Source: an uncultured Flavobacteriales bacterium
GTDB taxonomy: Bacteria > Bacteroidota > Bacteroidia > Flavobacteriales > UBA1820
DNA length: 64,000 nt
Assembly: GCA_902462305.1 (NCBI GenBank)
Contig: CABQBC010000001.1
Location: 52,561 to 116,560 of the forward strand
Direction: 5' to 3'
Position numbers and translations under genes: made by a program. This document shows positions 1 to 64,000 of this stretch, one piece after another. Position 1 is the stretch's first letter; the number at the start of each line of letters is the position of its first letter. The notes beneath the pieces are model-generated. The model was not told the origin of the DNA and searched no databases. It saw only the letters and a list, made by a program, of their open reading frames with translations.

Positions 1-380
1 ATTCCTTTTTCGCCTATGGAGTAAAGTTCGCACACACGCCCGCCCGAACGGTATGTCCTTATGGCTATCTTCCCGTCCGAATTTGTCTTTTCCACCACCT
101 TCGAAGGGAACTCTCCTGGGCCGCTGCCACTTTTTCCCCACGTGTACATGAATTCGAAACCGGGGAGTTTATATACGTAAAATATGTCCTCATCGGGGGT
201 TTTTACCGCCACCGCGTTCTTTGAAGGGAAAAAACCGTTTGGACGCAGTATTTCGTTCACCGTTATACTGTCGGCCTTTAACGTTACAGGGGCGGAAAAA
301 TCCTTCGCCGGGCCGGATGAACAGGCGGCTATCGCCGAAATAAACGGTGCGGAGAGCAAGATCTTGTAATATCCTTTCAT
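1..380 (-). CDS. Lipoprotein, 6-bladed beta-propeller-like family (N-terminal part only; gene runs off the left edge)
   Basis: Hand translation of the minus strand from ATG at 380 gives MKGYYKILLSAPFISAIAACSSGPAKDF...YTWGKSGSGPGEFPSKV... It has a signal peptide with a lipobox-like AIAAC and stays open to position 1. It is absent from the ORF track because it is truncated. Confidence 0.55.
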   Translation of the reverse strand, partial: MKGYYKILLSAPFISAIAACSSGPAKDFSAPVTLKADSITVNEILRPNGFFPSKNAVAVKTPDEDIFYVYKLPGFEFMYTWGKSGSGPGEFPSKVVEKTNSDGKIAIRTYRSGGRVCELYSIGEKG

Positions 381-561
381 GAGTCTACTGTGTTTTATCT
401 TTTCAATGTAAGACTCTCCGCATGGCCTTAAAGTTTCACCACGCGGGAAAGTTTAACACAAGTTTCACTTTTGAATTCCGCACATAATTGCCCCATAGCC
501 GCATGTGCAAACAAATCCGGAAAGCACTCTTTCCCACCTCAAAACACAGTAATAAAGCACG

Positions 562-888
562 TCATACGCTCCATATTCGCATGATAGAAAACACGAGCGT
601 ACTGCCTGCCACCAACATCATCGCCGCACCGGTGGCTATGCTGCGCCAGTTGCCTCGCACAAGGCGCAGCCCGAAAAAGAACGGCAGAGCCGAGAAAAAC
701 ACGCACAAAAACCATGTAAAATCATAGTACGCAAACATACGGCAGGAACCCATGAACATCATGCGCGCCTGTTCCGCGCTTTCCGCACCGTCAGTTATGA
801 CAAACCACGCCACGCATACCGATACCGGCAATACTAGCATTATACTTCCCCAAAGGGTGTAAAATTTGCGAAAAAACAAGTCTATCAT
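562..888 (-). CDS. Small hypothetical membrane protein (about 3 TM segments)
   Basis: 108-aa ORF with hydrophobic segments (SIMLVLPVSVCVAWFVI, FLCVFFSALPFFFGL, AAMMLVAGSTLVF). I recognise no family. Confidence 0.4.
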   Translation of the reverse strand: MIDLFFRKFYTLWGSIMLVLPVSVCVAWFVITDGAESAEQARMMFMGSCRMFAYYDFTWFLCVFFSALPFFFGLRLVRGNWRSIATGAAMMLVAGSTLVFSIMRIWSV

Positions 889-1085
889 GTCTGTCTGTTT
901 TATTTCTTTATAAATGTAGTATTAACACCTATTCTGTTGAGTCCTCCCAAGGGTGCGCCGGACCACAAGTTTGCCGGCCATAAGCCGTTCTATGTTTATT
1001 CCTTTCGGCTGGGATACCAGCGAGAAACAGACATCTTCAATAGTACGTTTCATCTTTACTGTGCCCGGCAAGCACGTGATATCCG

Positions 1086-1865
1086 TCAATGTCTTTCCTT
1101 AGTATTGAGTGCGCGCAGTCGTATGCCGGTTATCACCTTTTTCGTGTACAGAGGGAAATCCGCCTCGAGTATCCAGCCGAGGTATCCCGGTTCAGCCTCA
1201 AGAAGTTCCTCGACACGGCGGCCTTTGTGTTTTCCGAACGAAAAGACCTCGCAACCATCCTTGTCGTAAGTTATAAACCCGGCAAAGTCGGCGAATTTTC
1301 TCTGGGTGGAATACTCTGCCAGCGCTTCGATATCGTTCGGAAGATCGTCATAGCGGTCCAACTGCCCGCAAAGCACTTCGTAAGTGGCCAAGGTATCGGC
1401 CTGCGCACCGTGAGCGCCTTCGAGTTCCGCGCCGCAATAAAATTTGTAGGCCGCCGAAAGGGTGCGCTGTTCTTTCTTGTGGAATATCGTCTGTACGTCC
1501 ACAGACACACGGTGGTTCATATCGAAATCTATACCTGCGCGCAACAGTTCCTCGGCAAGTAAAGGTATGTCGAACTTATTCGAATTGTAACCGGCAAGGT
1601 CGGAATCCTTTATCATGGCATACACTTGCGGCGCTATCTTGTCGAACGTAGGTTCGTCCCTGACTTTCTCGTCCGTTATACCGTGTATGGCCGATACTTC
1701 CTCAGGTATATGGCGGCCGGGATTGACCAGCCACGTTTTTATTTCCTTCGTGCCGTTGGGAAACACCTTGACTACGGATATCTCGACTATCCTGTCCCTC
1801 GCCACATCCGTACCAGTGGTTTCGAGGTCGAAAAAGCATATCGGGCGTTTTAATTTCAGTTCCAT
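1086..1865 (-). CDS. DnaQ/DEDD-family 3'-5' exonuclease (DNA pol III epsilon-like) with a C-terminal KHKG..V.E....P.Y..W domain
   Basis: FFDLETTG (ExoI), GYNSNKFDIPLL (ExoII) and HGAQADT (ExoIII) motifs in a 259-aa ORF. Confidence 0.9.
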   Translation of the reverse strand: MELKLKRPICFFDLETTGTDVARDRIVEISVVKVFPNGTKEIKTWLVNPGRHIPEEVSAIHGITDEKVRDEPTFDKIAPQVYAMIKDSDLAGYNSNKFDIPLLAEELLRAGIDFDMNHRVSVDVQTIFHKKEQRTLSAAYKFYCGAELEGAHGAQADTLATYEVLCGQLDRYDDLPNDIEALAEYSTQRKFADFAGFITYDKDGCEVFSFGKHKGRRVEELLEAEPGYLGWILEADFPLYTKKVITGIRLRALNTKERH

Positions 1866-1927
1866 CTCAATTTATATGTTTTTATCTTTATTTTCACAGC
1901 AAATGCCGTAACACCGTCAAATACGTC

Positions 1928-3157
1928 TCAACGGCGAAGGTCTATGTCCAGCCGCTCCCCTTCGTCCTTGGCCACCATCACAGCCACACAGGTATCGCCG
2001 AACACGTTGACCGAAGTACGCATCATATCGGCTATCCTGTCCACCCCTATCACCAGGCCTATGCCTTCCAGAGGAAGTCCCACTGCGGACAACACCACCG
2101 ACATCATTACTATACCGGCCATCGGAATACCTGCCGAACCCACAGCTGCCAGTACCGCCGTGAGAGCCACAATCACCTGCTGGCCGAACGTGAGGTCTAT
2201 CCCGTAAGCCTGGGCAATGAATATCGCCGCCACGCCTTCCAAAAGAGCCGTACCGTTCATGTTTATAGTAGCTCCCAGGGGCAACGTAAGCGAAGCTACA
2301 CTCTGCGACACACCATCCTTTTCCTCCACTGCCTCGATGGTAAGCGGCAGTGCAGCATTGGACGAAGCTGTGGAAAAAGCCGTCACCAACGGGTTTATCA
2401 TATTTCTGAAATGCTGCACCGGATTTACCTTCGCCTTGAAATACAAAAGCGATGGCAGCCATACGAACATCTGCACGGCCAACCCCAGGGACACAGTAAG
2501 CACATACAGTGACAAATTGCCCACAAGTCCGAGTATATCGCCAGCACCTGCTATCTGACGGGCGATGATGGCGAACACGCCTATCGGGGAAAAACGCACT
2601 ATAAAGTACGTTATCTTTATCATCACGGAAAAAAGCGCATCGAAAATACCGGTAAGCGTATCTTTTTCCTTCTTTCCGAGTTTATTTACGAACACGCCGA
2701 AGAGTATTGCGAAAAATATCACCGGCAACATGTTGCCACCGGAAAATGCAGCCGCTATGTTCGACGGGACTATGTTCACGATAGTATCCATGAACGATAT
2801 GTTTCCAAGCGCCATGCCTTCGGGTTTTCCGGCCAGCGACAGGTCCATTCCCGCTCCGGGATTGATGAGGTTTACAAGCGTAAGACCGGTAGCTACCGCT
2901 ATGAGCATCGTAATCACATAATAACATATCGTACGAAGTCCTATCGATTTGAGGTTGGCCCCATCGGCAATGCCGGTCACGCCCGACACTATCGAACTGA
3001 ATATCAACGGTACTACCACCATACCGAGCGCATTTACAAACATACGTCCTATCCAGTCCGTGTATGCAGTCCAACCGGGTAGCAACGCACCGAAAAAACC
3101 GCCAGCTACCAGGGCGATTATTATCTGCCAGTGCAGTTTTAGTTTCAATAGTTTCAT
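1928..3157 (-). CDS. Dicarboxylate/amino acid:cation symporter (DAACS/GltP-SstT family)
   Basis: 409-aa polytopic ORF with SSNAALP and NMNGTAL signature segments typical of sodium:dicarboxylate symporter family proteins. Confidence 0.9.
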   Translation of the reverse strand: MKLLKLKLHWQIIIALVAGGFFGALLPGWTAYTDWIGRMFVNALGMVVVPLIFSSIVSGVTGIADGANLKSIGLRTICYYVITMLIAVATGLTLVNLINPGAGMDLSLAGKPEGMALGNISFMDTIVNIVPSNIAAAFSGGNMLPVIFFAILFGVFVNKLGKKEKDTLTGIFDALFSVMIKITYFIVRFSPIGVFAIIARQIAGAGDILGLVGNLSLYVLTVSLGLAVQMFVWLPSLLYFKAKVNPVQHFRNMINPLVTAFSTASSNAALPLTIEAVEEKDGVSQSVASLTLPLGATINMNGTALLEGVAAIFIAQAYGIDLTFGQQVIVALTAVLAAVGSAGIPMAGIVMMSVVLSAVGLPLEGIGLVIGVDRIADMMRTSVNVFGDTCVAVMVAKDEGERLDIDLRR

Positions 3158-3209
3158 AGATGTATAATTTAGAACCTTCCGTATTTATAGCGTCTACAAT
3201 CAAACGTCG

Positions 3210-3731
3210 TCAGTCCGTTTTCGCATCACGGCCTTTTTCCCTTACCTCTTTCCATTTATTGGCGATGTCCTGTTCACCGTCGAAATAACCGGCCCTGATG
3301 TTTTTGTCGAATATCTCCCCGGTAGGAACGAGATATATCTTATGAGAGTCGGGATACTCGCACACATCGTACCCCAGGCAAGTCCTTATATCCAGATAAA
3401 CACAAGGCTCCTGCGTATGATTGTACAGCTGGTGCGCTCCCGTTTCCCCTTTCTCAAAAAAGACAATATCGCCGCTGCCTACGGTTTCCAGGCCTTCGGG
3501 CGTCCTGAGCGTGGCAGAACCTGAAATAATCACGAACAATTCTTCGGCAAACCTATGGAAATGATATGCCGAACAATACTGCCCCGGATACAGTTGCCGG
3601 ACATCGAAATTCAGGTTTTCAGGTTCCACACCCTTCTTTATACGTGAAATATCGGTAAACAGCCTGAAATTATCGGGTCTGTTTTCATTTTCACGGAATT
3701 CCCTGTCCGATGGTTTCAGAATAGTGGCCAT
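3210..3731 (-). CDS. Cupin domain protein
   Basis: 173 aa. The pattern YHFHRFAEELFVIISGSATL...GDIVFF...GAHQL is a two-motif cupin pattern. Confidence 0.75.
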   Translation of the reverse strand: MATILKPSDREFRENENRPDNFRLFTDISRIKKGVEPENLNFDVRQLYPGQYCSAYHFHRFAEELFVIISGSATLRTPEGLETVGSGDIVFFEKGETGAHQLYNHTQEPCVYLDIRTCLGYDVCEYPDSHKIYLVPTGEIFDKNIRAGYFDGEQDIANKWKEVREKGRDAKTD

Positions 3732-3802
3732 AGTGTCCTTATTTTCAAATTGTTTCCGGTGGAGACTACGACACGGCTTTTATCAGGCCCCTCACCGCAA
3801 TA

Positions 3803-5473
3803 TCACGAAAGGCCCGTTATAACGCCGTTTTCGTCTATATCCATGCCTATGGCCATAGGTTTGGCCGGTAGTCCCGGCATACGCATCATCTGGCCGGCCA
3901 CCGGTATTACGAAACCGGCTCCGGAGGCTATCTCCACATCGCGTATGTTTATGTCGAACCCCGACGGCGCACCTACCACGCTTTCATCGTCGGTAAATGA
4001 TTTCTGCGTTTTGGCTATGCATACGGCCATGTCCGAAAGTCCGAGTTTTTCTATACGCGCCAACTTTTTCTCCGCAGCTGCCGAAAAAACGACTCCGCGA
4101 GCACCGTATGTGCGACGCGCAACGGTTTCTATTTTGTCTTTCAAAGGTGCTGAGAGCTCGTACAAAGGCTCGTACTTATGTTTCGCTTTCGCTACTTCTT
4201 CTACCACCACGCGGGCCAGTTCCTCACAGCCCTGCCCTCCTTTGGCCCAGCCTTCGGAAAGTACAACCCGTACGCCGTAGTCGCGGCACAGGCGCTCCAG
4301 AACCTGTATTTCGGACATATCGTCGCTCACGAAACGGTTTATAGCCACAACGGGAGTTATGCCGTAATTCATCGCATTGCGGATATGGCGCTCCAGGTTG
4401 GCGAAACCTCGCTCCACAGCCGACGTATCCGGAGTGTTCAGGTCGGCAAGCGCCACGCCGCCGTGATATTTCAACGCGCGCACCGTAGCCACAATCACCC
4501 ATGTCTTCGGGTTCAGATGACCGGCGCGGCACTTTATATTCATGAATTTCTCTGCGCCCATATCCGAACCGAAACCTGCCTCGGTAACGACATACTCGGA
4601 AAGCGAAAGCCCCGTAAGAGTAGCTATTATGGAGTTAGTGCCTTGTGCTATATTGGCAAAAGGCCCTCCGTGGAGTATGGCAGGGCTGCCGTCGAGCGTC
4701 TGAACTAGATTCGGCTTTATGGCATCCTTGAGCAGGACGGCCATAGCGCCCACTGCACCAAGATCACGGGCATATACCGCTTCTCCGGAATATTTGAAAC
4801 CGACGAGAATATTTCCCAGGCGTTTTTTCAAATCGGCCATGTCTTTCGACAGGCACAGTATGGCCATTATCTCCGAAGCCGGGGTTATGTTGAACCCTTC
4901 CTCGCGCACTACTCCTCCGGTAACACCGCCAAGACCTATCACGATATTTCTCAGCGAGCGGTCGTTCATGTCCATCACGCGCTTGAACAACACGGTACGA
5001 GGATCTATGCCCAAATTGCCCGTTTTGGCTTGTATATTGTTGTCTATCATGGCGGAAAGGAGGTTGTTGGCGCGTTCTACGGCGCAGAAATCGCCCGTAA
5101 AATGCAGGTTTATGTCCTCCATCGGTATCACCTGCGAGTACCCTCCGCCGGCAGCTCCGCCTTTAAGCCCGAATACAGGGCCTAACGACGGTTCGCGCAA
5201 CACCGCTACGGCTTGTTTTCCTATCCTGTTCAACCCTTCGGTAAGACCTATCGACACTGTAGTTTTGCCTTCGCCGGCGGGCGTAGGCGATATGGCGGTA
5301 ACGAGTATAAGATTGTTCTTTTCGGCTTTTTCCCGGTCTATCAGTTTAAGCGGCAATTTGGCTTTATACCGTCCGTAAAGTTCGAGTTCGTCTTCATGTA
5401 TGCCGAGTTTTCCCGCAATCTCGGTTATGGGACGTATCCCGGCCTGCTGAGCAATTTCTATATCGGATTTCAT
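3803..5473 (-). CDS. fhs: Formate--tetrahydrofolate ligase
   Basis: 556-aa ORF with full-length resemblance to FTHFS: PTPAGEGKTT P-loop, EPSLGPVFG.KGGAAGGGY and a C-terminal PGLP motif. Confidence 0.97.
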   Translation of the reverse strand: MKSDIEIAQQAGIRPITEIAGKLGIHEDELELYGRYKAKLPLKLIDREKAEKNNLILVTAISPTPAGEGKTTVSIGLTEGLNRIGKQAVAVLREPSLGPVFGLKGGAAGGGYSQVIPMEDINLHFTGDFCAVERANNLLSAMIDNNIQAKTGNLGIDPRTVLFKRVMDMNDRSLRNIVIGLGGVTGGVVREEGFNITPASEIMAILCLSKDMADLKKRLGNILVGFKYSGEAVYARDLGAVGAMAVLLKDAIKPNLVQTLDGSPAILHGGPFANIAQGTNSIIATLTGLSLSEYVVTEAGFGSDMGAEKFMNIKCRAGHLNPKTWVIVATVRALKYHGGVALADLNTPDTSAVERGFANLERHIRNAMNYGITPVVAINRFVSDDMSEIQVLERLCRDYGVRVVLSEGWAKGGQGCEELARVVVEEVAKAKHKYEPLYELSAPLKDKIETVARRTYGARGVVFSAAAEKKLARIEKLGLSDMAVCIAKTQKSFTDDESVVGAPSGFDINIRDVEIASGAGFVIPVAGQMMRMPGLPAKPMAIGMDIDENGVITGLS

Positions 5474-5524
5474 CGGAGTTGTGTGTGTTGTATATTTATT
5501 TTAGAAAAAAATAACAGTCATTTG

Positions 5525-5532
5525 CAAAATTA
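5525..5532 (-). promoter_or_regulatory. Candidate Bacteroidetes -7 promoter box (TAATTTTG on the minus strand) for fhs
   Basis: Plus-strand CAAAATTA equals minus-strand TAATTTTG, which fits TAnnTTTG. It lies about 50 nt upstream of the fhs ATG. Confidence 0.35.
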
Positions 5533-5564
5533 ATCTTTTTCCGCCGTATTACAGCGTGCCGGAG

Positions 5565-6524
5565 TCAGCTTTTAACCAGTAAATACGCTGCGTACGCCGC
5601 ATAACAGGCAAGCAACGACACGCCCCATACACGCGATATCCTGCCCCACACGGCCACGCACAACAGCAGCACAGCCGAGCCGGCCATAGTGACATACAAA
5701 TCGAGAGGCGAAAAATCGTTTCCCGCCTTAACCGGAGCCAGAACGGCTGTAAGCCCCAGTATAAAAAGCCCGTTGAAAATATTGGAACCGAGTACATTTC
5801 CCAAGGCCATCTGCCCGGAAACTTTCCGTGCGGCAATTATAGAAGTCACTATCTCCGGCATGGACGTTCCGAGAGCGACTACGGTAAGACCTATCACCCG
5901 GTCCGACATGCCGAACGACAAGGCTATCGCCCCGGCAGAACCCACTATCAGTTTACCGCCGATGAAAAGCCCTGCCACGCCTATGGCAATCAATCCGGAA
6001 GCCTTTCCTACGGACATAACCTCACGAGCGGAAGTATCCGTTTTTTCAGCACCGTCCTTGTCCCTGGCAGCCCTGAGCGTGAAATACATGAAAACCGAGA
6101 ACAGCACCAGAAGCACCGCGCCGTCCGTACGGGAAACGATATTTTCAGCCCCGTTGAAAAACAGGGAATCGCCGGCAACGAAAAGCAGTAATGCAGAAAG
6201 AAGTATCGTGAGCGTTATCTCGCGTATTATCTTTTTTCCCGACACTGCCAGCGGACTTATAGCCGCCGTTATGCCTATCACCACGAATATATTCAATGTA
6301 TTGGAGCCTAACACATTGCCAAGCGCCATGCCTGCGCTCCCGTCGATCACGGCTATCATGTTTACTACCAACTCAGGCAACGAAGTGGCAAATGCCACCA
6401 CCGTAAGGCCTACCACATAATCCGACATTCCGTATCTGCGAGCCATGGAAGACGCTCCGTCGACGAGGAAATCGGACGATTTTATAAGGGCTGCAAAGCC
6501 CAGCAACAGCAATAAATAATCCAT
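5565..6524 (-). CDS. Ca2+/Na+ antiporter (CaCA family, YrbG-like)
   Basis: 319 aa with two alpha-repeat motifs (GLTVVAFATSLPELV and GLTVVALGTSMPEIV; GNVLGSN appears twice). Confidence 0.9.
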   Translation of the reverse strand: MDYLLLLLGFAALIKSSDFLVDGASSMARRYGMSDYVVGLTVVAFATSLPELVVNMIAVIDGSAGMALGNVLGSNTLNIFVVIGITAAISPLAVSGKKIIREITLTILLSALLLFVAGDSLFFNGAENIVSRTDGAVLLVLFSVFMYFTLRAARDKDGAEKTDTSAREVMSVGKASGLIAIGVAGLFIGGKLIVGSAGAIALSFGMSDRVIGLTVVALGTSMPEIVTSIIAARKVSGQMALGNVLGSNIFNGLFILGLTAVLAPVKAGNDFSPLDLYVTMAGSAVLLLCVAVWGRISRVWGVSLLACYAAYAAYLLVKS

Positions 6525-6545
6525 ACTTTTAAATTTTATAAACCG

Positions 6546-6589
6546 AAAAAAGGACGCTCCGTGTCAAAAACTCCGGAACGTCCTTTTTT
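6546..6589. terminator. Hairpin terminator between the HIT gene and the antiporter gene
   Basis: AAAAAAGGACGCTCCG...CGGAACGTCCTTTTTTTT: an imperfect stem flanked by A and T runs, just downstream of the HIT stop codon. Confidence 0.6.
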
Positions 6590-6622
6590 TTAAATATTGT
6601 AAGACATACTTGCCACGTGGTG

Positions 6623-7021
6623 TTATTTCTCCATATTGGCGGCGATGGCGGCGGCGATGGCCTCCATTTCTTCTTTCGGCAACTCAAGCGTCTGGCGCGA
6701 GAGATCCATGTCCTTCGGACCGCTGAGCGGCAGCAAATGCACATGAACGTGGTGTACGTCGAGCCCGACGACCGATACCCCTACCCTTTTGCACGGCACT
6801 GCTTTTTCGAGTGCGCGAGCCACGCGGCGTGCAAAGAGCATAAGACCGGCGTAGGTCTGTTCGTCGAGTTCGTATATCTTATCGACTTCTTTTTTAGGTA
6901 TGACCAGCGTGTGGCCTTTTATAATGGGAAATGCGTCGAGTATGGCTATATAATCGTCGGTTTCGGCCACTTTATACGAAGGCAGTTCCCCGTTTATTAT
7001 CCGTGTGAATACAGATGGCAT
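6623..7021 (-). CDS. HIT (histidine triad) family protein
   Basis: 132 aa with the histidine-triad HVHVHLLP motif. Confidence 0.9.
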   Translation of the reverse strand: MPSVFTRIINGELPSYKVAETDDYIAILDAFPIIKGHTLVIPKKEVDKIYELDEQTYAGLMLFARRVARALEKAVPCKRVGVSVVGLDVHHVHVHLLPLSGPKDMDLSRQTLELPKEEMEAIAAAIAANMEK

Positions 7022-7041
7022 ATTTTTGTACGTGTATTATA

Positions 7042-7150
7042 TTTTAAACTACGCGGCCATAGCCCGCAGGCATAGCCTGTTTGATATTGAATGTCTGTTG
7101 TTAATATCTGTCCAGCCGTGGTCACCCGGCCGGCTTGCAGCTTATTTTAT
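7042..7150. repeat. Intergenic repeat family, copy A (full length, about 109 bp)
   Basis: Aligns by hand with 46273-46381 (about 15 mismatches over 109 positions), with 50401-50483 (internal deletions) and, in its first module, with 51800-51901. Confidence 0.85.
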
Positions 7151-7159
7151 AATAAGTTC

Positions 7160-7241
7160 CGCCGGGATCACCCGGCCAACGCTGCGCCTCGGCATAATCA
7201 AAACAAGTTTTGCTTCTGCACCCGGCTGGCAGTTTATTTTA
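7160..7241. repeat. Partial extra copies of the GC-rich/TTTATTTTA terminal module of the repeat family
   Basis: CCGCCGGGATCACCCGGCC and CTGCACCCGGCTGGCAGTTTATTTTAC resemble the 3' module of copy A (CACCCGGCCGGCTTGCAGCTTATTTTAT). Confidence 0.5.
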
Positions 7242-7286
7242 CGATATCCATTAAAATGCGCCGTAAAAAGCGGACACATCATATTG

Positions 7287-7760
7287 TCAGCGCGTTATTT
7301 CCAGCACATCGAAAAACATGGTGCCATTAGGCACTTTTATCTCGGCTACATCGCCTACCGATTTACCCAAGAGGCCTTTGCCTATGGGGGAGTCGACGGA
7401 TATTTTCCCTTTTGCTATATCGGCTTCGTTCTGCGCCACAAGGGTATATGTCATTTCCTTGCCGTTTTGCTTATTCTTTATCTTTACGGTGGATAGTATC
7501 AGCACTTTCGATGCGTCGAGCTGTGAAGCGTCCACTATGCGTGCGGCGGAGAGCGTTTCCTCGAGTTTGGCTATCCGCATCTCCAGCATTCCCTGGGCTT
7601 CCTTGGCCGCGTCGTACTCGGCGTTTTCGGAAAGGTCGCCTTTGTCCCTGGCCTCGGCTATTTGTTTTATCACATGCGCCCGGTCCACCGTTTTCAATGT
7701 TTCCAGTTCCTTCTTGAGCTTGTTGTAGCCCTCCTCTGTGTAGTAAGATACTTTTGCCAT
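7287..7760 (-). CDS. greA: Transcription elongation factor GreA
   Basis: 157 aa with an N-terminal coiled coil (ARDKGDLSENAEYDAAKEAQ) and a C-terminal GreA/B domain (ISVDSPIGKGLLGK.VGD). Confidence 0.95.
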   Translation of the reverse strand: MAKVSYYTEEGYNKLKKELETLKTVDRAHVIKQIAEARDKGDLSENAEYDAAKEAQGMLEMRIAKLEETLSAARIVDASQLDASKVLILSTVKIKNKQNGKEMTYTLVAQNEADIAKGKISVDSPIGKGLLGKSVGDVAEIKVPNGTMFFDVLEITR

Positions 7761-7807
7761 AGCTGAAAAATCCTTATGGTGTTAAATTTTCGGTTTCTTT
7801 ATTAAAT

Positions 7808-7851
7808 TACAAAATAAAAGAACCCCAACGGTAACGTTACCTTCGGGATTC
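7808..7851 (-). terminator. Intrinsic-terminator-like hairpin inside the greA 5' leader (attenuator candidate)
   Basis: The minus-strand RNA is GAAUCCCGAAGGUAACGUUACCGUUGGGGUUC followed by UUUUAUUUUG. It lies between the candidate -7 box and the greA ATG. Confidence 0.5.
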
Positions 7852-7859
7852 GACTTTGA

Positions 7860-7867
7860 CAAATATA
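7860..7867 (-). promoter_or_regulatory. Candidate -7 promoter box (TATATTTG on the minus strand) for greA
   Basis: Plus-strand CAAATATA fits TAnnTTTG on the minus strand, about 100 nt upstream of the greA ATG. Confidence 0.35.
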
Positions 7868-8177
7868 CACAAAAAAGAACCCTGGGCAAAACCGGCCGGA
7901 AGATTTAAACAAAAACCAATCTTATGCACTCATTACTAACTTTTTAAAAAATTAAACACCTATAAATTGATTTTCTTCTAACAAAAAGCCGCAATACATG
8001 GCTTTATGTCAGCACATCTCGGAAACCAGGCAAAAACCGCTCCGAAAATACCTGCCAAATATTTTCTTTACGCATGAAAATTCATATTTTTACACCCCGT
8101 AAGGGAATACGGAAAAACTAAACACACAAATCGGCCCGGAAAATTCATTATTCATAACAATAAATATTTTTAAAGAC

Positions 8178-8492
8178 ATGATAAGCCTTATAATTACGCT
8201 GGTCACCTTGTTCTTTATGGGCAAGACCTTTGAAAAAATGGGACGTTCCTTCTGGCAGGGATTCATTCCTATCTACAACCTCTACATACTGTTGGAAGAA
8301 TTCGGCAAACCGCTGTGGTGGCTCATATTGCTGTTCATCCCTGTAGCGAACATCATAATACTGTTCCTTATATTCAAGGAACTGGCCGAACGCTTCGGCA
8401 AGGATTACCTGATGGCAATCGTGATGACGGTACTGCCGTTCGTCGGTTTTGCAATACTCGCACTGACGGATTGCACTTACACGAAAAAGTAA
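8178..8492 (+). CDS. Small membrane protein, DUF5684-like
   Basis: 104 aa with GRSFWQGFIPIYNLY.LLE..GKPLWW..L.FIP, typical of this small-membrane-protein family. Confidence 0.7.
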   Translation: MISLIITLVTLFFMGKTFEKMGRSFWQGFIPIYNLYILLEEFGKPLWWLILLFIPVANIIILFLIFKELAERFGKDYLMAIVMTVLPFVGFAILALTDCTYTKK

Positions 8493-8508
8493 AAACGTGC
8501 ATACAAAC

Positions 8509-8540
8509 AAAAAAGGCAGCGCTTTGCGCTGCCTTTTTTT
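8509..8540. terminator. Bidirectional rho-independent terminator
   Basis: AAAAAAGGCAGCGC-TTT-GCGCTGCCTTTTTTT between convergent genes (ends at 8492 on plus and 8562 on minus). Confidence 0.8.
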
Positions 8541-8561
8541 GTTTGCCGGCCATACAGAATA

Positions 8562-9431
8562 TTATATTTTTTCCAAAGACACTCCGAAATCGCGCACCAG
8601 TATCCTTTCGGTCTGCATGAACAGCCAGTCCTTATTCCTGTGCGAAGCGGCGAAATCGCGTATCCTGAAATGGCGGTTTCCCTTGTACACCAATCCGCTG
8701 CCGCGCTCCTTTTCCGGGAACAGTGCATCACATTGTTGCGAAGCGGCCTTCTCGGCATTTTTCAGAAGCGGACGCAGAAATATATTGGCCAAAGGATCGA
8801 ACCACTTGCCCATCGTTATCATATCGGTATTCACCACTCCTGGATCGTACGCATTCACCACCACGGAATCGGAACCTTTCAGCCGTTCGGCAAGACTCTG
8901 GGTAAACATCATCAGCGCAAGTTTCGAGCAGGCATAAGTGCGTAACCGTCTGAAACCTTCTTCCTTAGGAGTAAAGAAATCTTTTTCCACCCGTCCCAGT
9001 TTTGCCATAACGGAAACCGTATTCATAATCCTCGACAACCCTTCCGAACGCTTGAGTATAGGCATCATAAGACGAGTGAGCAGGTATGTGCCGATGTAAT
9101 TGACACCCACCGTCGTTTCAAAACCATCGGCAGTAGTCGAAAAACCACGGCTTATAACACCCGCATTGTTTACCAACGCACGTACATTATACCCTTTTTC
9201 ATCCACCTGGCGCACGAAATTCTTTATCGACTCGAACGACGACAAATCAAGTTCGAAAAGACGCATGTCCCGGTTCGACGTAATATATTTCACATCCTCG
9301 AATATCGGGGAGGCTTTCTCCATATTGCGGCATGCCATTATCACGCCGTAATCCATATCTGCCAGCAGTTCGGCCAAATTACGCCCTATGCCTCCGCTGG
9401 CTCCCGTTATTATTATCCAGTTAGTGTTCAT
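8562..9431 (-). CDS. SDR-family oxidoreductase (candidate hydroxysteroid dehydrogenase, last gene of the steroid operon)
   Basis: 289 aa with TGASGGIG cofactor motif, NNAG and a YACSK (YxxxK) catalytic motif. The start overlaps the upstream SDR stop by 11 nt. Confidence 0.9.
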   Translation of the reverse strand: MNTNWIIITGASGGIGRNLAELLADMDYGVIMACRNMEKASPIFEDVKYITSNRDMRLFELDLSSFESIKNFVRQVDEKGYNVRALVNNAGVISRGFSTTADGFETTVGVNYIGTYLLTRLMMPILKRSEGLSRIMNTVSVMAKLGRVEKDFFTPKEEGFRRLRTYACSKLALMMFTQSLAERLKGSDSVVVNAYDPGVVNTDMITMGKWFDPLANIFLRPLLKNAEKAASQQCDALFPEKERGSGLVYKGNRHFRIRDFAASHRNKDWLFMQTERILVRDFGVSLEKI

Positions 9432-10227
9432 ATTCAGACAACCTATTCTTTAAGGCCCGGATTAGAAAACCGGGCATTACCGCCATAACGGGCACGAACA
9501 ATTTGTTCATAAGCCCCGGCACTATAATTTCCCTGCGCGCGAACATAGCACGCAAGGCCTTTTTAACCAACCGCTCCGGAGTACACAGAACCCCTAGCCT
9601 CACCCCCAGCCTTTGGTAACGCGGGGCCAATCCGTACAAACCGGTGGATACGCCGCCGGGACACACGGCCGTGACCCCCACCCCGAAAGGCTTCATCTCA
9701 TGGTGCATGGCACGCGAAAAATTGCGGATATAAACCTTTGTCGCCCCGTAAAGCGCTATACCCGGAACCGGCATCCATGCAGATAACGACGACATGTTGA
9801 GGATATATCCCCTTCCCCTGTTTTTCATTCCGGAGCCGAACAACCTGCACAACATAGTCACGGTATTCATATGCAGGACCATCATCGTTTCAAGCCTTTG
9901 CGGGGAAGTATCGACTATATCGTTGAAAATGAACACTCCGGCATTGTTTATCAGTATATCAACCGTTATCCCGTTTTCTATGCAATACGAAAAAAGACGC
10001 TCTGCCGCATCCGCCACGGCCAAATCGAGGCACAAAGGTACGGCTTTTATCCCAAATTCTTTCTCTATGGCACAAACACAGGCTTCAAGCTGTTCTTTCT
10101 GGTTGCTAACCGCCAGCAAATCGTACCCCATGGAAGCCAACTGCCGTGCATACTCCAGGCCTATACCGCTGCTTGCACCGGTCACAAGGGCAAATCCGCG
10201 TGTGTTCAATCCTGTTTCCCGTGACAT
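9421..10227 (-). CDS. SDR-family oxidoreductase (candidate hydroxysteroid dehydrogenase)
   Basis: TGASSGIG, NNAG and YGATK motifs. I moved the start to MSRETGL (10227) because the 42-codon extension in the ORF track overlaps the upstream gene and looks non-coding. Confidence 0.85.
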   Translation of the reverse strand: MSRETGLNTRGFALVTGASSGIGLEYARQLASMGYDLLAVSNQKEQLEACVCAIEKEFGIKAVPLCLDLAVADAAERLFSYCIENGITVDILINNAGVFIFNDIVDTSPQRLETMMVLHMNTVTMLCRLFGSGMKNRGRGYILNMSSLSAWMPVPGIALYGATKVYIRNFSRAMHHEMKPFGVGVTAVCPGGVSTGLYGLAPRYQRLGVRLGVLCTPERLVKKALRAMFARREIIVPGLMNKLFVPVMAVMPGFLIRALKNRLSEYEH

Positions 10228-11498
10228 TCCCTTTCCCTTATTTTGTCCAACTCGCGCACAATACCGGCCGGAAGGTCCTTCATATGGCGGTGACATGCCA
10301 TCTCCAACGTGTACATCCTCGCTATGCAGTAATTCGTATGGTCGCACGTGCACCGCGCGTTTTCCTCGCGCGCCATGCGGTTTACAAAATCAGGTTCGTT
10401 GACCAACGCACGAGCCATCGACACCAGTTCAAAGCCCTCGCCGAGTACCTGGTCTATTTTTTCTCTGGAAACAAGCCCTCCGACATACACAAGAGGCAGT
10501 TTCAGGTTTTTACGGAAAATACGCGCATCGTCGAGAAAATAAGCCTCGCGGAAAGGAGCTTCCGGTATCATCATACGGCCGAACATCCTCACACCGTACT
10601 TTAGCCACCAACAATCCATGTAATGGGTCATCGTATGCAAAGGCATCTCACCGCGCATGACGTACATAGGAGCGCGGCTGACAAAGCCTCCGCTCAGAAT
10701 CACGGCATGCACACCGCTGCGCTCTATCTCACGTGCTATAACCAAAGCCTCGTCGATATCCACTCCGCCTTTGAAGCCATCCCTCATGTTTGTTTTAACC
10801 AACACTGCCATATCGTCGCCGGCCGCTTCCATAACCTGAGATAGCACCATTTTCATAAACCGCATGCGGTTTTCAAGACTGCCTCCGTATTCGTCCCACC
10901 GGCGGTTGGTGTACGGGCTGAGGAACTGACTTATCAGGTATCCGTGGCCCGCATGTATCTCGACCGCATCGAAACCGGCCTCACGCGCCAGACGTACGGC
11001 ATCGCCGAACGAACGCGCCATACGGACTATCTCGTCCTTTTTCATCCCGCGGACTATCGTAGGCGAATATATATTGAATCCCGACGAAGCGGAAATGGGC
11101 GTTACCCCGCATACGCTGCGGTGCGACATATTTCCGCAATGCCCCAGTTGTATCGAGGCGGCAGCCCCCTCGCGGTGAATGGCATCGGTAATGCGGCGCA
11201 GTCCGGGAATTATCTCCGGGCGCATCCAAAGCTGGCGTTTGAACGACAAGCCGCTCTGTTCCACCGCCGCATAAGCCAGAGTGGTCATACCTATGCCCCC
11301 GGCAGCCACGCTGCGGTGGTATTCGTACAACATATCGGAAGGTGAATTGCCGGGTGCCATACTTTCGAAGGCGGCGGCCCGTATAGTACGGTTGCGAAGC
11401 GTCAGAGGACCTATTTTATACGGAGTGAACAGCAGTGATGTTTTGCTATCTCCGTTGCCGGCCTCCGCATTCGGATTCTCACAGTCTTTAATATTCAT
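10206..11498 (-). CDS. Old-Yellow-Enzyme family NADH:flavin oxidoreductase (candidate 3-oxo-steroid delta4 5-beta-reductase)
   Basis: 430 aa with a TIM-barrel OYE pattern (GFDAVEIHAGHGYLISQFLSP..N.R.DEYGGSLENR) and a C-terminal Cys-rich tail. Confidence 0.88.
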   Translation of the reverse strand: MNIKDCENPNAEAGNGDSKTSLLFTPYKIGPLTLRNRTIRAAAFESMAPGNSPSDMLYEYHRSVAAGGIGMTTLAYAAVEQSGLSFKRQLWMRPEIIPGLRRITDAIHREGAAASIQLGHCGNMSHRSVCGVTPISASSGFNIYSPTIVRGMKKDEIVRMARSFGDAVRLAREAGFDAVEIHAGHGYLISQFLSPYTNRRWDEYGGSLENRMRFMKMVLSQVMEAAGDDMAVLVKTNMRDGFKGGVDIDEALVIAREIERSGVHAVILSGGFVSRAPMYVMRGEMPLHTMTHYMDCWWLKYGVRMFGRMMIPEAPFREAYFLDDARIFRKNLKLPLVYVGGLVSREKIDQVLGEGFELVSMARALVNEPDFVNRMAREENARCTCDHTNYCIARMYTLEMACHRHMKDLPAGIVRELDKIRERECHGKQD

Positions 11499-11514
11499 AG
11501 TCGTCGCTAAAAAA

Positions 11515-12279
11515 TCAATATATAAAAGGTATTATCCTCTTGCGTTTTTCCTTTTTAAACTCATCGCCGAACATCTCGCCGTATTTCTTGTGTAATGCGG
11601 CCGCACGCGGAGCCAGGTTTGCAAATGTCCACCATGCGAATACCGCACCGGCCCACGACCATGTCATAACGGCAAAGCCCGTCCATTGCAACAGTTCACC
11701 GAAATAATTGGCCGAATTGACATAACGGAACAACCCTCCGCGTGGCAGGTAATGTCCCGTATCGCCCGGTTTCCTAAGCCCTCGTATCACCGAATCGGAA
11801 TGTATGTTCACAACCATTCCCGATGCGAACATCAACACCCCGACTATGAATTGCGGAGTGTAAAACCACGATACCGGATATCTGCCTTCGGGGCTGACGT
11901 AGAATATCCATCCGCCCTGCATCAGCGCATTGAGTACGTTGAATACCACCCCCATCAGTATTATCCCTACCGGCATACGCCCTTTTCCGCGTATCAAAAG
12001 CGGGAATATGAACGAACGCTGGAAGTAATGCAATTGGAAAAGAAGGAAAAAACAAAACGGGACGGCATCCCACCGGCGTCCGGAGTGCCACCATAGTATA
12101 CACATGGCTATGAAGACCGGGGATTCCATCAGCACCCAGCCCAGCCGGTTGTCCACCGAAGGGCCCCATTTTCCGTTAACGAACATACCGTAACCGGCTT
12201 TTACAAAGAAAAGGGCTATGAAAACAACGAATGCCATACCCGTCATAACCCATAGGAAAATATCGAAAGCGTGTGCCAT
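11515..12279 (-). CDS. 3-oxo-5-alpha-steroid 4-dehydrogenase (steroid 5-alpha-reductase, SRD5A family)
   Basis: 254-aa polytopic ORF. NIHSDSVIRGLRKPGDTGHYLPRGGLFRYVNSANYFGELLQWTGFAVMTWSW...IIPFIY matches my recollection of the conserved C-terminal half of human SRD5A1/2. Confidence 0.92.
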   Translation of the reverse strand: MAHAFDIFLWVMTGMAFVVFIALFFVKAGYGMFVNGKWGPSVDNRLGWVLMESPVFIAMCILWWHSGRRWDAVPFCFFLLFQLHYFQRSFIFPLLIRGKGRMPVGIILMGVVFNVLNALMQGGWIFYVSPEGRYPVSWFYTPQFIVGVLMFASGMVVNIHSDSVIRGLRKPGDTGHYLPRGGLFRYVNSANYFGELLQWTGFAVMTWSWAGAVFAWWTFANLAPRAAALHKKYGEMFGDEFKKEKRKRIIPFIY

Positions 12280-12302
12280 CCCTTACATAATCCTGTTGTT
12301 AG

Positions 12303-13256
12303 CTAATATTCCAATTTGACGTTGTCCACCCAAAGTGAGTTTCCGAGCGAACCCATATAAGCCCCCAACGAACCGGACGAAAACATCAGTATGATATGTG
12401 TAGGCGTTTCATCGGCTTCTCCCCACGCCACTTCCTGTATAGGGACCATCTTGCCTTTGCTGTTCATGGCGTAAAAAGCGTTCTCTCCGTTGGCAAAAGA
12501 CATGCCGTCGTGATATTTACCGCTTTTGGTAGCGTCCCCGTATATCAGTTCCAGACGATGTCCGTCAACCCATCCGTCAGTAGAGTGGGCGAAACGCTCG
12601 CTGGCCGATGCTATACGGTGTGAAAATATATTTCCGTTTTTATCTTCCCAGCGTTTTTGCAGGAATACGAATACCTCGGCCTTGTCGCGGCCTTTCACTT
12701 TTTCGGGAGCGCTCCCCGTTGCACGCGTTACAAGCGTGTCTTCGGATATTTTAGCCTTGTAGTCGAAGACAACGGCTTTGGGCCGGCCCGTAAAAGGCAT
12801 GCCCATGTTTATCTTTCCATAGGGGTTGCTCGTACCGCGTATGGGCTCCATAGTCTCGCCCAGAAATACACTTCCGGAAGCCAGTACAGTGATGTTGACC
12901 ATGCCGAGCACTTTACACGTTTCTAGTTTGGTGTCCATCCTGACACAATAGCCTTTACCGCGTTTTTCCGGGAAAACGGTAACCGATGTCTTGACAACAC
13001 CGGCTACTTTGGCCATCACGTTCGACGAGGCCCAGGGCGAACCTCCGGCATTACGGTACGGTTCCGCGCCTTTTATGGTATCCGACGGAGCTATTGCATA
13101 CACGTCGACCGTTTTTCCTCCTATCACGAACGATTCTTTTATCTGGCGTACCACCCAGTTTTCAAAATTGCCGAAAGGGATTTCTTTCTTTACAGTTTCC
13201 TGGCAAAACGCCGCCTGAAAAAATAGGAGCGCAATTATCAACATCGTTTTTCCCAT
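12303..13256 (-). CDS. Secreted PCMD-domain protein (putative carbohydrate-metabolism-domain family), first gene of the steroid operon
   Basis: Start set at MGKTMLIIALLFFQAAFCQ (signal peptide). The C-terminal ...LWVDNVKLEY is paralogous to the end of 42072-43202 (...LLLVDNVKLNY). The stop lies 23 nt upstream of the 5-alpha-reductase ATG. Confidence 0.75.
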   Translation of the reverse strand: MGKTMLIIALLFFQAAFCQETVKKEIPFGNFENWVVRQIKESFVIGGKTVDVYAIAPSDTIKGAEPYRNAGGSPWASSNVMAKVAGVVKTSVTVFPEKRGKGYCVRMDTKLETCKVLGMVNITVLASGSVFLGETMEPIRGTSNPYGKINMGMPFTGRPKAVVFDYKAKISEDTLVTRATGSAPEKVKGRDKAEVFVFLQKRWEDKNGNIFSHRIASASERFAHSTDGWVDGHRLELIYGDATKSGKYHDGMSFANGENAFYAMNSKGKMVPIQEVAWGEADETPTHIILMFSSGSLGAYMGSLGNSLWVDNVKLEY

Positions 13257-13360
13257 ATCAAATTCTCTAAGCCAAAGCACATCCTCACCGAATGTTTACT
13301 TTAAATTAAACTTTTCATAAAATTATGTAAATATAAACATTATTGGCGAATTGTAAATAC

Positions 13361-13390
13361 AAAAAAAGTCGCCCCAAAGGACGACTTTAT
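13361..13390 (-). terminator. gyrB terminator
   Basis: The minus strand reads AAAGTCGTCCTTTGGGGCGACTTTTTTT, about 20 nt after the gyrB stop. Confidence 0.7.
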
Positions 13391-13411
13391 GTTCTGAATC
13401 TCGCTTTTTTA

Positions 13412-15373
<1,962 letters not shown>

Positions 15374-15443
15374 CTATAATTTATTCGTTAAATCCTGTTT
15401 CCGGCCATATTACACATGCTTCGGGCCTTAATTCCAAGATATA

Positions 15444-15451
15444 CAAAGGTA
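15444..15451 (-). promoter_or_regulatory. Candidate -7 promoter box (TACCTTTG on the minus strand) for gyrB
   Basis: Plus-strand CAAAGGTA fits TAnnTTTG on the minus strand, about 85 nt upstream of the gyrB ATG. Confidence 0.3.
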
Positions 15452-15693
15452 GTGATTTTTATCCAAACAACAGCCATATTTTATCAGCGAACACTGCGTT
15501 GGGCAAACTATCCTCCGATCAGTCCGGCAGGATGCGCCCGGCCTGCCGAAAGGCATGACAGCCGGAATGAAAAGGAGCGGAGACATACCTGACAAACTGC
15601 CCGAGGCAGGCTACAAACAACTGTCACAGGCGGAATAAGGATTTTATTCTCCATCCCGGCACATGCATATAGACCTAAGAAGGATTATTTGCT

Positions 15694-15701
15694 TAACTTT
15701 G
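15694..15701 (+). promoter_or_regulatory. Candidate -7 promoter box TAACTTTG
   Basis: Fits TAnnTTTG and ends 22 nt upstream of the ATG at 15724. Confidence 0.4.
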
Positions 15702-15723
15702 CAGCTTCAAAACACATAAACAT

Positions 15724-16953
15724 ATGAGCAAAGGCATTCCGGAGGGGAACTTTCTTATGACCGCCAAAACGTTCTACGGGCTGGAGGAAACACTGGCAGA
15801 AGAACTGCGGGCACTCGGCGCAATGCGTGTCGAAGCTGGCAGGCGTGCCGTATCGTTCTATGGCGACAAAGGCTTTTTATACAAAGCAAACCTCAACCTG
15901 CGCACGGCTCTTTCCGTACTGGTACCGCTGAAGACAGAAAAAATATTCAACGAGACACAGCTTTACAAAGCAGTTTACAACATCCCATGGGAGCGGTACA
16001 TGAGCGCGAAAGACACTTTGTCGGTCGATGCGACGGTCAACTCCGGAAAATTCACCAACAGCCACTACGTAGCCCTGAAGACCAAGGACGCGGTTGTGGA
16101 CCGCATACGCGACAAGATGAACGCCCGGCCCAGTGTGGACCGCGACCATCCCACTCTGCGGATAAACATACACATCAGCGACCTTACGATGACCGTTTCG
16201 CTGGACAGTTCTCTCGGGTTACACAAGCGGGGATACCGCACCGCCACCAATATGGCGCCGATAAACGAAGTTTTGGCCGCAGGGCTCGTGATGCTATCCG
16301 GATGGAAAGGAGGCAGCAATTTTATCGACCCGATGTGCGGGTCGGGGACGATACTTATAGAAGCGGCAATGATAGCGGCGAATATCCCGGCCGGTATAAA
16401 CAAAAAGGAATTCGGTTTTGAAAAATGGAGGGATTTCGATCCTGAACTGTTCGAGAAAATGCGCGAGATATCACTGAAAAAAATGCGCGAACCAGGCATA
16501 AAAATACTGGGATTCGACAAGTCGCCTTCCGCCATAGCCAAAGCGCGCGAAAATATCAAAGCCGCCGGACTGGAAGATTTTATAAAGACAGACCGCCAGG
16601 ACTTTTTCCATTCCCGCCGCCCGGAGGAGGGACGGTGGACTCTCATGTTCAACCCACCGTACGGAGAACGCCTGGACAGGATAGAAGTCGAGAAATTCTA
16701 CAAACAAATAGGCGACACCCTGAAAAACAATTATCAGGACACATCGGCATGGATGATAACTGCATCGCGCGAAGGGCTGAAATCCATGGGGCTGCGCACC
16801 AGCCGCAGCATACCCCTTATGAACGCCAACCTTGAGAGCCGCTTTGTCAAATACGAAATGTACGCCGGAACGCGGAAAATCCGCAAAGACGAAAACGGCA
16901 ACACCTCCGACAGTGCCGAAAAAGGCAGCCCTGATAATGCCCCCGAAGCATAA
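15724..16953 (+). CDS. THUMP-domain class I SAM-dependent RNA methyltransferase (RlmL/YpsC-like)
   Basis: 409 aa with an N-terminal THUMP-like region, DPMCGSGT SAM motif and NPPYGERL catalytic motif. Confidence 0.9.
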   Translation: MSKGIPEGNFLMTAKTFYGLEETLAEELRALGAMRVEAGRRAVSFYGDKGFLYKANLNLRTALSVLVPLKTEKIFNETQLYKAVYNIPWERYMSAKDTLSVDATVNSGKFTNSHYVALKTKDAVVDRIRDKMNARPSVDRDHPTLRINIHISDLTMTVSLDSSLGLHKRGYRTATNMAPINEVLAAGLVMLSGWKGGSNFIDPMCGSGTILIEAAMIAANIPAGINKKEFGFEKWRDFDPELFEKMREISLKKMREPGIKILGFDKSPSAIAKARENIKAAGLEDFIKTDRQDFFHSRRPEEGRWTLMFNPPYGERLDRIEVEKFYKQIGDTLKNNYQDTSAWMITASREGLKSMGLRTSRSIPLMNANLESRFVKYEMYAGTRKIRKDENGNTSDSAEKGSPDNAPEA

Positions 16954-17002
16954 AGAACTTCCTGGAAGACGGCTGTATTTACAAAAACCGTCACCTGCAC
17001 AT

Positions 17003-17029
17003 AAAAAAACGCGCTTTGCGCGTTTTTTT
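17003..17029. terminator. Bidirectional rho-independent terminator
   Basis: AAAAAAACGCGC-TTT-GCGCGTTTTTTT between convergent genes. Confidence 0.8.
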
Positions 17030-17102
17030 ATAGCCGGACAAACCGGCGGCATCATCCGAGAAACTATGGCACGCGGAGCCCCGGTTGACGAACATATTCA
17101 GT

Positions 17103-17789
17103 TCAATCTTCGGTCTGTATTATGGACCCGCCCATAGTTGTCTTTCCGTCCAGTTTGGCCGTACCTTTGTAGCGCACCGTACCGCCCATGCTCACGCGGG
17201 CAATTATTTTTTCCGAAGCGTTGACATCGGCAGTACCGCCGGCGGTTATATTTACCTGAGCATTGTCGGCGTCGAAATCGTAACCGGAGAACTGTCCTCC
17301 AGTCTTTATGCCGACACTGAGCTGACGTCCGTCACCGCGAAGCTGTATCTGTCCGCCCGCAGCTATCGAAGCGCGTACCGTATCGGCTACCGCAGTCACC
17401 AGCACGAAACCTCCGGTCCCGGCGTCTATTTCCACTTTCGATCCGCGTATGAGCGAATCGCACACTATTTCACCGCCCTGCGAAGCATCGAAGTACGAAG
17501 GCGTCTTCGCGTAATACACCACTGCGCCGTATTCCTTGCTTCCGAGAGATTTCGTAGTTTTAAGACGCAGGGTGAGCCTGCCTTTGACATTTTTAACCAC
17601 CACGTTGTGCACATCGTCGCCCGTTATCTCCACTTTGTTTTCCTTTCCCGGAACAAGGCGCGCTTTTATCTTGTTAGACACATCGACCCTCGAAAAATCA
17701 TCCGGCCGGTAAATCATTTCCTGTGCGCAAACCCACACCGGGGAAAACATCACGACTGCAAGAGCGGCAGCCAATCTCATAAATTTCAT
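17103..17789 (-). CDS. DUF2807 / head-GIN-domain (beta-helix) secreted protein
   Basis: Start moved to MKFMRLAAALAVVMFSPVWVCAQ (signal peptide). It has repeated G.G.V.. beta-helix-like segments and ends GGSI. Confidence 0.75.
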   Translation of the reverse strand: MKFMRLAAALAVVMFSPVWVCAQEMIYRPDDFSRVDVSNKIKARLVPGKENKVEITGDDVHNVVVKNVKGRLTLRLKTTKSLGSKEYGAVVYYAKTPSYFDASQGGEIVCDSLIRGSKVEIDAGTGGFVLVTAVADTVRASIAAGGQIQLRGDGRQLSVGIKTGGQFSGYDFDADNAQVNITAGGTADVNASEKIIARVSMGGTVRYKGTAKLDGKTTMGGSIIQTED

Positions 17790-17955
17790 AACATCCGTGT
17801 TTTTGTATCTACCTGAAAACAAAAGTATGCATAAAACCGATACAACTGAGTAAAAAAACGGTCGATACGGCATCTTTCTTTCCGGCCGGCATAACGCCGA
17901 TACGGTGCTGTACGGCTTTATTCTCATTGACATCAACCGGAGTCAAGGACAGCGT

Positions 17956-19695
17956 TCATTCGGTAAGCACGTACAACGGCACGACGTTATCCACGTCATA
18001 CGCCCCGGTAGAATCGACAGATATTTCTATACGGTCGAACACTATGCGCACACCCGCCGTATCGCAGTATATAAGCGCGTTTTTACTCTCACGTGACAAT
18101 TCCCCGGAATAGCGCACCTTGGAGCCGTCGGCATTTACCGGCATACGGGAACGGACATACGAATTCATGTCGATTTTCACCAAATGCTCCCCGCCCGGCC
18201 GGCGCACTGTCAGGCTGTCATTGCCGAAACCGTATGTCCAACCTTTTTCCATTTCCGGAATGGAGCCTTCCACCGAATACCATGACAGCTTGTTCAATTC
18301 CCCGTAACCGGAAATGCATAACGGAATGCCGCTGTCCTGTTCCACAACAATATCGGAACTGTATACCGAGACCGTATCGTAATAATCGTTCAGTCCGTAA
18401 AGCGCATATTGCCTTACCGCCTCAGGAATGATCGTATCGGCCATACCGTAAGCGCTTTCAAACCCGTAACTCTCTTTCATATAATCCCGGCCCTTCTTTC
18501 CCGCCACATAAGCATAAGCGCCGAAAAGCTCCCTGTAATCATCCTTGTGCAGCGTATCGGCATCCGAATGCGCCTTTACCAGGCGTCCGTTTTCATCCGT
18601 CAGGCCGAGTTGCGCCGCCATACTTTCAAGACGCTCCGTCTGACTGTCCAGACCTATGTCGCGGGCCGATATGCCGGGCACGAATGTCAGTGCCGACAAC
18701 ACAGCTATCGACACCAACGATATGCGGCCGTAACTTCCGGCCGGAAAAATGAAACGGACCGCGTACAGCGTGGCCAAAAAACCGAGCGCCAGAAGGTAAA
18801 CCCGCGATTCTGTCATACCGTACTGGCCCACGCGGTACAACAGCCCCACCCAAAACATTGCCAAAAGCGGTAGCGATATAAGTCCGAACCATTTATAAAA
18901 CCATCCGAAATACTTGTTTTCCATAGCCGAACCGAACATGCCGCCTGCCGCTCCGGCTACCATGAACGCCGAAACCATGTATGCTACATTGCCTTTAGGC
19001 AATTCCCACGTCAATGCTATCTTAATGAAATAGACGTACATTATAGCCGTGTACACTACCAGCGCCGGCGATAGCACATAACCTACCACTATCCGCAAAA
19101 TACCGGAAAACACGCCCGCGTTTTCACCGTCGCTGCGAAGAAACGAGAAAAAAGCCCATGGCACGAGCACGAATCCGCAGAATGCCGCCGCATCTCCGTA
19201 GAATGAATACCCTAAATCTTGCAAGCCGAATATATACACCAAAGAGGCGTAAATCGATATCGCCGCCAGATACACCGTCAGCGACACCACGCATGCCGAG
19301 ACAAATGCCGATACCCTGTTCATCGCAACAATGGCAAAACGTTCGTTATTACGCGGCCATCCGGAGGACAACACAGCCAGCGCGGCAATGAATACCGAAC
19401 AGATGTAACCTTCGCTTCCGAACATTTCCATAGGCGATACGAAGAAAAATACCGAAGGGGGCAGGAACGAGACATAATAGGCAATACGAGCCCGGCCCTG
19501 CGGAAACAGACCGTTCAGCACGAACGACAACGCCATGGCATGAGGGAATATTTCAAGCACCTGATACAGCCTCCCCCTTTCCTCGGAAGCTATCATGTAC
19601 AACAGAAAAAACACCAATCCCAACGACACCTCGACCGGGTGTTTTTTAAACGAGCGGGACATCCCGCCGGCAAGCAAGCCTGTTATTTTTATCAT
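17956..19695 (-). CDS. Large polytopic membrane protein with a C-terminal soluble domain (DUF4153-like)
   Basis: 579 aa. About 10 hydrophobic helices fill the first 340 aa, followed by a soluble tail. The family assignment is from memory and is weak. Confidence 0.65.
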   Translation of the reverse strand: MIKITGLLAGGMSRSFKKHPVEVSLGLVFFLLYMIASEERGRLYQVLEIFPHAMALSFVLNGLFPQGRARIAYYVSFLPPSVFFFVSPMEMFGSEGYICSVFIAALAVLSSGWPRNNERFAIVAMNRVSAFVSACVVSLTVYLAAISIYASLVYIFGLQDLGYSFYGDAAAFCGFVLVPWAFFSFLRSDGENAGVFSGILRIVVGYVLSPALVVYTAIMYVYFIKIALTWELPKGNVAYMVSAFMVAGAAGGMFGSAMENKYFGWFYKWFGLISLPLLAMFWVGLLYRVGQYGMTESRVYLLALGFLATLYAVRFIFPAGSYGRISLVSIAVLSALTFVPGISARDIGLDSQTERLESMAAQLGLTDENGRLVKAHSDADTLHKDDYRELFGAYAYVAGKKGRDYMKESYGFESAYGMADTIIPEAVRQYALYGLNDYYDTVSVYSSDIVVEQDSGIPLCISGYGELNKLSWYSVEGSIPEMEKGWTYGFGNDSLTVRRPGGEHLVKIDMNSYVRSRMPVNADGSKVRYSGELSRESKNALIYCDTAGVRIVFDRIEISVDSTGAYDVDNVVPLYVLTE

Positions 19696-19911
19696 AGCGA
19701 CAAGTTTTTCACGTTAAAACACAATCGTAAATATAAGAATTTTTACATCCGGCGGATATTTTATATATACTTATTTCTCCTTTGTCCTATACATTTACGG
19801 GCCATGGTCCGCGCAGGATTACGGACAATACTTCAGGCATCTTTATACCCGGCAGCCATTGAAGCCAACCTTGCAGTACAAAAGCGGCGCGGCAAACATT
19901 CCGGGAATGCG

Positions 19912-19919
19912 TATATTTG
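19912..19919 (+). promoter_or_regulatory. Candidate -7 promoter box TATATTTG for mtaB
   Basis: Fits TAnnTTTG. It overlaps the ORF-track start at 19917, which supports ATG 19947 as the real start. Confidence 0.45.
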
Positions 19920-19946
19920 CATTGCCATAAACGGCATATACACAAA

Positions 19947-21248
19947 ATGGACAGGACCGTAGCCTTTTACACCCTCGGATGCAAACTCAACTTCGCAGAA
20001 ACATCCACCATCGCCCGCACGTTCGAAGCTGCCGGGTACCGGCGCATGCAATGGGAGGAAAAGGCTGACATATACGTCATCAACACCTGTACCGTAACCG
20101 ACAATGCCGACAAGCGTTTCCGGTACCTGGTACACGGCATCCTAAAACGCAACCCCGAAGCCTACATAATAGCGGTAGGTTGTTACGCCCAGACAAACCC
20201 CGACGAAATAAGCCGTACGGGAGGCGTAGACCTGGTACTAGGCGCGAAGGACAAATTCAAAATAACGGAATACCTCTCGTCGCTAGAAAAGGTACCTGCC
20301 ACTCAGGTACACAGCTGCGACATATCGGAAGTGGACACGTACGACGGGTCTTACTCCCTCTCGGAACGCACGCGCGCTTTTCTCAAAATACAGGACGGAT
20401 GCGACTACCGCTGTACATATTGCACCATACCGCTGGCACGGGGAAAATCCCGAAGCCAGCCGTTGGAAAGCGTAATAGCCAATGCCGAAAAAATAGTGGC
20501 TGCAGGAACCTTTGAAATAGTGCTCACCGGCGTCAACACAGGCGACTGGGGACGCAGGCTGGACACCGGGCAGAAATTTTTCGACCTTGTCAAAGCTTTA
20601 GACAATGTGGAAGGCCTTCGCCGGGTACGCATCTCGTCCATCGAGCCGAACCTTATAACGGACGAAATACTCGAATACATCGCTTCGGGCGACAAATTCA
20701 TGCCGCATTTCCACATACCGCTGCAAAGCGGGTGCGACGACATTCTGCGCGCGATGAAACGCCGCTACCTGACGCCCCTTTACCGCAGCCGCATAGAAAA
20801 AATAAAGGAACTTATGCCGCACGCATGTATCGGCGCGGACGTGATAGTAGGTTTTCCCGGCGAGACCGAGGCGAATTTCGAAGAGACTTACAGGTTTATA
20901 TCGTCGCTCGACGTTTCTTACCTGCACGTATTCACATATTCGGAAAGGGAAAACACTCCGGCATGGTCCATGGCGGGAAGCGTTCCGGGAAAAGTGCGCG
21001 CCAAACGCAGCAAAGTCCTGCACCTTCTGGGCGGGAGGAAAAAAGCGGCGTTTTACCGCAGCCAGCTGGGCTCGGTGCGTCCAGTACTGTTTGAAAGCGA
21101 AAACAAAGACGGGATGATAAGCGGTTTTACCGACAATTATGTCAAGGTACGCCTCCCGTGGGAAGACGGACTAGCAAATACCATACGCAACGTGCGCCTG
21201 GATGGTGCGGATGCGGAAGGGGAGATAACCTGCTCCCTTGTAAAATAA
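19947..21248 (+). CDS. mtaB: tRNA (t6A37) methylthiotransferase MtaB (radical SAM)
   Basis: VAFYTLGCKLNFAETS N-terminal MTTase domain, CDYRCTYCTIP radical-SAM cluster motif and a C-terminal TRAM-like region. Confidence 0.9.
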   Translation: MDRTVAFYTLGCKLNFAETSTIARTFEAAGYRRMQWEEKADIYVINTCTVTDNADKRFRYLVHGILKRNPEAYIIAVGCYAQTNPDEISRTGGVDLVLGAKDKFKITEYLSSLEKVPATQVHSCDISEVDTYDGSYSLSERTRAFLKIQDGCDYRCTYCTIPLARGKSRSQPLESVIANAEKIVAAGTFEIVLTGVNTGDWGRRLDTGQKFFDLVKALDNVEGLRRVRISSIEPNLITDEILEYIASGDKFMPHFHIPLQSGCDDILRAMKRRYLTPLYRSRIEKIKELMPHACIGADVIVGFPGETEANFEETYRFISSLDVSYLHVFTYSERENTPAWSMAGSVPGKVRAKRSKVLHLLGGRKKAAFYRSQLGSVRPVLFESENKDGMISGFTDNYVKVRLPWEDGLANTIRNVRLDGADAEGEITCSLVK

Positions 21249-21336
21249 AAATCATCGCCGATTTATTAAACCTTTTGCGTCTGTTTACGTCTTATCTACA
21301 GAAAACGGAAAACAGGCGGTAACCCAATAGAGAACC

Positions 21337-21900
21337 ATGTTATCGGAAACAGACGACGTACAGATAATGGCTCTTTTCCGCCAGAGCCGCGGACGCGAAA
21401 AGGCATTCGGGCTTGTCGTAAGGAAGTTTTCACGTCCTCTGTACTGTTTTATCCGCAGAATGGTGGCAGGCCATCACGATACGGACGACATACTGCAAAA
21501 CACGTTCATAAAAGCCTGGGACGGGCTTGACAAACTGAAAGAAGACTCCGCTCTCACCTCGTGGATATACCGTATAGCGACCAACGAAACCATGAGCTTT
21601 CTGAAAGAAAAAGCGCGTCTGGCACAGGTTCCGCTAGATGATCTGGACCTGGCCGACACGGAAACGGACGGCATACGCAGCGAGGAAGAAACGGAACGCA
21701 TCAACAGCCTGACCATGCAGGCCATACGCTCACTGCCCAAAATGCAGCAGATGGTATTCTCGATGAAACACTTCGACGGACTGAAATACCGCGAAATAAG
21801 CGAGATACTGGGCACGAGCGAAGGGGCGTTGAAAGCCTCATACCACATCGCGGTGGAAAAAATCCGCCTGTACGTAAACAAAACGGCTGAAAACATCTGA
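21337..21900 (+). CDS. ECF-type RNA polymerase sigma-70 factor
   Basis: 187 aa with region 2 (DDILQNTFIKAW...WIYRIATNE) and region 4 (LKYREISEILGTSEGALKASYHIAVEKI). Confidence 0.9.
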   Translation: MLSETDDVQIMALFRQSRGREKAFGLVVRKFSRPLYCFIRRMVAGHHDTDDILQNTFIKAWDGLDKLKEDSALTSWIYRIATNETMSFLKEKARLAQVPLDDLDLADTETDGIRSEEETERINSLTMQAIRSLPKMQQMVFSMKHFDGLKYREISEILGTSEGALKASYHIAVEKIRLYVNKTAENI

Positions 21901-21926
21901 ACAAACGACATCGCAAGAAGAAAAAA

Positions 21927-22409
21927 ATGGAAACACCGGAAGAAATAAAAGAACCCGTATTTGACATCCCCGAAAACTATTTCGCCGATTTCGAAAGAAG
22001 GATTACGGCAAAAATAGCCGAAAGGGAAAAAGCCGGAAAACGGAAGACCATACGCATGTACGCCGTGAGGATTGCCGCAGTTGCCGCAGTGATGACAGGA
22101 GTTATATTCTCCGTAAAAGTACTCGACCACTCAGATACCGCCCTCTCCCCGGAAATATCGTACACACAGGATGAAATGTCTTACATACTGGCGTCCATAC
22201 AACAGGAGTACACTTCGGAATATACCTCAGCGAACGAAAAACAGACAGCGTCGTTACCAGTGGAATCGGAAACGGTGTCGGATATAATACAGAAAAACAA
22301 CATGAGCGTGATACCCCTTGACGAAGGCAGTTCCTACGCCATAGACCATTCTGCCGTAGAGCAGTACATAACCGACAACTACAATATCATGGAGCTGGCC
22401 ACCCTGTGA
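21927..22409 (+). CDS. Single-pass membrane protein, putative anti-sigma factor partner
   Basis: 160 aa starting 26 nt after the sigma gene, with one TM helix (VRIAAVAAVMTGVIFSV). The function is inferred from position only. Confidence 0.5.
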   Translation: METPEEIKEPVFDIPENYFADFERRITAKIAEREKAGKRKTIRMYAVRIAAVAAVMTGVIFSVKVLDHSDTALSPEISYTQDEMSYILASIQQEYTSEYTSANEKQTASLPVESETVSDIIQKNNMSVIPLDEGSSYAIDHSAVEQYITDNYNIMELATL

Positions 22410-22458
22410 CATTGATATCAATCCCGAACATTTTTCAAGAAATCAAAAATCAAAAAAG

Positions 22459-23583
22459 ATGAAAAGACACATGATAATATCATCCCTGGCATTGGCCGTA
22501 TGTTTTTCAGCTTACGCCCAGGACAAAAAACAAATGCCGACGGAGCATCGTCCATTCGTGTATACCAACCGCTCCGGTGTAACCGCGGACTACTCTTCCG
22601 GAAAAATAGGCTACACTTTGGGGAAAACGGAATACAACGACAGCCTCTTAAAAGTCGCAAAGGCAGCCCAAAAGGAATTTGAAGCCAATCCGTCGTCGCA
22701 GCAGGCCGCCGAAAAACTGATAAAAGCCAAAGTGGAATTATTCGCGCTCGAGAAAAAAATCGAAGCGGACATCAAAAAAACACAGCCCAAGGCTCAGGCC
22801 GAGAAGACAGACCCTAAAATCCTGGCAGAACGCCAGAAAATGAGAGAAGCCGAGGAGGTTATGCGTACTGCCGAAAAGGATTTCAAAAATTCCCCGGATG
22901 ACAAAACAAAACAACAGGCTTATATAAAGTCGCTTACCAGCTATTTAGCAATAAAGAAATCCCTCGAACCCATTGTATTCGTCGACGGAAAACAAGTACC
23001 CTCTATAGCATCCGTCAGCAGGGATAGCATAAAGACATTTAAAATCCTTCCTGTCGAAGAAGCTGTTGAAAAATACGGCGAAAAAGGACGACACGGGGTG
23101 ATAATAATCACCAAAGGCGCTCCCGCACCGCGTAAATCCATAGACGAAATACGGCTTAATTTTTTAGAACGCTCTATAAAAATAAAAGAAAGCCAAAAAG
23201 CCGAATTTGAAAAGATATACAAATCCGTTAACGACCAAATAGAAAAACTGCGCCGCGATTCCCGCGAAGCAGCTAAGAAAACCGAGGGCATGGAAGCCTT
23301 GAACAAGATATTCCAGACCAATATATCGATCGAACAGAAACGCCTTGAAATGTACAAATCGCTGAGTAAAATACTCTCCGAAGAACAACTGGGCAAACTG
23401 TATAAAGCTGACATACAATTCGCGCGCAATATGATGAGCGGCAAATACGGACAGTCCGTCCATACCCAGAGTGCAACCATGCGTACAGAAAGCAAGGACG
23501 GCCAACGCAAATCTCCGGCAGGAGGACCGCAAACACCCGGACAGGGAAACCGTCCCCGTCAGGCACAACCGGAAAGGAAGTAA
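22459..23583 (+). CDS. Secreted Lys/Glu-rich protein with a TonB-dependent-receptor-plug-like segment and a Spy/CpxP-like C-terminal region
   Basis: Signal peptide MKRHMIISSLALAVCFSAYAQ. IVFVDGKQV...YGEKGRHGVIIITK resembles the plug/TonB-box-type segment. The C-terminal half is helical with ...LSEEQLGKLYK. Confidence 0.6.
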   Translation: MKRHMIISSLALAVCFSAYAQDKKQMPTEHRPFVYTNRSGVTADYSSGKIGYTLGKTEYNDSLLKVAKAAQKEFEANPSSQQAAEKLIKAKVELFALEKKIEADIKKTQPKAQAEKTDPKILAERQKMREAEEVMRTAEKDFKNSPDDKTKQQAYIKSLTSYLAIKKSLEPIVFVDGKQVPSIASVSRDSIKTFKILPVEEAVEKYGEKGRHGVIIITKGAPAPRKSIDEIRLNFLERSIKIKESQKAEFEKIYKSVNDQIEKLRRDSREAAKKTEGMEALNKIFQTNISIEQKRLEMYKSLSKILSEEQLGKLYKADIQFARNMMSGKYGQSVHTQSATMRTESKDGQRKSPAGGPQTPGQGNRPRQAQPERK

Positions 23584-23625
23584 AGTAAATTTTTTTTAGT
23601 GCTGTTATAGATGTTTGATAGTAGT

Positions 23626-23673
23626 GAGAGAAAGGGCGGCTGGATTTGATTCCAACCGCCCTTCTCCTTTTTT
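23626..23673 (+). terminator. Rho-independent terminator
   Basis: GAGAAAGGGCGG...CCGCCCTTCTCC followed by TTTTTT. Confidence 0.65.
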
Positions 23674-23697
23674 GCAAATAATATTTCTTACTGTGCA

Positions 23698-26283
23698 TCA
23701 ACCGCACTTCGAGTGCCCGCAACTTTTGCAGATAATGCAACCGTTCTCGTACACCAGGCCGTTCGGATCGCCGCAAACCGGACATTTCTTGTCCGCAGCC
23801 TCCGTGCCGTTCGGTATGTAACGCTTAAGAGCACGCATAACGCCGTTTTTCCACGTATTGATATTATCGTCGTACAGGTGGAGGTTGTTGATCAGTTCCA
23901 CTACATAGTTCAAAGGCATTCCGTGACGCAGGATACCGGATATAAGTATCGCATAGTTCCAGTATTCTTTGTTAAACGAGCGGGAAAGTCCTTCGATAGT
24001 AGTACGGTACCCTTCTTTATCCGTGTATTGAAAATCGTAGCGCGATACCCCGTCTTCGTCCTTTTCCTTTATCACCACGCCTTTTTCAACGTATGACGGC
24101 AGGTTGAACGCATCCTCCATACGGCCGGTGAATATTTCGTACGGGCGGCCGTCCATGATGCCTATCACGGCCAGCCATTTTTCGTATTCGTTCTGGAAAC
24201 GCACAACATCCGCCTCCAGACGTTTCGGGCGGCGTATCAAATCGCGTTCCATAACCAACCCGCCGAGGGCTTTCAGAGCTTTTTCGTCGGATTCTTTCTT
24301 GTCCTTGGAATCTGAGGCAACCAATACTCCGGAACGCGAACCGTCGCGGTAAACGGTTATACCTTTAAGTCCCAGTTTCCAGCTTTGCAGATATATCTCC
24401 CCTACCCTTTCCACACTAACGTCCGATGGCAGGTTGATGGTGGAAGAAATAGAATGTGTCGTGTATTTCTGTACCAGGGACTGCATCTGTACGCGCTTGA
24501 GCCAATCTATCTCGCCGGCCGTAGAACCGGAGTACGGAGATTTGGAAATATCGCTTTGTCCCGTCACCCGCATCCATTTGAGAAGTCCGGGGTGGAACAC
24601 TTCGAATTCCTCGAACGAATCGCCCATGTTGTCCACGTAATCGGCCTTGCCTTCGTAGTTGCCCACTATCTTGCGGCGGCGTTTGTACGAAAGCATAAAT
24701 ACCGGCTCTATCCCGGACGAAGTACGCGTGAGCAGACTTATTGAACCGGTCGGGGCAACTGTCGAAAGGGAAATATTGCGGCGGCCTTCTTTCATCATCC
24801 GTTTGTATATATCGGGGAATTCTTTTTCGAGCATCTGAACGAACTCGGAGGTTTTTTCCCATTTCTTATCGAAACCATCGAACGCACCGCGAGTAACGGC
24901 CATATCTATCGACGAATCGAACTCGCCCTTGAGTTTGGTGCGCATTATGCCATCGACAGCTTCGAGGGCCTCTGGCGAGTCGAACTTGAGGTTGAGCGCG
25001 GCTATGGCATCGGCCAAACCGGTAAATCCCAGCCCGGTACGGCGTCCCTTTTTTCCGGTATCGTACAATAGTTCCCACAGCTCGCGTTCGTTGCGTTTGA
25101 TATAGTCGGGTTCCGGGTCGGAATCCACCTTGGCCAGTATCCTTTCCACGCACTCCAATTCCAGATCCACCAAATCGTCGTTCAGCCTCTGGCCTTCGTA
25201 TGCCACGCGGTAAAATTCGTCGAAATCGAACCTAGCCTTGTCCGTAAACGGATCTTTGACGAACGAATACAGATTTATAGCTATAAGACGGCAGGAATCG
25301 CCGCCCTGCATGGCAATCTCGGAACAGGGGTTGGTAGAAACGTTCCTGTAACCTGGATAAACCGACGATGTGGAATACCAGTGCTGGCGGTCCCAGAAAA
25401 TGATTCCCGGCTCTGCCGTATTGTGAGCCGAGGCTATTATTTTATCCCACAACTCGCGTGCGCGCACCTTACGGTCGTATTTCGGGTCGGGATTGTCGAG
25501 CGGCCAGTGATGCGTGAATTCGGCGTCCAACTCCACAGCCTTCATAAATTCGTCCGAAATACGCACGGATATGTTGGCACCGGTCACTTTCTTAAGGTCC
25601 TGTTTGATCGTTATAAAATCCTCGATATCTGGATGCGCCACATCCATAGTAAGCATCAGGGCTCCGCGGCGTCCGTTTTGCGCCACCTCACGTGTGGTGT
25701 TGGAAAAACGCTCCATGAACGAAACGGCTCCGGTCGTAGTGCCGGCCGCGTTCGATACCACCGAATTTTTAGGACGCAGGCCCGAAATGTCCACGCCTAC
25801 TCCGCAACGGCGCTTAAACAGCTGCACGAGCTGTTCATCGGTGTGGCATATACCGCCATAAGAGTCCTCTACCGACGGAACTACCACACAGTTGGACAGA
25901 GAAGCTATTATCTCTCCATTGCCAAGGGCCGTCATGACGCTGCCCTGCGGCACTATGTAGCGGAACTTGTCGAACAGGGAAAATATTTCTTTTTCACCCA
26001 TTTCAACGCGCGATTTTCCGTAATCCGACAGGCGCTCCTTATCCTTCGCAGGATATTTTTTCTCGATACGCGCGAATTCGGCAGCCATGCGCCGGTGCAT
26101 ATCGGATGGAGATTGTTCGAGCAGACGACCCTCGTTGTCCTTGAGGGCATACTTTTTAACCCACGTGGTTGCGGCCAGCTCATCACCCTCGAAGTATTCC
26201 AGGGCATCGGCCAGAACTTTGTCATAGTCGTAGGTCTTTTGTTTTACCGGGGACGCATCCGTCCCATTGACAGCGGTTTTCAT
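23698..26283 (-). CDS. nrdJ: Class II (adenosylcobalamin-dependent) ribonucleotide reductase
   Basis: 861 aa with the RNR catalytic core (NPCSEI, loop Cys) and a C-terminal CPVCG...CxxCGHSKCG zinc-ribbon-like tail. Confidence 0.93.
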   Translation of the reverse strand: MKTAVNGTDASPVKQKTYDYDKVLADALEYFEGDELAATTWVKKYALKDNEGRLLEQSPSDMHRRMAAEFARIEKKYPAKDKERLSDYGKSRVEMGEKEIFSLFDKFRYIVPQGSVMTALGNGEIIASLSNCVVVPSVEDSYGGICHTDEQLVQLFKRRCGVGVDISGLRPKNSVVSNAAGTTTGAVSFMERFSNTTREVAQNGRRGALMLTMDVAHPDIEDFITIKQDLKKVTGANISVRISDEFMKAVELDAEFTHHWPLDNPDPKYDRKVRARELWDKIIASAHNTAEPGIIFWDRQHWYSTSSVYPGYRNVSTNPCSEIAMQGGDSCRLIAINLYSFVKDPFTDKARFDFDEFYRVAYEGQRLNDDLVDLELECVERILAKVDSDPEPDYIKRNERELWELLYDTGKKGRRTGLGFTGLADAIAALNLKFDSPEALEAVDGIMRTKLKGEFDSSIDMAVTRGAFDGFDKKWEKTSEFVQMLEKEFPDIYKRMMKEGRRNISLSTVAPTGSISLLTRTSSGIEPVFMLSYKRRRKIVGNYEGKADYVDNMGDSFEEFEVFHPGLLKWMRVTGQSDISKSPYSGSTAGEIDWLKRVQMQSLVQKYTTHSISSTINLPSDVSVERVGEIYLQSWKLGLKGITVYRDGSRSGVLVASDSKDKKESDEKALKALGGLVMERDLIRRPKRLEADVVRFQNEYEKWLAVIGIMDGRPYEIFTGRMEDAFNLPSYVEKGVVIKEKDEDGVSRYDFQYTDKEGYRTTIEGLSRSFNKEYWNYAILISGILRHGMPLNYVVELINNLHLYDDNINTWKNGVMRALKRYIPNGTEAADKKCPVCGDPNGLVYENGCIICKSCGHSKCG

Positions 26284-26442
26284 TTGCAGACGATTTTTTT
26301 AAAACCCGGAGCCTTACACCGGGCACGCAGATAAGCGTTATTTATTATAAGTTATTTGTTTTTACAGTGTGTTTTGACTAATTTTCGGTGCTTTCCCAAA
26401 GTCGGCAAGACACTCCCCGCACCGATACATTTCACATGCCGA

Positions 26443-26450
26443 CAAATGTA
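26443..26450 (-). promoter_or_regulatory. Candidate -7 promoter box (TACATTTG on the minus strand) for nrdJ
   Basis: Plus-strand CAAATGTA. It implies a 5' leader of about 150 nt. Confidence 0.3.
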
Positions 26451-26761
26451 AACCAATTACTCATCAAAAGTAAATTTTTTATAAAAAAATTGTGTTTTTA
26501 ACTTTAACAAACGCTTCACAACACTGATTTACACGTGATTACACAATATTAACAAAAAATATTTTTAAAAAATCCGAAAAAATTATTTTTCCGAAAAGAA
26601 AAAAATTTACATCGAAGAACATTATTTTTTTCGCGCAAAACAAACCGAAATACTTTTTTTGTCCGCAAATATTTCTATCGGACAGCGCATATACGAAAAA
26701 TAAAACCGAGGCCATATAAATTTGTCTGCCGACAAACGGTGCAAAACAGCAGGACAATGAT

Positions 26762-26769
26762 TACCTTTG
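26762..26769 (+). promoter_or_regulatory. Candidate -7 promoter box TACCTTTG for rnpA-rnhA
   Basis: Fits TAnnTTTG and ends 34 nt upstream of the rnpA ATG. Confidence 0.35.
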
Positions 26770-26803
26770 CCCTTGAATTAACCGAAATAAATCCCCCAGG
26801 CAA

Positions 26804-27175
26804 ATGCCGGCCACTTTAAACGCCTCGCAAAGGCTGAAAAGCGAAAAACTGATAAAACAGGTGTTCAGGGAGCGAAACAGCGCCCTTAAATACCCGGTGC
26901 GTCTGTTATGGAAAGAACTTCCAGGGGACGGTAAAACTGCAGCCGCTTTTTCCGTATCGAAAAAACACTTTAAACGCGCTGTGGACCGCAACAGGATAAA
27001 ACGTCTGTTAAGGGAAGCGTACCGCACGCAAAGGGATTCGTTCACCGCATCGGTCGATGCGCCTTACGCATTCGTATTCCTTTACGTTTCGGACCGTTTG
27101 CCCGATTACAAGCAAGTGTGCGAATGCGTAGCCTCGGTAATGGAAAAATGGAGGGATGCAACCGAAGGCAAATAA
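26804..27175 (+). CDS. rnpA: Ribonuclease P protein component
   Basis: 123-aa basic protein with a KKHFKRAVDRNRIKRLLREAYR RNR-type motif. Confidence 0.9.
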   Translation: MPATLNASQRLKSEKLIKQVFRERNSALKYPVRLLWKELPGDGKTAAAFSVSKKHFKRAVDRNRIKRLLREAYRTQRDSFTASVDAPYAFVFLYVSDRLPDYKQVCECVASVMEKWRDATEGK

Positions 27176-27184
27176 CACAAAAGC

Positions 27185-27658
27185 ATGAAAATAACGGTAT
27201 TTACTGACGGATCATCGCGCGGGAACCCCGGCCCCGGCGGTTACGGGATAATAATGTGTGCCCCGGAACACAACTACCGCAAGGAATTCAGTGCCGGATA
27301 CCGCCTTACGACCAATAACCGCATGGAACTGCTGGCCGTGATAGTATCGCTCGAAAACCTCCGCTCAAAAGGACATAAGGTGGACATTTATTCCGATTCA
27401 AAATATGTGGTCGATTCCGTAAATAAAGGCTGGCTGGCCGGATGGGTGGCAAAAGGATTTAAAGACAAGAAAAACCCCGACCTCTGGCGGCGTTACATAG
27501 AGGCCGCCAAAGGGCAATACGTTAGTTTCCACTGGATAAAAGGCCATAACGAACATCCGGAGAACGAACGCTGCGATGCCCTGGCCGTAGCTGCGGCCAC
27601 GGGTCAGGCCGGACCTCTGCTCAGGGATACAGGTTTCGAAACCGGACAAGCGGGATAA
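27185..27658 (+). CDS. rnhA: Ribonuclease HI
   Basis: 157 aa with FTDGSSRGNPGPGGYG, TNNRMEL, DSKYV and HNEHPENERCDALA catalytic DEDD residues. Confidence 0.95.
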   Translation: MKITVFTDGSSRGNPGPGGYGIIMCAPEHNYRKEFSAGYRLTTNNRMELLAVIVSLENLRSKGHKVDIYSDSKYVVDSVNKGWLAGWVAKGFKDKKNPDLWRRYIEAAKGQYVSFHWIKGHNEHPENERCDALAVAAATGQAGPLLRDTGFETGQAG

Positions 27659-27728
27659 TACACCCAGAATTCCCGGCATACACGAACAGCTTTTATCTCA
27701 TTCACTCCGGGGCATTCCTAATTTTTCA

Positions 27729-27736
27729 TACATTTG
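27729..27736 (+). promoter_or_regulatory. Candidate -7 promoter box TACATTTG
   Basis: Fits TAnnTTTG and ends 38 nt upstream of ATG 27775. Confidence 0.45.
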
Positions 27737-27774
27737 AAAGGACGGACCGAATTTAACTCCGCCAGTATGATATT

Positions 27775-28785
27775 ATGAAAATAAATAAAGTTATTTATTG
27801 GACCGTCGGCATCGCGGCGGCAATAACGGTCGTTTACTTAGCCGGACCTAAAGTGGAGAAAGCGCGTATGTCGCTCGAATTTCCCGGCGTTCCGCCCACT
27901 CTGGAAAGCATACAGGACAGTATAGAACGCTCTGAAAACGCCCGCAGCGACATAAAACCGGGCAACCGTTCCGAAATATTCTGGTACGGAGACACTTTGA
28001 CGCAAACCGATTATGCGGTAGTCTACCTGCACGGATACAGCGCCTCGAAATACGAAGGCATCCCGGTAGCAACCGACTATGCGCGCCGCTTTGGCATGAA
28101 CCTTTACATGCCCCGGTTGGACGAACACGGACTCGAAACACCCGAACCGTTGATGAATATGACAGCCGACGGATTGTGGGAGAGTGCGAAAAACGCTTTG
28201 GCCGTAGGAGAAAAACTGGGAAAAAAAGTGATACTGATGAGCACATCCACCGGCGGTACGCTTGCCATTTACCTGGCAGCCATGTATCCTGAAAAAGTGA
28301 CGGCTCTTATAAATTTTTCCCCCAACATATTGCCCGCCAACAAAGGAATAAGCCTTTTGAGCGGCCACTGGGGACTGCAGATAGCACGGGCGGTACAGGG
28401 CGGAAAATATGTGCGCGTGGATTCGGCTTTCTACCATCCGGAACAATGGAGCGAAGGGCCGAGGCTGGAATCGACCGTACAACTCCAGGCTTTGATAGAC
28501 GCCACGATGAATGCCGAAACATTTTCCAAAGTGAAAGCGCCGTGCCTGACACTGGCCTACTACAAAGACAAGGACAATCAGGACCCTACGGTAAGAGTGG
28601 AAAAAATACGTTGGATGAACAGCCTTCTCGGCACACACGATGGGGAAAAAGTCTACGTGGAACTGCCCGGCGTAGGAGTACATCCCATGGCATCAGGTAT
28701 CGTATCGAAAGATATACCGGCCGTTGAGAACCAAGTCAACGAATTCACTCAAAACATCCTTGGAATACATCCGGTAGAAGATTAA
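27775..28785 (+). CDS. Alpha/beta hydrolase (membrane-anchored or secreted)
   Basis: 336 aa with an N-terminal hydrophobic anchor, HGYSAS oxyanion region and a nucleophile-elbow-like MSTSTGG. Confidence 0.8.
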   Translation: MKINKVIYWTVGIAAAITVVYLAGPKVEKARMSLEFPGVPPTLESIQDSIERSENARSDIKPGNRSEIFWYGDTLTQTDYAVVYLHGYSASKYEGIPVATDYARRFGMNLYMPRLDEHGLETPEPLMNMTADGLWESAKNALAVGEKLGKKVILMSTSTGGTLAIYLAAMYPEKVTALINFSPNILPANKGISLLSGHWGLQIARAVQGGKYVRVDSAFYHPEQWSEGPRLESTVQLQALIDATMNAETFSKVKAPCLTLAYYKDKDNQDPTVRVEKIRWMNSLLGTHDGEKVYVELPGVGVHPMASGIVSKDIPAVENQVNEFTQNILGIHPVED

Positions 28786-28849
28786 CCGAAATCAATCCGT
28801 TGCAGGATAACCTCCGGCAATTATACGCACATAAACCGAAAAAGATTTA

Positions 28850-29413
28850 TCACTCTGCCGATGTGTCATCGGAAGAAACATAGCCGTTGGTCATGGCATA
28901 AAACGTAAGTCCCGAAACGGTCTTGATGCCTAGTTTTGCCGTTATGTTCTTCCGGTGTGTGAGCACCGTATTGAAACTTATGGAAAGCCTGTCGGCTATT
29001 TCCTTGTTTATGGCGCCTGAAACTATGAGCTTCAACACCTGCACTTCCCTGGCCGATAATTCCTTATGATGCTCCACAACAGGCTGGCGTCCATCGCCGC
29101 AGCCAAGAAAACGCCTCACCGCGTGTATAAGTTCATGCTGGGGAGCGGACGTATCGAGTATTCCGGCATTATCGGATTCCGGTTTGCCGCACATTACAGC
29201 CACCGTGCCGGACACACCGGAAAACCATTCGCGAGAGACCGCGAATATCTCTTCGGATACGAAATAACAATCGTACCGCATATCCCTGCAATCATCCGTA
29301 CAAGTCATGACATCCGTCTCCACCGGTTGGAAATAGGCGGCAAGAAGACCCTGCAACCCAAGTCCTGAAAGCGTATCGGCAGTTATGACTGCTATTTTTC
29401 TGGGAGTGCGCAT
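28850..29413 (-). CDS. LuxR-type HTH transcriptional regulator with a degenerate receiver-like N-terminal domain
   Basis: C-terminal LSAREVQVLKLIVSGAINKEIADRLSISFNTVLTHRKNITAKLG. The N-terminal ITADTL stands in place of the usual acidic DD pocket. Confidence 0.8.
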   Translation of the reverse strand: MRTPRKIAVITADTLSGLGLQGLLAAYFQPVETDVMTCTDDCRDMRYDCYFVSEEIFAVSREWFSGVSGTVAVMCGKPESDNAGILDTSAPQHELIHAVRRFLGCGDGRQPVVEHHKELSAREVQVLKLIVSGAINKEIADRLSISFNTVLTHRKNITAKLGIKTVSGLTFYAMTNGYVSSDDTSAE

Positions 29414-29420
29414 AAGAGTT

Positions 29421-30110
29421 TCAGCCGCGTTTATCGATCAAAGAAGCTACAAGAGGATACAGTATCCTGTCGCGTATCCGGTGGTGCATGCTTATATCCT
29501 TCTCCATGGAAGAGATGGAAAATATAACCGCATAACACAGGTTGCGGTCGTAATCGCCCGAAAGATGCCTTACCATGACGCCTTTCATCTCGTGCAGTAT
29601 ATTAATTCCTTCAACATATGCGCTGTCATCGTATCTAGGAGCATCGGCAACGTTGCTTTTCCCGCCCGCCGAGAGCGATGCGCAATATGGCAACCACTCG
29701 CGGGTATCGTACTCTACTGCACGGGAAAGACTTTCCCGGAAAGAAGATAGCAAAATCCTTAGTAATCCCAACGCCTGCGACGACGGACATCCGTTTATCA
29801 ACCGTCCCAAATGAGCCTCTATATTCGGAAGTTGATACTCCATGTAATACTTTTCAGTGCGAAGCAGGTAGTCGGCTATTACGCCTACTCCCGACGTTTT
29901 AAGCTGTTTTTCAGGAAAATAATCCGGATTCAGGAAATTATTCACCACCGAAAGGAAAAATCCGGCATCTATACCCTTCATTACGCATATCTGGCCGACC
30001 GTCCTGTCCGACAGTCCCAGCGTTATGCCGAACCTCTCTAAAACGGGTATAAGTTCCACATTTTCCTCAACCACCTCCGAGAGCGGCATATCCTCGTACA
30101 CCAGTAACAT
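29421..30110 (-). CDS. Hemerythrin-like / ScdA(RIC)-like di-iron domain protein
   Basis: 229 aa. The N-terminal segment (MPLSEVVEENVELIPVLERFGITLG) resembles the ScdA_N/DUF542 type. C-terminal helices carry H..E/H..R.R.L.P-type patterns. The call is from memory and only moderately confident. Confidence 0.55.
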   Translation of the reverse strand: MLLVYEDMPLSEVVEENVELIPVLERFGITLGLSDRTVGQICVMKGIDAGFFLSVVNNFLNPDYFPEKQLKTSGVGVIADYLLRTEKYYMEYQLPNIEAHLGRLINGCPSSQALGLLRILLSSFRESLSRAVEYDTREWLPYCASLSAGGKSNVADAPRYDDSAYVEGINILHEMKGVMVRHLSGDYDRNLCYAVIFSISSMEKDISMHHRIRDRILYPLVASLIDKRG

Positions 30111-30213
30111 AGGCCGTATGATTTTTTAATATAAGACAAAGGTAACTCATTAAGTCCGTAAAATAAAACACCGATATAAATAAGGACAAATTTGCCGTAT
30201 GGCAGGCGTCGGG

Positions 30214-30258
30214 AAAAAAAACAAAAAGCATGGCTTTAAAGCCATGCTTTTTGTTTTT
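30214..30258. terminator. Palindromic terminator downstream of hemD
   Basis: AACAAAAAGCATGGC-TTTAAA-GCCATGCTTTTTGTT flanked by A and T runs. Confidence 0.75.
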
Positions 30259-30282
30259 CTGCGAATTACCTAACTCTCGTTA

Positions 30283-31026
30283 TTATTTATTTACTGTGCG
30301 TATATACTCTTCAAGCGCTTTTGCCATAGATGGAGTCTGAGGCGTAGGAGCTTTTATATCTACCGAAAGCCCGGAGGATTCGGCTTCCTTTATCGTAGAG
30401 AGGCCGAAAGCTGCTATGCGCGTTCCATCCTGTTCGAACTTAGGGAAATTATGAAACAGGGATTTTATACCGGCCGGAGTGAAAAACACCAATACGTCGT
30501 ATTTCTTATCGGCTATGTCCGAAAGATCGGAATTGACGTTATTGTAAAGTATCACACGGTCCCATTTTATACCTGTCTCATTCAGTGCCGACGTTATTTC
30601 AGGGCGCAGACTGTCGGATGTAGGCATAAGGAAAGATTCTGTCTTGTGCTTTTTTATTATCTTCACCAGATCGTCGAACATCTTGCCTCCGATATATATC
30701 TTGCGCTTGCGGTAAACCACATATTTCTGGAGATAAAAAGCCACTGTTTCCGTCTGGCAGAAATACTTCATGTCATCGGGAACTTTGAAGCGCATTTCTT
30801 CGGCTATCCGGAAATAATGGTCCACAGCATTGCGGCTGTTGAAAATTACAGCCGTATAATTCTTCAGGTCTATCTTCTGTTTGCGTACCAGCGAAGCATC
30901 CACGCCTTCGACATAGGAAAACGGATGGAAGTCCACTTTCACATTCTGTTTCTGGGCCAGTTCAAAATATGGAGAACCTTCGGTTTTGGGTTCCGGCTGG
31001 GACACGAGGATAGTTTTTACTTTCAT
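30283..31026 (-). CDS. hemD: Uroporphyrinogen-III synthase family (HEM4) protein
   Basis: Start set at MKVKTILVSQPEP. The family call comes from the typical Bacteroidetes N-terminus and the conserved DUF4271-hemD gene pair. Confidence 0.7.
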   Translation of the reverse strand: MKVKTILVSQPEPKTEGSPYFELAQKQNVKVDFHPFSYVEGVDASLVRKQKIDLKNYTAVIFNSRNAVDHYFRIAEEMRFKVPDDMKYFCQTETVAFYLQKYVVYRKRKIYIGGKMFDDLVKIIKKHKTESFLMPTSDSLRPEITSALNETGIKWDRVILYNNVNSDLSDIADKKYDVLVFFTPAGIKSLFHNFPKFEQDGTRIAAFGLSTIKEAESSGLSVDIKAPTPQTPSMAKALEEYIRTVNK

Positions 31027-31074
31027 CTTTACACACAAATTTGTTTTATCCCCTCGCGGGGAGTAGTTATCAGG

Positions 31075-31737
31075 TTAGGTTAATACTTGCCTGAACATGC
31101 TCCACGCTATAAGCAGGGGGCATATTTCGACGATGCAAAGATAAAAAATAAAATACAAAAAATACCCGGGGCCAGATACTAAATATTCGGCAGCCACAGC
31201 AAAACTCAGTGTTATATACAATACAAATACGTACAACAGCATATTTCCAGCCCCACACACATTCAACGCACCGGAATAATACAACAGAAAAAATACGGAC
31301 AGGCCATATACGCCCATAGCCAGCCGCAAAGCTATATTCTTCTCCATTATCAGCGCTCCGAATCCCCTCACATCGAAAAGCCACGAAAGAAACACGTCCA
31401 CTATATAACGGACAACCATATACACGGATATTCCGGAGAAAACCCAAAACATAATTTCTGTCGAGAACTCGCTTGAGAGATATCTTGGGCTGAAATAAAC
31501 GGATGAAAGCAGCGAAAACGTAAAAGCGAAAACGGTTAGTGCCAGCACACGGTACACAACATAAACCTTCATGTTCCTTTGTTGGGAATCAAGGCCCGAA
31601 AAATAAAACAGATGTACCGTATCACGGCGGAAAAGCATAGGGTAAGCATACCGCAGCAACGCTATCACCGCGAACCCGGCTGCAAAGTAAAAAAACAGCC
31701 ATGAACCTTCGGACGAGGATTTATATACCTCCAGCAT
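31075..31737 (-). CDS. DUF4271-like polytopic membrane protein
   Basis: 220 aa, about 6 TM segments, in the conserved position upstream of hemD in Bacteroidetes. Confidence 0.65.
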   Translation of the reverse strand: MLEVYKSSSEGSWLFFYFAAGFAVIALLRYAYPMLFRRDTVHLFYFSGLDSQQRNMKVYVVYRVLALTVFAFTFSLLSSVYFSPRYLSSEFSTEIMFWVFSGISVYMVVRYIVDVFLSWLFDVRGFGALIMEKNIALRLAMGVYGLSVFFLLYYSGALNVCGAGNMLLYVFVLYITLSFAVAAEYLVSGPGYFLYFIFYLCIVEICPLLIAWSMFRQVLT

Positions 31738-33109
31738 CCTTTGCGGTATTTTCTACGGACAGGCAGCTGTCCGGACGGAAATCATCTATCCACCGGCCAC
31801 GGAAAATATCGTCGCCGGCTTTTATTATCACCTGGTCGCTCTTGCCGTCGAGATACAGCACGCGGCGGCCCGTCACGCTGTCCTTTATCGGGAAATAATC
31901 GTACTGGTTGCGACGCGTACCCGGAGCGTTGAAACTCCATGCAGGCTCTCCGGTATAATATATGTACATGGACGTATTCTGATACGAACTTCTGAACACC
32001 ACCGGCGCTCCTGCGGCGGCAGTCCTTATGCCATCGGCCCATTGACGCTGATTGTGGTAAGGCGTAGGCAGCGACGGAATGAAAAGCAATACCCTCGCCG
32101 TTACCAGAAGTATGGCGCTGGCTAATCCGCCTATAAGAAAATAACGCGCAACATTTTCGCTCTTTACAGCATAATTGAACGTGAAACAAACGGCCGGTAT
32201 AATAGCGGCAACGGTCCAGTGGGGTTCAACATGCCCTTTAAATGTCATAAGAAGGAAAAACGCCAAAAAACCCCAGAACAGGAATTTAAGCGTGCGTGCA
32301 AATACGCCTTTGGCCTTACATTTGTACACCGCCGCAATCATCAATGGAAAGAGGAAAGGACCGAAAACAGCCATCTGGTTCAGAGGATATTCCAGCGTAT
32401 AGCCCAACCTGTACGCCTTGGCCGAACGCTCTACCAGGTGATATTTGAGCGACGGAAAATCGTTTTCCACCTGCCACCACACGTGCGGGGAGAAAACAAC
32501 CAGCGCCGTGACTATCGCTATGTAAAAATATTTGTCCTTAAACAATTTCAAATCGGCCAGAATGACAAAAAACAGCACCAATATTCCGTGATACTTGCTG
32601 TACATCATAAGGGCCGCGAGCAATCCTACAAGCATGGCTGTCAAGACGCTGCGGCTATTGAGGAACTTCTTGTACGCCAGAAGGAAAAGAGCTGTGAAAA
32701 ACAACAGCGGCGCGTCCGGAACTATTATAAAACCGTACACGCTCAGCATAGGCACCGAGAGACAGAGAAGTATAAAAACGTTGACGTAACGGTATTTGTC
32801 CTTGTTTTCTATCATTCTCCACACCGCCATAAGGAACAGCGTGGACGACACTGCCGACATAAACCTCATCCCAAGCACTTTGCCGAACATACTTATGCCC
32901 GTCAGTATGAACACCCCAACCATCGGAGGATGGTCGAAATACCCCCAGTCGGGAAACATGGCGTACATGTAATAATAAGGTTCGTCTTCGTTTAACCCCG
33001 AAAACACACCCTGGAGATAATTTACCACAAACCACAGTAAGAAAAACAGCCTGAGCCTGCGGCGTGCCTTTTCGTTATCGCGCGTGGTAAGGATATTCAA
33101 AGCATTCAT
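31721..33109 (-). CDS. Glycosyltransferase family 39 (ArnT/PMT_2-like) membrane protein
   Basis: 462-aa polytopic ORF with N-terminal ...NEDEPYYYMYA...GYFDHPPM, typical of the PMT_2 family. Its stop overlaps the next gene by 17 nt. Confidence 0.85.
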   Translation of the reverse strand: MNALNILTTRDNEKARRRLRLFFLLWFVVNYLQGVFSGLNEDEPYYYMYAMFPDWGYFDHPPMVGVFILTGISMFGKVLGMRFMSAVSSTLFLMAVWRMIENKDKYRYVNVFILLCLSVPMLSVYGFIIVPDAPLLFFTALFLLAYKKFLNSRSVLTAMLVGLLAALMMYSKYHGILVLFFVILADLKLFKDKYFYIAIVTALVVFSPHVWWQVENDFPSLKYHLVERSAKAYRLGYTLEYPLNQMAVFGPFLFPLMIAAVYKCKAKGVFARTLKFLFWGFLAFFLLMTFKGHVEPHWTVAAIIPAVCFTFNYAVKSENVARYFLIGGLASAILLVTARVLLFIPSLPTPYHNQRQWADGIRTAAAGAPVVFRSSYQNTSMYIYYTGEPAWSFNAPGTRRNQYDYFPIKDSVTGRRVLYLDGKSDQVIIKAGDDIFRGRWIDDFRPDSCLSVENTAKDAGGI

Positions 33110-33136
33110 AGTTTCACATCGAGTTTAAAAAAAACG

Positions 33137-34828
33137 TCAGTACAAAAGGACTTCCCCTTTCCAGGACGAATACATCAATATGAACAGTTCCGTATTGGCA
33201 TATCCGCCGGAATGGTATTTCATATAACGGTAACGTGAGCCGACCTGCTCGGTGGAACGCGACGTAAGCGCATGTTCCGTGTCGGTGTCTGTTGCCATTC
33301 TCGAAAGCAGGTCGTACACCAGATTGAAACCTTCGTATGCGTAAGCGTTGGGCAATTCCCTGTAACGCGTCCTGAAACCGTTCTCAAAATCCGAATACCG
33401 GTATCCCTGACCGTTTTCGAACAGGCGGTCGGGATATATGAACCTGAGGCGGGAAGCCACCTCCGGCTTCATTTCACCCATCATGGCCTTCGCCCTATCC
33501 GCTATTTCAAATGCGAATATGTCGGTATCGCCTATTCTTGCCGACTGTTCCATGCCCTGAAGTATCTCCGACATGAACGACTGGCTGAGTTCCGGTATCA
33601 GTATGACAGTCGGTACGTTCTGCTTTACCATAGAAGCCAGACGGTCGGAATTGTTCCCAAGGTCCGTATTCAGCAATTCTATCGAGGTGTATTTTACTTT
33701 TTCGGACAGGCGTTTCCTTATGCGCGCTATCTGTGCTTCCTGCTGCATTGCCGAAGCTATGACTATCACATGCGACGAAGGGCTTATATTGTCCGCCATA
33801 TACGATAACACGGCAGATTCCATACCCTGTGCAGGCGTCGACGCCTGCACCATATTCGGCATGCGGTTTACATCGTGTTTGACGGAAAAAGGAGATACTA
33901 CCAGTGTTTTGGTTCCTTTCATACCCGACGCGACAACTTCAGCAATTTCAGTAAAAAGCGGGCCTATAATCAGGTCGGTACGGGAAAAATCATTTTCTGC
34001 CAGTATCTTTTCGGTAGCCTTCACGTCCTTCTGCGAATCGAAAACACGAACGTCGGCCATAAGTCCCTGACCGGCCAGAGAATCGAGCGCCATAAGGGCT
34101 CCCATGTAAAAACTGAGAGCTATCCTCGAATCCCTGAGCCTCTCGCGCGGGGTAGCCGCCACGAGCGAATCAGCCCTGTCGAGGTAAAAAGGCAGTATCA
34201 TATCTACGCTGAGCATACGTTTTACATCCAGCGCCGAAGCCTGCTGCCATCTTCCGGCTGTTTCCCTGACCATGGAAACGTTCACGGTATCGGGCTGAAA
34301 TACGGAGGTTTCAGGAGCCGGTTCCATCGTCTTGTCCTCCATTTTGAGTACAGGTATCTTAAGTACCATCCCTATCTTAAGCACAGAAGTCTTAAGTTCC
34401 GGATTGTATTCTTTGAGCATATCCTGTGTTATCCCCCACTGGTGCGAGATTCCGTAAACGGTTTCCTTCGGAGCAACCACATGCTGTGAGAACCCGACAG
34501 GCTCCGGGACCTTTTCCTCGACCGCCGTTTCTTCGGGGACTGCGCGGGCTTCTTCCCTGGCCTTCTGGCGTTGTTCGCGGGCGCTTTTTTTTGGAGGAAG
34601 AACAAGCACGTCGCGCGCCCTCAATTTCTTGGTGCGGTAACTTTTGTTACATTCGAGAAGCTCCTCCACCGTCACTCCGAATTTTTCCGCTACGGATTCT
34701 ATGGTGTCATGGCGTTTGGCGCGATAGGTTTGTATGGCCTGGGCCCAGCTTTCAGAAAAGACGAAAAAGGTAAGCAGCACTATCGCCGATATCTTTACCG
34801 CATTATGCCGGTGTCTTTTTATCTCCAT
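33137..34828 (-). CDS. LysM-repeat protein with a periplasmic-binding-protein-like C-terminal domain
   Basis: Start reset to MEIKRHRHNAVKISAIVLLTFFVFSESWAQ (ATG at 34828). Two LysM repeats are present (YRAKRHDTIESVAEKFGVTVEELLECN and HVVAPKETVYGISHQWGITQDMLKEYN). Confidence 0.85.
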   Translation of the reverse strand: MEIKRHRHNAVKISAIVLLTFFVFSESWAQAIQTYRAKRHDTIESVAEKFGVTVEELLECNKSYRTKKLRARDVLVLPPKKSAREQRQKAREEARAVPEETAVEEKVPEPVGFSQHVVAPKETVYGISHQWGITQDMLKEYNPELKTSVLKIGMVLKIPVLKMEDKTMEPAPETSVFQPDTVNVSMVRETAGRWQQASALDVKRMLSVDMILPFYLDRADSLVAATPRERLRDSRIALSFYMGALMALDSLAGQGLMADVRVFDSQKDVKATEKILAENDFSRTDLIIGPLFTEIAEVVASGMKGTKTLVVSPFSVKHDVNRMPNMVQASTPAQGMESAVLSYMADNISPSSHVIVIASAMQQEAQIARIRKRLSEKVKYTSIELLNTDLGNNSDRLASMVKQNVPTVILIPELSQSFMSEILQGMEQSARIGDTDIFAFEIADRAKAMMGEMKPEVASRLRFIYPDRLFENGQGYRYSDFENGFRTRYRELPNAYAYEGFNLVYDLLSRMATDTDTEHALTSRSTEQVGSRYRYMKYHSGGYANTELFILMYSSWKGEVLLY

Positions 34829-35004
34829 ATTTAAAAAATAATTTTTACCGTTAACAATAACCGACGGACTTCTTACAAAACAAGCCGCGTCCGGGCATAT
34901 ACGACATGACAACCATGCATCAGTCCCGCACACATTCATGCGCCGGCGCATACGGCCGGTGCCGGCCCTTTTCCGTTTTCCACGATATCGCTGTACCGCG
35001 AATG

Positions 35005-36531
35005 TTATTCCCACTCTATCGTGGCCGGCGGTTTCGAGCTTATATCGTAAACCACGCGGTTGACCCCTTTCACGCGGTTTATTATCTCGTTCGACACTTT
35101 GGCCAGGAACTCGTAAGGCAGATGCGACCAGTCGGCCGTCATGCCATCGGTGGATTCCACAGCGCGCAATGCAACTACGCTCTCGTAGGTCCGTTCGTCG
35201 CCCATAACGCCAACCGACTGTACCGGCAGCAATATCGCGCCGGCCTGCCATACTTTCTTATACAGTCCGTCGCGGCGTAGCGAACTTATGAATATGTCAT
35301 CGACATCCTGAAGTACGCGTACTTTTTCCGGGGTTATATCGCCCAGTATGCGTATGGCCAGACCGGGGCCGGGGAACGGATGCCTCGAAAGCAATTCGTC
35401 AGCTATGCCCAGAGTAGCGCCCACACGCCTTACCTCGTCCTTGAAGAGGGTACGCAGCGGCTCCACTACCTTCAGTTTCATGAAATCGGGCAGACCGCCC
35501 ACATTGTGGTGGCTTTTGATCGTGGCTGACGGGCCTTTGACCGAGCACGACTCTATAACGTCGGGATAAATAGTCCCCTGCGCCAACCATTTGGCATCCT
35601 TTATCTTAGCCGCTTCCGCATCGAACACCTCGATAAATGCCGCTCCTATGGCCTTTCGTTTTTTCTCCGGGTCGGTAACTCCGGCCAGCGCCGAGTAAAA
35701 CCTCTGCGAAGCGTCCACACCTACGATATTAAGTCCCATGTGCTTGTATTGGGCCAGAACGCTTTCGAACTCGTTCTTGCGCAAAAGGCCGTTGTTAACG
35801 AAAATACACGTAAGGTTGTCCCCTATAGCACGGGAGAGCAATACCGCCGCCACGGAAGAATCCACGCCTCCGGAAAGTCCCAGCACTACCCTGTCCTGTC
35901 CGATTTTTTCTTTCAGTTCCCTTACGGTACTCTCGACAAACGAGTCAGGAGTCCAGTCCTGCCTGAGACCCGCAACGCCGACCAGGAAATTCTTCAGAAG
36001 CTGCGTCCCGTCCGTCGAATGGTACACCTCCGGATGGAACTGTATGCCGTACGTATCCTCGCCGTCTATGTGATACGCGGCGTATTCCACATCGGCCGTA
36101 GAAGCTATGACTTTATAACCGGCGGGAACTTTCTTTATAGTATCACCGTGGCTCATCCATACCTGCGAACCGGACGGAATGCCTTTCATAAGCGGACTGT
36201 CCGTGTCCATGCTCACGATATTAGCCCTTCCGTATTCGCGTATTTTGCTGGCCATCACTTCTCCGCCATAGTTATGCGCCAGGTATTGAGCGCCGTAACA
36301 TACGCCAAGAAGCGGCTTTTTGCCTTTTATATCCGACAGGTCTATCATAGGGGCGTCTTCCTGCCGTACCGAATAAGGGCTGCCGCTAAGTATCACGGCA
36401 TCGTAGGCCGAGGCGTCTGGCGGATTGTTAAAAGGATGTATTTCGCAATATATATTGAGCTCACGCACGCGGCGCGCTATCAACTGCGTATATTGCGAAC
36501 CGAAATCGAGAATAAGTACTTTGTTTTGCAT
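35005..36531 (-). CDS. guaA: GMP synthase (glutamine-hydrolysing)
   Basis: 508 aa with a GATase domain (GVCYGAQ, HPE), the ATP-PPase SGGVDSS motif and a C-terminal ...KPPATIEWE. Confidence 0.98.
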
Positions 36532-36606
36532 TTAAATTTTTTCGTATCTCTTGTATAAAAATATTTTCGTTGCCTCATCCCGAATAAACCGGGAGTATAT
36601 ACGTGT

Positions 36607-37314
36607 CTAAAAGTTAGGCGTAAAACCGGATTTCTGATAAAAAGCGCTTATCGCCTCGGTCACTTCGTCCGGTGTATCCACGAGTTTTACAAGGTCGAGA
36701 TCTTCCGGGCTTATCATGCCTTCGGACAACATCCTGTCCTTTACCCACTCCAAAAGGCCTCCCCAGTATTCCGTACCTACGAGTATTATCGGGTAACTGG
36801 TCGATTTGCGTGTCTGGATAAGGGTTATGGCCTCGAACAGTTCGTCCAGCGTACCGAAGCCTCCGGGCATCACCACGAAAGCCTGGGCATATTTTACGAA
36901 CATGACCTTACGGACGAAGAAATGGTCGAAATACACGTTCTTATCCTTGTCGATGAACGGGTTGGAATTCTGTTCGTGCGGCAGTTCTATGTTCATCCCG
37001 CACGAAGTGCCGCCTCCGAAATAAGCTCCCTTGTTGGCTGCCTCCATTATTCCGGGACCTCCGCCCGTGATGATACCGAAACCCATACCGGTAAGTTTGT
37101 ATGCTATCTGTTCGGTCAGTTTGTAGTATTTGTTGTCCGGTTTGATACGCGCGGATCCGAAAATGGATACGCACGGACCTATACGGGCCATTATTTCAAA
37201 TCCGTTGACAAATTCGCTCATAACGCGGAATATCGTCCACGAGTCGTTGGTCTTTATCTCATTCCATGTCTTGGGTTTGAAGTCGTGTCTGACCTGCTCT
37301 CCTATTTCTTCCAT
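36607..37314 (-). CDS. LOG family (TIGR00730) nucleotide phosphoribohydrolase
   Basis: GGGPGIMEA and PGGFGTLDELFE signature motifs. Confidence 0.9.
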   Translation of the reverse strand: MEEIGEQVRHDFKPKTWNEIKTNDSWTIFRVMSEFVNGFEIMARIGPCVSIFGSARIKPDNKYYKLTEQIAYKLTGMGFGIITGGGPGIMEAANKGAYFGGGTSCGMNIELPHEQNSNPFIDKDKNVYFDHFFVRKVMFVKYAQAFVVMPGGFGTLDELFEAITLIQTRKSTSYPIILVGTEYWGGLLEWVKDRMLSEGMISPEDLDLVKLVDTPDEVTEAISAFYQKSGFTPNF

Positions 37315-37377
37315 TTTTCAGTCGTTTTTCGTTTTTTTAATACGGCCCTAAAGCCGCGCTTGTCGATATATTTTTTT

Positions 37378-38505
37378 CTATTTCTCATCCGTTTTTCCGC
37401 CGGTCATGCCCAGCACCGCCGTGACGGGATTGTGGTCGCTCGATTTCTCGTCGATGGTGGAAAAATCCCTGACTTCGAATGCATTTTCATCAGCCATTAT
37501 AAAGTCTATCCGAAGAGGATACATCCTTATCATCCGGAACGTCCTGCCGAACCCGAATCCGGCTTCGGAAAACGCATCTGTCATATCGCCGCCAAGCACG
37601 GTGCGGTATGTGTATGAAAACGGCGTGTTATTGAAATCGCCCATGACAATATTCGGATAAGGCGAAGAGTCCATGTCGGCACGCAGAAGTTCTATCTGTT
37701 TCTGCTGGCCTCTGAAACCCCGGTCCAGTCTTCTTATCAGGCCTTTGACTTCGCTTTTTATCTCATCTGACGGTTTGCCGGGCAAATCGTTGACTTCGCC
37801 AGGCGCTATACCCAAAGAATTGAGGTGGACACAGTACACCCGCACTATCCTGCCCGACGGCATCCTTATATCGGCATATATAGAACTGGAATTGTCCTCG
37901 AACCTGCGCGAACTTTTATTCACTATCGGATATTTCGAGAAAATGGCATTCCCGTCGGGAGCCGATATGACGACATATTTGTATTTCCAGTCGCTCAAAT
38001 CGACCATTCTTTCTGCATATTCCTGAAAGCATACTATATCCGGTGAAAGTTCCTTCAACAGTTTGGATATATTCCCGGCAGCGTCGCTATCGTCCGTCCA
38101 CCGGTCGCGGTTGAACGAACGGACATTGTAACTCATGACCCGGAAATCGCCGTCCCGCATGGTTTTGTCCCACGAACCTACCGCAAAAAAACGGTTTACC
38201 TGCCCCAGACCGGCAAGAAGCGCAAAAAGCGAGTACAGGAAAAACAAATCCATCTTTACAGCCCAGAACACCACGAAAAACACATTTACCAATATCAGCA
38301 CCGGAACGAACATCCCGGCCACCGACACGTAAGGCAATGCTTCGGGCGAAAACCTCGAAGATATGAACGCCGCCGCAAGAGCCAGGGCGCACATGATATT
38401 CACGATTTTAATTACCCACTTGATTATCAACATATTCAATATGAAATTATCGTATTGCCGGGCTGTTTTGTAAAAAGTGCAATTTACGAAAAAAATGTAT
38501 AACAC
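37378..38505 (-). CDS. Membrane-anchored endonuclease/exonuclease/phosphatase (EEP) family protein
   Basis: N-terminal TM helices followed by an EEP domain (FRVMSYNV...CFQE...GDFNNTP...SDHNPV). The true start may be the internal MLIIKW (38433). Confidence 0.85.
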   Translation of the reverse strand: MLYIFFVNCTFYKTARQYDNFILNMLIIKWVIKIVNIMCALALAAAFISSRFSPEALPYVSVAGMFVPVLILVNVFFVVFWAVKMDLFFLYSLFALLAGLGQVNRFFAVGSWDKTMRDGDFRVMSYNVRSFNRDRWTDDSDAAGNISKLLKELSPDIVCFQEYAERMVDLSDWKYKYVVISAPDGNAIFSKYPIVNKSSRRFEDNSSSIYADIRMPSGRIVRVYCVHLNSLGIAPGEVNDLPGKPSDEIKSEVKGLIRRLDRGFRGQQKQIELLRADMDSSPYPNIVMGDFNNTPFSYTYRTVLGGDMTDAFSEAGFGFGRTFRMIRMYPLRIDFIMADENAFEVRDFSTIDEKSSDHNPVTAVLGMTGGKTDEK

Positions 38506-38588
38506 ACCGTAAAAACAGCACGTGTTGATTTAACATCCGCAATGCTTATATAAAAATCCCACATGAACTTAAATGCACTACATTTGCA

Positions 38589-38596
38589 CATCCGGC
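38589..38596 (+). promoter_or_regulatory. Candidate -7 promoter box TACATTTG for the EamA transporter gene
   Basis: Fits TAnnTTTG. It lies downstream of the ORF-track start (38573), which argues for the start at 38636 or 38645. Confidence 0.45.
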
Positions 38597-38635
38597 AGAC
38601 AAATGCCGCGACACCGGCGCGCAAAAAGACACAAC

Positions 38636-39580
38636 ATGCGACAAATGAACAACATAAAAGGAATATCGTTCGCTCTTCTGGCTTCCGTGACATTCGGATT
38701 TCTGCCCCTTTTCTCCAAACCGCTGATAGATATGGGGCTGCCAGTTTCCTCGCTTCTGTTTTACAGATTTCTTATTTCGGCCGTTATCGTGTCTGCAATA
38801 TGCGCGGCAGGGCGCGTCAACTTAAGGGTGACAGGGCGGCAACTGGCTATACTTGCATTTCTGGCAGTGCTTTACGTGTTGTCCGGAACATGCCTTGTAC
38901 GGTCATATGTGTATATACCCAGCGGTATAGCAACCACGATACACTTCATGTACCCGGTAGCAGTTACCGCGATAATGGTATTCGTATTCAAGGAAAGGAA
39001 ATCAAAGACTATTTTTACAGCCATGCTGCTGGCAATCACCGGAGTGGCGCTCCTGAGCTGGAACACCGCCGCTCCGCTGAACACCAAAGGCCTGTTGCTT
39101 GCCGGGTCGACCATTTTCGCATATGCCATTTACCTTATTATGGTAAACCGATCGTCGGTAAGCCGGCTGGACAGCATGCCGATGATGTTTTACATATTCG
39201 TAATCGGTTCGGCGGTGTTCGCACTCAGTACGGTCATAGACGGTGGAATAAGACAGCCCGAAGGCGCATTCCAGTGGAGTATGATAACCGGACTTGCAAT
39301 CATATCCACAGTCATACCGAACATTGCGCTGATAAAGGCTGTGAAAAACGCAGGCTCGGTGGTGACGTCCATACTCGGTTCGGCAGAGCCCCTGACTGCC
39401 CTCATAGTGGGCATACTGTATTTCGGAGAGGATTTCAGTTACCGCACGATAATAGGTTTCATACTGATAATGTGTGCCGTAACACTGGTAATCTTAAATA
39501 AAAACCGTGAAAACAACCCGTTTGTCAGGTTAAATAAGTATTTTAGCCTCCAGAAACAAAAAGGCAACCTTAAAGTCTGA
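38636..39580 (+). CDS. EamA/DMT-family transporter (RarD-like)
   Basis: About 10 TM segments with two EamA-like halves. Start set at MRQMNNIKGISFALLASVTFGFLPLF. Confidence 0.85.
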   Translation: MRQMNNIKGISFALLASVTFGFLPLFSKPLIDMGLPVSSLLFYRFLISAVIVSAICAAGRVNLRVTGRQLAILAFLAVLYVLSGTCLVRSYVYIPSGIATTIHFMYPVAVTAIMVFVFKERKSKTIFTAMLLAITGVALLSWNTAAPLNTKGLLLAGSTIFAYAIYLIMVNRSSVSRLDSMPMMFYIFVIGSAVFALSTVIDGGIRQPEGAFQWSMITGLAIISTVIPNIALIKAVKNAGSVVTSILGSAEPLTALIVGILYFGEDFSYRTIIGFILIMCAVTLVILNKNRENNPFVRLNKYFSLQKQKGNLKV

Positions 39581-39610
39581 CCGCTTTTTGCGGTAATACA
39601 AACCTTCTTT

Positions 39611-41092
39611 ATGACCCATTTCATATTCCTTGGAGCACTGCTGCTCCTGACAAGTATCGTACTTAGTAAAACATCGTACCGTTTCGGCGTACCGGCGCTG
39701 CTGCTCTTTCTGGTCACCGGAATACTCGGAGGCTCGGAAGGCATCGGCGGCATAGAGTTCGACGACTACGGTTTCGCGCAGTTCATCGGCAACGTCGCCC
39801 TTATATTCATAATGTTCTCCGGAGGGCTCGAAACCAAACTCTCGACCATAAAACCGGTCCTGCGCGAAGGTGTCATACTGTCAACGCTCGGGGTACTCTG
39901 TTCTGTATTCGTAGTCGGTTACTTTGTATATCTGGTAACCGATTTTTCATTTCTGGTATCCATGCTCATAGGCTCGATAGTGTCTTCCACGGACGCGGCT
40001 GCGGTATTCGGCGTATTCCGAAGCCGTAAGATGGGCCTCAAACACAATCTGCGCCCGCTGCTGGAGCTGGAAAGCGGAAGTAATGACCCTATGGCATTCA
40101 TCATGACCACCACGTTCATATACCTGATACAATCACCCGATACATCGTTCGGCATGATGGCGCTCATGCTGTTACAGTCGATAGTTTTCGGAACTATTGC
40201 CGGATGGGCATTCGGACGGGCCATGGTATGGACGATAAACAAAATAAAGCTCGACACCGACGGCCTTTACCCGGTATTAGGCATATCGCTGGCCCTGCTG
40301 GCATTCTCGGCTACTGACCTTATAGGCGGAAACGGGTTCTTGGCCGTTTACATATCAGCCGTGATACTTGGCAACAGGAGTTTTGTACACAAAAAGAGCC
40401 TTATGCGGTTCAATGATGGACTTGCATGGCTCATGCAGGTGGTGATGTTCCTCATGCTCGGACTCTTGGTATATCCTTCGCACATAGTGCCAGTGATGGG
40501 AATAGGCATAGTGATATCGCTGTTCATGATATTCGTGGCACGGCCACTGGTGGTATTCGTACTGATGGCACTGTCTAAATTCTCGGTACGTGACAAGATA
40601 TTCATATCGTGGGGCGGACTTCGCGGAGCAGTGCCTATAGTCTTTGCCACATACGCTCTGGTATCTGGCGTACCTCATGCCGAAACCATATTCAATATCG
40701 TGTTTTTCATATCCGTATCTTCAGTGCTGATACAAGGCACCTCGCTTCCGTTTATGGCACGGATACTCAAACTCGACCTTCCTGCGAGCGACGCCAACGC
40801 GCATCCACTTGACTACGAGATATCCGAGAGTTTCCAGAGCGAACTGGTCGAAACTCGTGTGGAACACGGTTCGGCAATGGTAGGTAAGAAAATAGTGGAA
40901 CTTAAGATACCTCAGTCGGTACTCATAATACTCATTTACAGGAACGGGAAATATTTCGCCCCAAACGGTTCTACCGTAATAGAAGAAAACGACGGGCTGA
41001 CACTGATGTCCGAAAACGACGCCGATATAGGCATTATGACGCTCATGTGCGCGCCTGTCCCGGAAAACGACGCCTTGGAAAAAAAGGAATAA
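39611..41092 (+). CDS. K+/H+ antiporter (CPA1, NhaP2/CvrA-like) with a C-terminal TrkA-C domain
   Basis: 493 aa with a Na_H_exchanger-type membrane domain (ESGSNDPMA) and a C-terminal RCK_C-like region (GKKIVELKIPQSVLIILIYRNGKYFAPNGSTVIEENDGL). Confidence 0.9.
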   Translation: MTHFIFLGALLLLTSIVLSKTSYRFGVPALLLFLVTGILGGSEGIGGIEFDDYGFAQFIGNVALIFIMFSGGLETKLSTIKPVLREGVILSTLGVLCSVFVVGYFVYLVTDFSFLVSMLIGSIVSSTDAAAVFGVFRSRKMGLKHNLRPLLELESGSNDPMAFIMTTTFIYLIQSPDTSFGMMALMLLQSIVFGTIAGWAFGRAMVWTINKIKLDTDGLYPVLGISLALLAFSATDLIGGNGFLAVYISAVILGNRSFVHKKSLMRFNDGLAWLMQVVMFLMLGLLVYPSHIVPVMGIGIVISLFMIFVARPLVVFVLMALSKFSVRDKIFISWGGLRGAVPIVFATYALVSGVPHAETIFNIVFFISVSSVLIQGTSLPFMARILKLDLPASDANAHPLDYEISESFQSELVETRVEHGSAMVGKKIVELKIPQSVLIILIYRNGKYFAPNGSTVIEENDGLTLMSENDADIGIMTLMCAPVPENDALEKKE

Positions 41093-41117
41093 GGACTGTC
41101 CCGCCCATAAATCCCTT

Positions 41118-41168
41118 AAAAACGGGAAAAGCCGGAAAGGCATATGTCTTTCCGGCTTTTCCCGTTTT
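41118..41168. terminator. Bidirectional rho-independent terminator (21-bp stem)
   Basis: AAAACGGGAAAAGCCGGAAAG...CTTTCCGGCTTTTCCCGTTTT between convergent genes. Confidence 0.85.
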
Positions 41169-41188
41169 AACGCAATAAAAAAAATGCA

Positions 41189-41809
41189 TTATAATTTTAT
41201 ATCGTTCATCACCATCTCCACTATCTCGTCACGACGTGTGGACAGCACTTTCATATATTCGCGGTACGACAGATCCGACACCTCGCATATGAGCGGCCGG
41301 GCCAGAAACGGATATATGCACAACGACTGTATGTTTATAAGCAGTGTTATAGGACGTACGGGACGTATTGTTCCTCTTTCCACCTCATCATAAACGCTTT
41401 TGGCGAATTTCTTGTACACCTCCATTATGTTTATCTTGCGGCGGAATTTTTCCACTAACTTGTCCGGGCTTTGTGTTATCTCGTTGAATATGAATATCGG
41501 CACATCGGGATTTTCGAGCAGTTCGGTCAGCATGCCGTCGATCAGTTTCGGGATTTTCTCCAAAAGCGGCTCGTCGCTCATTATAGCCGGATAAACATTC
41601 CGGTACAGGCTGCTGAACGCCCTTTCGTAAACTATATGGAAGATGTTTTCCTTGCTCCTGAAATAATAATTCAAAAGAGGGGACGTAATACCGGCTTCGG
41701 CAGCTATATCGCGCGTAGTGGCCCCTTTATAACCTTTCTTTACGAACACGGTCTGTGCCGCGCGCAATATTTTTTCCTCAGCTTCGCTGGACAGGGGCTT
41801 ATTTGGCAT
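41189..41809 (-). CDS. TetR/AcrR family transcriptional regulator
   Basis: N-terminal HTH KILRAAQTVFVKKGYKGATTRDIAAEAGITSPLLNYYFRSKE. Confidence 0.9.
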   Translation of the reverse strand: MPNKPLSSEAEEKILRAAQTVFVKKGYKGATTRDIAAEAGITSPLLNYYFRSKENIFHIVYERAFSSLYRNVYPAIMSDEPLLEKIPKLIDGMLTELLENPDVPIFIFNEITQSPDKLVEKFRRKINIMEVYKKFAKSVYDEVERGTIRPVRPITLLINIQSLCIYPFLARPLICEVSDLSYREYMKVLSTRRDEIVEMVMNDIKL

Positions 41810-42029
41810 AATCTATCAAACAACTATTATTCAGACGTAAAAACTCTGCCCGTTCACAAACCGTTTTATAATTCTGTTCCGCCGGTACGGAACGAGCCGA
41901 CACTCTGGCGTTCATAAACTAATTCAAAGCATTTACAAAAATGGTGACATTTGTCCGTATCCGCAAGCGCAAATGCTAAATTTAACATAAATAATGTGAA
42001 AAAAAGTTAGTCCCTTAATCGTAAATTAA

Positions 42030-42037
42030 TACATTTG
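42030..42037 (+). promoter_or_regulatory. Candidate -7 promoter box TACATTTG, flanked by an imperfect inverted repeat (possible TetR operator)
   Basis: Fits TAnnTTTG and ends 34 nt upstream of ATG 42072. ATTAATACA (42025-42033) and TGTAATTAAT (42045-42054) bracket it. Confidence 0.45.
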
Positions 42038-42071
42038 CCAGGCTTGTAATTAATTAAAAAAAACGAAATCG

Positions 42072-43202
42072 ATGTCAAACATCCGAAAAACCGCCTTGTT
42101 GGCAGCCGTATTCTGCCTCGCTTTCTCTTCATGCGATAAGGTGAACAAACTAAGCGACCAGACTTCGGTCGAAAGTTTTCAGGTAAGCGGAATAGCTCCT
42201 GAAGGCATAACAGTTGAAGAAGTCAGAATAGAACCTACTCCTGACAATCCAAAAGGCAACAAAATAATAATAAAAACGGATGCTTCCCGCTCCGATTACC
42301 CTGTGGCAATACTTGCCGACCCGGTATTTTCAGGCCAACAGAAAATATTTTACGAACCTGTTAGCCTGTCAGGAAATACCGAACCTGTACAATGGACATT
42401 CATGGAACCGCTGGTATTCGGCTACGGCGACAAATACGTCTTCCGCCTGGTGGCCGAGAGCGGACTGGTAAACGAATACACTATCTCGCTGGAAGATGAC
42501 AGCGAAGGCGGCGGCGGATACCTTGAAGACCTGTTCCAGATCCCCAACAGCGATTTTGAATCGTGGACCGGCACTGGCACCAAAATAAACATAGACGGCA
42601 CGCCTATCGAAGGCAACAACTACTGGAGCACAGCCAATAACTTCTTCGTGCAGGGCACACACCCTGTCGACGGGCCCAACGGATTGTGCGCCGAACTGCT
42701 GACAAAAAAAGTGGACTTCGTGTACCGCACTATGGCAGCCGCCACCATGTTCACCGGTAATTTCTCCTCCACCGTAAATCTCGAAGACCCGAAACAGATG
42801 ACTTTCTTCGGCTCTCCGTTCATAAAACGCCCTGTTTCGATGACCGTCAGCGTGAACTACAGACCCGGAGCCCAGCTCCAGAAAGTGGAAAACAATAAAT
42901 TCATCAACCTCGACGGCGTCGACCGCGGACGCGCATGGATAGAAATAATCCATTTCGACGGCCCGGGCAAACTGGAATATCACGGAGACCCGGTGGAAGG
43001 CGTGACGGTACTGGGACGCGGCGAAGCGTTCCTTGACAACACCAACGGTTGGACCGACAAAACCATCGTTGTAAACTACACCGACACCAGTACACAACCG
43101 ACGCACATCGTCATTGTACTCACCTCCAGTTGGCGCGGAGACTATTTCGAAGCGGCAGAAGGCAGCCTGCTTCTGGTTGACAACGTTAAACTCAATTATT
43201 AA
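42072..43202 (+). CDS. PCMD-domain surface lipoprotein
   Basis: Lipoprotein signal MSNIRKTALLAAVFCLAFSSC. The C-terminal half is paralogous to 12303-13256 and ends LLLVDNVKLNY. Confidence 0.8.
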   Translation: MSNIRKTALLAAVFCLAFSSCDKVNKLSDQTSVESFQVSGIAPEGITVEEVRIEPTPDNPKGNKIIIKTDASRSDYPVAILADPVFSGQQKIFYEPVSLSGNTEPVQWTFMEPLVFGYGDKYVFRLVAESGLVNEYTISLEDDSEGGGGYLEDLFQIPNSDFESWTGTGTKINIDGTPIEGNNYWSTANNFFVQGTHPVDGPNGLCAELLTKKVDFVYRTMAAATMFTGNFSSTVNLEDPKQMTFFGSPFIKRPVSMTVSVNYRPGAQLQKVENNKFINLDGVDRGRAWIEIIHFDGPGKLEYHGDPVEGVTVLGRGEAFLDNTNGWTDKTIVVNYTDTSTQPTHIVIVLTSSWRGDYFEAAEGSLLLVDNVKLNY

Positions 43203-43225
43203 ACAACCGTCAGGAAAGAAAAAAA

Positions 43226-44026
43226 ATGAAAAAAAGGATATATATACTCTGCGCAATGTTCTGCCTTATCGCCATGCACGCTTCGGCGGACACAGAAAAC
43301 AGCGCGGACACCACAGTTTTAAAACGCCGTATTTCGCTTGGCGTACAGATAGGAACCGACATAGGCGGAGCGATACCCGTTCCGCTGAGCAATATACCGG
43401 ACAAGTTCAACCCGTATCCCCAACTGTCCGTATCGCTCGGCGCGAGGATAACGATACCTCTGAAAGACAGAAAATGGGCGCTCGGAACAGAAATCACCTA
43501 CAAGAAAATAGGTCTTGACGCCGATGCCCGCGTGGAAAACCAGAAGTTCGAAGGAACCGACCAGGGAGTGAAAAAAACACAGTATTACTCCGGAACTGCA
43601 AAAATGCACATGTCGTTCACAATGCTCGAAATACCTGTATATGCAAAATACGCATTCACATCAGGCGGAAGCCACAGACTTGTGTTCGGCGCATTCGGGG
43701 CGTACTATCTCGACAACGAGTTCCACGTTTCAGCAACAAAAGGCTACGTAGGCAACGAACCTGACCAGTTCGAAAACTCAGTAATGCCTGAATCACCCAT
43801 AGACATGAACTTCGATTCGTCGCTCGGCTCATGGGATGCAGGTGTCCTGGTGGGCTATGAGAAAAACATGTTCTCCAGACTGAACCTTGGCATAAGGGTC
43901 ATGATGGGCTTCAAGGATATCTTTACCAACGACAACAAATATTTCGACTACAAGATGCTCAACATGAGGGGAACCATTACCGTAAGTTACAACCTTATAG
44001 ACCTGAGGACACGTTCCAAAAAATAG
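43226..44026 (+). CDS. Outer-membrane beta-barrel protein (porin-family/OmpW-PorT-like)
   Basis: Signal peptide MKKRIYILCAMFCLIAMHASA, alternating amphipathic beta-strands and an aromatic-rich C-terminal strand. It starts 23 nt after the PCMD gene. Confidence 0.75.
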   Translation: MKKRIYILCAMFCLIAMHASADTENSADTTVLKRRISLGVQIGTDIGGAIPVPLSNIPDKFNPYPQLSVSLGARITIPLKDRKWALGTEITYKKIGLDADARVENQKFEGTDQGVKKTQYYSGTAKMHMSFTMLEIPVYAKYAFTSGGSHRLVFGAFGAYYLDNEFHVSATKGYVGNEPDQFENSVMPESPIDMNFDSSLGSWDAGVLVGYEKNMFSRLNLGIRVMMGFKDIFTNDNKYFDYKMLNMRGTITVSYNLIDLRTRSKK

Positions 44027-44065
44027 ATTCCCCGGACATGATGAGGAATGTCCGATACGTAAAAA

Positions 44066-44105
44066 GAAAAAATCGCCGGCGATAGATATTCGCCGGCGAT
44101 TTTTT
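44066..44105. terminator. Bidirectional rho-independent terminator
   Basis: AAAAAATCGCCGGCG...CGCCGGCGATTTTTT between convergent genes. Confidence 0.8.
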
Positions 44106-44122
44106 ATACTGAAAGTAAAAAG

Positions 44123-44296
44123 TTACTTAGCGGCATCGATGGATTTCTTGCGGAATTCCTTGAATTTTTTGGATATTTCCAAAGAAACCTTACGGGCACG
44201 TGTTCCAGCGGCTTTATTGCCTTTAGCTACATGAGCCTCCGCATCTTTTACGAAGTTATCGATGTCCTGTTTGATTTGATCGAGTAAATTTCTCAT
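44123..44296 (-). CDS. Histone H1-like small basic DNA-binding protein (57 aa)
   Basis: Hand translation gives MRNLLDQIKQDIDNFVKDAEAHVAKGNKAAGTRARKVSLEISKKFKEFRKKSIDAAK. The KGNKAAGTRARK core is typical of Bacteroidetes 'histone H1' mini-proteins. It falls below the ORF-track length cutoff. Confidence 0.8.
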   Translation of the reverse strand: MRNLLDQIKQDIDNFVKDAEAHVAKGNKAAGTRARKVSLEISKKFKEFRKKSIDAAK

Positions 44297-44397
44297 AATA
44301 AAGTGAATTTATGGTTAAAATATAGTGTTAATTGTCTATACCGTTATTAATGGCTCCTAAATAATTAAAACACAATAGTATTCGCTAAAATCATTTA

Positions 44398-44405
44398 CAA
44401 ATATA
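44398..44405 (-). promoter_or_regulatory. Candidate -7 promoter box (TATATTTG on the minus strand) for the histone-like gene
   Basis: Plus-strand CAAATATA, about 100 nt upstream of ATG 44296 in an AT-rich region. Confidence 0.35.
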
Positions 44406-44635
44406 TCTATATTTCCATTCACGAAGAAATATTAACATTATTTTTTTGCTTTTGCGAAAAAAATTCGTAAAAAGGAAAATCAACCTATAAATACACGAAG
44501 GGAATGACTGCCGGGCAATACGACGTCACAGGTTGATTTTCTGTTCAATCCGAACCGGAACACCTAAAGAAAGCGAAATAGAAATAAACAGCATAACAGG
44601 ATATAAAACCCGGCGTTCAATGAAGCGAACGGCAG

Positions 44636-45184
44636 TTATGGCGTCTTTGCAGATTTAACGACGCGGAAGCCGAAAAACCCTTTCTGCATAACGAAAATGC
44701 AAGGTTTGTCTTCACGCGAACGATTGTATGTAGAGAGCGGAACGGGAATCTTTTTGCATGTACCATCGGCAAAGCGTACCGTAAGATAATAGTAATGTGT
44801 GACCCTACGTGTATAACGATAGCGCCTCCCCGACCTGTTGACAATAGTTTTGGTAGTCGTCTCTTTTTTCAGCACGAGTCCTTCTTCATCATGTGCGGAA
44901 GATGAATCCGCCAACAGGGAATTACCCCCCAACAGAAATGAGTAACATACTAATCCGACGACATACACATGGCACAGTAAGTTGACAGAACCGGATGTTC
45001 CAGTCAGCCATTGCCATCTGTTGTAAAACAAAGGAACGGACAACAGCACCACAAAAGCCGATACCGCTACCGGCCACCACCATACGACAAGCGTCCTTTC
45101 AAAACACACATACCCGAATACACCCAATGCAAGCACAACAACTGCGACCAGAAAACGTCCTGCACTTATCAGTTTACTATTCAT
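44636..45184 (-). CDS. Hypothetical membrane protein (3 TM segments plus a basic C-terminal domain)
   Basis: 182-aa ORF with clear TM helices. I recognise no family. Confidence 0.5.
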   Translation of the reverse strand: MNSKLISAGRFLVAVVVLALGVFGYVCFERTLVVWWWPVAVSAFVVLLSVPLFYNRWQWLTGTSGSVNLLCHVYVVGLVCYSFLLGGNSLLADSSSAHDEEGLVLKKETTTKTIVNRSGRRYRYTRRVTHYYYLTVRFADGTCKKIPVPLSTYNRSREDKPCIFVMQKGFFGFRVVKSAKTP

Positions 45185-45374
45185 AAATCTACCGGCAATG
45201 AATTAAATCGCTCAGCAAAATTAAAGAAATATCCGCATACCGCATCCCCGCCATTAAAACGGCATTTTACGGAATATAAAAAATACCGTATTGAAATTCA
45301 TGTATAAGGTATTTTTAGTATTTTCGCGGGTGTTTTTTCAGGAGATCCGACAATATTTACTATTTATATAGCTT

Positions 45375-46172
45375 ATGAACAACATTATCAAATGCATTGT
45401 TGCCGTGTGCTGTGTAACATGTGCCATGCCGGCAACAGCTCAATTCAATCTGAAAAAGGCGATAGGCGGAGCCTCCAAAATCGCACAGGCCGCAACTCTT
45501 ACCGACGAACAGATGGCGGAATACGTCAAAGAGTACATCGATTGGATGGACGAACACAATCCTGTGTGTGACGCGGACAATCCCTACACTATCCGCTTAA
45601 ACAAACTCACCGAAGGGCTGACCGACGCCGACGGAATACCCCTTAATTTCAAAGTCTACGATGTGATCGACGTAAACGCTTTCGCTTGTGCCGACGGCAG
45701 CATACGCGTATTTTCGTCACTGATGGACATCATGACCGACGAGGAACTGCTTGGTGTCATAGGCCATGAGGTGGGACATATCGCTCACCGCGATTCCAAA
45801 AAAGGCTTCCGCACCGCCCTTTTGACTTCGGCGCTTAAAGACGGCGTGTCATCGAACGGGGGGAAGGCCGCTGCCCTGACCGAATCGCAGTTGGGCGACT
45901 TAGGCGAAGCGTTGGTAAATGCTACCTACTCGCAAAAACAAGAACGTGACGCTGACGATTACGGATATGAATTTCTGAAAAAAGCGGGCAAAAACCCGTG
46001 GGCTATGTCTTATTCATTCCGCCGGCTCAAACAAATGCAGGACGGAGCTGAAAAAAGCAGTAAAATCAACCAGTTGTTCTCCACGCATCCAGACCTGGAT
46101 GTCAGAATAGAACGCATGGAAGAACGAGCCGTGGCCGAAAACATCGAGCCGCCGGTTACAGATGGGAAATAA
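45375..46172 (+). CDS. M48-family zinc metalloprotease (secreted)
   Basis: Signal peptide, HEVGHIAH zinc motif and a downstream E/D ligand region (ERDADDYG). Confidence 0.9.
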   Translation: MNNIIKCIVAVCCVTCAMPATAQFNLKKAIGGASKIAQAATLTDEQMAEYVKEYIDWMDEHNPVCDADNPYTIRLNKLTEGLTDADGIPLNFKVYDVIDVNAFACADGSIRVFSSLMDIMTDEELLGVIGHEVGHIAHRDSKKGFRTALLTSALKDGVSSNGGKAAALTESQLGDLGEALVNATYSQKQERDADDYGYEFLKKAGKNPWAMSYSFRRLKQMQDGAEKSSKINQLFSTHPDLDVRIERMEERAVAENIEPPVTDGK

Positions 46173-46191
46173 CAGTTTTTGCAAACTGTCG

Positions 46192-46230
46192 AATACCGAA
46201 ACATGAACAATCGTGTTTCGGTATTTTTTT
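46192..46230 (+). terminator. Rho-independent terminator of the M48 gene
   Basis: AATACCGAAACA...TGTTTCGGTATT followed by TTTTTTT. Confidence 0.8.
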
Positions 46231-46272
46231 GTTCGTATATTTTATACGCAACACTATGGCCGCTTATAAACT

Positions 46273-46381
46273 ATTTAAACTTCACCGGCAGAGCCCGCAG
46301 GCATAGCCTGCTTGATATCGAATGTCTGTTGGCAATATCTGTCCAGGCGGGGTAACCCGGCCGGATTGCAGTTTATTTTAT
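46273..46381. repeat. Intergenic repeat family, copy B (full length)
   Basis: Collinear with copy A (7042-7150) over about 109 bp and contains the CAGGCATAGCCTG mini-palindrome at 46298-46310. Confidence 0.85.
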
Positions 46382-46608
46382 GATGTAAAAATTCCCCTTT
46401 GCGTATTTCAGCAATACGGCAGACAGACAACCTATGTCTTGTCATCAGGCTTTTGCAACGCGCCCTGCGGCATACATACCGGACACATCACACCGACTCC
46501 ATACGCCACTTTGCAGGCTCCCGTATCTCCTGACTTCCGGAAAAGCGGATAATTACTATTATTTACAACCGGTCCGGGAAATCATACAAGCATTCATACG
46601 TTTACCAC

Positions 46609-46655
46609 GAAAAAACGCACCCTTTTCCGGTCCTGAAACCGGCGGTAGGGTGCGC
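46609..46655 (-). terminator. Terminator of the minus-strand OMP gene
   Basis: The minus strand reads GCACCC...GGGTGC followed by GTTTTTTCG, about 80 nt after the stop at 46733. Confidence 0.55.
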
Positions 46656-46732
46656 CTGTTGTAATGAAAATAAAAATATTATAAACAATAAACCGTACGT
46701 TGCAGGCTACGCATATTATTCGATACTGCGCA

Positions 46733-47461
46733 TCAGAACAGGCTCACAAACGTTATCTGGAGCATATCTATACGGCTTTTTCTATCGAAATACACATCTG
46801 TCATACCCCATGTATAACGGAAATCGAATCCGTACCACCCGAATGTGTATCCTAAGCCCGCACCAAGGTTAAATCCGACGGAGTTCACCTGGCGTTCTTT
46901 CTTCAGATTTATCTCAGGGCTGTCGCCAAGACGGGATTTGAATCCCATCATATACGTACCCATAGGAACAAGTTGCAGACTCAATCCCTTGGCCATACTG
47001 CGGTCACGGTAACCGAAAGGATAATATTTTACCACTATCGGGAACAGCATCTGGTTTATCTTGTACGAATTCCTGACGTCTCCCCACATCTGGTACGTGC
47101 GGCCATAGTTGAACATAAGTTCCGGCGTCAGTGTAAAATGTATTTTGCGGCGGTCGTAGTACACTGTCCTTATGGTATCGACGAACCCTTCTCCTTTTAT
47201 CAGCTTGTTCCAGTAATCGGCCGTAAATATGGACGACGAGCGGTCCACTGTCTTAAGGCTCACCCTCTGTCGGCTTTTCGGGACAAAAGGAACTTCAAAC
47301 CCGAAGCCGAAATACGTGGCATAAGTACCGGGGCCAATATCTTCGCCGTTTTCGTTCAATGTCACGAAAGAAGCTCCCATCTTGGCGTGGAACTGTTGCG
47401 CCCACAAACCTGAAAAACATATTGAGGCTAATAAAGCTGTCAGAAAAATCTTTTTCATCAT
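46733..47461 (-). CDS. Outer-membrane beta-barrel protein (porin family)
   Basis: Start moved to MMKKIFLTALLASICFSGLWAQ. It has alternating beta-strand patterning and a C-terminal ...LQITFVSLF. Confidence 0.75.
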   Translation of the reverse strand: MMKKIFLTALLASICFSGLWAQQFHAKMGASFVTLNENGEDIGPGTYATYFGFGFEVPFVPKSRQRVSLKTVDRSSSIFTADYWNKLIKGEGFVDTIRTVYYDRRKIHFTLTPELMFNYGRTYQMWGDVRNSYKINQMLFPIVVKYYPFGYRDRSMAKGLSLQLVPMGTYMMGFKSRLGDSPEINLKKERQVNSVGFNLGAGLGYTFGWYGFDFRYTWGMTDVYFDRKSRIDMLQITFVSLF

Positions 47462-47797
47462 TATTGATTTAGTGTCGTTATATTGTGTTTTACTGTTATG
47501 ACGCAAATATGGCTGCAAAAGTTACACCCATAGGTTTATTTAACAGAAAAAAAAGCCGGCGGATCATCACTCGTCCACGCATTGGCTCTTTCAACGCCAA
47601 ATGTTCGTTATATGGTTAAGTGCCAAACGATGCATCTATATCATAAAGAACGAATTACAGACAAAGCATCTTTTGCAGTCCTTAAATCGGGCATCATCTC
47701 TCTAATTATCGTATTTTTGTCGAGCACAACGCACATTGGACAATTAAATATAAGACGGTTTATTTAAACAAAATCCATATTTCGCGACAATAGCCCG

Positions 47798-48388
47798 ATG
47801 AAGATCATCACATGCATAAAACATCCCGTGCACTGCTTCCTAAGCGCTTTTTATTACATAACCGGCAATACTATAGGAAGGATATTCTACCCCCCCCCGC
47901 TATATAACTCGCGGTGGTTCAATAAGATAACATCACAAGGATGGAAATGGGCCGCAAAAGGACTGATACATCAAAAACTGCTCGGTACAAACTCGAAAGC
48001 ATGGTGGCCCGTAAATAGGCACCAGCGGATTGTAAACCCAAGCAACATTTCCTTTCATGTAGACGATATCAACAATTTCCAGATGCCGGGAACTTATTTT
48101 CAGGCTTTCGGGAAAATAAATATCGGAAGAGGCTCCTACATAGCACAGAATGTAGGAATAATCACGGCAAACCATAATTTGCACGACCTCGACTCGCATT
48201 CCCAACCGCGTGATGTAAATATAGGAGAAAAATGCTGGATAGGGATGAACAGCGTTGTCCTGCCGGGGGTGACACTGGGGCCTCACACGATAGTCGGGGC
48301 CGGTTCGGTCGTGACAAAAAGCTTTCCCAAGGGGAACTGCGTTATTGCCGGAAATCCGGCAAAAATAATCAGACATCTACCGGGCTGA
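47798..48388 (+). CDS. Hexapeptide-repeat (LbH) acyl/acetyltransferase
   Basis: 196 aa. The C-terminal IGEKCWIGMNSVVLPGVTLGPHTIVGAGSVVTKSFPKGNCVIAGNPAKII is typical of the LbH_MAT/WcaF type. Confidence 0.85.
   Translation: MKIITCIKHPVHCFLSAFYYITGNTIGRIFYPPPLYNSRWFNKITSQGWKWAAKGLIHQKLLGTNSKAWWPVNRHQRIVNPSNISFHVDDINNFQMPGTYFQAFGKINIGRGSYIAQNVGIITANHNLHDLDSHSQPRDVNIGEKCWIGMNSVVLPGVTLGPHTIVGAGSVVTKSFPKGNCVIAGNPAKIIRHLPG
47890..47898 (+). repeat. C9 homopolymer tract inside the acyltransferase coding sequence (codons Y-P-P-P)
   Basis: Read directly as TAC CCC CCC CCG. It is the only G/C run of this length I saw in the window. Confidence 0.9.
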
Positions 48389-48423
48389 CAGCAACCTGAC
48401 AAGATTACAGAGGATTTCTATAT

Positions 48424-48471
48424 AAAAAGCACTGTCGTCCGGAATTTCCGGACGACAGTGCTTTCTTTTTT
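48424..48471. terminator. Bidirectional rho-independent terminator (16-bp stem)
   Basis: AAAAAGCACTGTCGTCCGGA-ATT-TCCGGACGACAGTGCTTTCTTTTTT between convergent genes. Confidence 0.85.
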
Positions 48472-48487
48472 GTATCTGTCTGTGTTA

Positions 48488-49429
48488 TTACACTTTCAAC
48501 TGGGTCACATCCACTTTTTTAAGGTCGGTAGTACCGACACCTAGATTTTCACCACGGCCTATGTGCCCTACATCCTTTATGGACATTTCCTTCACTTTGT
48601 TGAAAAGGCTTACGGCAGCCGTATCGGCAGCGACCATATCCTGGGAAACTATCAGGGATTTTATCACGGCTGTATCACCGGCCGAACGTCCGCGCGGACC
48701 GTTCTGGAACATTATCCTGTATGCGTCTATTATATTGAGCGCTGGCTTTTTATCCCACGTACACACATCGGCGATACACTGCTGAAGGTCGCTTGAGTGG
48801 AAATATTCCCTGTCCCATACGATGCCCATCAGGTTTTTCATCGATATGGACATCTTCGCCCCGCCGTGATTTTTGAGTATCGGCATATTTATCCATACGT
48901 CGCAGTCGACCAACGCTTTGTGTATCTTGGTCTTTTTGAGCTTCACTGCCTTGGGCAGTTCCACCTCCACGTAATACGATTCCAGATCCGCCGGAAGCAC
49001 CTTGGCACCTGCATTCCTGGCCGCTTCTTCTATGCCGCTGTGGGCATACGAGGCTTTCCAGTTATCGCACGTATGGTCGAATACCACCACTTCCTTCGCT
49101 CCTGCGGCAAGACATTTTTTTACCATCGCCGCTACAAGTTCAGGGTTGGTATTTGCCGCCAGTTCCGGTGTTTTGTCCCATGCGATATTGGGTTTTATCA
49201 CTACTTTCTGGCCTTTTTTCACGTATTTTTCAATGCCGCCCAGTGCTTCGAGAGCCTTGTCGAGCATCTGTACCGGTTCGCCGCCCATAACGGCCACCAG
49301 ACGGGCTTTTTCGTCGTTCACCGCTTTAGGCACGGAAGACTGAGCCATGGCCTGTCTCAACCCTGAAAGGGTGAACATCGAAGCCACAGTGCCCAGTGCC
49401 GTAGTTTTAAGAAAATCCCTGCGTTTCAT
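48488..49429 (-). CDS. DUF362-domain protein with a twin-arginine (TAT) signal
   Basis: MKRRDFLKTTALGTVASMF TAT-type signal. The body resembles the DUF362 family (VVIKPNI..., NMPILKNHGGAKMS). Confidence 0.85.
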   Translation of the reverse strand: MKRRDFLKTTALGTVASMFTLSGLRQAMAQSSVPKAVNDEKARLVAVMGGEPVQMLDKALEALGGIEKYVKKGQKVVIKPNIAWDKTPELAANTNPELVAAMVKKCLAAGAKEVVVFDHTCDNWKASYAHSGIEEAARNAGAKVLPADLESYYVEVELPKAVKLKKTKIHKALVDCDVWINMPILKNHGGAKMSISMKNLMGIVWDREYFHSSDLQQCIADVCTWDKKPALNIIDAYRIMFQNGPRGRSAGDTAVIKSLIVSQDMVAADTAAVSLFNKVKEMSIKDVGHIGRGENLGVGTTDLKKVDVTQLKV

Positions 49430-49474
49430 AATTATATTGCGTTTTTTATTTATCAGACTGCCGCCGTAATATCC

Positions 49475-49873
49475 TTACAACAGCCAAGGAAACGGGAAGC
49501 ACGGCCCGTTATAAAGCGCATAATCGGCATTACCGTTCACGGCGAACGTCTTTACGACCGCAGCCCCGTCCAACAGTTTTTTTGCATACTCTATCGTAGT
49601 TCCGGTCTTTATCCTGTCTTCGACCAACAGTATCCGTTTGCCCCGGTATTCGAAATCGACAGGAGAAAGCAGTTTCGGTTCGTCGTAAAGACGATTGTGG
49701 CATGCGTCGCGCAAATTCAACCGCAGCAGGTACACCGGCAGCGACAATTTGCGGCACAGTATCCCGGCAGGCACGATACCACCGTTGGCAACAGCCACTA
49801 TCATATCGAAGGACTCGGTTATATCTATCCGGCGAAACCTTTCGAGAATTTCTTCAAATGTTTTTCCGTCCAT
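49475..49873 (-). CDS. Small phosphoribosyltransferase (type I PRT fold, 132 aa)
   Basis: PRPP-binding loop ILLVEDRIKTGTT. It is shorter than typical Hpt/Gpt/Apt enzymes. Confidence 0.8.
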   Translation of the reverse strand: MDGKTFEEILERFRRIDITESFDMIVAVANGGIVPAGILCRKLSLPVYLLRLNLRDACHNRLYDEPKLLSPVDFEYRGKRILLVEDRIKTGTTIEYAKKLLDGAAVVKTFAVNGNADYALYNGPCFPFPWLL

Positions 49874-49881
49874 TTTTCACC

Positions 49882-50394
49882 TCAGGATTTAGTCATCACC
49901 CTGAGCAGTGCGTAACCGGCAAACACCTGAAGCAGCATTCCCGGAACACCTGTGCGGAAATCGGCCAATGCGGCTGCCAACGAACCGGTAAACGCCCATT
50001 CGAACGCCGAACCTGCCACCTGATATGATACCACGGTGAGCAAAACAGCCCACAAAGCCGCCCGTCCTGCCCTTTTCGCAAAGTAAGATGCTGCTACGGC
50101 GGCCAATACCGACTTGAACATTATAACAGGAAGCACACCGGCAGGAGGCATACCGAACAACAGGTTATTGGCCAGCGGCGATAAAACCGCAGTCATCAAT
50201 CCCACGTAAAGCCCGTATTTGTAAGCGCCTACAATTGTGAAAAAATATATCGGAAGAAAAACGAAACCTCCTCCCGGTACAAGGTGTACCAATTGCGGAA
50301 AAGCTATATTGGCCGCAGTGAAAACCACAGCGGCGAAAAGAGTCCTCGCGCTTACCAGCGGCAAAGAATACAATTTTACGGTTTGTACAGACAT
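49882..50394 (-). CDS. ECF-transporter S (substrate-capture) component-like membrane protein
   Basis: 170 aa, 5-6 TM segments. The ECF_trnsprt-like pattern is recalled from memory. No EcfA or EcfT genes are in the window. Confidence 0.65.
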   Translation of the reverse strand: MSVQTVKLYSLPLVSARTLFAAVVFTAANIAFPQLVHLVPGGGFVFLPIYFFTIVGAYKYGLYVGLMTAVLSPLANNLLFGMPPAGVLPVIMFKSVLAAVAASYFAKRAGRAALWAVLLTVVSYQVAGSAFEWAFTGSLAAALADFRTGVPGMLLQVFAGYALLRVMTKS

Positions 50395-50400
50395 ATTTTA

Positions 50401-50483
50401 TTTTAAATTTCGCGGGCAGAGCCCGTTCGATATTAATATCTGTCCAGCCGGGGGCACCCGGCCGGATTGCAGTTTATTTTATT
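50401..50483. repeat. Intergenic repeat family, copy C (short variant with internal deletions)
   Basis: Shares both ends with copies A and B (TTTTAAA..GCGGGCAGAGCCCG and AATATCTGTCCAGCCGGGGGCACCCGGCCGGATTGCAGTTTATTTTAT). The CAGGCATAGCCTG and GAATGTCTGTTG modules are missing. Confidence 0.8.
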
Positions 50484-50618
50484 ATGTTTTTAATGTTAAC
50501 TGTCAAATATAGCGAAATTCATCCAACATAAAACACGCGTCAATATTATTTAACGTATTTACGGACATATTCCTTCCGATACTCCGGAGGCAACATAAAT
50601 TACGCGCGACACAAAATA

Positions 50619-51707
50619 TTAACGGCTTATAAAATGTGAAGCTATAGAGCCCACCGCCCTGATCTTGCGGCATGTTTCGTCCCATTCTGACGAAGGATCG
50701 CTCATTCCGGTAATACCTCCGCCGGCGTACAGCGTCAGATGATCATCGTGTATCTGCATGCAGCGTATATTGACATAAAGTTCGGCAGTCCTGTCTCCCG
50801 ACATATTCACCTCGCCCAGATACCCGCCGTAAAACGCCCTGGAGTGCTTTTCATACCTCGACAGAAAAGCCATGGCCGCTTTTTTGGGATATCCCGACAG
50901 TGCCGGCGTGGGAGCCAGATCCGACAATAGTTTTCCGAAGTCCGTAGCAAGGGTTTCACGTCCGGAAATGTGGCTGCACAAGTGTACTACGGGACCCGCG
51001 CAATGGTTTCCCGGTTCGGTGACCTTTACGTGTTCTACCGCATTATTTTCAAAAGCCTCGCCTATGGCCAGGCTTACAACTGCCTGTTCCTCGACATTCT
51101 TCTTGTCCCACGAATACTTTTGCCCGCCTGAAAAAGGCATAGTCCCGGCCAAAGACATTGTATGCAGACTGCCGCCACGGCGCAAAAGAAGAAGTTCCGG
51201 CGTAGCCCCCATCCACCTTCCTATCTGCGGATGCGAAAAATAATACGCCATAGCCTCAGGATAACGGCGTACAATGGCGGCAAACATTCCGGCAAAATCA
51301 GCCTTGCGGTAATCCATCCGCAGGGTACGCGAAGCGACTATTTTTTTAACTCCGCCCTCGTTTATCTCGTTTACGGCCGTGCGCACCAATTTTTCATACT
51401 CTTCACGCGCCCCGGTATCGTCTCCGCAGTCAAAAGGCGCATTGCCCGGTATTTCCGCTTCCGGCAATCCCGAAACGGGAAACGCCGTCACTACCGAAGG
51501 CGAAATGAGCACCGACGGCAGCGTATCCGATGCGAACGGCGCGAAAACGAATCCTTTCTCACGATCCGGATCGGAGAGTATATTCAGCCCCGGCGCACTG
51601 TCGATAATCACATTTACAGTGTCTTCGCCCGGAAAACGGTACATAGCGAACGGATGTCCGCCTTTTTCGAGCGTTCTGAAAAATTCCGCAAAATCTATGT
51701 TGTTCAT
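50619..51707 (-). CDS. menF: Isochorismate synthase (MenF/EntC family chorismate-binding enzyme)
   Basis: 362 aa with the chorismate-binding core (TPELLL, GGYLG, ELYVNIRCMQI, AGGGIT..S.P..EW.ET). Confidence 0.88.
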   Translation of the reverse strand: MNNIDFAEFFRTLEKGGHPFAMYRFPGEDTVNVIIDSAPGLNILSDPDREKGFVFAPFASDTLPSVLISPSVVTAFPVSGLPEAEIPGNAPFDCGDDTGAREEYEKLVRTAVNEINEGGVKKIVASRTLRMDYRKADFAGMFAAIVRRYPEAMAYYFSHPQIGRWMGATPELLLLRRGGSLHTMSLAGTMPFSGGQKYSWDKKNVEEQAVVSLAIGEAFENNAVEHVKVTEPGNHCAGPVVHLCSHISGRETLATDFGKLLSDLAPTPALSGYPKKAAMAFLSRYEKHSRAFYGGYLGEVNMSGDRTAELYVNIRCMQIHDDHLTLYAGGGITGMSDPSSEWDETCRKIRAVGSIASHFISR

Positions 51708-51746
51708 ATCTTTTTTCCGTTACAATTCATCCGAAACAATTTACGG

Positions 51747-51901
51747 CACAGGCATAGCCTGTTCAATAGGCCGTTTCTGTTCCGCCGGGAGCACCCTGCC
51801 CGCAGGCATAGCCTGTTTGATATTCTCTTCCGTCCAGTGAGGCCTCTCACCCGCAGGCATAGCCTGTTTGATATTCTCTTCTGTCCAGTAAGGCCTCTCA
51901 C
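51747..51901. repeat. Repeat family locus D: one degenerate unit plus two tandem 51-bp units
   Basis: 51800-51850 and 51851-51901 differ at 2 of 51 positions. Each starts with CCGCAGGCATAGCCTGTTTGATATT, shared with copy A. A degenerate core lies at 51749-51761. Confidence 0.9.
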
Positions 51902-51915
51902 CCGACTGTACGGTC

Positions 51916-52362
51916 TTATCCCAGAACCTCCTTCGGCATGACGATATTAGTCACCTTGCCGTGCGATATCAGCCGTCCGTCCTGGTTCACCACCTTGACC
52001 TGCCACAGCTGAGTGGAGCGCCCTATATGTATGGCTTTGGCCGTAGCCGTGAGTACGTCTCCCTTGCGGCCGGTGCTGACGTGGTTCGCCGATACGTCTA
52101 TTCCGAGCACCACTTCTTTCTCCGGGTCCATGAAAAGCAGCGAAGCGGAACTGCCGACGGTTTCTATCAATGCCATCGTGGCGCCTCCATGAACTATCCC
52201 CCCCGGACGCATCATATTGTCACCAACCGTCATACGGCATGAAAGGCTTTTTTCTCCAGCTTCGGTGTACTCTATGCCGAACGTTTCCATCAGAGTGCCT
52301 GGGCACATCGCGTTGAGCCGGCGCAGTATTTCGCCTTCGGGCAAGTCTATTCTGTTCTTCAA
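51916..52362 (-). CDS. PaaI/hotdog-fold thioesterase (DHNA-CoA/EntH-like)
   Basis: 148 aa with the GIVHGGATMALIETVGS motif typical of the PaaI/YbdB/MenI clade. Confidence 0.85.
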   Translation of the reverse strand: MKNRIDLPEGEILRRLNAMCPGTLMETFGIEYTEAGEKSLSCRMTVGDNMMRPGGIVHGGATMALIETVGSSASLLFMDPEKEVVLGIDVSANHVSTGRKGDVLTATAKAIHIGRSTQLWQVKVVNQDGRLISHGKVTNIVMPKEVLG

Positions 52363-52464
52363 TTCAATTTATGTATTTATCGCGGTTGTCCGCAGTTAAT
52401 ATATTTATTTTCAAGCATATTTCAAATACAATGCTTCCTTCAGGCACACATGTGCAATATCGGC

Positions 52465-53238
52465 CTAAAACTCCAGCTGCAAGGTGTCGTAGGCCAGGCT
52501 GACGCCTTCGGGCAATTGTTTTTCAGCCTCGGCCGAAAAACCCATGGCTTCGCTTATGTGAGTCAGGTACGCCCGCCGGGGAGCGACTTTTCCTATGACT
52601 TCCAACACCTCAGGCAGTATCATGTGCGTAGGATGCGGGTCGGTAAACCTCAGGCAGTTTATCACCAGTATGTCCAGCCCGCGCAGTTTGTCGTACGAAC
52701 TTTCAAACATCTTTTTCACGTCCGTAAGGTACGCCATTTTTCCTATCCTGTAACCCGTCACATCTATCCACCCGTGATTGGCAGGCACGGGCGTGACCTC
52801 TACCCCGCCTACTTGGAACGGTTCGTCGGTTATGATATGTTCGGCTACGGTAGGCGCTCCGGGATACCTGTCGGCACCTTTCGCGAAAACGTAGGCGAAA
52901 CGCGCCTTTATGGACTCCATGACGTCTTCCTTTGCGTACAGGTCTATATCGTGGCTTCGGAAATAACATATCGGCCTCACGTCGTCCAAACCGGCGGTAT
53001 GGTCGGCATGGGCATGCGTGAACAATATTCCGTCCAGATCGTCCAACCCCGCACGGAGCATCTGGTACCGGAAATCCGGGCCGCAGTCTATCAGTATTAT
53101 ATGCCCGTCGTCGGTTACAACCGCAGCAGATGTGCGCAGGCGGTTGTCATGAGGATCACGGGAACGCGACACCGGACTCTTACTGCCTATTATCGGCACG
53201 CCCTGCGATGTTCCTGTCCCTAAAAATATCAGTTTCAT
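52465..53238 (-). CDS. MBL-fold metallo-hydrolase (PhnP/GPMB-like)
   Basis: HAHADH metal-binding motif and the N-terminal FLGTGTSQGVP. Confidence 0.85.
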   Translation of the reverse strand: MKLIFLGTGTSQGVPIIGSKSPVSRSRDPHDNRLRTSAAVVTDDGHIILIDCGPDFRYQMLRAGLDDLDGILFTHAHADHTAGLDDVRPICYFRSHDIDLYAKEDVMESIKARFAYVFAKGADRYPGAPTVAEHIITDEPFQVGGVEVTPVPANHGWIDVTGYRIGKMAYLTDVKKMFESSYDKLRGLDILVINCLRFTDPHPTHMILPEVLEVIGKVAPRRAYLTHISEAMGFSAEAEKQLPEGVSLAYDTLQLEF

Positions 53239-56141
53239 TATGCTTTATACTTTTTTACCGTCTTTTTACCTGTAAAAAGCCTCACAGCCTCTCCCGCCCA
53301 CAGAACTACGGACGAACCGCCGAGTACCCATATCCACTGTTCCATAGAAAGAGCCTCGGTACGGAATACATCGCCGCCGTAAGTGACTATCAGCACCTGC
53401 CCCGCCACAATGGCAAGAAGTACCAGTACGAACGTCAGGCTCTGCCCCATGCCGGCAAAAGCCGAACGACCGGAAGCGAATGCCTTTACGTTCATAAGGT
53501 TCCACACCTGCATCATCACGAACAGCGTGAAAAACATGGACAGTTCCGCTCGCGAAACGCCTCCCTGCGTATGGTAAAACCACCACAGCACACCCAGAAG
53601 CCCTGCCGCTGACAGTATGCCGGTCACGAAAATCGAACGTTTCATCGAATGCGTGATGATAAACGCCGAAGCATCGCGTGGCGCATCGTCCATAACCCTG
53701 CGGTCGGGCGGCAGCGAAGCCAGCGCGCCTGCGGCCAGAGTATCCATAATGAGATTTACCCACAGCATCTGGGTGACGCTCAAAGGCATTTCCGTGCCGA
53801 AAGCAGAACCGAGGAACACTATCAACAACGCCACGAGGTTAATCGTCAACTGAAACACGATAAAACGTTGTATGTTCTTATACAACGAACGCCCCCACAT
53901 AACGGCAGTAGCTATCGAAGCGAAAGAATCGTCTATTATAGTTATATCGCTGGCTTCCTTGGCAACGGACGTACCGGTACCCATAGAAAGCCCAACATCG
54001 GCGAAATTCAGAGCCGGAGCGTCGTTAGTGCCGTCGCCTGTCACCGCCACCACTTCTCCTTTTTTCTGGAGAAGCTGTACCAGACGTTGCTTGTCCATAG
54101 GCCGTGCGCGCGCCATTATCTTCAGTGCCTGCACGCGGGCAATGGCTTCTTCATCGGTCAGGGAGGCGAATTCAGGCCCGGTTATGATATTTTCTGCGGC
54201 ATCGGAAGTGTCGTCCCACAGACCTATCTGGCGCGCTATCTCGCGTGCCGTGGCTGGAGTGTCACCCGTTACTATCTTCACGGCAATACCTGCGCTCCGG
54301 CATTCGGCGACAGCCTGTCCGACGTCCTCCCGCACAGGGTCGGAAATGGCGGCCACACCCAAAAACACGAGTCCTCTTTCAGCCAATTTTTCCACCGGAG
54401 TTTCAGCATCGGCAGGGTCTGTTTCCGCATAGGCAAAACCGAGCGTACGCATGGCCATATCCTGATAACGCGACAGAGTAGCGCGCACGTCAGCCTCTAT
54501 GTCAGCTACCGGAACATCCCCTTCGGGCATGGCTGCCAAGGAACATTTCGACAGCACTATCTCCGGAGCGCCTTTTATGAACAACAGGGATTTCCCTCCC
54601 CCGTCCTTTATGAGCGTACCCATGTATTTGCGTTCGGTCGAAAAAGTTAGCTGGCTTACCGTTTCAACAGATTCACGGAGTTTTTCATAATCCTGTCCCT
54701 GCCCGCGCAGCCACAACAGGAGCGCAGCCTCCGTAGGATTTCCTATCGTATGGACAACGCCCGATGAATCCACGTCGAGAAACGCCGTGGAATTGACGGC
54801 TATACCTGTATTTATTATTTCCTGCATTCCGCCGCCATCGGCGCTTCCGCCTTTGTGCGGGCCGAAATCCGTTTCATACACCTGCATACGGTTCTGTGTC
54901 AGCGTTCCCGTCTTGTCGGTACAGATAACCGTTATAGCGCCCATAGTCTCGCAGGCATGCATCTTGCGCACCAGATTGTTGCTCTTGAGCATACGCCGCA
55001 TACTGAGTGCAAGCGACAGCGTGACGCTCATCGGCAGACCTTCGGGCACTACCACCACTATCAAAGTCACTGCTACCATCATATAACCCAATATCCGGGC
55101 CAATATTCCAAGCGGTATCCAGTTTTCATCGTCCATAGGATTTATGCCGAAAGCATACTCCGCCCCTGCGAAAACAACCATGACCCCGGCAGCTCCGAGC
55201 ACCCATGCCCACCACGGACTTTTTCTTATCCAGCGCGGCGTGGAAACATTTTTATTCTTAAGCGCTATGACGTTGTAAATAACCGGCACCCACATTTTAA
55301 ATCCAAGCACCAGCAACGCCAGCACTATCGCGCCGAGCGAGACGAGCTGCAGCGTATCGAAATCCTGGACCCCGAAAAATATGTCCTTGACAAACAATAT
55401 GGCGAATATGAGGAAGGCGAATGCAAACCCCATGACGCTTATGAATTTCGCCAATCCTTCGAGCTGGCGGTTAAGCGGTGTCTGCTGCTCGTTTCTGGCC
55501 GTGGACTGTTGGGCCACCCGGCCGAATTCAGTCTCGTCGCCAACGGCCGTAACGGTCATTTCCCCATGGCCGTCGGTAACGGTTGTACCGCGCATGGCCA
55601 TATCCGTAGGATAAGTAGCTTCAGTGTCGAAATCCTCCGGGTACGTACTTTTGCTTATCACAGGCTCGCCCGTAAGGCACGATTCGTTCACCTGAAGCGA
55701 TACCGCTTCCGACAGGCGTCCGTCCGCAGGTATTTCGTCACCCTGGGCCAGTACCACCACATCGCCCACCACCACATCGCGTTTGGGTATCTCGTGTACT
55801 TTGCCGTCGCGGTACACTTTGACCGGAGTGTCATCGTTTACCCGGTTTAAAAGGTCGAACTTTTTGCCGGCGTCCCATTCGAAGAAAAAACCGACGCACG
55901 TGGCCAACAGTATAGCCGCAACTATTCCTATCGTTTCAATATATTCGCCCTCGACGGCCGCTATCAGAAACGACAGCAAAGCGGCGACGAGCAATATTTC
56001 TATTATCGGGTCTTTGAATTTTTCCAGAAGCAACTTCCACACCGGGTCTTTTTTTGCCGGAGTAACTATGTTCGGACCGTGTTGTTGCCGGCTGCGCTCC
56101 GCCTGGGCGGATGTCAGACCTTTTTTAATATTATCAGACAT
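53238..56141 (-). CDS. P-type II cation (Ca2+-type) transporting ATPase
   Basis: 967 aa with TGEP, ICTDKTGTLTQN phosphorylation site, TGDTPATA, VTGDGTNDAPAL and 10 TM segments. The stop overlaps the next gene's start by 1 nt. Confidence 0.95.
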   Translation of the reverse strand: MSDNIKKGLTSAQAERSRQQHGPNIVTPAKKDPVWKLLLEKFKDPIIEILLVAALLSFLIAAVEGEYIETIGIVAAILLATCVGFFFEWDAGKKFDLLNRVNDDTPVKVYRDGKVHEIPKRDVVVGDVVVLAQGDEIPADGRLSEAVSLQVNESCLTGEPVISKSTYPEDFDTEATYPTDMAMRGTTVTDGHGEMTVTAVGDETEFGRVAQQSTARNEQQTPLNRQLEGLAKFISVMGFAFAFLIFAILFVKDIFFGVQDFDTLQLVSLGAIVLALLVLGFKMWVPVIYNVIALKNKNVSTPRWIRKSPWWAWVLGAAGVMVVFAGAEYAFGINPMDDENWIPLGILARILGYMMVAVTLIVVVVPEGLPMSVTLSLALSMRRMLKSNNLVRKMHACETMGAITVICTDKTGTLTQNRMQVYETDFGPHKGGSADGGGMQEIINTGIAVNSTAFLDVDSSGVVHTIGNPTEAALLLWLRGQGQDYEKLRESVETVSQLTFSTERKYMGTLIKDGGGKSLLFIKGAPEIVLSKCSLAAMPEGDVPVADIEADVRATLSRYQDMAMRTLGFAYAETDPADAETPVEKLAERGLVFLGVAAISDPVREDVGQAVAECRSAGIAVKIVTGDTPATAREIARQIGLWDDTSDAAENIITGPEFASLTDEEAIARVQALKIMARARPMDKQRLVQLLQKKGEVVAVTGDGTNDAPALNFADVGLSMGTGTSVAKEASDITIIDDSFASIATAVMWGRSLYKNIQRFIVFQLTINLVALLIVFLGSAFGTEMPLSVTQMLWVNLIMDTLAAGALASLPPDRRVMDDAPRDASAFIITHSMKRSIFVTGILSAAGLLGVLWWFYHTQGGVSRAELSMFFTLFVMMQVWNLMNVKAFASGRSAFAGMGQSLTFVLVLLAIVAGQVLIVTYGGDVFRTEALSMEQWIWVLGGSSVVLWAGEAVRLFTGKKTVKKYKA

Positions 56142-56408
56142 ATATTCGGTTATTTCATTCCACGCTTTTTTGAATACACATGTGTAAAATGCTTCCTCCG
56201 TGGCGCGAGCTCCGGGTTGGCTAATTTACAAAATTAAGCCATTAACCACTCCCAAGGAAACGGTATGCCATTAAATAATTGTAAAATCGCACTCCGCAGT
56301 TTTACAAAAAACCCTTTTTAATATTTTTTAAAAATTTAGGGCTCCCATATTTTTTTATCCTGTTAATAATGCATAATTTCACTGCCATAAAACTATGACG
56401 CTGCAACT

Positions 56409-56636
56409 ATGGGTACGATAGGGAAGATATACCGATTCTACCGCGACGGCTTCCGCGAAATGACCACCGGACGCACCCTCTGGGTGATAATACTGGTCAA
56501 ATTGTTCATCATGTTCGCCATACTGAAAGTGTTTTTCTTCCCGGATTTCCTCTCCTCGCGCTTTGGAAGCGATGCGGAAAAAAGCGATTACGTATCAGGA
56601 CAACTTGTAAAGAACCTGCCTGGCGACGAAACTTAA
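56409..56636 (+). CDS. DUF4492-like small membrane protein preceding cydAB
   Basis: 75 aa. YRFYRDGFREMT.GRTLW.I is the pattern conserved upstream of Bacteroidetes cydA. Confidence 0.8.
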   Translation: MGTIGKIYRFYRDGFREMTTGRTLWVIILVKLFIMFAILKVFFFPDFLSSRFGSDAEKSDYVSGQLVKNLPGDET

Positions 56637-56702
56637 AAAACAAACACAGCAATATACTTTTCCTCCCCGCTTAAGGTGAGGCGTAATAAAACAAACAGGA
56701 CT

Positions 56703-58265
56703 ATGGAATCAATAGATTTTCAGCTAATCGACTGGTCGAGAGCGCAGTTCGCTTTGACAGCCCTTTACCATTGGCTTTTCGTCCCGCTCACATTGGGCCT
56801 TACGTGGATAATAGCCATCATGGAGACCATCTACTACCGTACCGGCGACCCGCAGTGGAAAAAAACGACCAAATTCTGGATGAAACTCTTCGGAATAAAC
56901 TTCGCTGTCGGCGTGGCTACGGGGCTTATCCTCGAATTCGAATTCGGAACCAACTGGTCGAACTACTCGTGGTTCGTGGGCGACATATTCGGCGCGCCGC
57001 TTGCCATAGAAGGCATCATGGCGTTTTTCCTTGAAACGACGTTCATAGCCGTCATGTTCTTCGGCTGGGACCGTGTGGGCAAAGGATTTCACCTTACATC
57101 GAGCTGGCTGGTAGCTGTCGGGGCCAATCTCTCCGCGCTTTGGATACTCGTGGCTAACGCATGGATGCAGGATCCGGTAGGCATGCAGTTCAACCCCGAA
57201 ACAGCACGCAACGAAATGATGGACTTCTGGGCGGTACTGCTGTCCCCCACTGCTATCAACAAATTTTTCCATGCCGTATCGTCGGGATATGTCACTGCAG
57301 GGGTATTCGTCATCGGCGTAAGTTCATGGTACCTTCTCAAACGCCGCCACAATGACATGGCCAAACGCAGCATACGCATTGCCGCCATGTTCGGCATGTT
57401 CGGCATATTGCTCAGCATTTACACCGGCGACGGTTCCGGACGGCGCATATTCGAGATACAACCTATGAAACTGGCCGCCGCCGAAGGGCTCGTTTACGGG
57501 CGTACGGAAGCCCCGCTTACGGTCATCGGCATAGTAAAACAGGACAAAGGTCAGGGTTATAAATCGATAGACGTACCTGGAGTGGCAATACCGGGCATGT
57601 TGTCGTTTCTTTCCGACCATAGCACCGGCACGTTCGTTCCGGGTATAAACGACCTTATAGAAGGTAATCCGGAACAAGGCATAATGTCCGCTTACGAAAA
57701 AATGCGCCGGGGGTACGAAGCCCAAAAAGCCCTGGCCGACCTGAGGGAAAAAGAAAAAGGCTCTCTGGAATACGAACTGGCGTTGAAGAAATTCTACGAT
57801 CCGCAGTGGAAAAAAGAGCATTTTTCATACTTCGGATACGGGTACTACTACGACAAAGACCCGCAGATAATGGAAAAGAACGCGCAAAGGCTCGTGCCGA
57901 ACGTACCTCTCACATTTTATTCGTTCCGCCTGATGGTAGGCCTGGGAATGTTTTTCCTCGCTCTTTTCGCTCTCTCGCTGTACTTCTCGTACCGTGACAA
58001 ACTCGAAGGCAAACGCTGGTTTTACTATGCTGCCGTAGCGGCCATACCGCTGGTTTACGTCAGTTCGATGTGCGGCTGGATAGTGACCGAAGTGGGCCGC
58101 CAGCCCTGGGTGATACAAGACCTTATGCCGACCGTATCGGCCGTATCGCAGGTAAGCGCAACAGCCGTGCAGACCACGTTCTGGATATTCGCAGCCACGT
58201 TCACCGTTCTGCTTATCGCCGAACTGAAGATTATGTTCTCCCAGATTAAAAAAGGTATAAACTAA
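56703..58265 (+). CDS. cydA: Cytochrome bd ubiquinol oxidase subunit I
   Basis: Start set at MESIDFQLIDWSRAQFALTALYHWLFVPLTLG. Also contains the Q-loop and GWIVTEVGRQPW. Confidence 0.95.
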   Translation: MESIDFQLIDWSRAQFALTALYHWLFVPLTLGLTWIIAIMETIYYRTGDPQWKKTTKFWMKLFGINFAVGVATGLILEFEFGTNWSNYSWFVGDIFGAPLAIEGIMAFFLETTFIAVMFFGWDRVGKGFHLTSSWLVAVGANLSALWILVANAWMQDPVGMQFNPETARNEMMDFWAVLLSPTAINKFFHAVSSGYVTAGVFVIGVSSWYLLKRRHNDMAKRSIRIAAMFGMFGILLSIYTGDGSGRRIFEIQPMKLAAAEGLVYGRTEAPLTVIGIVKQDKGQGYKSIDVPGVAIPGMLSFLSDHSTGTFVPGINDLIEGNPEQGIMSAYEKMRRGYEAQKALADLREKEKGSLEYELALKKFYDPQWKKEHFSYFGYGYYYDKDPQIMEKNAQRLVPNVPLTFYSFRLMVGLGMFFLALFALSLYFSYRDKLEGKRWFYYAAVAAIPLVYVSSMCGWIVTEVGRQPWVIQDLMPTVSAVSQVSATAVQTTFWIFAATFTVLLIAELKIMFSQIKKGIN

Positions 58266-58280
58266 AAAAACTACACCGCT

Positions 58281-59444
58281 ATGTTCGAACAATTCACAAC
58301 GCTAATGCTCCAGCAGTACTGGTGGATGATCATTTCGCTTCTGGGCGGATGTCTGGTGTTCCTCCTTTTCGTACAGGGAGGCCAATCAATGCTTTACCAG
58401 GCCGGGAAAAGCGACATAGAGCGCACGATGATAGTAAATGCCCTCGGGCACAAATGGGAACTGACGTTCACTACGCTCGTCACATTCGGAGGAGCATTTT
58501 TCGCATCGTTTCCCCTGTTCTACGCCACCAGCTTCGGAGGCGCATACTGGGTATGGATACTCATTCTTTTCTGTTTCATAATACAGGCCGTATCGTACGA
58601 ATTCCGCTCCAAAGCCGACAACCTTCTGGGCAGCTCGACATACGAGGCATTCCTGATAATAAACGGCTTCGGAGCTACGATGCTGCTTGGCGTAGTCGTT
58701 GCCACGCTTTTTACCGGCAGCGAATTCTCGATAGTGACGAACTCCGACAGCGGCCTTGTCAACCCGACATGGGAAGGCGGGTTCGGCGGACTGGAACTGG
58801 CCTTCGACCTGTCGCGATATACCACATACATAAACCTGTCGCTCGGCCTGGCGGTGATGTTCCTATCCCGCCTTTTGGGCGCAATGTACCTGCGTAACCG
58901 GATAGACAACGAGGAAATAAACAAACGCGCGATGAAAATAATACGCCGCGAGACGCCTTTCTTCCTGCTGTTTTTCCTCTTTTTCCTGGCAAACATATTG
59001 GTAAGGCCGGGATATGCCTACGATGCCGCTGGCCTTATAAGCATGGAGCCATACAAATACCTGCACAACTTTATACAGATGCCTCTGGTAGGAATAGCGT
59101 TCGTAGGCGGAGTAGCCGGTGTGCTGGCGGGAATAGCCATAGGCGGATACACGAAGAGCAAATCCGGAATATACTATGCCGGAACCGGAGCTTTACTGGC
59201 CGTATTCGCGCTTCTGCTGTGCGCCGGACTGAACGATACGGTGTACTATCCGGCTACCGGACGCTACATACAGAACGGCCTGACGATAGAAAACAGTTCG
59301 TCGGGACGCTATACTCTGGTTGTGATGAGTTACGTATCGCTGCTCGTACCGTTTGTAATAGCGTACATAGCATACGTATGGCGTTCCATGGACAAAAAGA
59401 GAATAGACAAACAAAACATAAAGGAAGAATCCCACACGTACTGA
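58281..59444 (+). CDS. cydB: Cytochrome bd ubiquinol oxidase subunit II
   Basis: 387-aa polytopic ORF directly after cydA, with a typical CydB N-terminus (LQQYWWMIISLLGGCLVFLLFVQGG). Confidence 0.95.
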   Translation: MFEQFTTLMLQQYWWMIISLLGGCLVFLLFVQGGQSMLYQAGKSDIERTMIVNALGHKWELTFTTLVTFGGAFFASFPLFYATSFGGAYWVWILILFCFIIQAVSYEFRSKADNLLGSSTYEAFLIINGFGATMLLGVVVATLFTGSEFSIVTNSDSGLVNPTWEGGFGGLELAFDLSRYTTYINLSLGLAVMFLSRLLGAMYLRNRIDNEEINKRAMKIIRRETPFFLLFFLFFLANILVRPGYAYDAAGLISMEPYKYLHNFIQMPLVGIAFVGGVAGVLAGIAIGGYTKSKSGIYYAGTGALLAVFALLLCAGLNDTVYYPATGRYIQNGLTIENSSSGRYTLVVMSYVSLLVPFVIAYIAYVWRSMDKKRIDKQNIKEESHTY

Positions 59445-59468
59445 CACGGGGTTATAAACGACAACATT

Positions 59469-59508
59469 AAAAAAGGCTGGCAACAAATATTTGTTGCCAG
59501 CCTTTTTT
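59469..59508. terminator. Bidirectional rho-independent terminator
   Basis: AAAAAAGGCTGGCAACAAATATTTGTTGCCAGCCTTTTTT between cydB (plus strand) and the 499-aa gene (minus strand). Confidence 0.9.
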
Positions 59509-59543
59509 AATGTCCAAAACGCAAAAAAACATATGTCGTAAAA

Positions 59544-61043
59544 TCAGGCAAGCCCCGCAGCCTTTAACGAACCTCCCGAAGAAAAAGCATCCATTTTACG
59601 GTCTATACTCTCAAGGTAACGGTTATAACGTGTATTTGCCTCTATCCTGTTCAACGCTATCAGGCTCTCGGCCAGTTGATCCGCCGAACGCGACTGGTTC
59701 AACCGTATGGCATTCATCTGTCCGGCCACGAGCGAAGCGGTTTCCTCGCTCACACCCTTTATGGCAGCAGAAAGGGTATTGGCGGACGAATTGGAAACGT
59801 CCAGTCCAAGTTTTTCCAGTATCTTCTGCAACTCCGGCGACAGTTTTTTTATCTTTTCCGACGTATCCTCCACCTGTTTTTCCAACTCCGGGGTTATGAT
59901 ATCGTCCAGTTCCATTTCACCGGACAGGTAACCGGAAACCCTTTCCTGGAATTTCTTGAATATAGGATCTATCTGAGCCAATATTACCGAATCGGAGAAG
60001 CCGTTTACAATAGCCTTGCGCATGACATCCTCGAAATTCTTTGCAAAGTCCCACGTGGCTTCCTCGCCCTTTTCGAATGCATCTATCCACGACTGCGCCA
60101 GACTGTCGGCAGTAGAACCTATCGTTTTATCCACGAGTTGCTGCTGCTGTTGTTCCCACTGTTCCTTTTGCTCGGCTATGGCTTTCAGACGGTTAAGATA
60201 AGCCATATACTCGTCGTAATGGTCATTGCTCTTGTTCATCAAAGGGTTAGACCCTGCGGAATTCAGCCAGTCGAGGTCACCCGCATTGTTTTTAAGCGCA
60301 GCAAGGGCGTTCAGATAATCCCTTTCGGTGCGCTTGTACGCCGCACTGTACCTGCCATCGAGTTTGTCTCGCGTCGCATCCATCGACTTATCTACGTCCG
60401 ACAGCACGTCCTGACGCGATGCTCCGGCATTGCCTATACCTTTTTCTATCTGTTTGTATTTTTCACGCGTTATCTGCTGCTCGGTCACAAGGCGCGAAGA
60501 AGTAAGAAGTCCGAGCTGTACTTCTGCCGTAAGCTGTGCGTTCAACGCCTGAAGATGTTCCCTCTGGTATTTTTTTTCTTCCTCCCTGCGTTTTTTGAAA
60601 ATACCGACTATACTTCCAGCTATGGAAAACGCCGCGCCCAACCCTCCGGCAATACCTCCGAAAATTTCCCCGAATTTGGAACCCGATTCCCCGGCCGCTT
60701 TCTTCAATCCGCTGTCCATCACCTGAGTGGCCTGTTCCGCCTGAGATACGGCATCCGACATAAGCCCCGCAGGCCCGCCGCCGCTTTTCACCGCCGATAT
60801 TTCGTTTATCGCCTTGGCAGCCGCCGAAAATCCGGACACCATATCACGCCCGCCAGAGGCGATAATTTCCGTCAGGCCGACAGCCTCCCTCAGGTTGTCG
60901 TTCAGATGTCCAACACCATTGGCCAACCCTCTCAGCCCGTCCATACTCTCCTGAATATTCCTGTTGAACTCTGCCATTTCGCGGCTGAAGTCATTCATCA
61001 TTACATTTTCCTGTGTATTTACACTATTCTTTCTTTTCGCCAT
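59544..61043 (-). CDS. Hypothetical single-pass coiled-coil membrane protein, tape-measure-like in composition
   Basis: 499 aa with one Gly-rich TM helix (FGEIFGGIAGGLGAAFSIAGSIVGIF) followed by KKRREEEKK, long predicted helical Q/E/K-rich regions and an ...NTRYNRYLESIDRKM tail. I recognise no enzymatic motif. Confidence 0.7.
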   Translation of the reverse strand: MAKRKNSVNTQENVMMNDFSREMAEFNRNIQESMDGLRGLANGVGHLNDNLREAVGLTEIIASGGRDMVSGFSAAAKAINEISAVKSGGGPAGLMSDAVSQAEQATQVMDSGLKKAAGESGSKFGEIFGGIAGGLGAAFSIAGSIVGIFKKRREEEKKYQREHLQALNAQLTAEVQLGLLTSSRLVTEQQITREKYKQIEKGIGNAGASRQDVLSDVDKSMDATRDKLDGRYSAAYKRTERDYLNALAALKNNAGDLDWLNSAGSNPLMNKSNDHYDEYMAYLNRLKAIAEQKEQWEQQQQQLVDKTIGSTADSLAQSWIDAFEKGEEATWDFAKNFEDVMRKAIVNGFSDSVILAQIDPIFKKFQERVSGYLSGEMELDDIITPELEKQVEDTSEKIKKLSPELQKILEKLGLDVSNSSANTLSAAIKGVSEETASLVAGQMNAIRLNQSRSADQLAESLIALNRIEANTRYNRYLESIDRKMDAFSSGGSLKAAGLA

Positions 61044-61097
61044 ACTTTCCGTACCTTTTTTATTTGTCTTTTCTCATTGCACACATCTTGTTATTAA

Positions 61098-61105
61098 CAA
61101 ATATA
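61098..61105 (-). promoter_or_regulatory. Candidate -7 promoter box (TATATTTG on the minus strand) for the 499-aa gene
   Basis: Plus-strand CAAATATA, about 55 nt upstream of ATG 61043. Confidence 0.35.
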
Positions 61106-61491
61106 ATCAAAAAAGAAATAAAACACAAGTTTCACAGATGTAAAAAAATATAACTAATCCTCCGTCGCCACGGACAATAATGCTTTCCGCAACTTCAATA
61201 ACTACCATTGCATCTCACCCCGGCATGAAACACAGCCCGAATGTTATTGCGTCATTATATGCGACAGTCATATTTTCCCGCACATGCACACCGGTGAATA
61301 AACCGGCAATGTCCCCATAAAGCCCCGGCAGAAATACGGCGGCAAAGAAGCCGACGTGATGATATCCCTTAACTCCACGATTAACATTTTCCGGCCATTT
61401 ATTTCCGCAACTTTATCTATCTTAGCACTCACAAAGGCCGTATGAACGTCCGTAAACTCATATTGCGCTTTCAAAGAAAACGGAAGGAAAT

Positions 61492-62745
61492 TTGATATTA
61501 ACCAAATACATAGTATTCGTATTTTTATGTTGCGCACTATGCATATGCCACATATGCAAGGCACAGGAGCGCGACAACAAAATACATTCAAAAGGAGAAG
61601 CTCCCGACACGGTACGGTACGGCATAAGCCCGGCGGTAGCCGACTCCACCTCCGGCGTACCTGAAGCAAAAAAATCGAAATTCATAGGCTTCATAGACTC
61701 CGTGAGCAGCCTTTTTGAGGTAGATACTACCAAACGCCGCAAAGTGTCGTTTCTGGCCGTTCCCGAATTTTCATACTCGGAAGAGGACGGCTTGGGACTT
61801 GGATTCACAGCGCGTATGTACATAAACAACTACAAACCAGCCGTAATTGGAAGGATCAAACGACAATCCTACGTGGACCTTTCCGCCGATTTCACATTCA
61901 AAGGCAACATGTCGGTATCCATACGTCCGGTCACGTATTTCATGAACGACCGTCTGCTGGTGAAAGGTTACTTCGGATTGGGGCACTACCCTTCGACATT
62001 CTGGGCAATTGGCCCCGACACCACCGACGATCAGAGCGAAGAATACGACAAACGCACAACCATACTGCGTATCAGCACTTACTGGGAATGGTTCCGGAAC
62101 ATATACATAGGCGTAGGGCTGCATTACAACGACTACGGCGTATCAGACGTTAAGGAAGGAGGTATGCTCGAACCTGGGACCATAACAGGCAGCTCCGGAA
62201 CAGTTTCTTCCGGTTTTTCCCTGCATTACCTGTACGACCGACGCGATCATCAGTTCGTTCCTTTGGACGGGCTATACCTGAGCGTCGACGGATATTTCAA
62301 CGCTAAATTCATGGGAAGCAGCGAAAATTACACGAAATATCTGGTCGATATACGGTATTACGTCCCGATAGCATCCACACAAGTGATTGCATTCAATTTC
62401 TACTCGCAGATGTCCACCGGACATGTTCCGTTTCAGGATATGGCCCAGTTGTCCAACGGGGTACACAGCCGTGGATATAGCACCGGCCGGTACAATGACC
62501 GCAACCTTATGTCCGTACAGGCGGAATACAGGTATTACTTCGGGCGCTTCGGACTGGCCGCTTTCGCCAGTACAGCCAACGTAGGGCCTACACCATTGAA
62601 AGCCCTTAAAATGGACAAGCCAACATTCGGCGGCGGACTTCGTTTCAAGCCCTTCAAAAACCAGAGGATGTACTTCCGTGCCGACATAGGCGTGACCACA
62701 CGCGGCGATACGCAGATATACCTCGGTCTGGACGAACTTTTCTAA
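61492..62745 (+). CDS. Omp85/BamA-TamA-family outer-membrane protein (bacterial surface antigen D15 barrel, no POTRA seen)
   Basis: 417 aa with a beta-barrel pattern. The C-terminal ...GGGLRFKPFKNQRMYFRADIGV...YLGLDELF is typical of Omp85 barrels. The start is TTG at 61492 because there is no in-frame ATG near the signal peptide. Confidence 0.8.
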   Translation: MILTKYIVFVFLCCALCICHICKAQERDNKIHSKGEAPDTVRYGISPAVADSTSGVPEAKKSKFIGFIDSVSSLFEVDTTKRRKVSFLAVPEFSYSEEDGLGLGFTARMYINNYKPAVIGRIKRQSYVDLSADFTFKGNMSVSIRPVTYFMNDRLLVKGYFGLGHYPSTFWAIGPDTTDDQSEEYDKRTTILRISTYWEWFRNIYIGVGLHYNDYGVSDVKEGGMLEPGTITGSSGTVSSGFSLHYLYDRRDHQFVPLDGLYLSVDGYFNAKFMGSSENYTKYLVDIRYYVPIASTQVIAFNFYSQMSTGHVPFQDMAQLSNGVHSRGYSTGRYNDRNLMSVQAEYRYYFGRFGLAAFASTANVGPTPLKALKMDKPTFGGGLRFKPFKNQRMYFRADIGVTTRGDTQIYLGLDELF

Positions 62746-62947
62746 ACACGAAATGCTTTTTTGTCACTTGAATTATCCTTTGAAATCGGAATAGGAAGCA
62801 TTGTGTACACCGCACCACCCGCCGGCTATAAGGTTTTGTCCGGTTATATAGCCGAAATCCCTGACGAGCGGAAAAGCGCGGAGAAACCTTGGGTGCATTA
62901 TGTGCTGAAACCGTAAATATTGCCACCCATGACCGCATCCGCAAAAC

Positions 62948-63010
62948 AACCCCGATAAAAATACGGACAGCCGGGCCTATGGCCCGGCTGTCCGTATTTT
63001 TATCGGGGTT
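62948..63010. terminator. Perfect 30-bp-arm inverted repeat (bidirectional terminator)
   Basis: AACCCCGATAAAAATACGGACAGCCGGGCC-TAT-GGCCCGGCTGTCCGTATTTTTATCGGGGTT between convergent genes. Confidence 0.85.
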
Positions 63011-63016
63011 TACAGT

Positions 63017-64000
63017 TTAAAGATTATTTCTTTTTTGAAAAAATAAATCCTTAGACAGAATATAACCCATCGCACAAACAGCCCCTAAGAACATAAAACC
63101 GATGAGTATCACAGATTTCCGAGGTTTGGACTGATAAATAGGCACCGAAGCCGGCTCTATCACCGTTATGCACGGAGTTTGTTCCTGTACTTTCATCTTG
63201 GCTGTTTCGAGCTGTTGGGCGGTAGCATTATACACTCCGTAGGCAAGGTTCATTTCATTCCTCAGGCGGTCTTCTTCTATCTGTACAGTCTGTTTTATTA
63301 TGTTTTTGTTCCTATCGACAAAATCGGCGTATTTCCCCTGCGCAGAATAATAAGCGGCTTTGGCTTCGTCGAATGTTTTCTGTGCATAATCCATATCCTG
63401 ACGGGCCTTGTCCGTACGGTATCTTATTATATATTCTCCGAGTTTATGCACTATCGAATCGGCCACCACAGCGGATATCACCGGATCCTGCATGGTCACT
63501 GCCACACTCATCACCCCAGACCTCTTGTCGATAGAAGCATTCACCCTTCCATAGAGAACCTTCAGCACGCGTGATTGTTCACCCGTGAGAGAAAATATGT
63601 CTATATCCTCGCCGGCACGGCCTGATTTCCCGCCTTCACCCGAAAACAACGACGACACCCAGTTCATAAATCTCGAAGGAGCCTGGATTATATACGTCCA
63701 CCAGGCCGCCTTCTGTTCCTTTGCCAGATAATTGTAAAGTGTGACAGGCTCGTCCATTTTCCGGCCCTGTACCTTTATGCCGCACATTTCGGCCAAAAAA
63801 GGCTTGGTTGTGACCACCTCAGGATATAAAGGGACTCCTATACCGTCAGCTCCGCGTGTTCCGCCGCCGAAACCGCCCATACTCAGCAAATCGGCAATTC
63901 CGGAAGTCGATTGCGTGTTTCCGCCTTCGGCAACCATTTTGACAGGAGTAATATATTCGGCCGGTATGCTGAAAGCAACAATAAGCCCCAATACAGCCGA
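63017..64000 (-). CDS. Polysaccharide chain-length determinant (Wzz/GumC-like) protein, C-terminal part (5' end beyond the window)
   Basis: Open to the window edge. It has coiled-coil periplasmic region wording (TDKARQDMDYAQKTFDEAKAAYYSAQ) and a C-terminal TM helix (SVILIGFMFLGAVCAMGYIL). Confidence 0.8.
   Translation of the reverse strand, partial: SAVLGLIVAFSIPAEYITPVKMVAEGGNTQSTSGIADLLSMGGFGGGTRGADGIGVPLYPEVVTTKPFLAEMCGIKVQGRKMDEPVTLYNYLAKEQKAAWWTYIIQAPSRFMNWVSSLFSGEGGKSGRAGEDIDIFSLTGEQSRVLKVLYGRVNASIDKRSGVMSVAVTMQDPVISAVVADSIVHKLGEYIIRYRTDKARQDMDYAQKTFDEAKAAYYSAQGKYADFVDRNKNIIKQTVQIEEDRLRNEMNLAYGVYNATAQQLETAKMKVQEQTPCITVIEPASVPIYQSKPRKSVILIGFMFLGAVCAMGYILSKDLFFQKRNNL

Follow-up and report, generated by a model that had tools for sequence, protein, structure and literature searches.

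An uncultured Bacteroidota lineage carries a probable relative of the isoalloLCA gene cluster with an exported PCMD protein as its first gene

IsoalloLCA and its allo-bile-acid relatives act as inhibitors of Gram-positive pathogens and as promoters of Treg cells, so the distribution of the pathway among gut taxa matters for the reading of metagenomes. In B. dorei, Bacdor_03091 is the 5AR, 03090 the 5BR and 03089 the 3beta-HSDH, and isoalloLCA was lost when the corresponding P. merdae cluster (Parmer_04016-18) was knocked out (Li et al. 2021). The 5AR-5BR-3betaHSDH clusters of Odoribacteraceae and Parabacteroides were described by Sato et al. 2021. Activity has been reported for Parabacteroides, Bacteroides, Alistipes and Odoribacter, and an adjacent pair of 5AR and 5BR is carried by most Bacteroidales. 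A published cluster variant with an extra SDR ahead of the 3beta-HSDH is still active.

A second described system is the PAPS/BtSULT cluster BT_0411-BT_0416 of B. thetaiotaomicron. BtSULT (BT_0416) prefers flat 5-alpha steroids. Sulfotransferases of this type act on cholesterol, DHEA, pregnenolone, other flat steroids and isoalloLCA. The flat 5alpha/3beta-OH steroids used by BtSULT are the kind of product that a pathway of 5AR and 3beta-HSDH yields.

The window, i.e. the whole 64,000-nucleotide stretch of DNA analysed here, stems from an uncultured Bacteroidota lineage with the NCBI label 'Flavobacteriales bacterium'. According to the ORF list, five genes lie on its minus strand between two strong terminators. 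The features are as follows.

13365..13388, minus strand: gyrB intrinsic terminator; 10-bp stem with 5 GC pairs, then TTTTTGTATTT (T run)
13257..13364, minus strand: AT-rich leader ahead of PCMD, roughly 108 nt; putative promoter region
12303..13256, minus strand: PCMD gene; 317 aa from ATG, the ORF reaches GTG 13280
11515..12279, minus strand: 5AR gene; 254 aa, PF02544
10206..11498, minus strand: OYE ('5BR') gene; 430 aa, PF00724
9421..10227, minus strand: SDR-A gene; 268 aa from ATG 10227, the ORF reaches GTG 10353, PF00106
8562..9431, minus strand: SDR-B gene; 289 aa, PF00106
8509..8539, both strands: hairpin terminator that separates the operon from the convergent DUF5684 gene; 14-bp stem with 7 GC pairs, flanked by A and T runs
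8178-8492, plus strand: DUF5684 gene, converging on the operon

The initial annotation had described this five-gene layout, and recomputed ORF coordinates reproduced it exact to the base. The junctions also agreed (the first two are gaps of 23 and 16 nt, the last two overlaps of 22 and 11 nt), and the terminator search recovered both flanking terminators. For SDR-A, ATG 10227 is the start used by gene callers (268 aa). Independent gene calls gave the same five genes on metagenome contigs that were 99–100% identical.

Because the genes are closely spaced and flanked by terminators, they most likely form one transcript. The gyrB terminator (13365..13388) marks the 5' limit of the unit, gyrB being the upstream gene, and the hairpin at 8509..8539 marks its 3' limit. 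Two weak terminator-like matches inside coding sequence did not exceed what shuffled sequence yields (7 found vs 9.7 expected). The promoter probably lies within 13257..13364. Sigma-70-like matches were found in this leader at 13357-13330 and 13349-13322. For the Bacteroidetes -7 element TAnnTTTG, the same strand upstream of PCMD held approximate matches, TATATTTA among them, but no exact one.

The three enzyme families of the clusters of Li et al. 2021 and Sato et al. 2021 recur in the window, with the same order, strand and tight packing. Like the published variant of the isoalloLCA cluster, the window cluster has a second SDR after the 5BR and ahead of the terminal SDR. Hence, the equation with the published cluster made in the initial annotation stands for the four enzymes and their order. 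It does not extend to the first gene: PCMD is absent from the published clusters, and an exported PCMD protein of unassigned role in that place is the sole unusual feature of the window cluster.

The gene order of the window is widespread in Bacteroidales, as is the isoalloLCA cluster. A genome scan at species level (best 80 loci, GTDB) found the order 5AR-OYE-SDR(-SDR) in about 76 of these loci, among them Alistipes hominis, A. timonensis, Gabonibacter massiliensis, Butyricimonas and Barnesiella. The 5AR and OYE genes, separated by 16 nt in the window, were adjacent on the same strand in 76 of the 80. Orthologues from Alistipes, Odoribacteraceae, Barnesiella and Muribaculaceae were 63–74% (5AR) and 59–75% (OYE) identical to the window proteins; the homologue criterion of Li et al. 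is >50% identity and >80% coverage. The closest species-representative 5AR among the matches listed was only 74% identical.

The locus is thus probably orthologous to the Bacteroidota cluster for steroid A-ring isomerisation/reduction that makes allo- and isoallo-lithocholate. This reading rests on the family-wide synteny and on a 5AR that is 63–74% identical to those of other Bacteroidales; none of the best 80 loci came from P. merdae, P. dorei or O. laneus. The host lineage, which is uncultured, belongs to none of the genera in which the isoalloLCA cluster has been studied, nor to any that the initial annotation had named. The locus would extend this cluster type to a lineage found in several metagenomes. 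Near relatives (GyrB 88–90% identical) lack 5AR-OYE-SDR-A at the same position, and this module is therefore dispensable.

The PCMD assignment is clear: PF13201 matched with E 3e-22 and 79.9 bits, against a gathering cut-off of 28. The protein carries a Sec signal peptide and is predicted to be exported. The best structural matches of its AlphaFold model (pLDDT 91.8) were the PCMD proteins BT_2081, BACOVA_00087, BT3745 and BVU_0247 of Bacteroides, all uncharacterised.

At 5AR clusters, PCMD homologues with 42–63% identity are arranged in four distinct ways: upstream and co-directional, upstream and divergent, flanked by SDR-A and SDR-B, or following SDR-B. Two other species have the PCMD-first five-gene order; the chromosomal context matches that of the window in one (L170) and differs in the other (L169). 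PCMD still adjoins SDR-B in the near relatives without the other three genes. Moreover, 58/80 metagenome loci have PCMD a short distance downstream of a cluster with a BT_0416-type steroid sulfotransferase, and a PCMD clade of 12 lineages sits a median 17 nt downstream of the sulfotransferase. Judging from Pfam family and gene context, these sulfotransferases are presumably BT_0416 orthologues. As for the BT_0411-BT_0416 cluster of B. thetaiotaomicron, a PCMD of the same subfamily, about 50–56% identical to that of the window, directly follows the sulfotransferase. Unlike that locus, the window holds no sulfotransferase or PAPS genes, and the link between the two is the shared PCMD partner only.

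The four arrangements, the retention of the PCMD-first order in a different context, the persistence beside SDR-B and the sulfotransferase-linked clade all speak against a chance neighbour. By association only, they point, together with further homologues that pair with an Omp85-like outer-membrane barrel, to an envelope accessory role of PCMD in steroid handling. Even so, there is a substantial chance, a little short of even, that PCMD is an unrelated neighbour, e.g. a carbohydrate-binding envelope protein, which shares the promoter or is reached by read-through, so that the functional unit consists of four genes. This would fit its absence from the published clusters and the low frequency of a PCMD homologue beside the cluster (only 8 of the best 80 GTDB species loci). 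The fold, a CBM-like beta-sandwich closest in structure to uncharacterised 'putative glycoside hydrolases', is in line with it too. Some homologues adjoin housekeeping genes or Omp85-like or EptA-like envelope genes.

The more specific idea, namely that the PCMD subfamily comprises exported envelope accessory factors which bind flat (5alpha/3beta-hydroxy) steroids or assist their passage across the outer membrane/periplasm, is tentative and rather unlikely in this form. If true, the flat-steroid PCMD subfamily would be an unrecognised shared component that joins isoalloLCA synthesis and steroid sulfonation. In the literature on the 5AR and BtSULT clusters, we found no transport or binding component described. 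The 5AR-5BR-3betaHSDH cluster itself is already known; what is new is the association of PCMD with 5AR clusters and with BT_0416-type sulfotransferase clusters. PCMD is the more useful lead, as one exported family tied to both clusters offers a concrete candidate and could reveal how hydrophobic steroids get to the intracellular and inner-membrane enzymes.

The designation of the 254-aa protein as an SRD5A enzyme was borne out. The Steroid_dh family (PF02544) matched with E 2e-43 and 149 bits, and the best solved relatives were PbSRD5A (7C83, E 2e-59) and human SRD5A2 (7BW1, E 3e-41). Both alignments run end to end over the 254 aa, and the family size is about 250–260 aa. A crude hydropathy scan gave several hydrophobic stretches; the SRD5A family is polytopic with 7 TM segments. 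The motifs listed in the initial annotation are present (NIHSD at 158, LRKPG at 168, SANYFGE at 189); they belong to the NADPH site and are common to the window 5AR, human SRD5A and PbSRD5A. In the alignment, E52 and Y85 fall on E57 and Y91 of human SRD5A2, the catalytic residues that bind the C3 ketone. Together with N158, D162, R169, N191, E195 and R225, they are invariant across 23 5AR homologues. Full-length alignment, a polytopic architecture of ~254 aa and the catalytic Glu/Tyr pair are thus shared with human SRD5A1/2 and PbSRD5A. Unlike these, the window 5AR is bacterial and encoded in an operon with a flavin ene-reductase and SDRs, and its substrate is presumably a bile-acid intermediate.

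By analogy with the homologous clusters, the SRD5A-type enzyme would carry out an NADPH-dependent delta4 reduction from the alpha face at the inner membrane, with Glu52 and Tyr85 polarising the C3 ketone. The product would be a flat 3-oxo-5alpha (allo) steroid. One or both SDRs would then reduce the 3-ketone to a 3beta (or 3alpha) alcohol, and isoallo/allo products would result. The exported protein encoded by the first gene would not be an enzyme of this pathway but probably an envelope accessory protein with substrates in common with it. The substrates, the direction of each step and the stereochemistry are our proposals.

The same enzymes could have neutral sterols or steroid hormones as native substrates instead of bile acids, e.g. 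cholest-4-en-3-one converted via 5alpha-cholestanone to cholestanol, or testosterone/progesterone converted to 5alpha-dihydro, 3beta-hydroxy products. By their molecule names, both the SRD5A enzymes and PbSRD5A reduce steroid hormones, reviews list Bacteroidota 5AR and 3beta-HSDH as potential androgen-metabolising enzymes, and the sulfotransferase partner of the PCMD subfamily accepts cholesterol, DHEA and pregnenolone besides isoalloLCA. We nevertheless consider this improbable: the experimental data on the isoalloLCA cluster type concern LCA-derived bile acids only, and our literature search found no hormone data for the Bacteroidota enzymes of this cluster. Another reading, in which the 254-aa protein would be a lipid reductase not acting on steroids or a methyltransferase-like DUF1295/PEMT-type membrane protein, and the cluster would reduce another enone, quinone or lipid, is very unlikely: the NCBI name of its homologues ('DUF1295 domain-containing protein') and weak secondary Pfam matches to DUF1295 (E 8e-6, 26 bits) and PEMT (E 2e-4, 22 bits) contrast with the dominant Steroid_dh match, the much greater distance to a TECR-like enoyl reductase (E 2e-6 only) than to solved SRD5A enzymes, the retained steroid-site Glu and Tyr, and the bile-acid activity demonstrated for homologous clusters.

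Returning to the bile-acid reading, the 430-aa protein matched Oxidored_FMN (PF00724, E 3e-56). In agreement with its description as an OYE flavin reductase, its top score was to the FadH/BaiCD-type OYE N-terminal domain. Here, mycofact_OYE_2 reached 206 bits and BaiCD 179 bits (E 1e-52, profile positions 4-261 of 642), both far below cut-off and over the N-terminal domain only. Across 76 orthologues, the active-site motif H-x-x-H-G-Y does not vary, and H182, H185, Y187, C385, C391 and C402 vary little or not at all. BaiCD/BaiH of Clostridium scindens and FadH-type Fe-S flavoenzymes likewise combine a TIM-barrel and HxxHGY with a subsequent Cys-rich segment, and their chemistry, the ene-reduction/oxidation of 3-oxo-delta4 steroids, would be a further likeness. 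The conserved C-terminal Cys motif of the window OYE differs in spacing (C-x5-C-x10-C vs CxxCxxxC...C).

Membership in the BaiCD equivalog (NF041087) was rejected, as the protein reached 179 bits vs a cut-off of 825, has 430 aa vs ~640 and lacks the C-terminal FAD/NAD(P)H domains. The protein is therefore best treated as a putative 5BR (3-oxo-delta4 / 3-oxo-5beta steroid oxidoreductase) outside the BaiCD family. Its partner and reaction direction are uncertain because it scores far below the BaiCD cut-off and lacks the BaiCD electron-transfer domains.

Both remaining proteins matched adh_short (PF00106; SDR-A E 3e-43, SDR-B E 2e-32), and the expected SDR motifs were located (TGxxxGIG at SDR-A 16 and SDR-B 9, YxxxK at SDR-A 160 and SDR-B 166). 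SDR-A is a classical SDR with TGASSGIG, NNAG and YGATK. SDR-B, with TGASGGIG, NNAG and YACSK, is RDH/PRK06197-like (PRK06197 E 9e-39, below cut-off) and is a candidate 3beta-hydroxysteroid dehydrogenase. In the published variant, a 'putative 17beta-HSDH' has been inserted ahead of the 3beta-HSDH, and SDR-A takes up this place. Both SDRs have intact cofactor and catalytic motifs, and 3alpha, 3beta or 17beta specificity is not readable from their sequences. Among the best 80 species loci, three-gene versions of the cluster retain SDR-A alone or SDR-B alone.

The ORF list agreed with the initial annotation in placing five co-directional genes on the minus strand, and the claimed junctions (gaps of 23 and 16 nt, then overlaps of 22 and 11 nt) matched the ORF coordinates. 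Every sequence motif quoted was located in the proteins, and the two flanking terminators were both found. E-values were strong for all five Pfam assignments (adh_short twice).

Features of the operon and its flanks (source in brackets)
13388-13365, minus strand: strong hairpin terminator (terminator scan)
12303-13256, minus strand: PCMD protein (ORF list, Pfam PCMD)
11515-12279, minus strand: 254-aa protein, SRD5A-type steroid 5-alpha-reductase (5AR) (ORF list, Pfam Steroid_dh)
10206-11498, minus strand: 430-aa protein, Old-Yellow-Enzyme flavoprotein (OYE), in the position of the 5BR (ORF list, Pfam Oxidored_FMN)
9421-10227, minus strand: SDR-A, ATG start, 268 aa (ORF list, Pfam adh_short)
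8562-9431, minus strand: SDR-B (ORF list, Pfam adh_short)
8539-8509: strong hairpin terminator at the boundary between the operon and the convergent DUF5684 gene (terminator scan)
8178-8492, plus strand: DUF5684 gene, small membrane protein, convergent on the operon and sharing its terminator

Two internal terminator-like matches (12074-12056 and 10012-9995) were dismissed; they were weak, lay inside coding sequences and did not exceed the shuffle expectation. With strong terminators on both sides and chance-level ones inside, it is reasonable to infer that the five genes form a single transcription unit. The leader upstream of PCMD is AT-rich and 108 nt long, and no exact match to the Bacteroidetes -7 motif TAnnTTTG was found in it. 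Across the window, this motif was not enriched (42 found, 43 expected). An Rfam scan of positions 1-64000 gave no family at gathering score and no rRNA. The DUF5684 gene is syntenic in relatives with and without the reductase genes and is thus probably unrelated to the operon.

Two start sites allow more than one reading. The SDR-A ORF reaches a GTG at 10353, from which the overlap with the OYE gene would be 148 nt; independent gene callers pick the ATG at 10227, giving 268 aa. The PCMD ORF reaches a GTG at 13280, and the protein has 325 aa in some databases vs 317 aa at NCBI.

The 254-aa protein aligned end to end with two solved SRD5A enzymes, PbSRD5A (7C83, E 2e-59) and human SRD5A2 (7BW1, E 3e-41). 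The match to the TECR-like enoyl reductase was far poorer (E 2e-6), which bears out the proposed steroid 5-alpha-reductase identity. In these alignments, Glu52 and Tyr85 of the 254-aa protein correspond to Glu57 and Tyr91 of SRD5A2, the pair holding the C3 ketone in the SRD5A2 structure. Both residues and the NADPH-site motifs were invariant in 23 5AR homologues.

As had been proposed, the 430-aa protein belongs to the OYE family of flavoenzymes; it carries the HxxHGY motif. Across 76 orthologues, the motif residues His182, His185 and Tyr187 and the C-terminal Cys385, Cys391 and Cys402 were fully or almost fully conserved. C121 was invariant in this set. Residues 383-402 contain the cysteine motif C-x-C-x5-C-x10-C, which may bind an Fe-S cluster or a metal. 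Among NCBIfam models, the protein matched FadH/BaiCD-type enzymes best, through their N-terminal domains, with scores (206 and 179 bits) far under the equivalog cut-offs. FadH and BaiCD have FAD/NAD(P)H domains, whereas the window OYE lacks them. Given the missing domains and the low scores, the protein can function as a 5BR while falling outside the BaiCD family.

Both SDRs were recognized as such, with TGxxxGIG, NNAG and YxxxK intact in SDR-A and SDR-B. The initial annotation held that stereochemistry is unreadable from sequence, and the same applies to the steroid position and stereospecificity of both SDRs.

In the published isoalloLCA cluster of B. dorei, Bacdor_03090 acts as a 5BR in reverse (3-oxoLCA to 3-oxo-delta4-LCA), Bacdor_03091 is the 5AR (3-oxo-delta4-LCA to 3-oxoalloLCA) and Bacdor_03089 is the 3beta-HSDH (3-oxoalloLCA to isoalloLCA); in P. 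merdae, deletion of Parmer_04016-18 abolished all products (Li et al., bioRxiv 10.1101/2021.01.08.425963). In the same study, isoalloLCA was still made by strains with a putative 17beta-HSDH ahead of the 3beta-HSDH homolog. This variant has the two-SDR layout of the window. Active 5AR clusters are known from Parabacteroides, Bacteroides, Alistipes and Odoribacter (Sato et al. 2021, as summarized in reviews), and a culture-collection study found adjacent 5AR and 5BR genes in most gut Bacteroidales.

A scan with a 5AR alignment over one genome per GTDB species gave 598 confirmed stretches, of which the best 80 were analysed; gene order and identities were determined by tblastn with the window proteins. 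These best 80 include none from P. merdae, P. dorei or O. laneus. In ~76 of the 80, the genes ran 5AR-OYE-SDR-A(-SDR-B) along a single strand. Identities to the window proteins in these best 80 of 598 loci were 63–74% (5AR), 59–75% (OYE), 43–59% (SDR-A) and 24–44% (SDR-B). After the OYE, some clusters have SDR-A alone and others SDR-B alone. Among the loci listed were Alistipes hominis, A. timonensis, A. senegalensis, Barnesiella, Muribaculaceae, Heminiphilus and Millionella, and the Odoribacteraceae Gabonibacter massiliensis and Butyricimonas. Recurrent neighbours such as a sirtuin, glutamate decarboxylase and methylmalonyl-CoA-related genes reflected Alistipes-lineage synteny and were rejected as cluster components.

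The comparison supports placing the window locus in the Bacteroidota 5AR-5BR-3beta-HSDH cluster family, which it fits in every feature tested at the sequence level. The claimed five-gene match to the published cluster held for the four enzyme genes and their order. It failed for PCMD, which the published 5AR cluster lacks and by which the window locus departs from it. The window species was absent from the species representatives (best 5AR match there 74%, best 80 of 598), but it was found on metagenome contigs reaching 74 kb, at 99–100% identity and with all five genes present. Its PCMD sequence cluster contains an NCBI MAG protein that bears the label 'Flavobacteriales bacterium'. Hence, the host is an uncultured Bacteroidota lineage outside the genera named in the initial annotation, and what is new is a member of a known cluster type in this lineage. 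The cluster itself is of modest interest; the association with PCMD is the part worth following up.

PCMD was the sole non-enzyme neighbour recurring across lineages in the best 80 of 598 5AR loci. Its position and orientation varied.

Position of PCMD relative to the 5AR cluster (L-numbers are loci of other genomes or metagenome contigs)
L002, L023, L033, L040, L063: divergent, upstream of the cluster
L058, L072: after SDR-A (in L072 between SDR-A and SDR-B, junctions overlapping)
L061: after SDR-B
Window: upstream, co-directional

Among the loci of the closest PCMD homologues, the five-gene order of the window recurred in L170, in the same gyrB...GreA-HIT context, and in L169, in another chromosomal context. 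L165-L168 (e.g. L165 3595-9829) read gyrB-PCMD-SDR-B-DUF5684-GreA-HIT, without 5AR, OYE and SDR-A. In these loci, PCMD and SDR-B thus remain side by side, and the three genes between them were either lost or acquired as one block. GyrB of the L165-L168 organisms is 88–90% identical to that of the window. Although L170 is further removed (78% over a partial GyrB), all five genes are in place at the same position. Tentatively, the simpler reading is therefore that the L165-L168 lineage lost the three-gene module.

For the reciprocal test, a PCMD alignment was scanned against JGI/ENA metagenome contigs, and 80 loci were returned. A 5AR cluster adjoined PCMD in five of them. In 58, PCMD followed the gene of a 368-aa Sulfotransfer_3 protein on the same strand, at a median distance of 17 nt; ahead of the sulfotransferase gene came CysN, CysD, CysC, an SLC13-type transporter and CysQ. 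The same layout is described for BT_0411-BT_0416, the PAPS and cholesterol/steroid sulfotransferase cluster of B. thetaiotaomicron (PMC9417993). The order CysC-CysD-CysN-sulfotransferase-PCMD was also found in a named isolate, Parabacteroides sp. PF5-6 (L171, 134-5636). The sulfotransferase-adjacent homologues (58 of the 80 loci L082-L161, and L171) are about 50–56% identical to the window PCMD. In a distance tree, the sulfotransferase-linked PCMDs formed one clade of 12 lineages mutually <90% identical, and the 5AR-linked PCMDs fell in at least four other lineages. The published accounts found of BT_0411-BT_0416 do not mention the PCMD gene, and in the literature searched neither BT_0417 nor PCMD came up in connection with steroids.

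PCMD carries a Sec-type signal peptide and is, by this prediction, exported, unlike the four enzymes. In its homologues, the signal ends in A-x-A before Q, and most lack the lipobox Cys. That PCMD is found repeatedly, and despite rearrangements, next to two steroid-modifying clusters suggests that this envelope protein handles the same flat (5alpha) steroids as both clusters. The case is one of guilt by association, and we regard this role as rather unlikely. That PCMD is an unrelated neighbour and the functional unit comprises four genes is a serious possibility, somewhat short of an even chance. A few PCMD homologues adjoin housekeeping genes or Lgt/GT2. The AlphaFold model was confident (pLDDT 91.8), and in a search with it for a lipid-binding fold the only matches were CBM-like sandwiches and the structures of uncharacterised PCMD proteins from Bacteroides. 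The structure therefore lends no independent support to steroid binding.

PCMD homologues were also paired with an Omp85-superfamily barrel of ~400 aa (L093, L148, L149, L152, L172, L002). In L002 (1418-6276) and L172 (8001-11999), a 'Sulfatase'-domain protein follows the pair (51% identity between the two), and in L002 the trio is divergent from 5AR-OYE-SDR-A. Desulfation of steroid sulfates by these proteins was rejected: the L002 protein carries EptA_B_N and is thus phosphoethanolamine-transferase-like, not a steroid sulfatase. The window encodes a 417-aa Omp85-superfamily protein (61492-62745, plus strand), 24–28% identical to the PCMD-paired barrels elsewhere; with ~48 kb separating it from the operon, this does not imply linkage.
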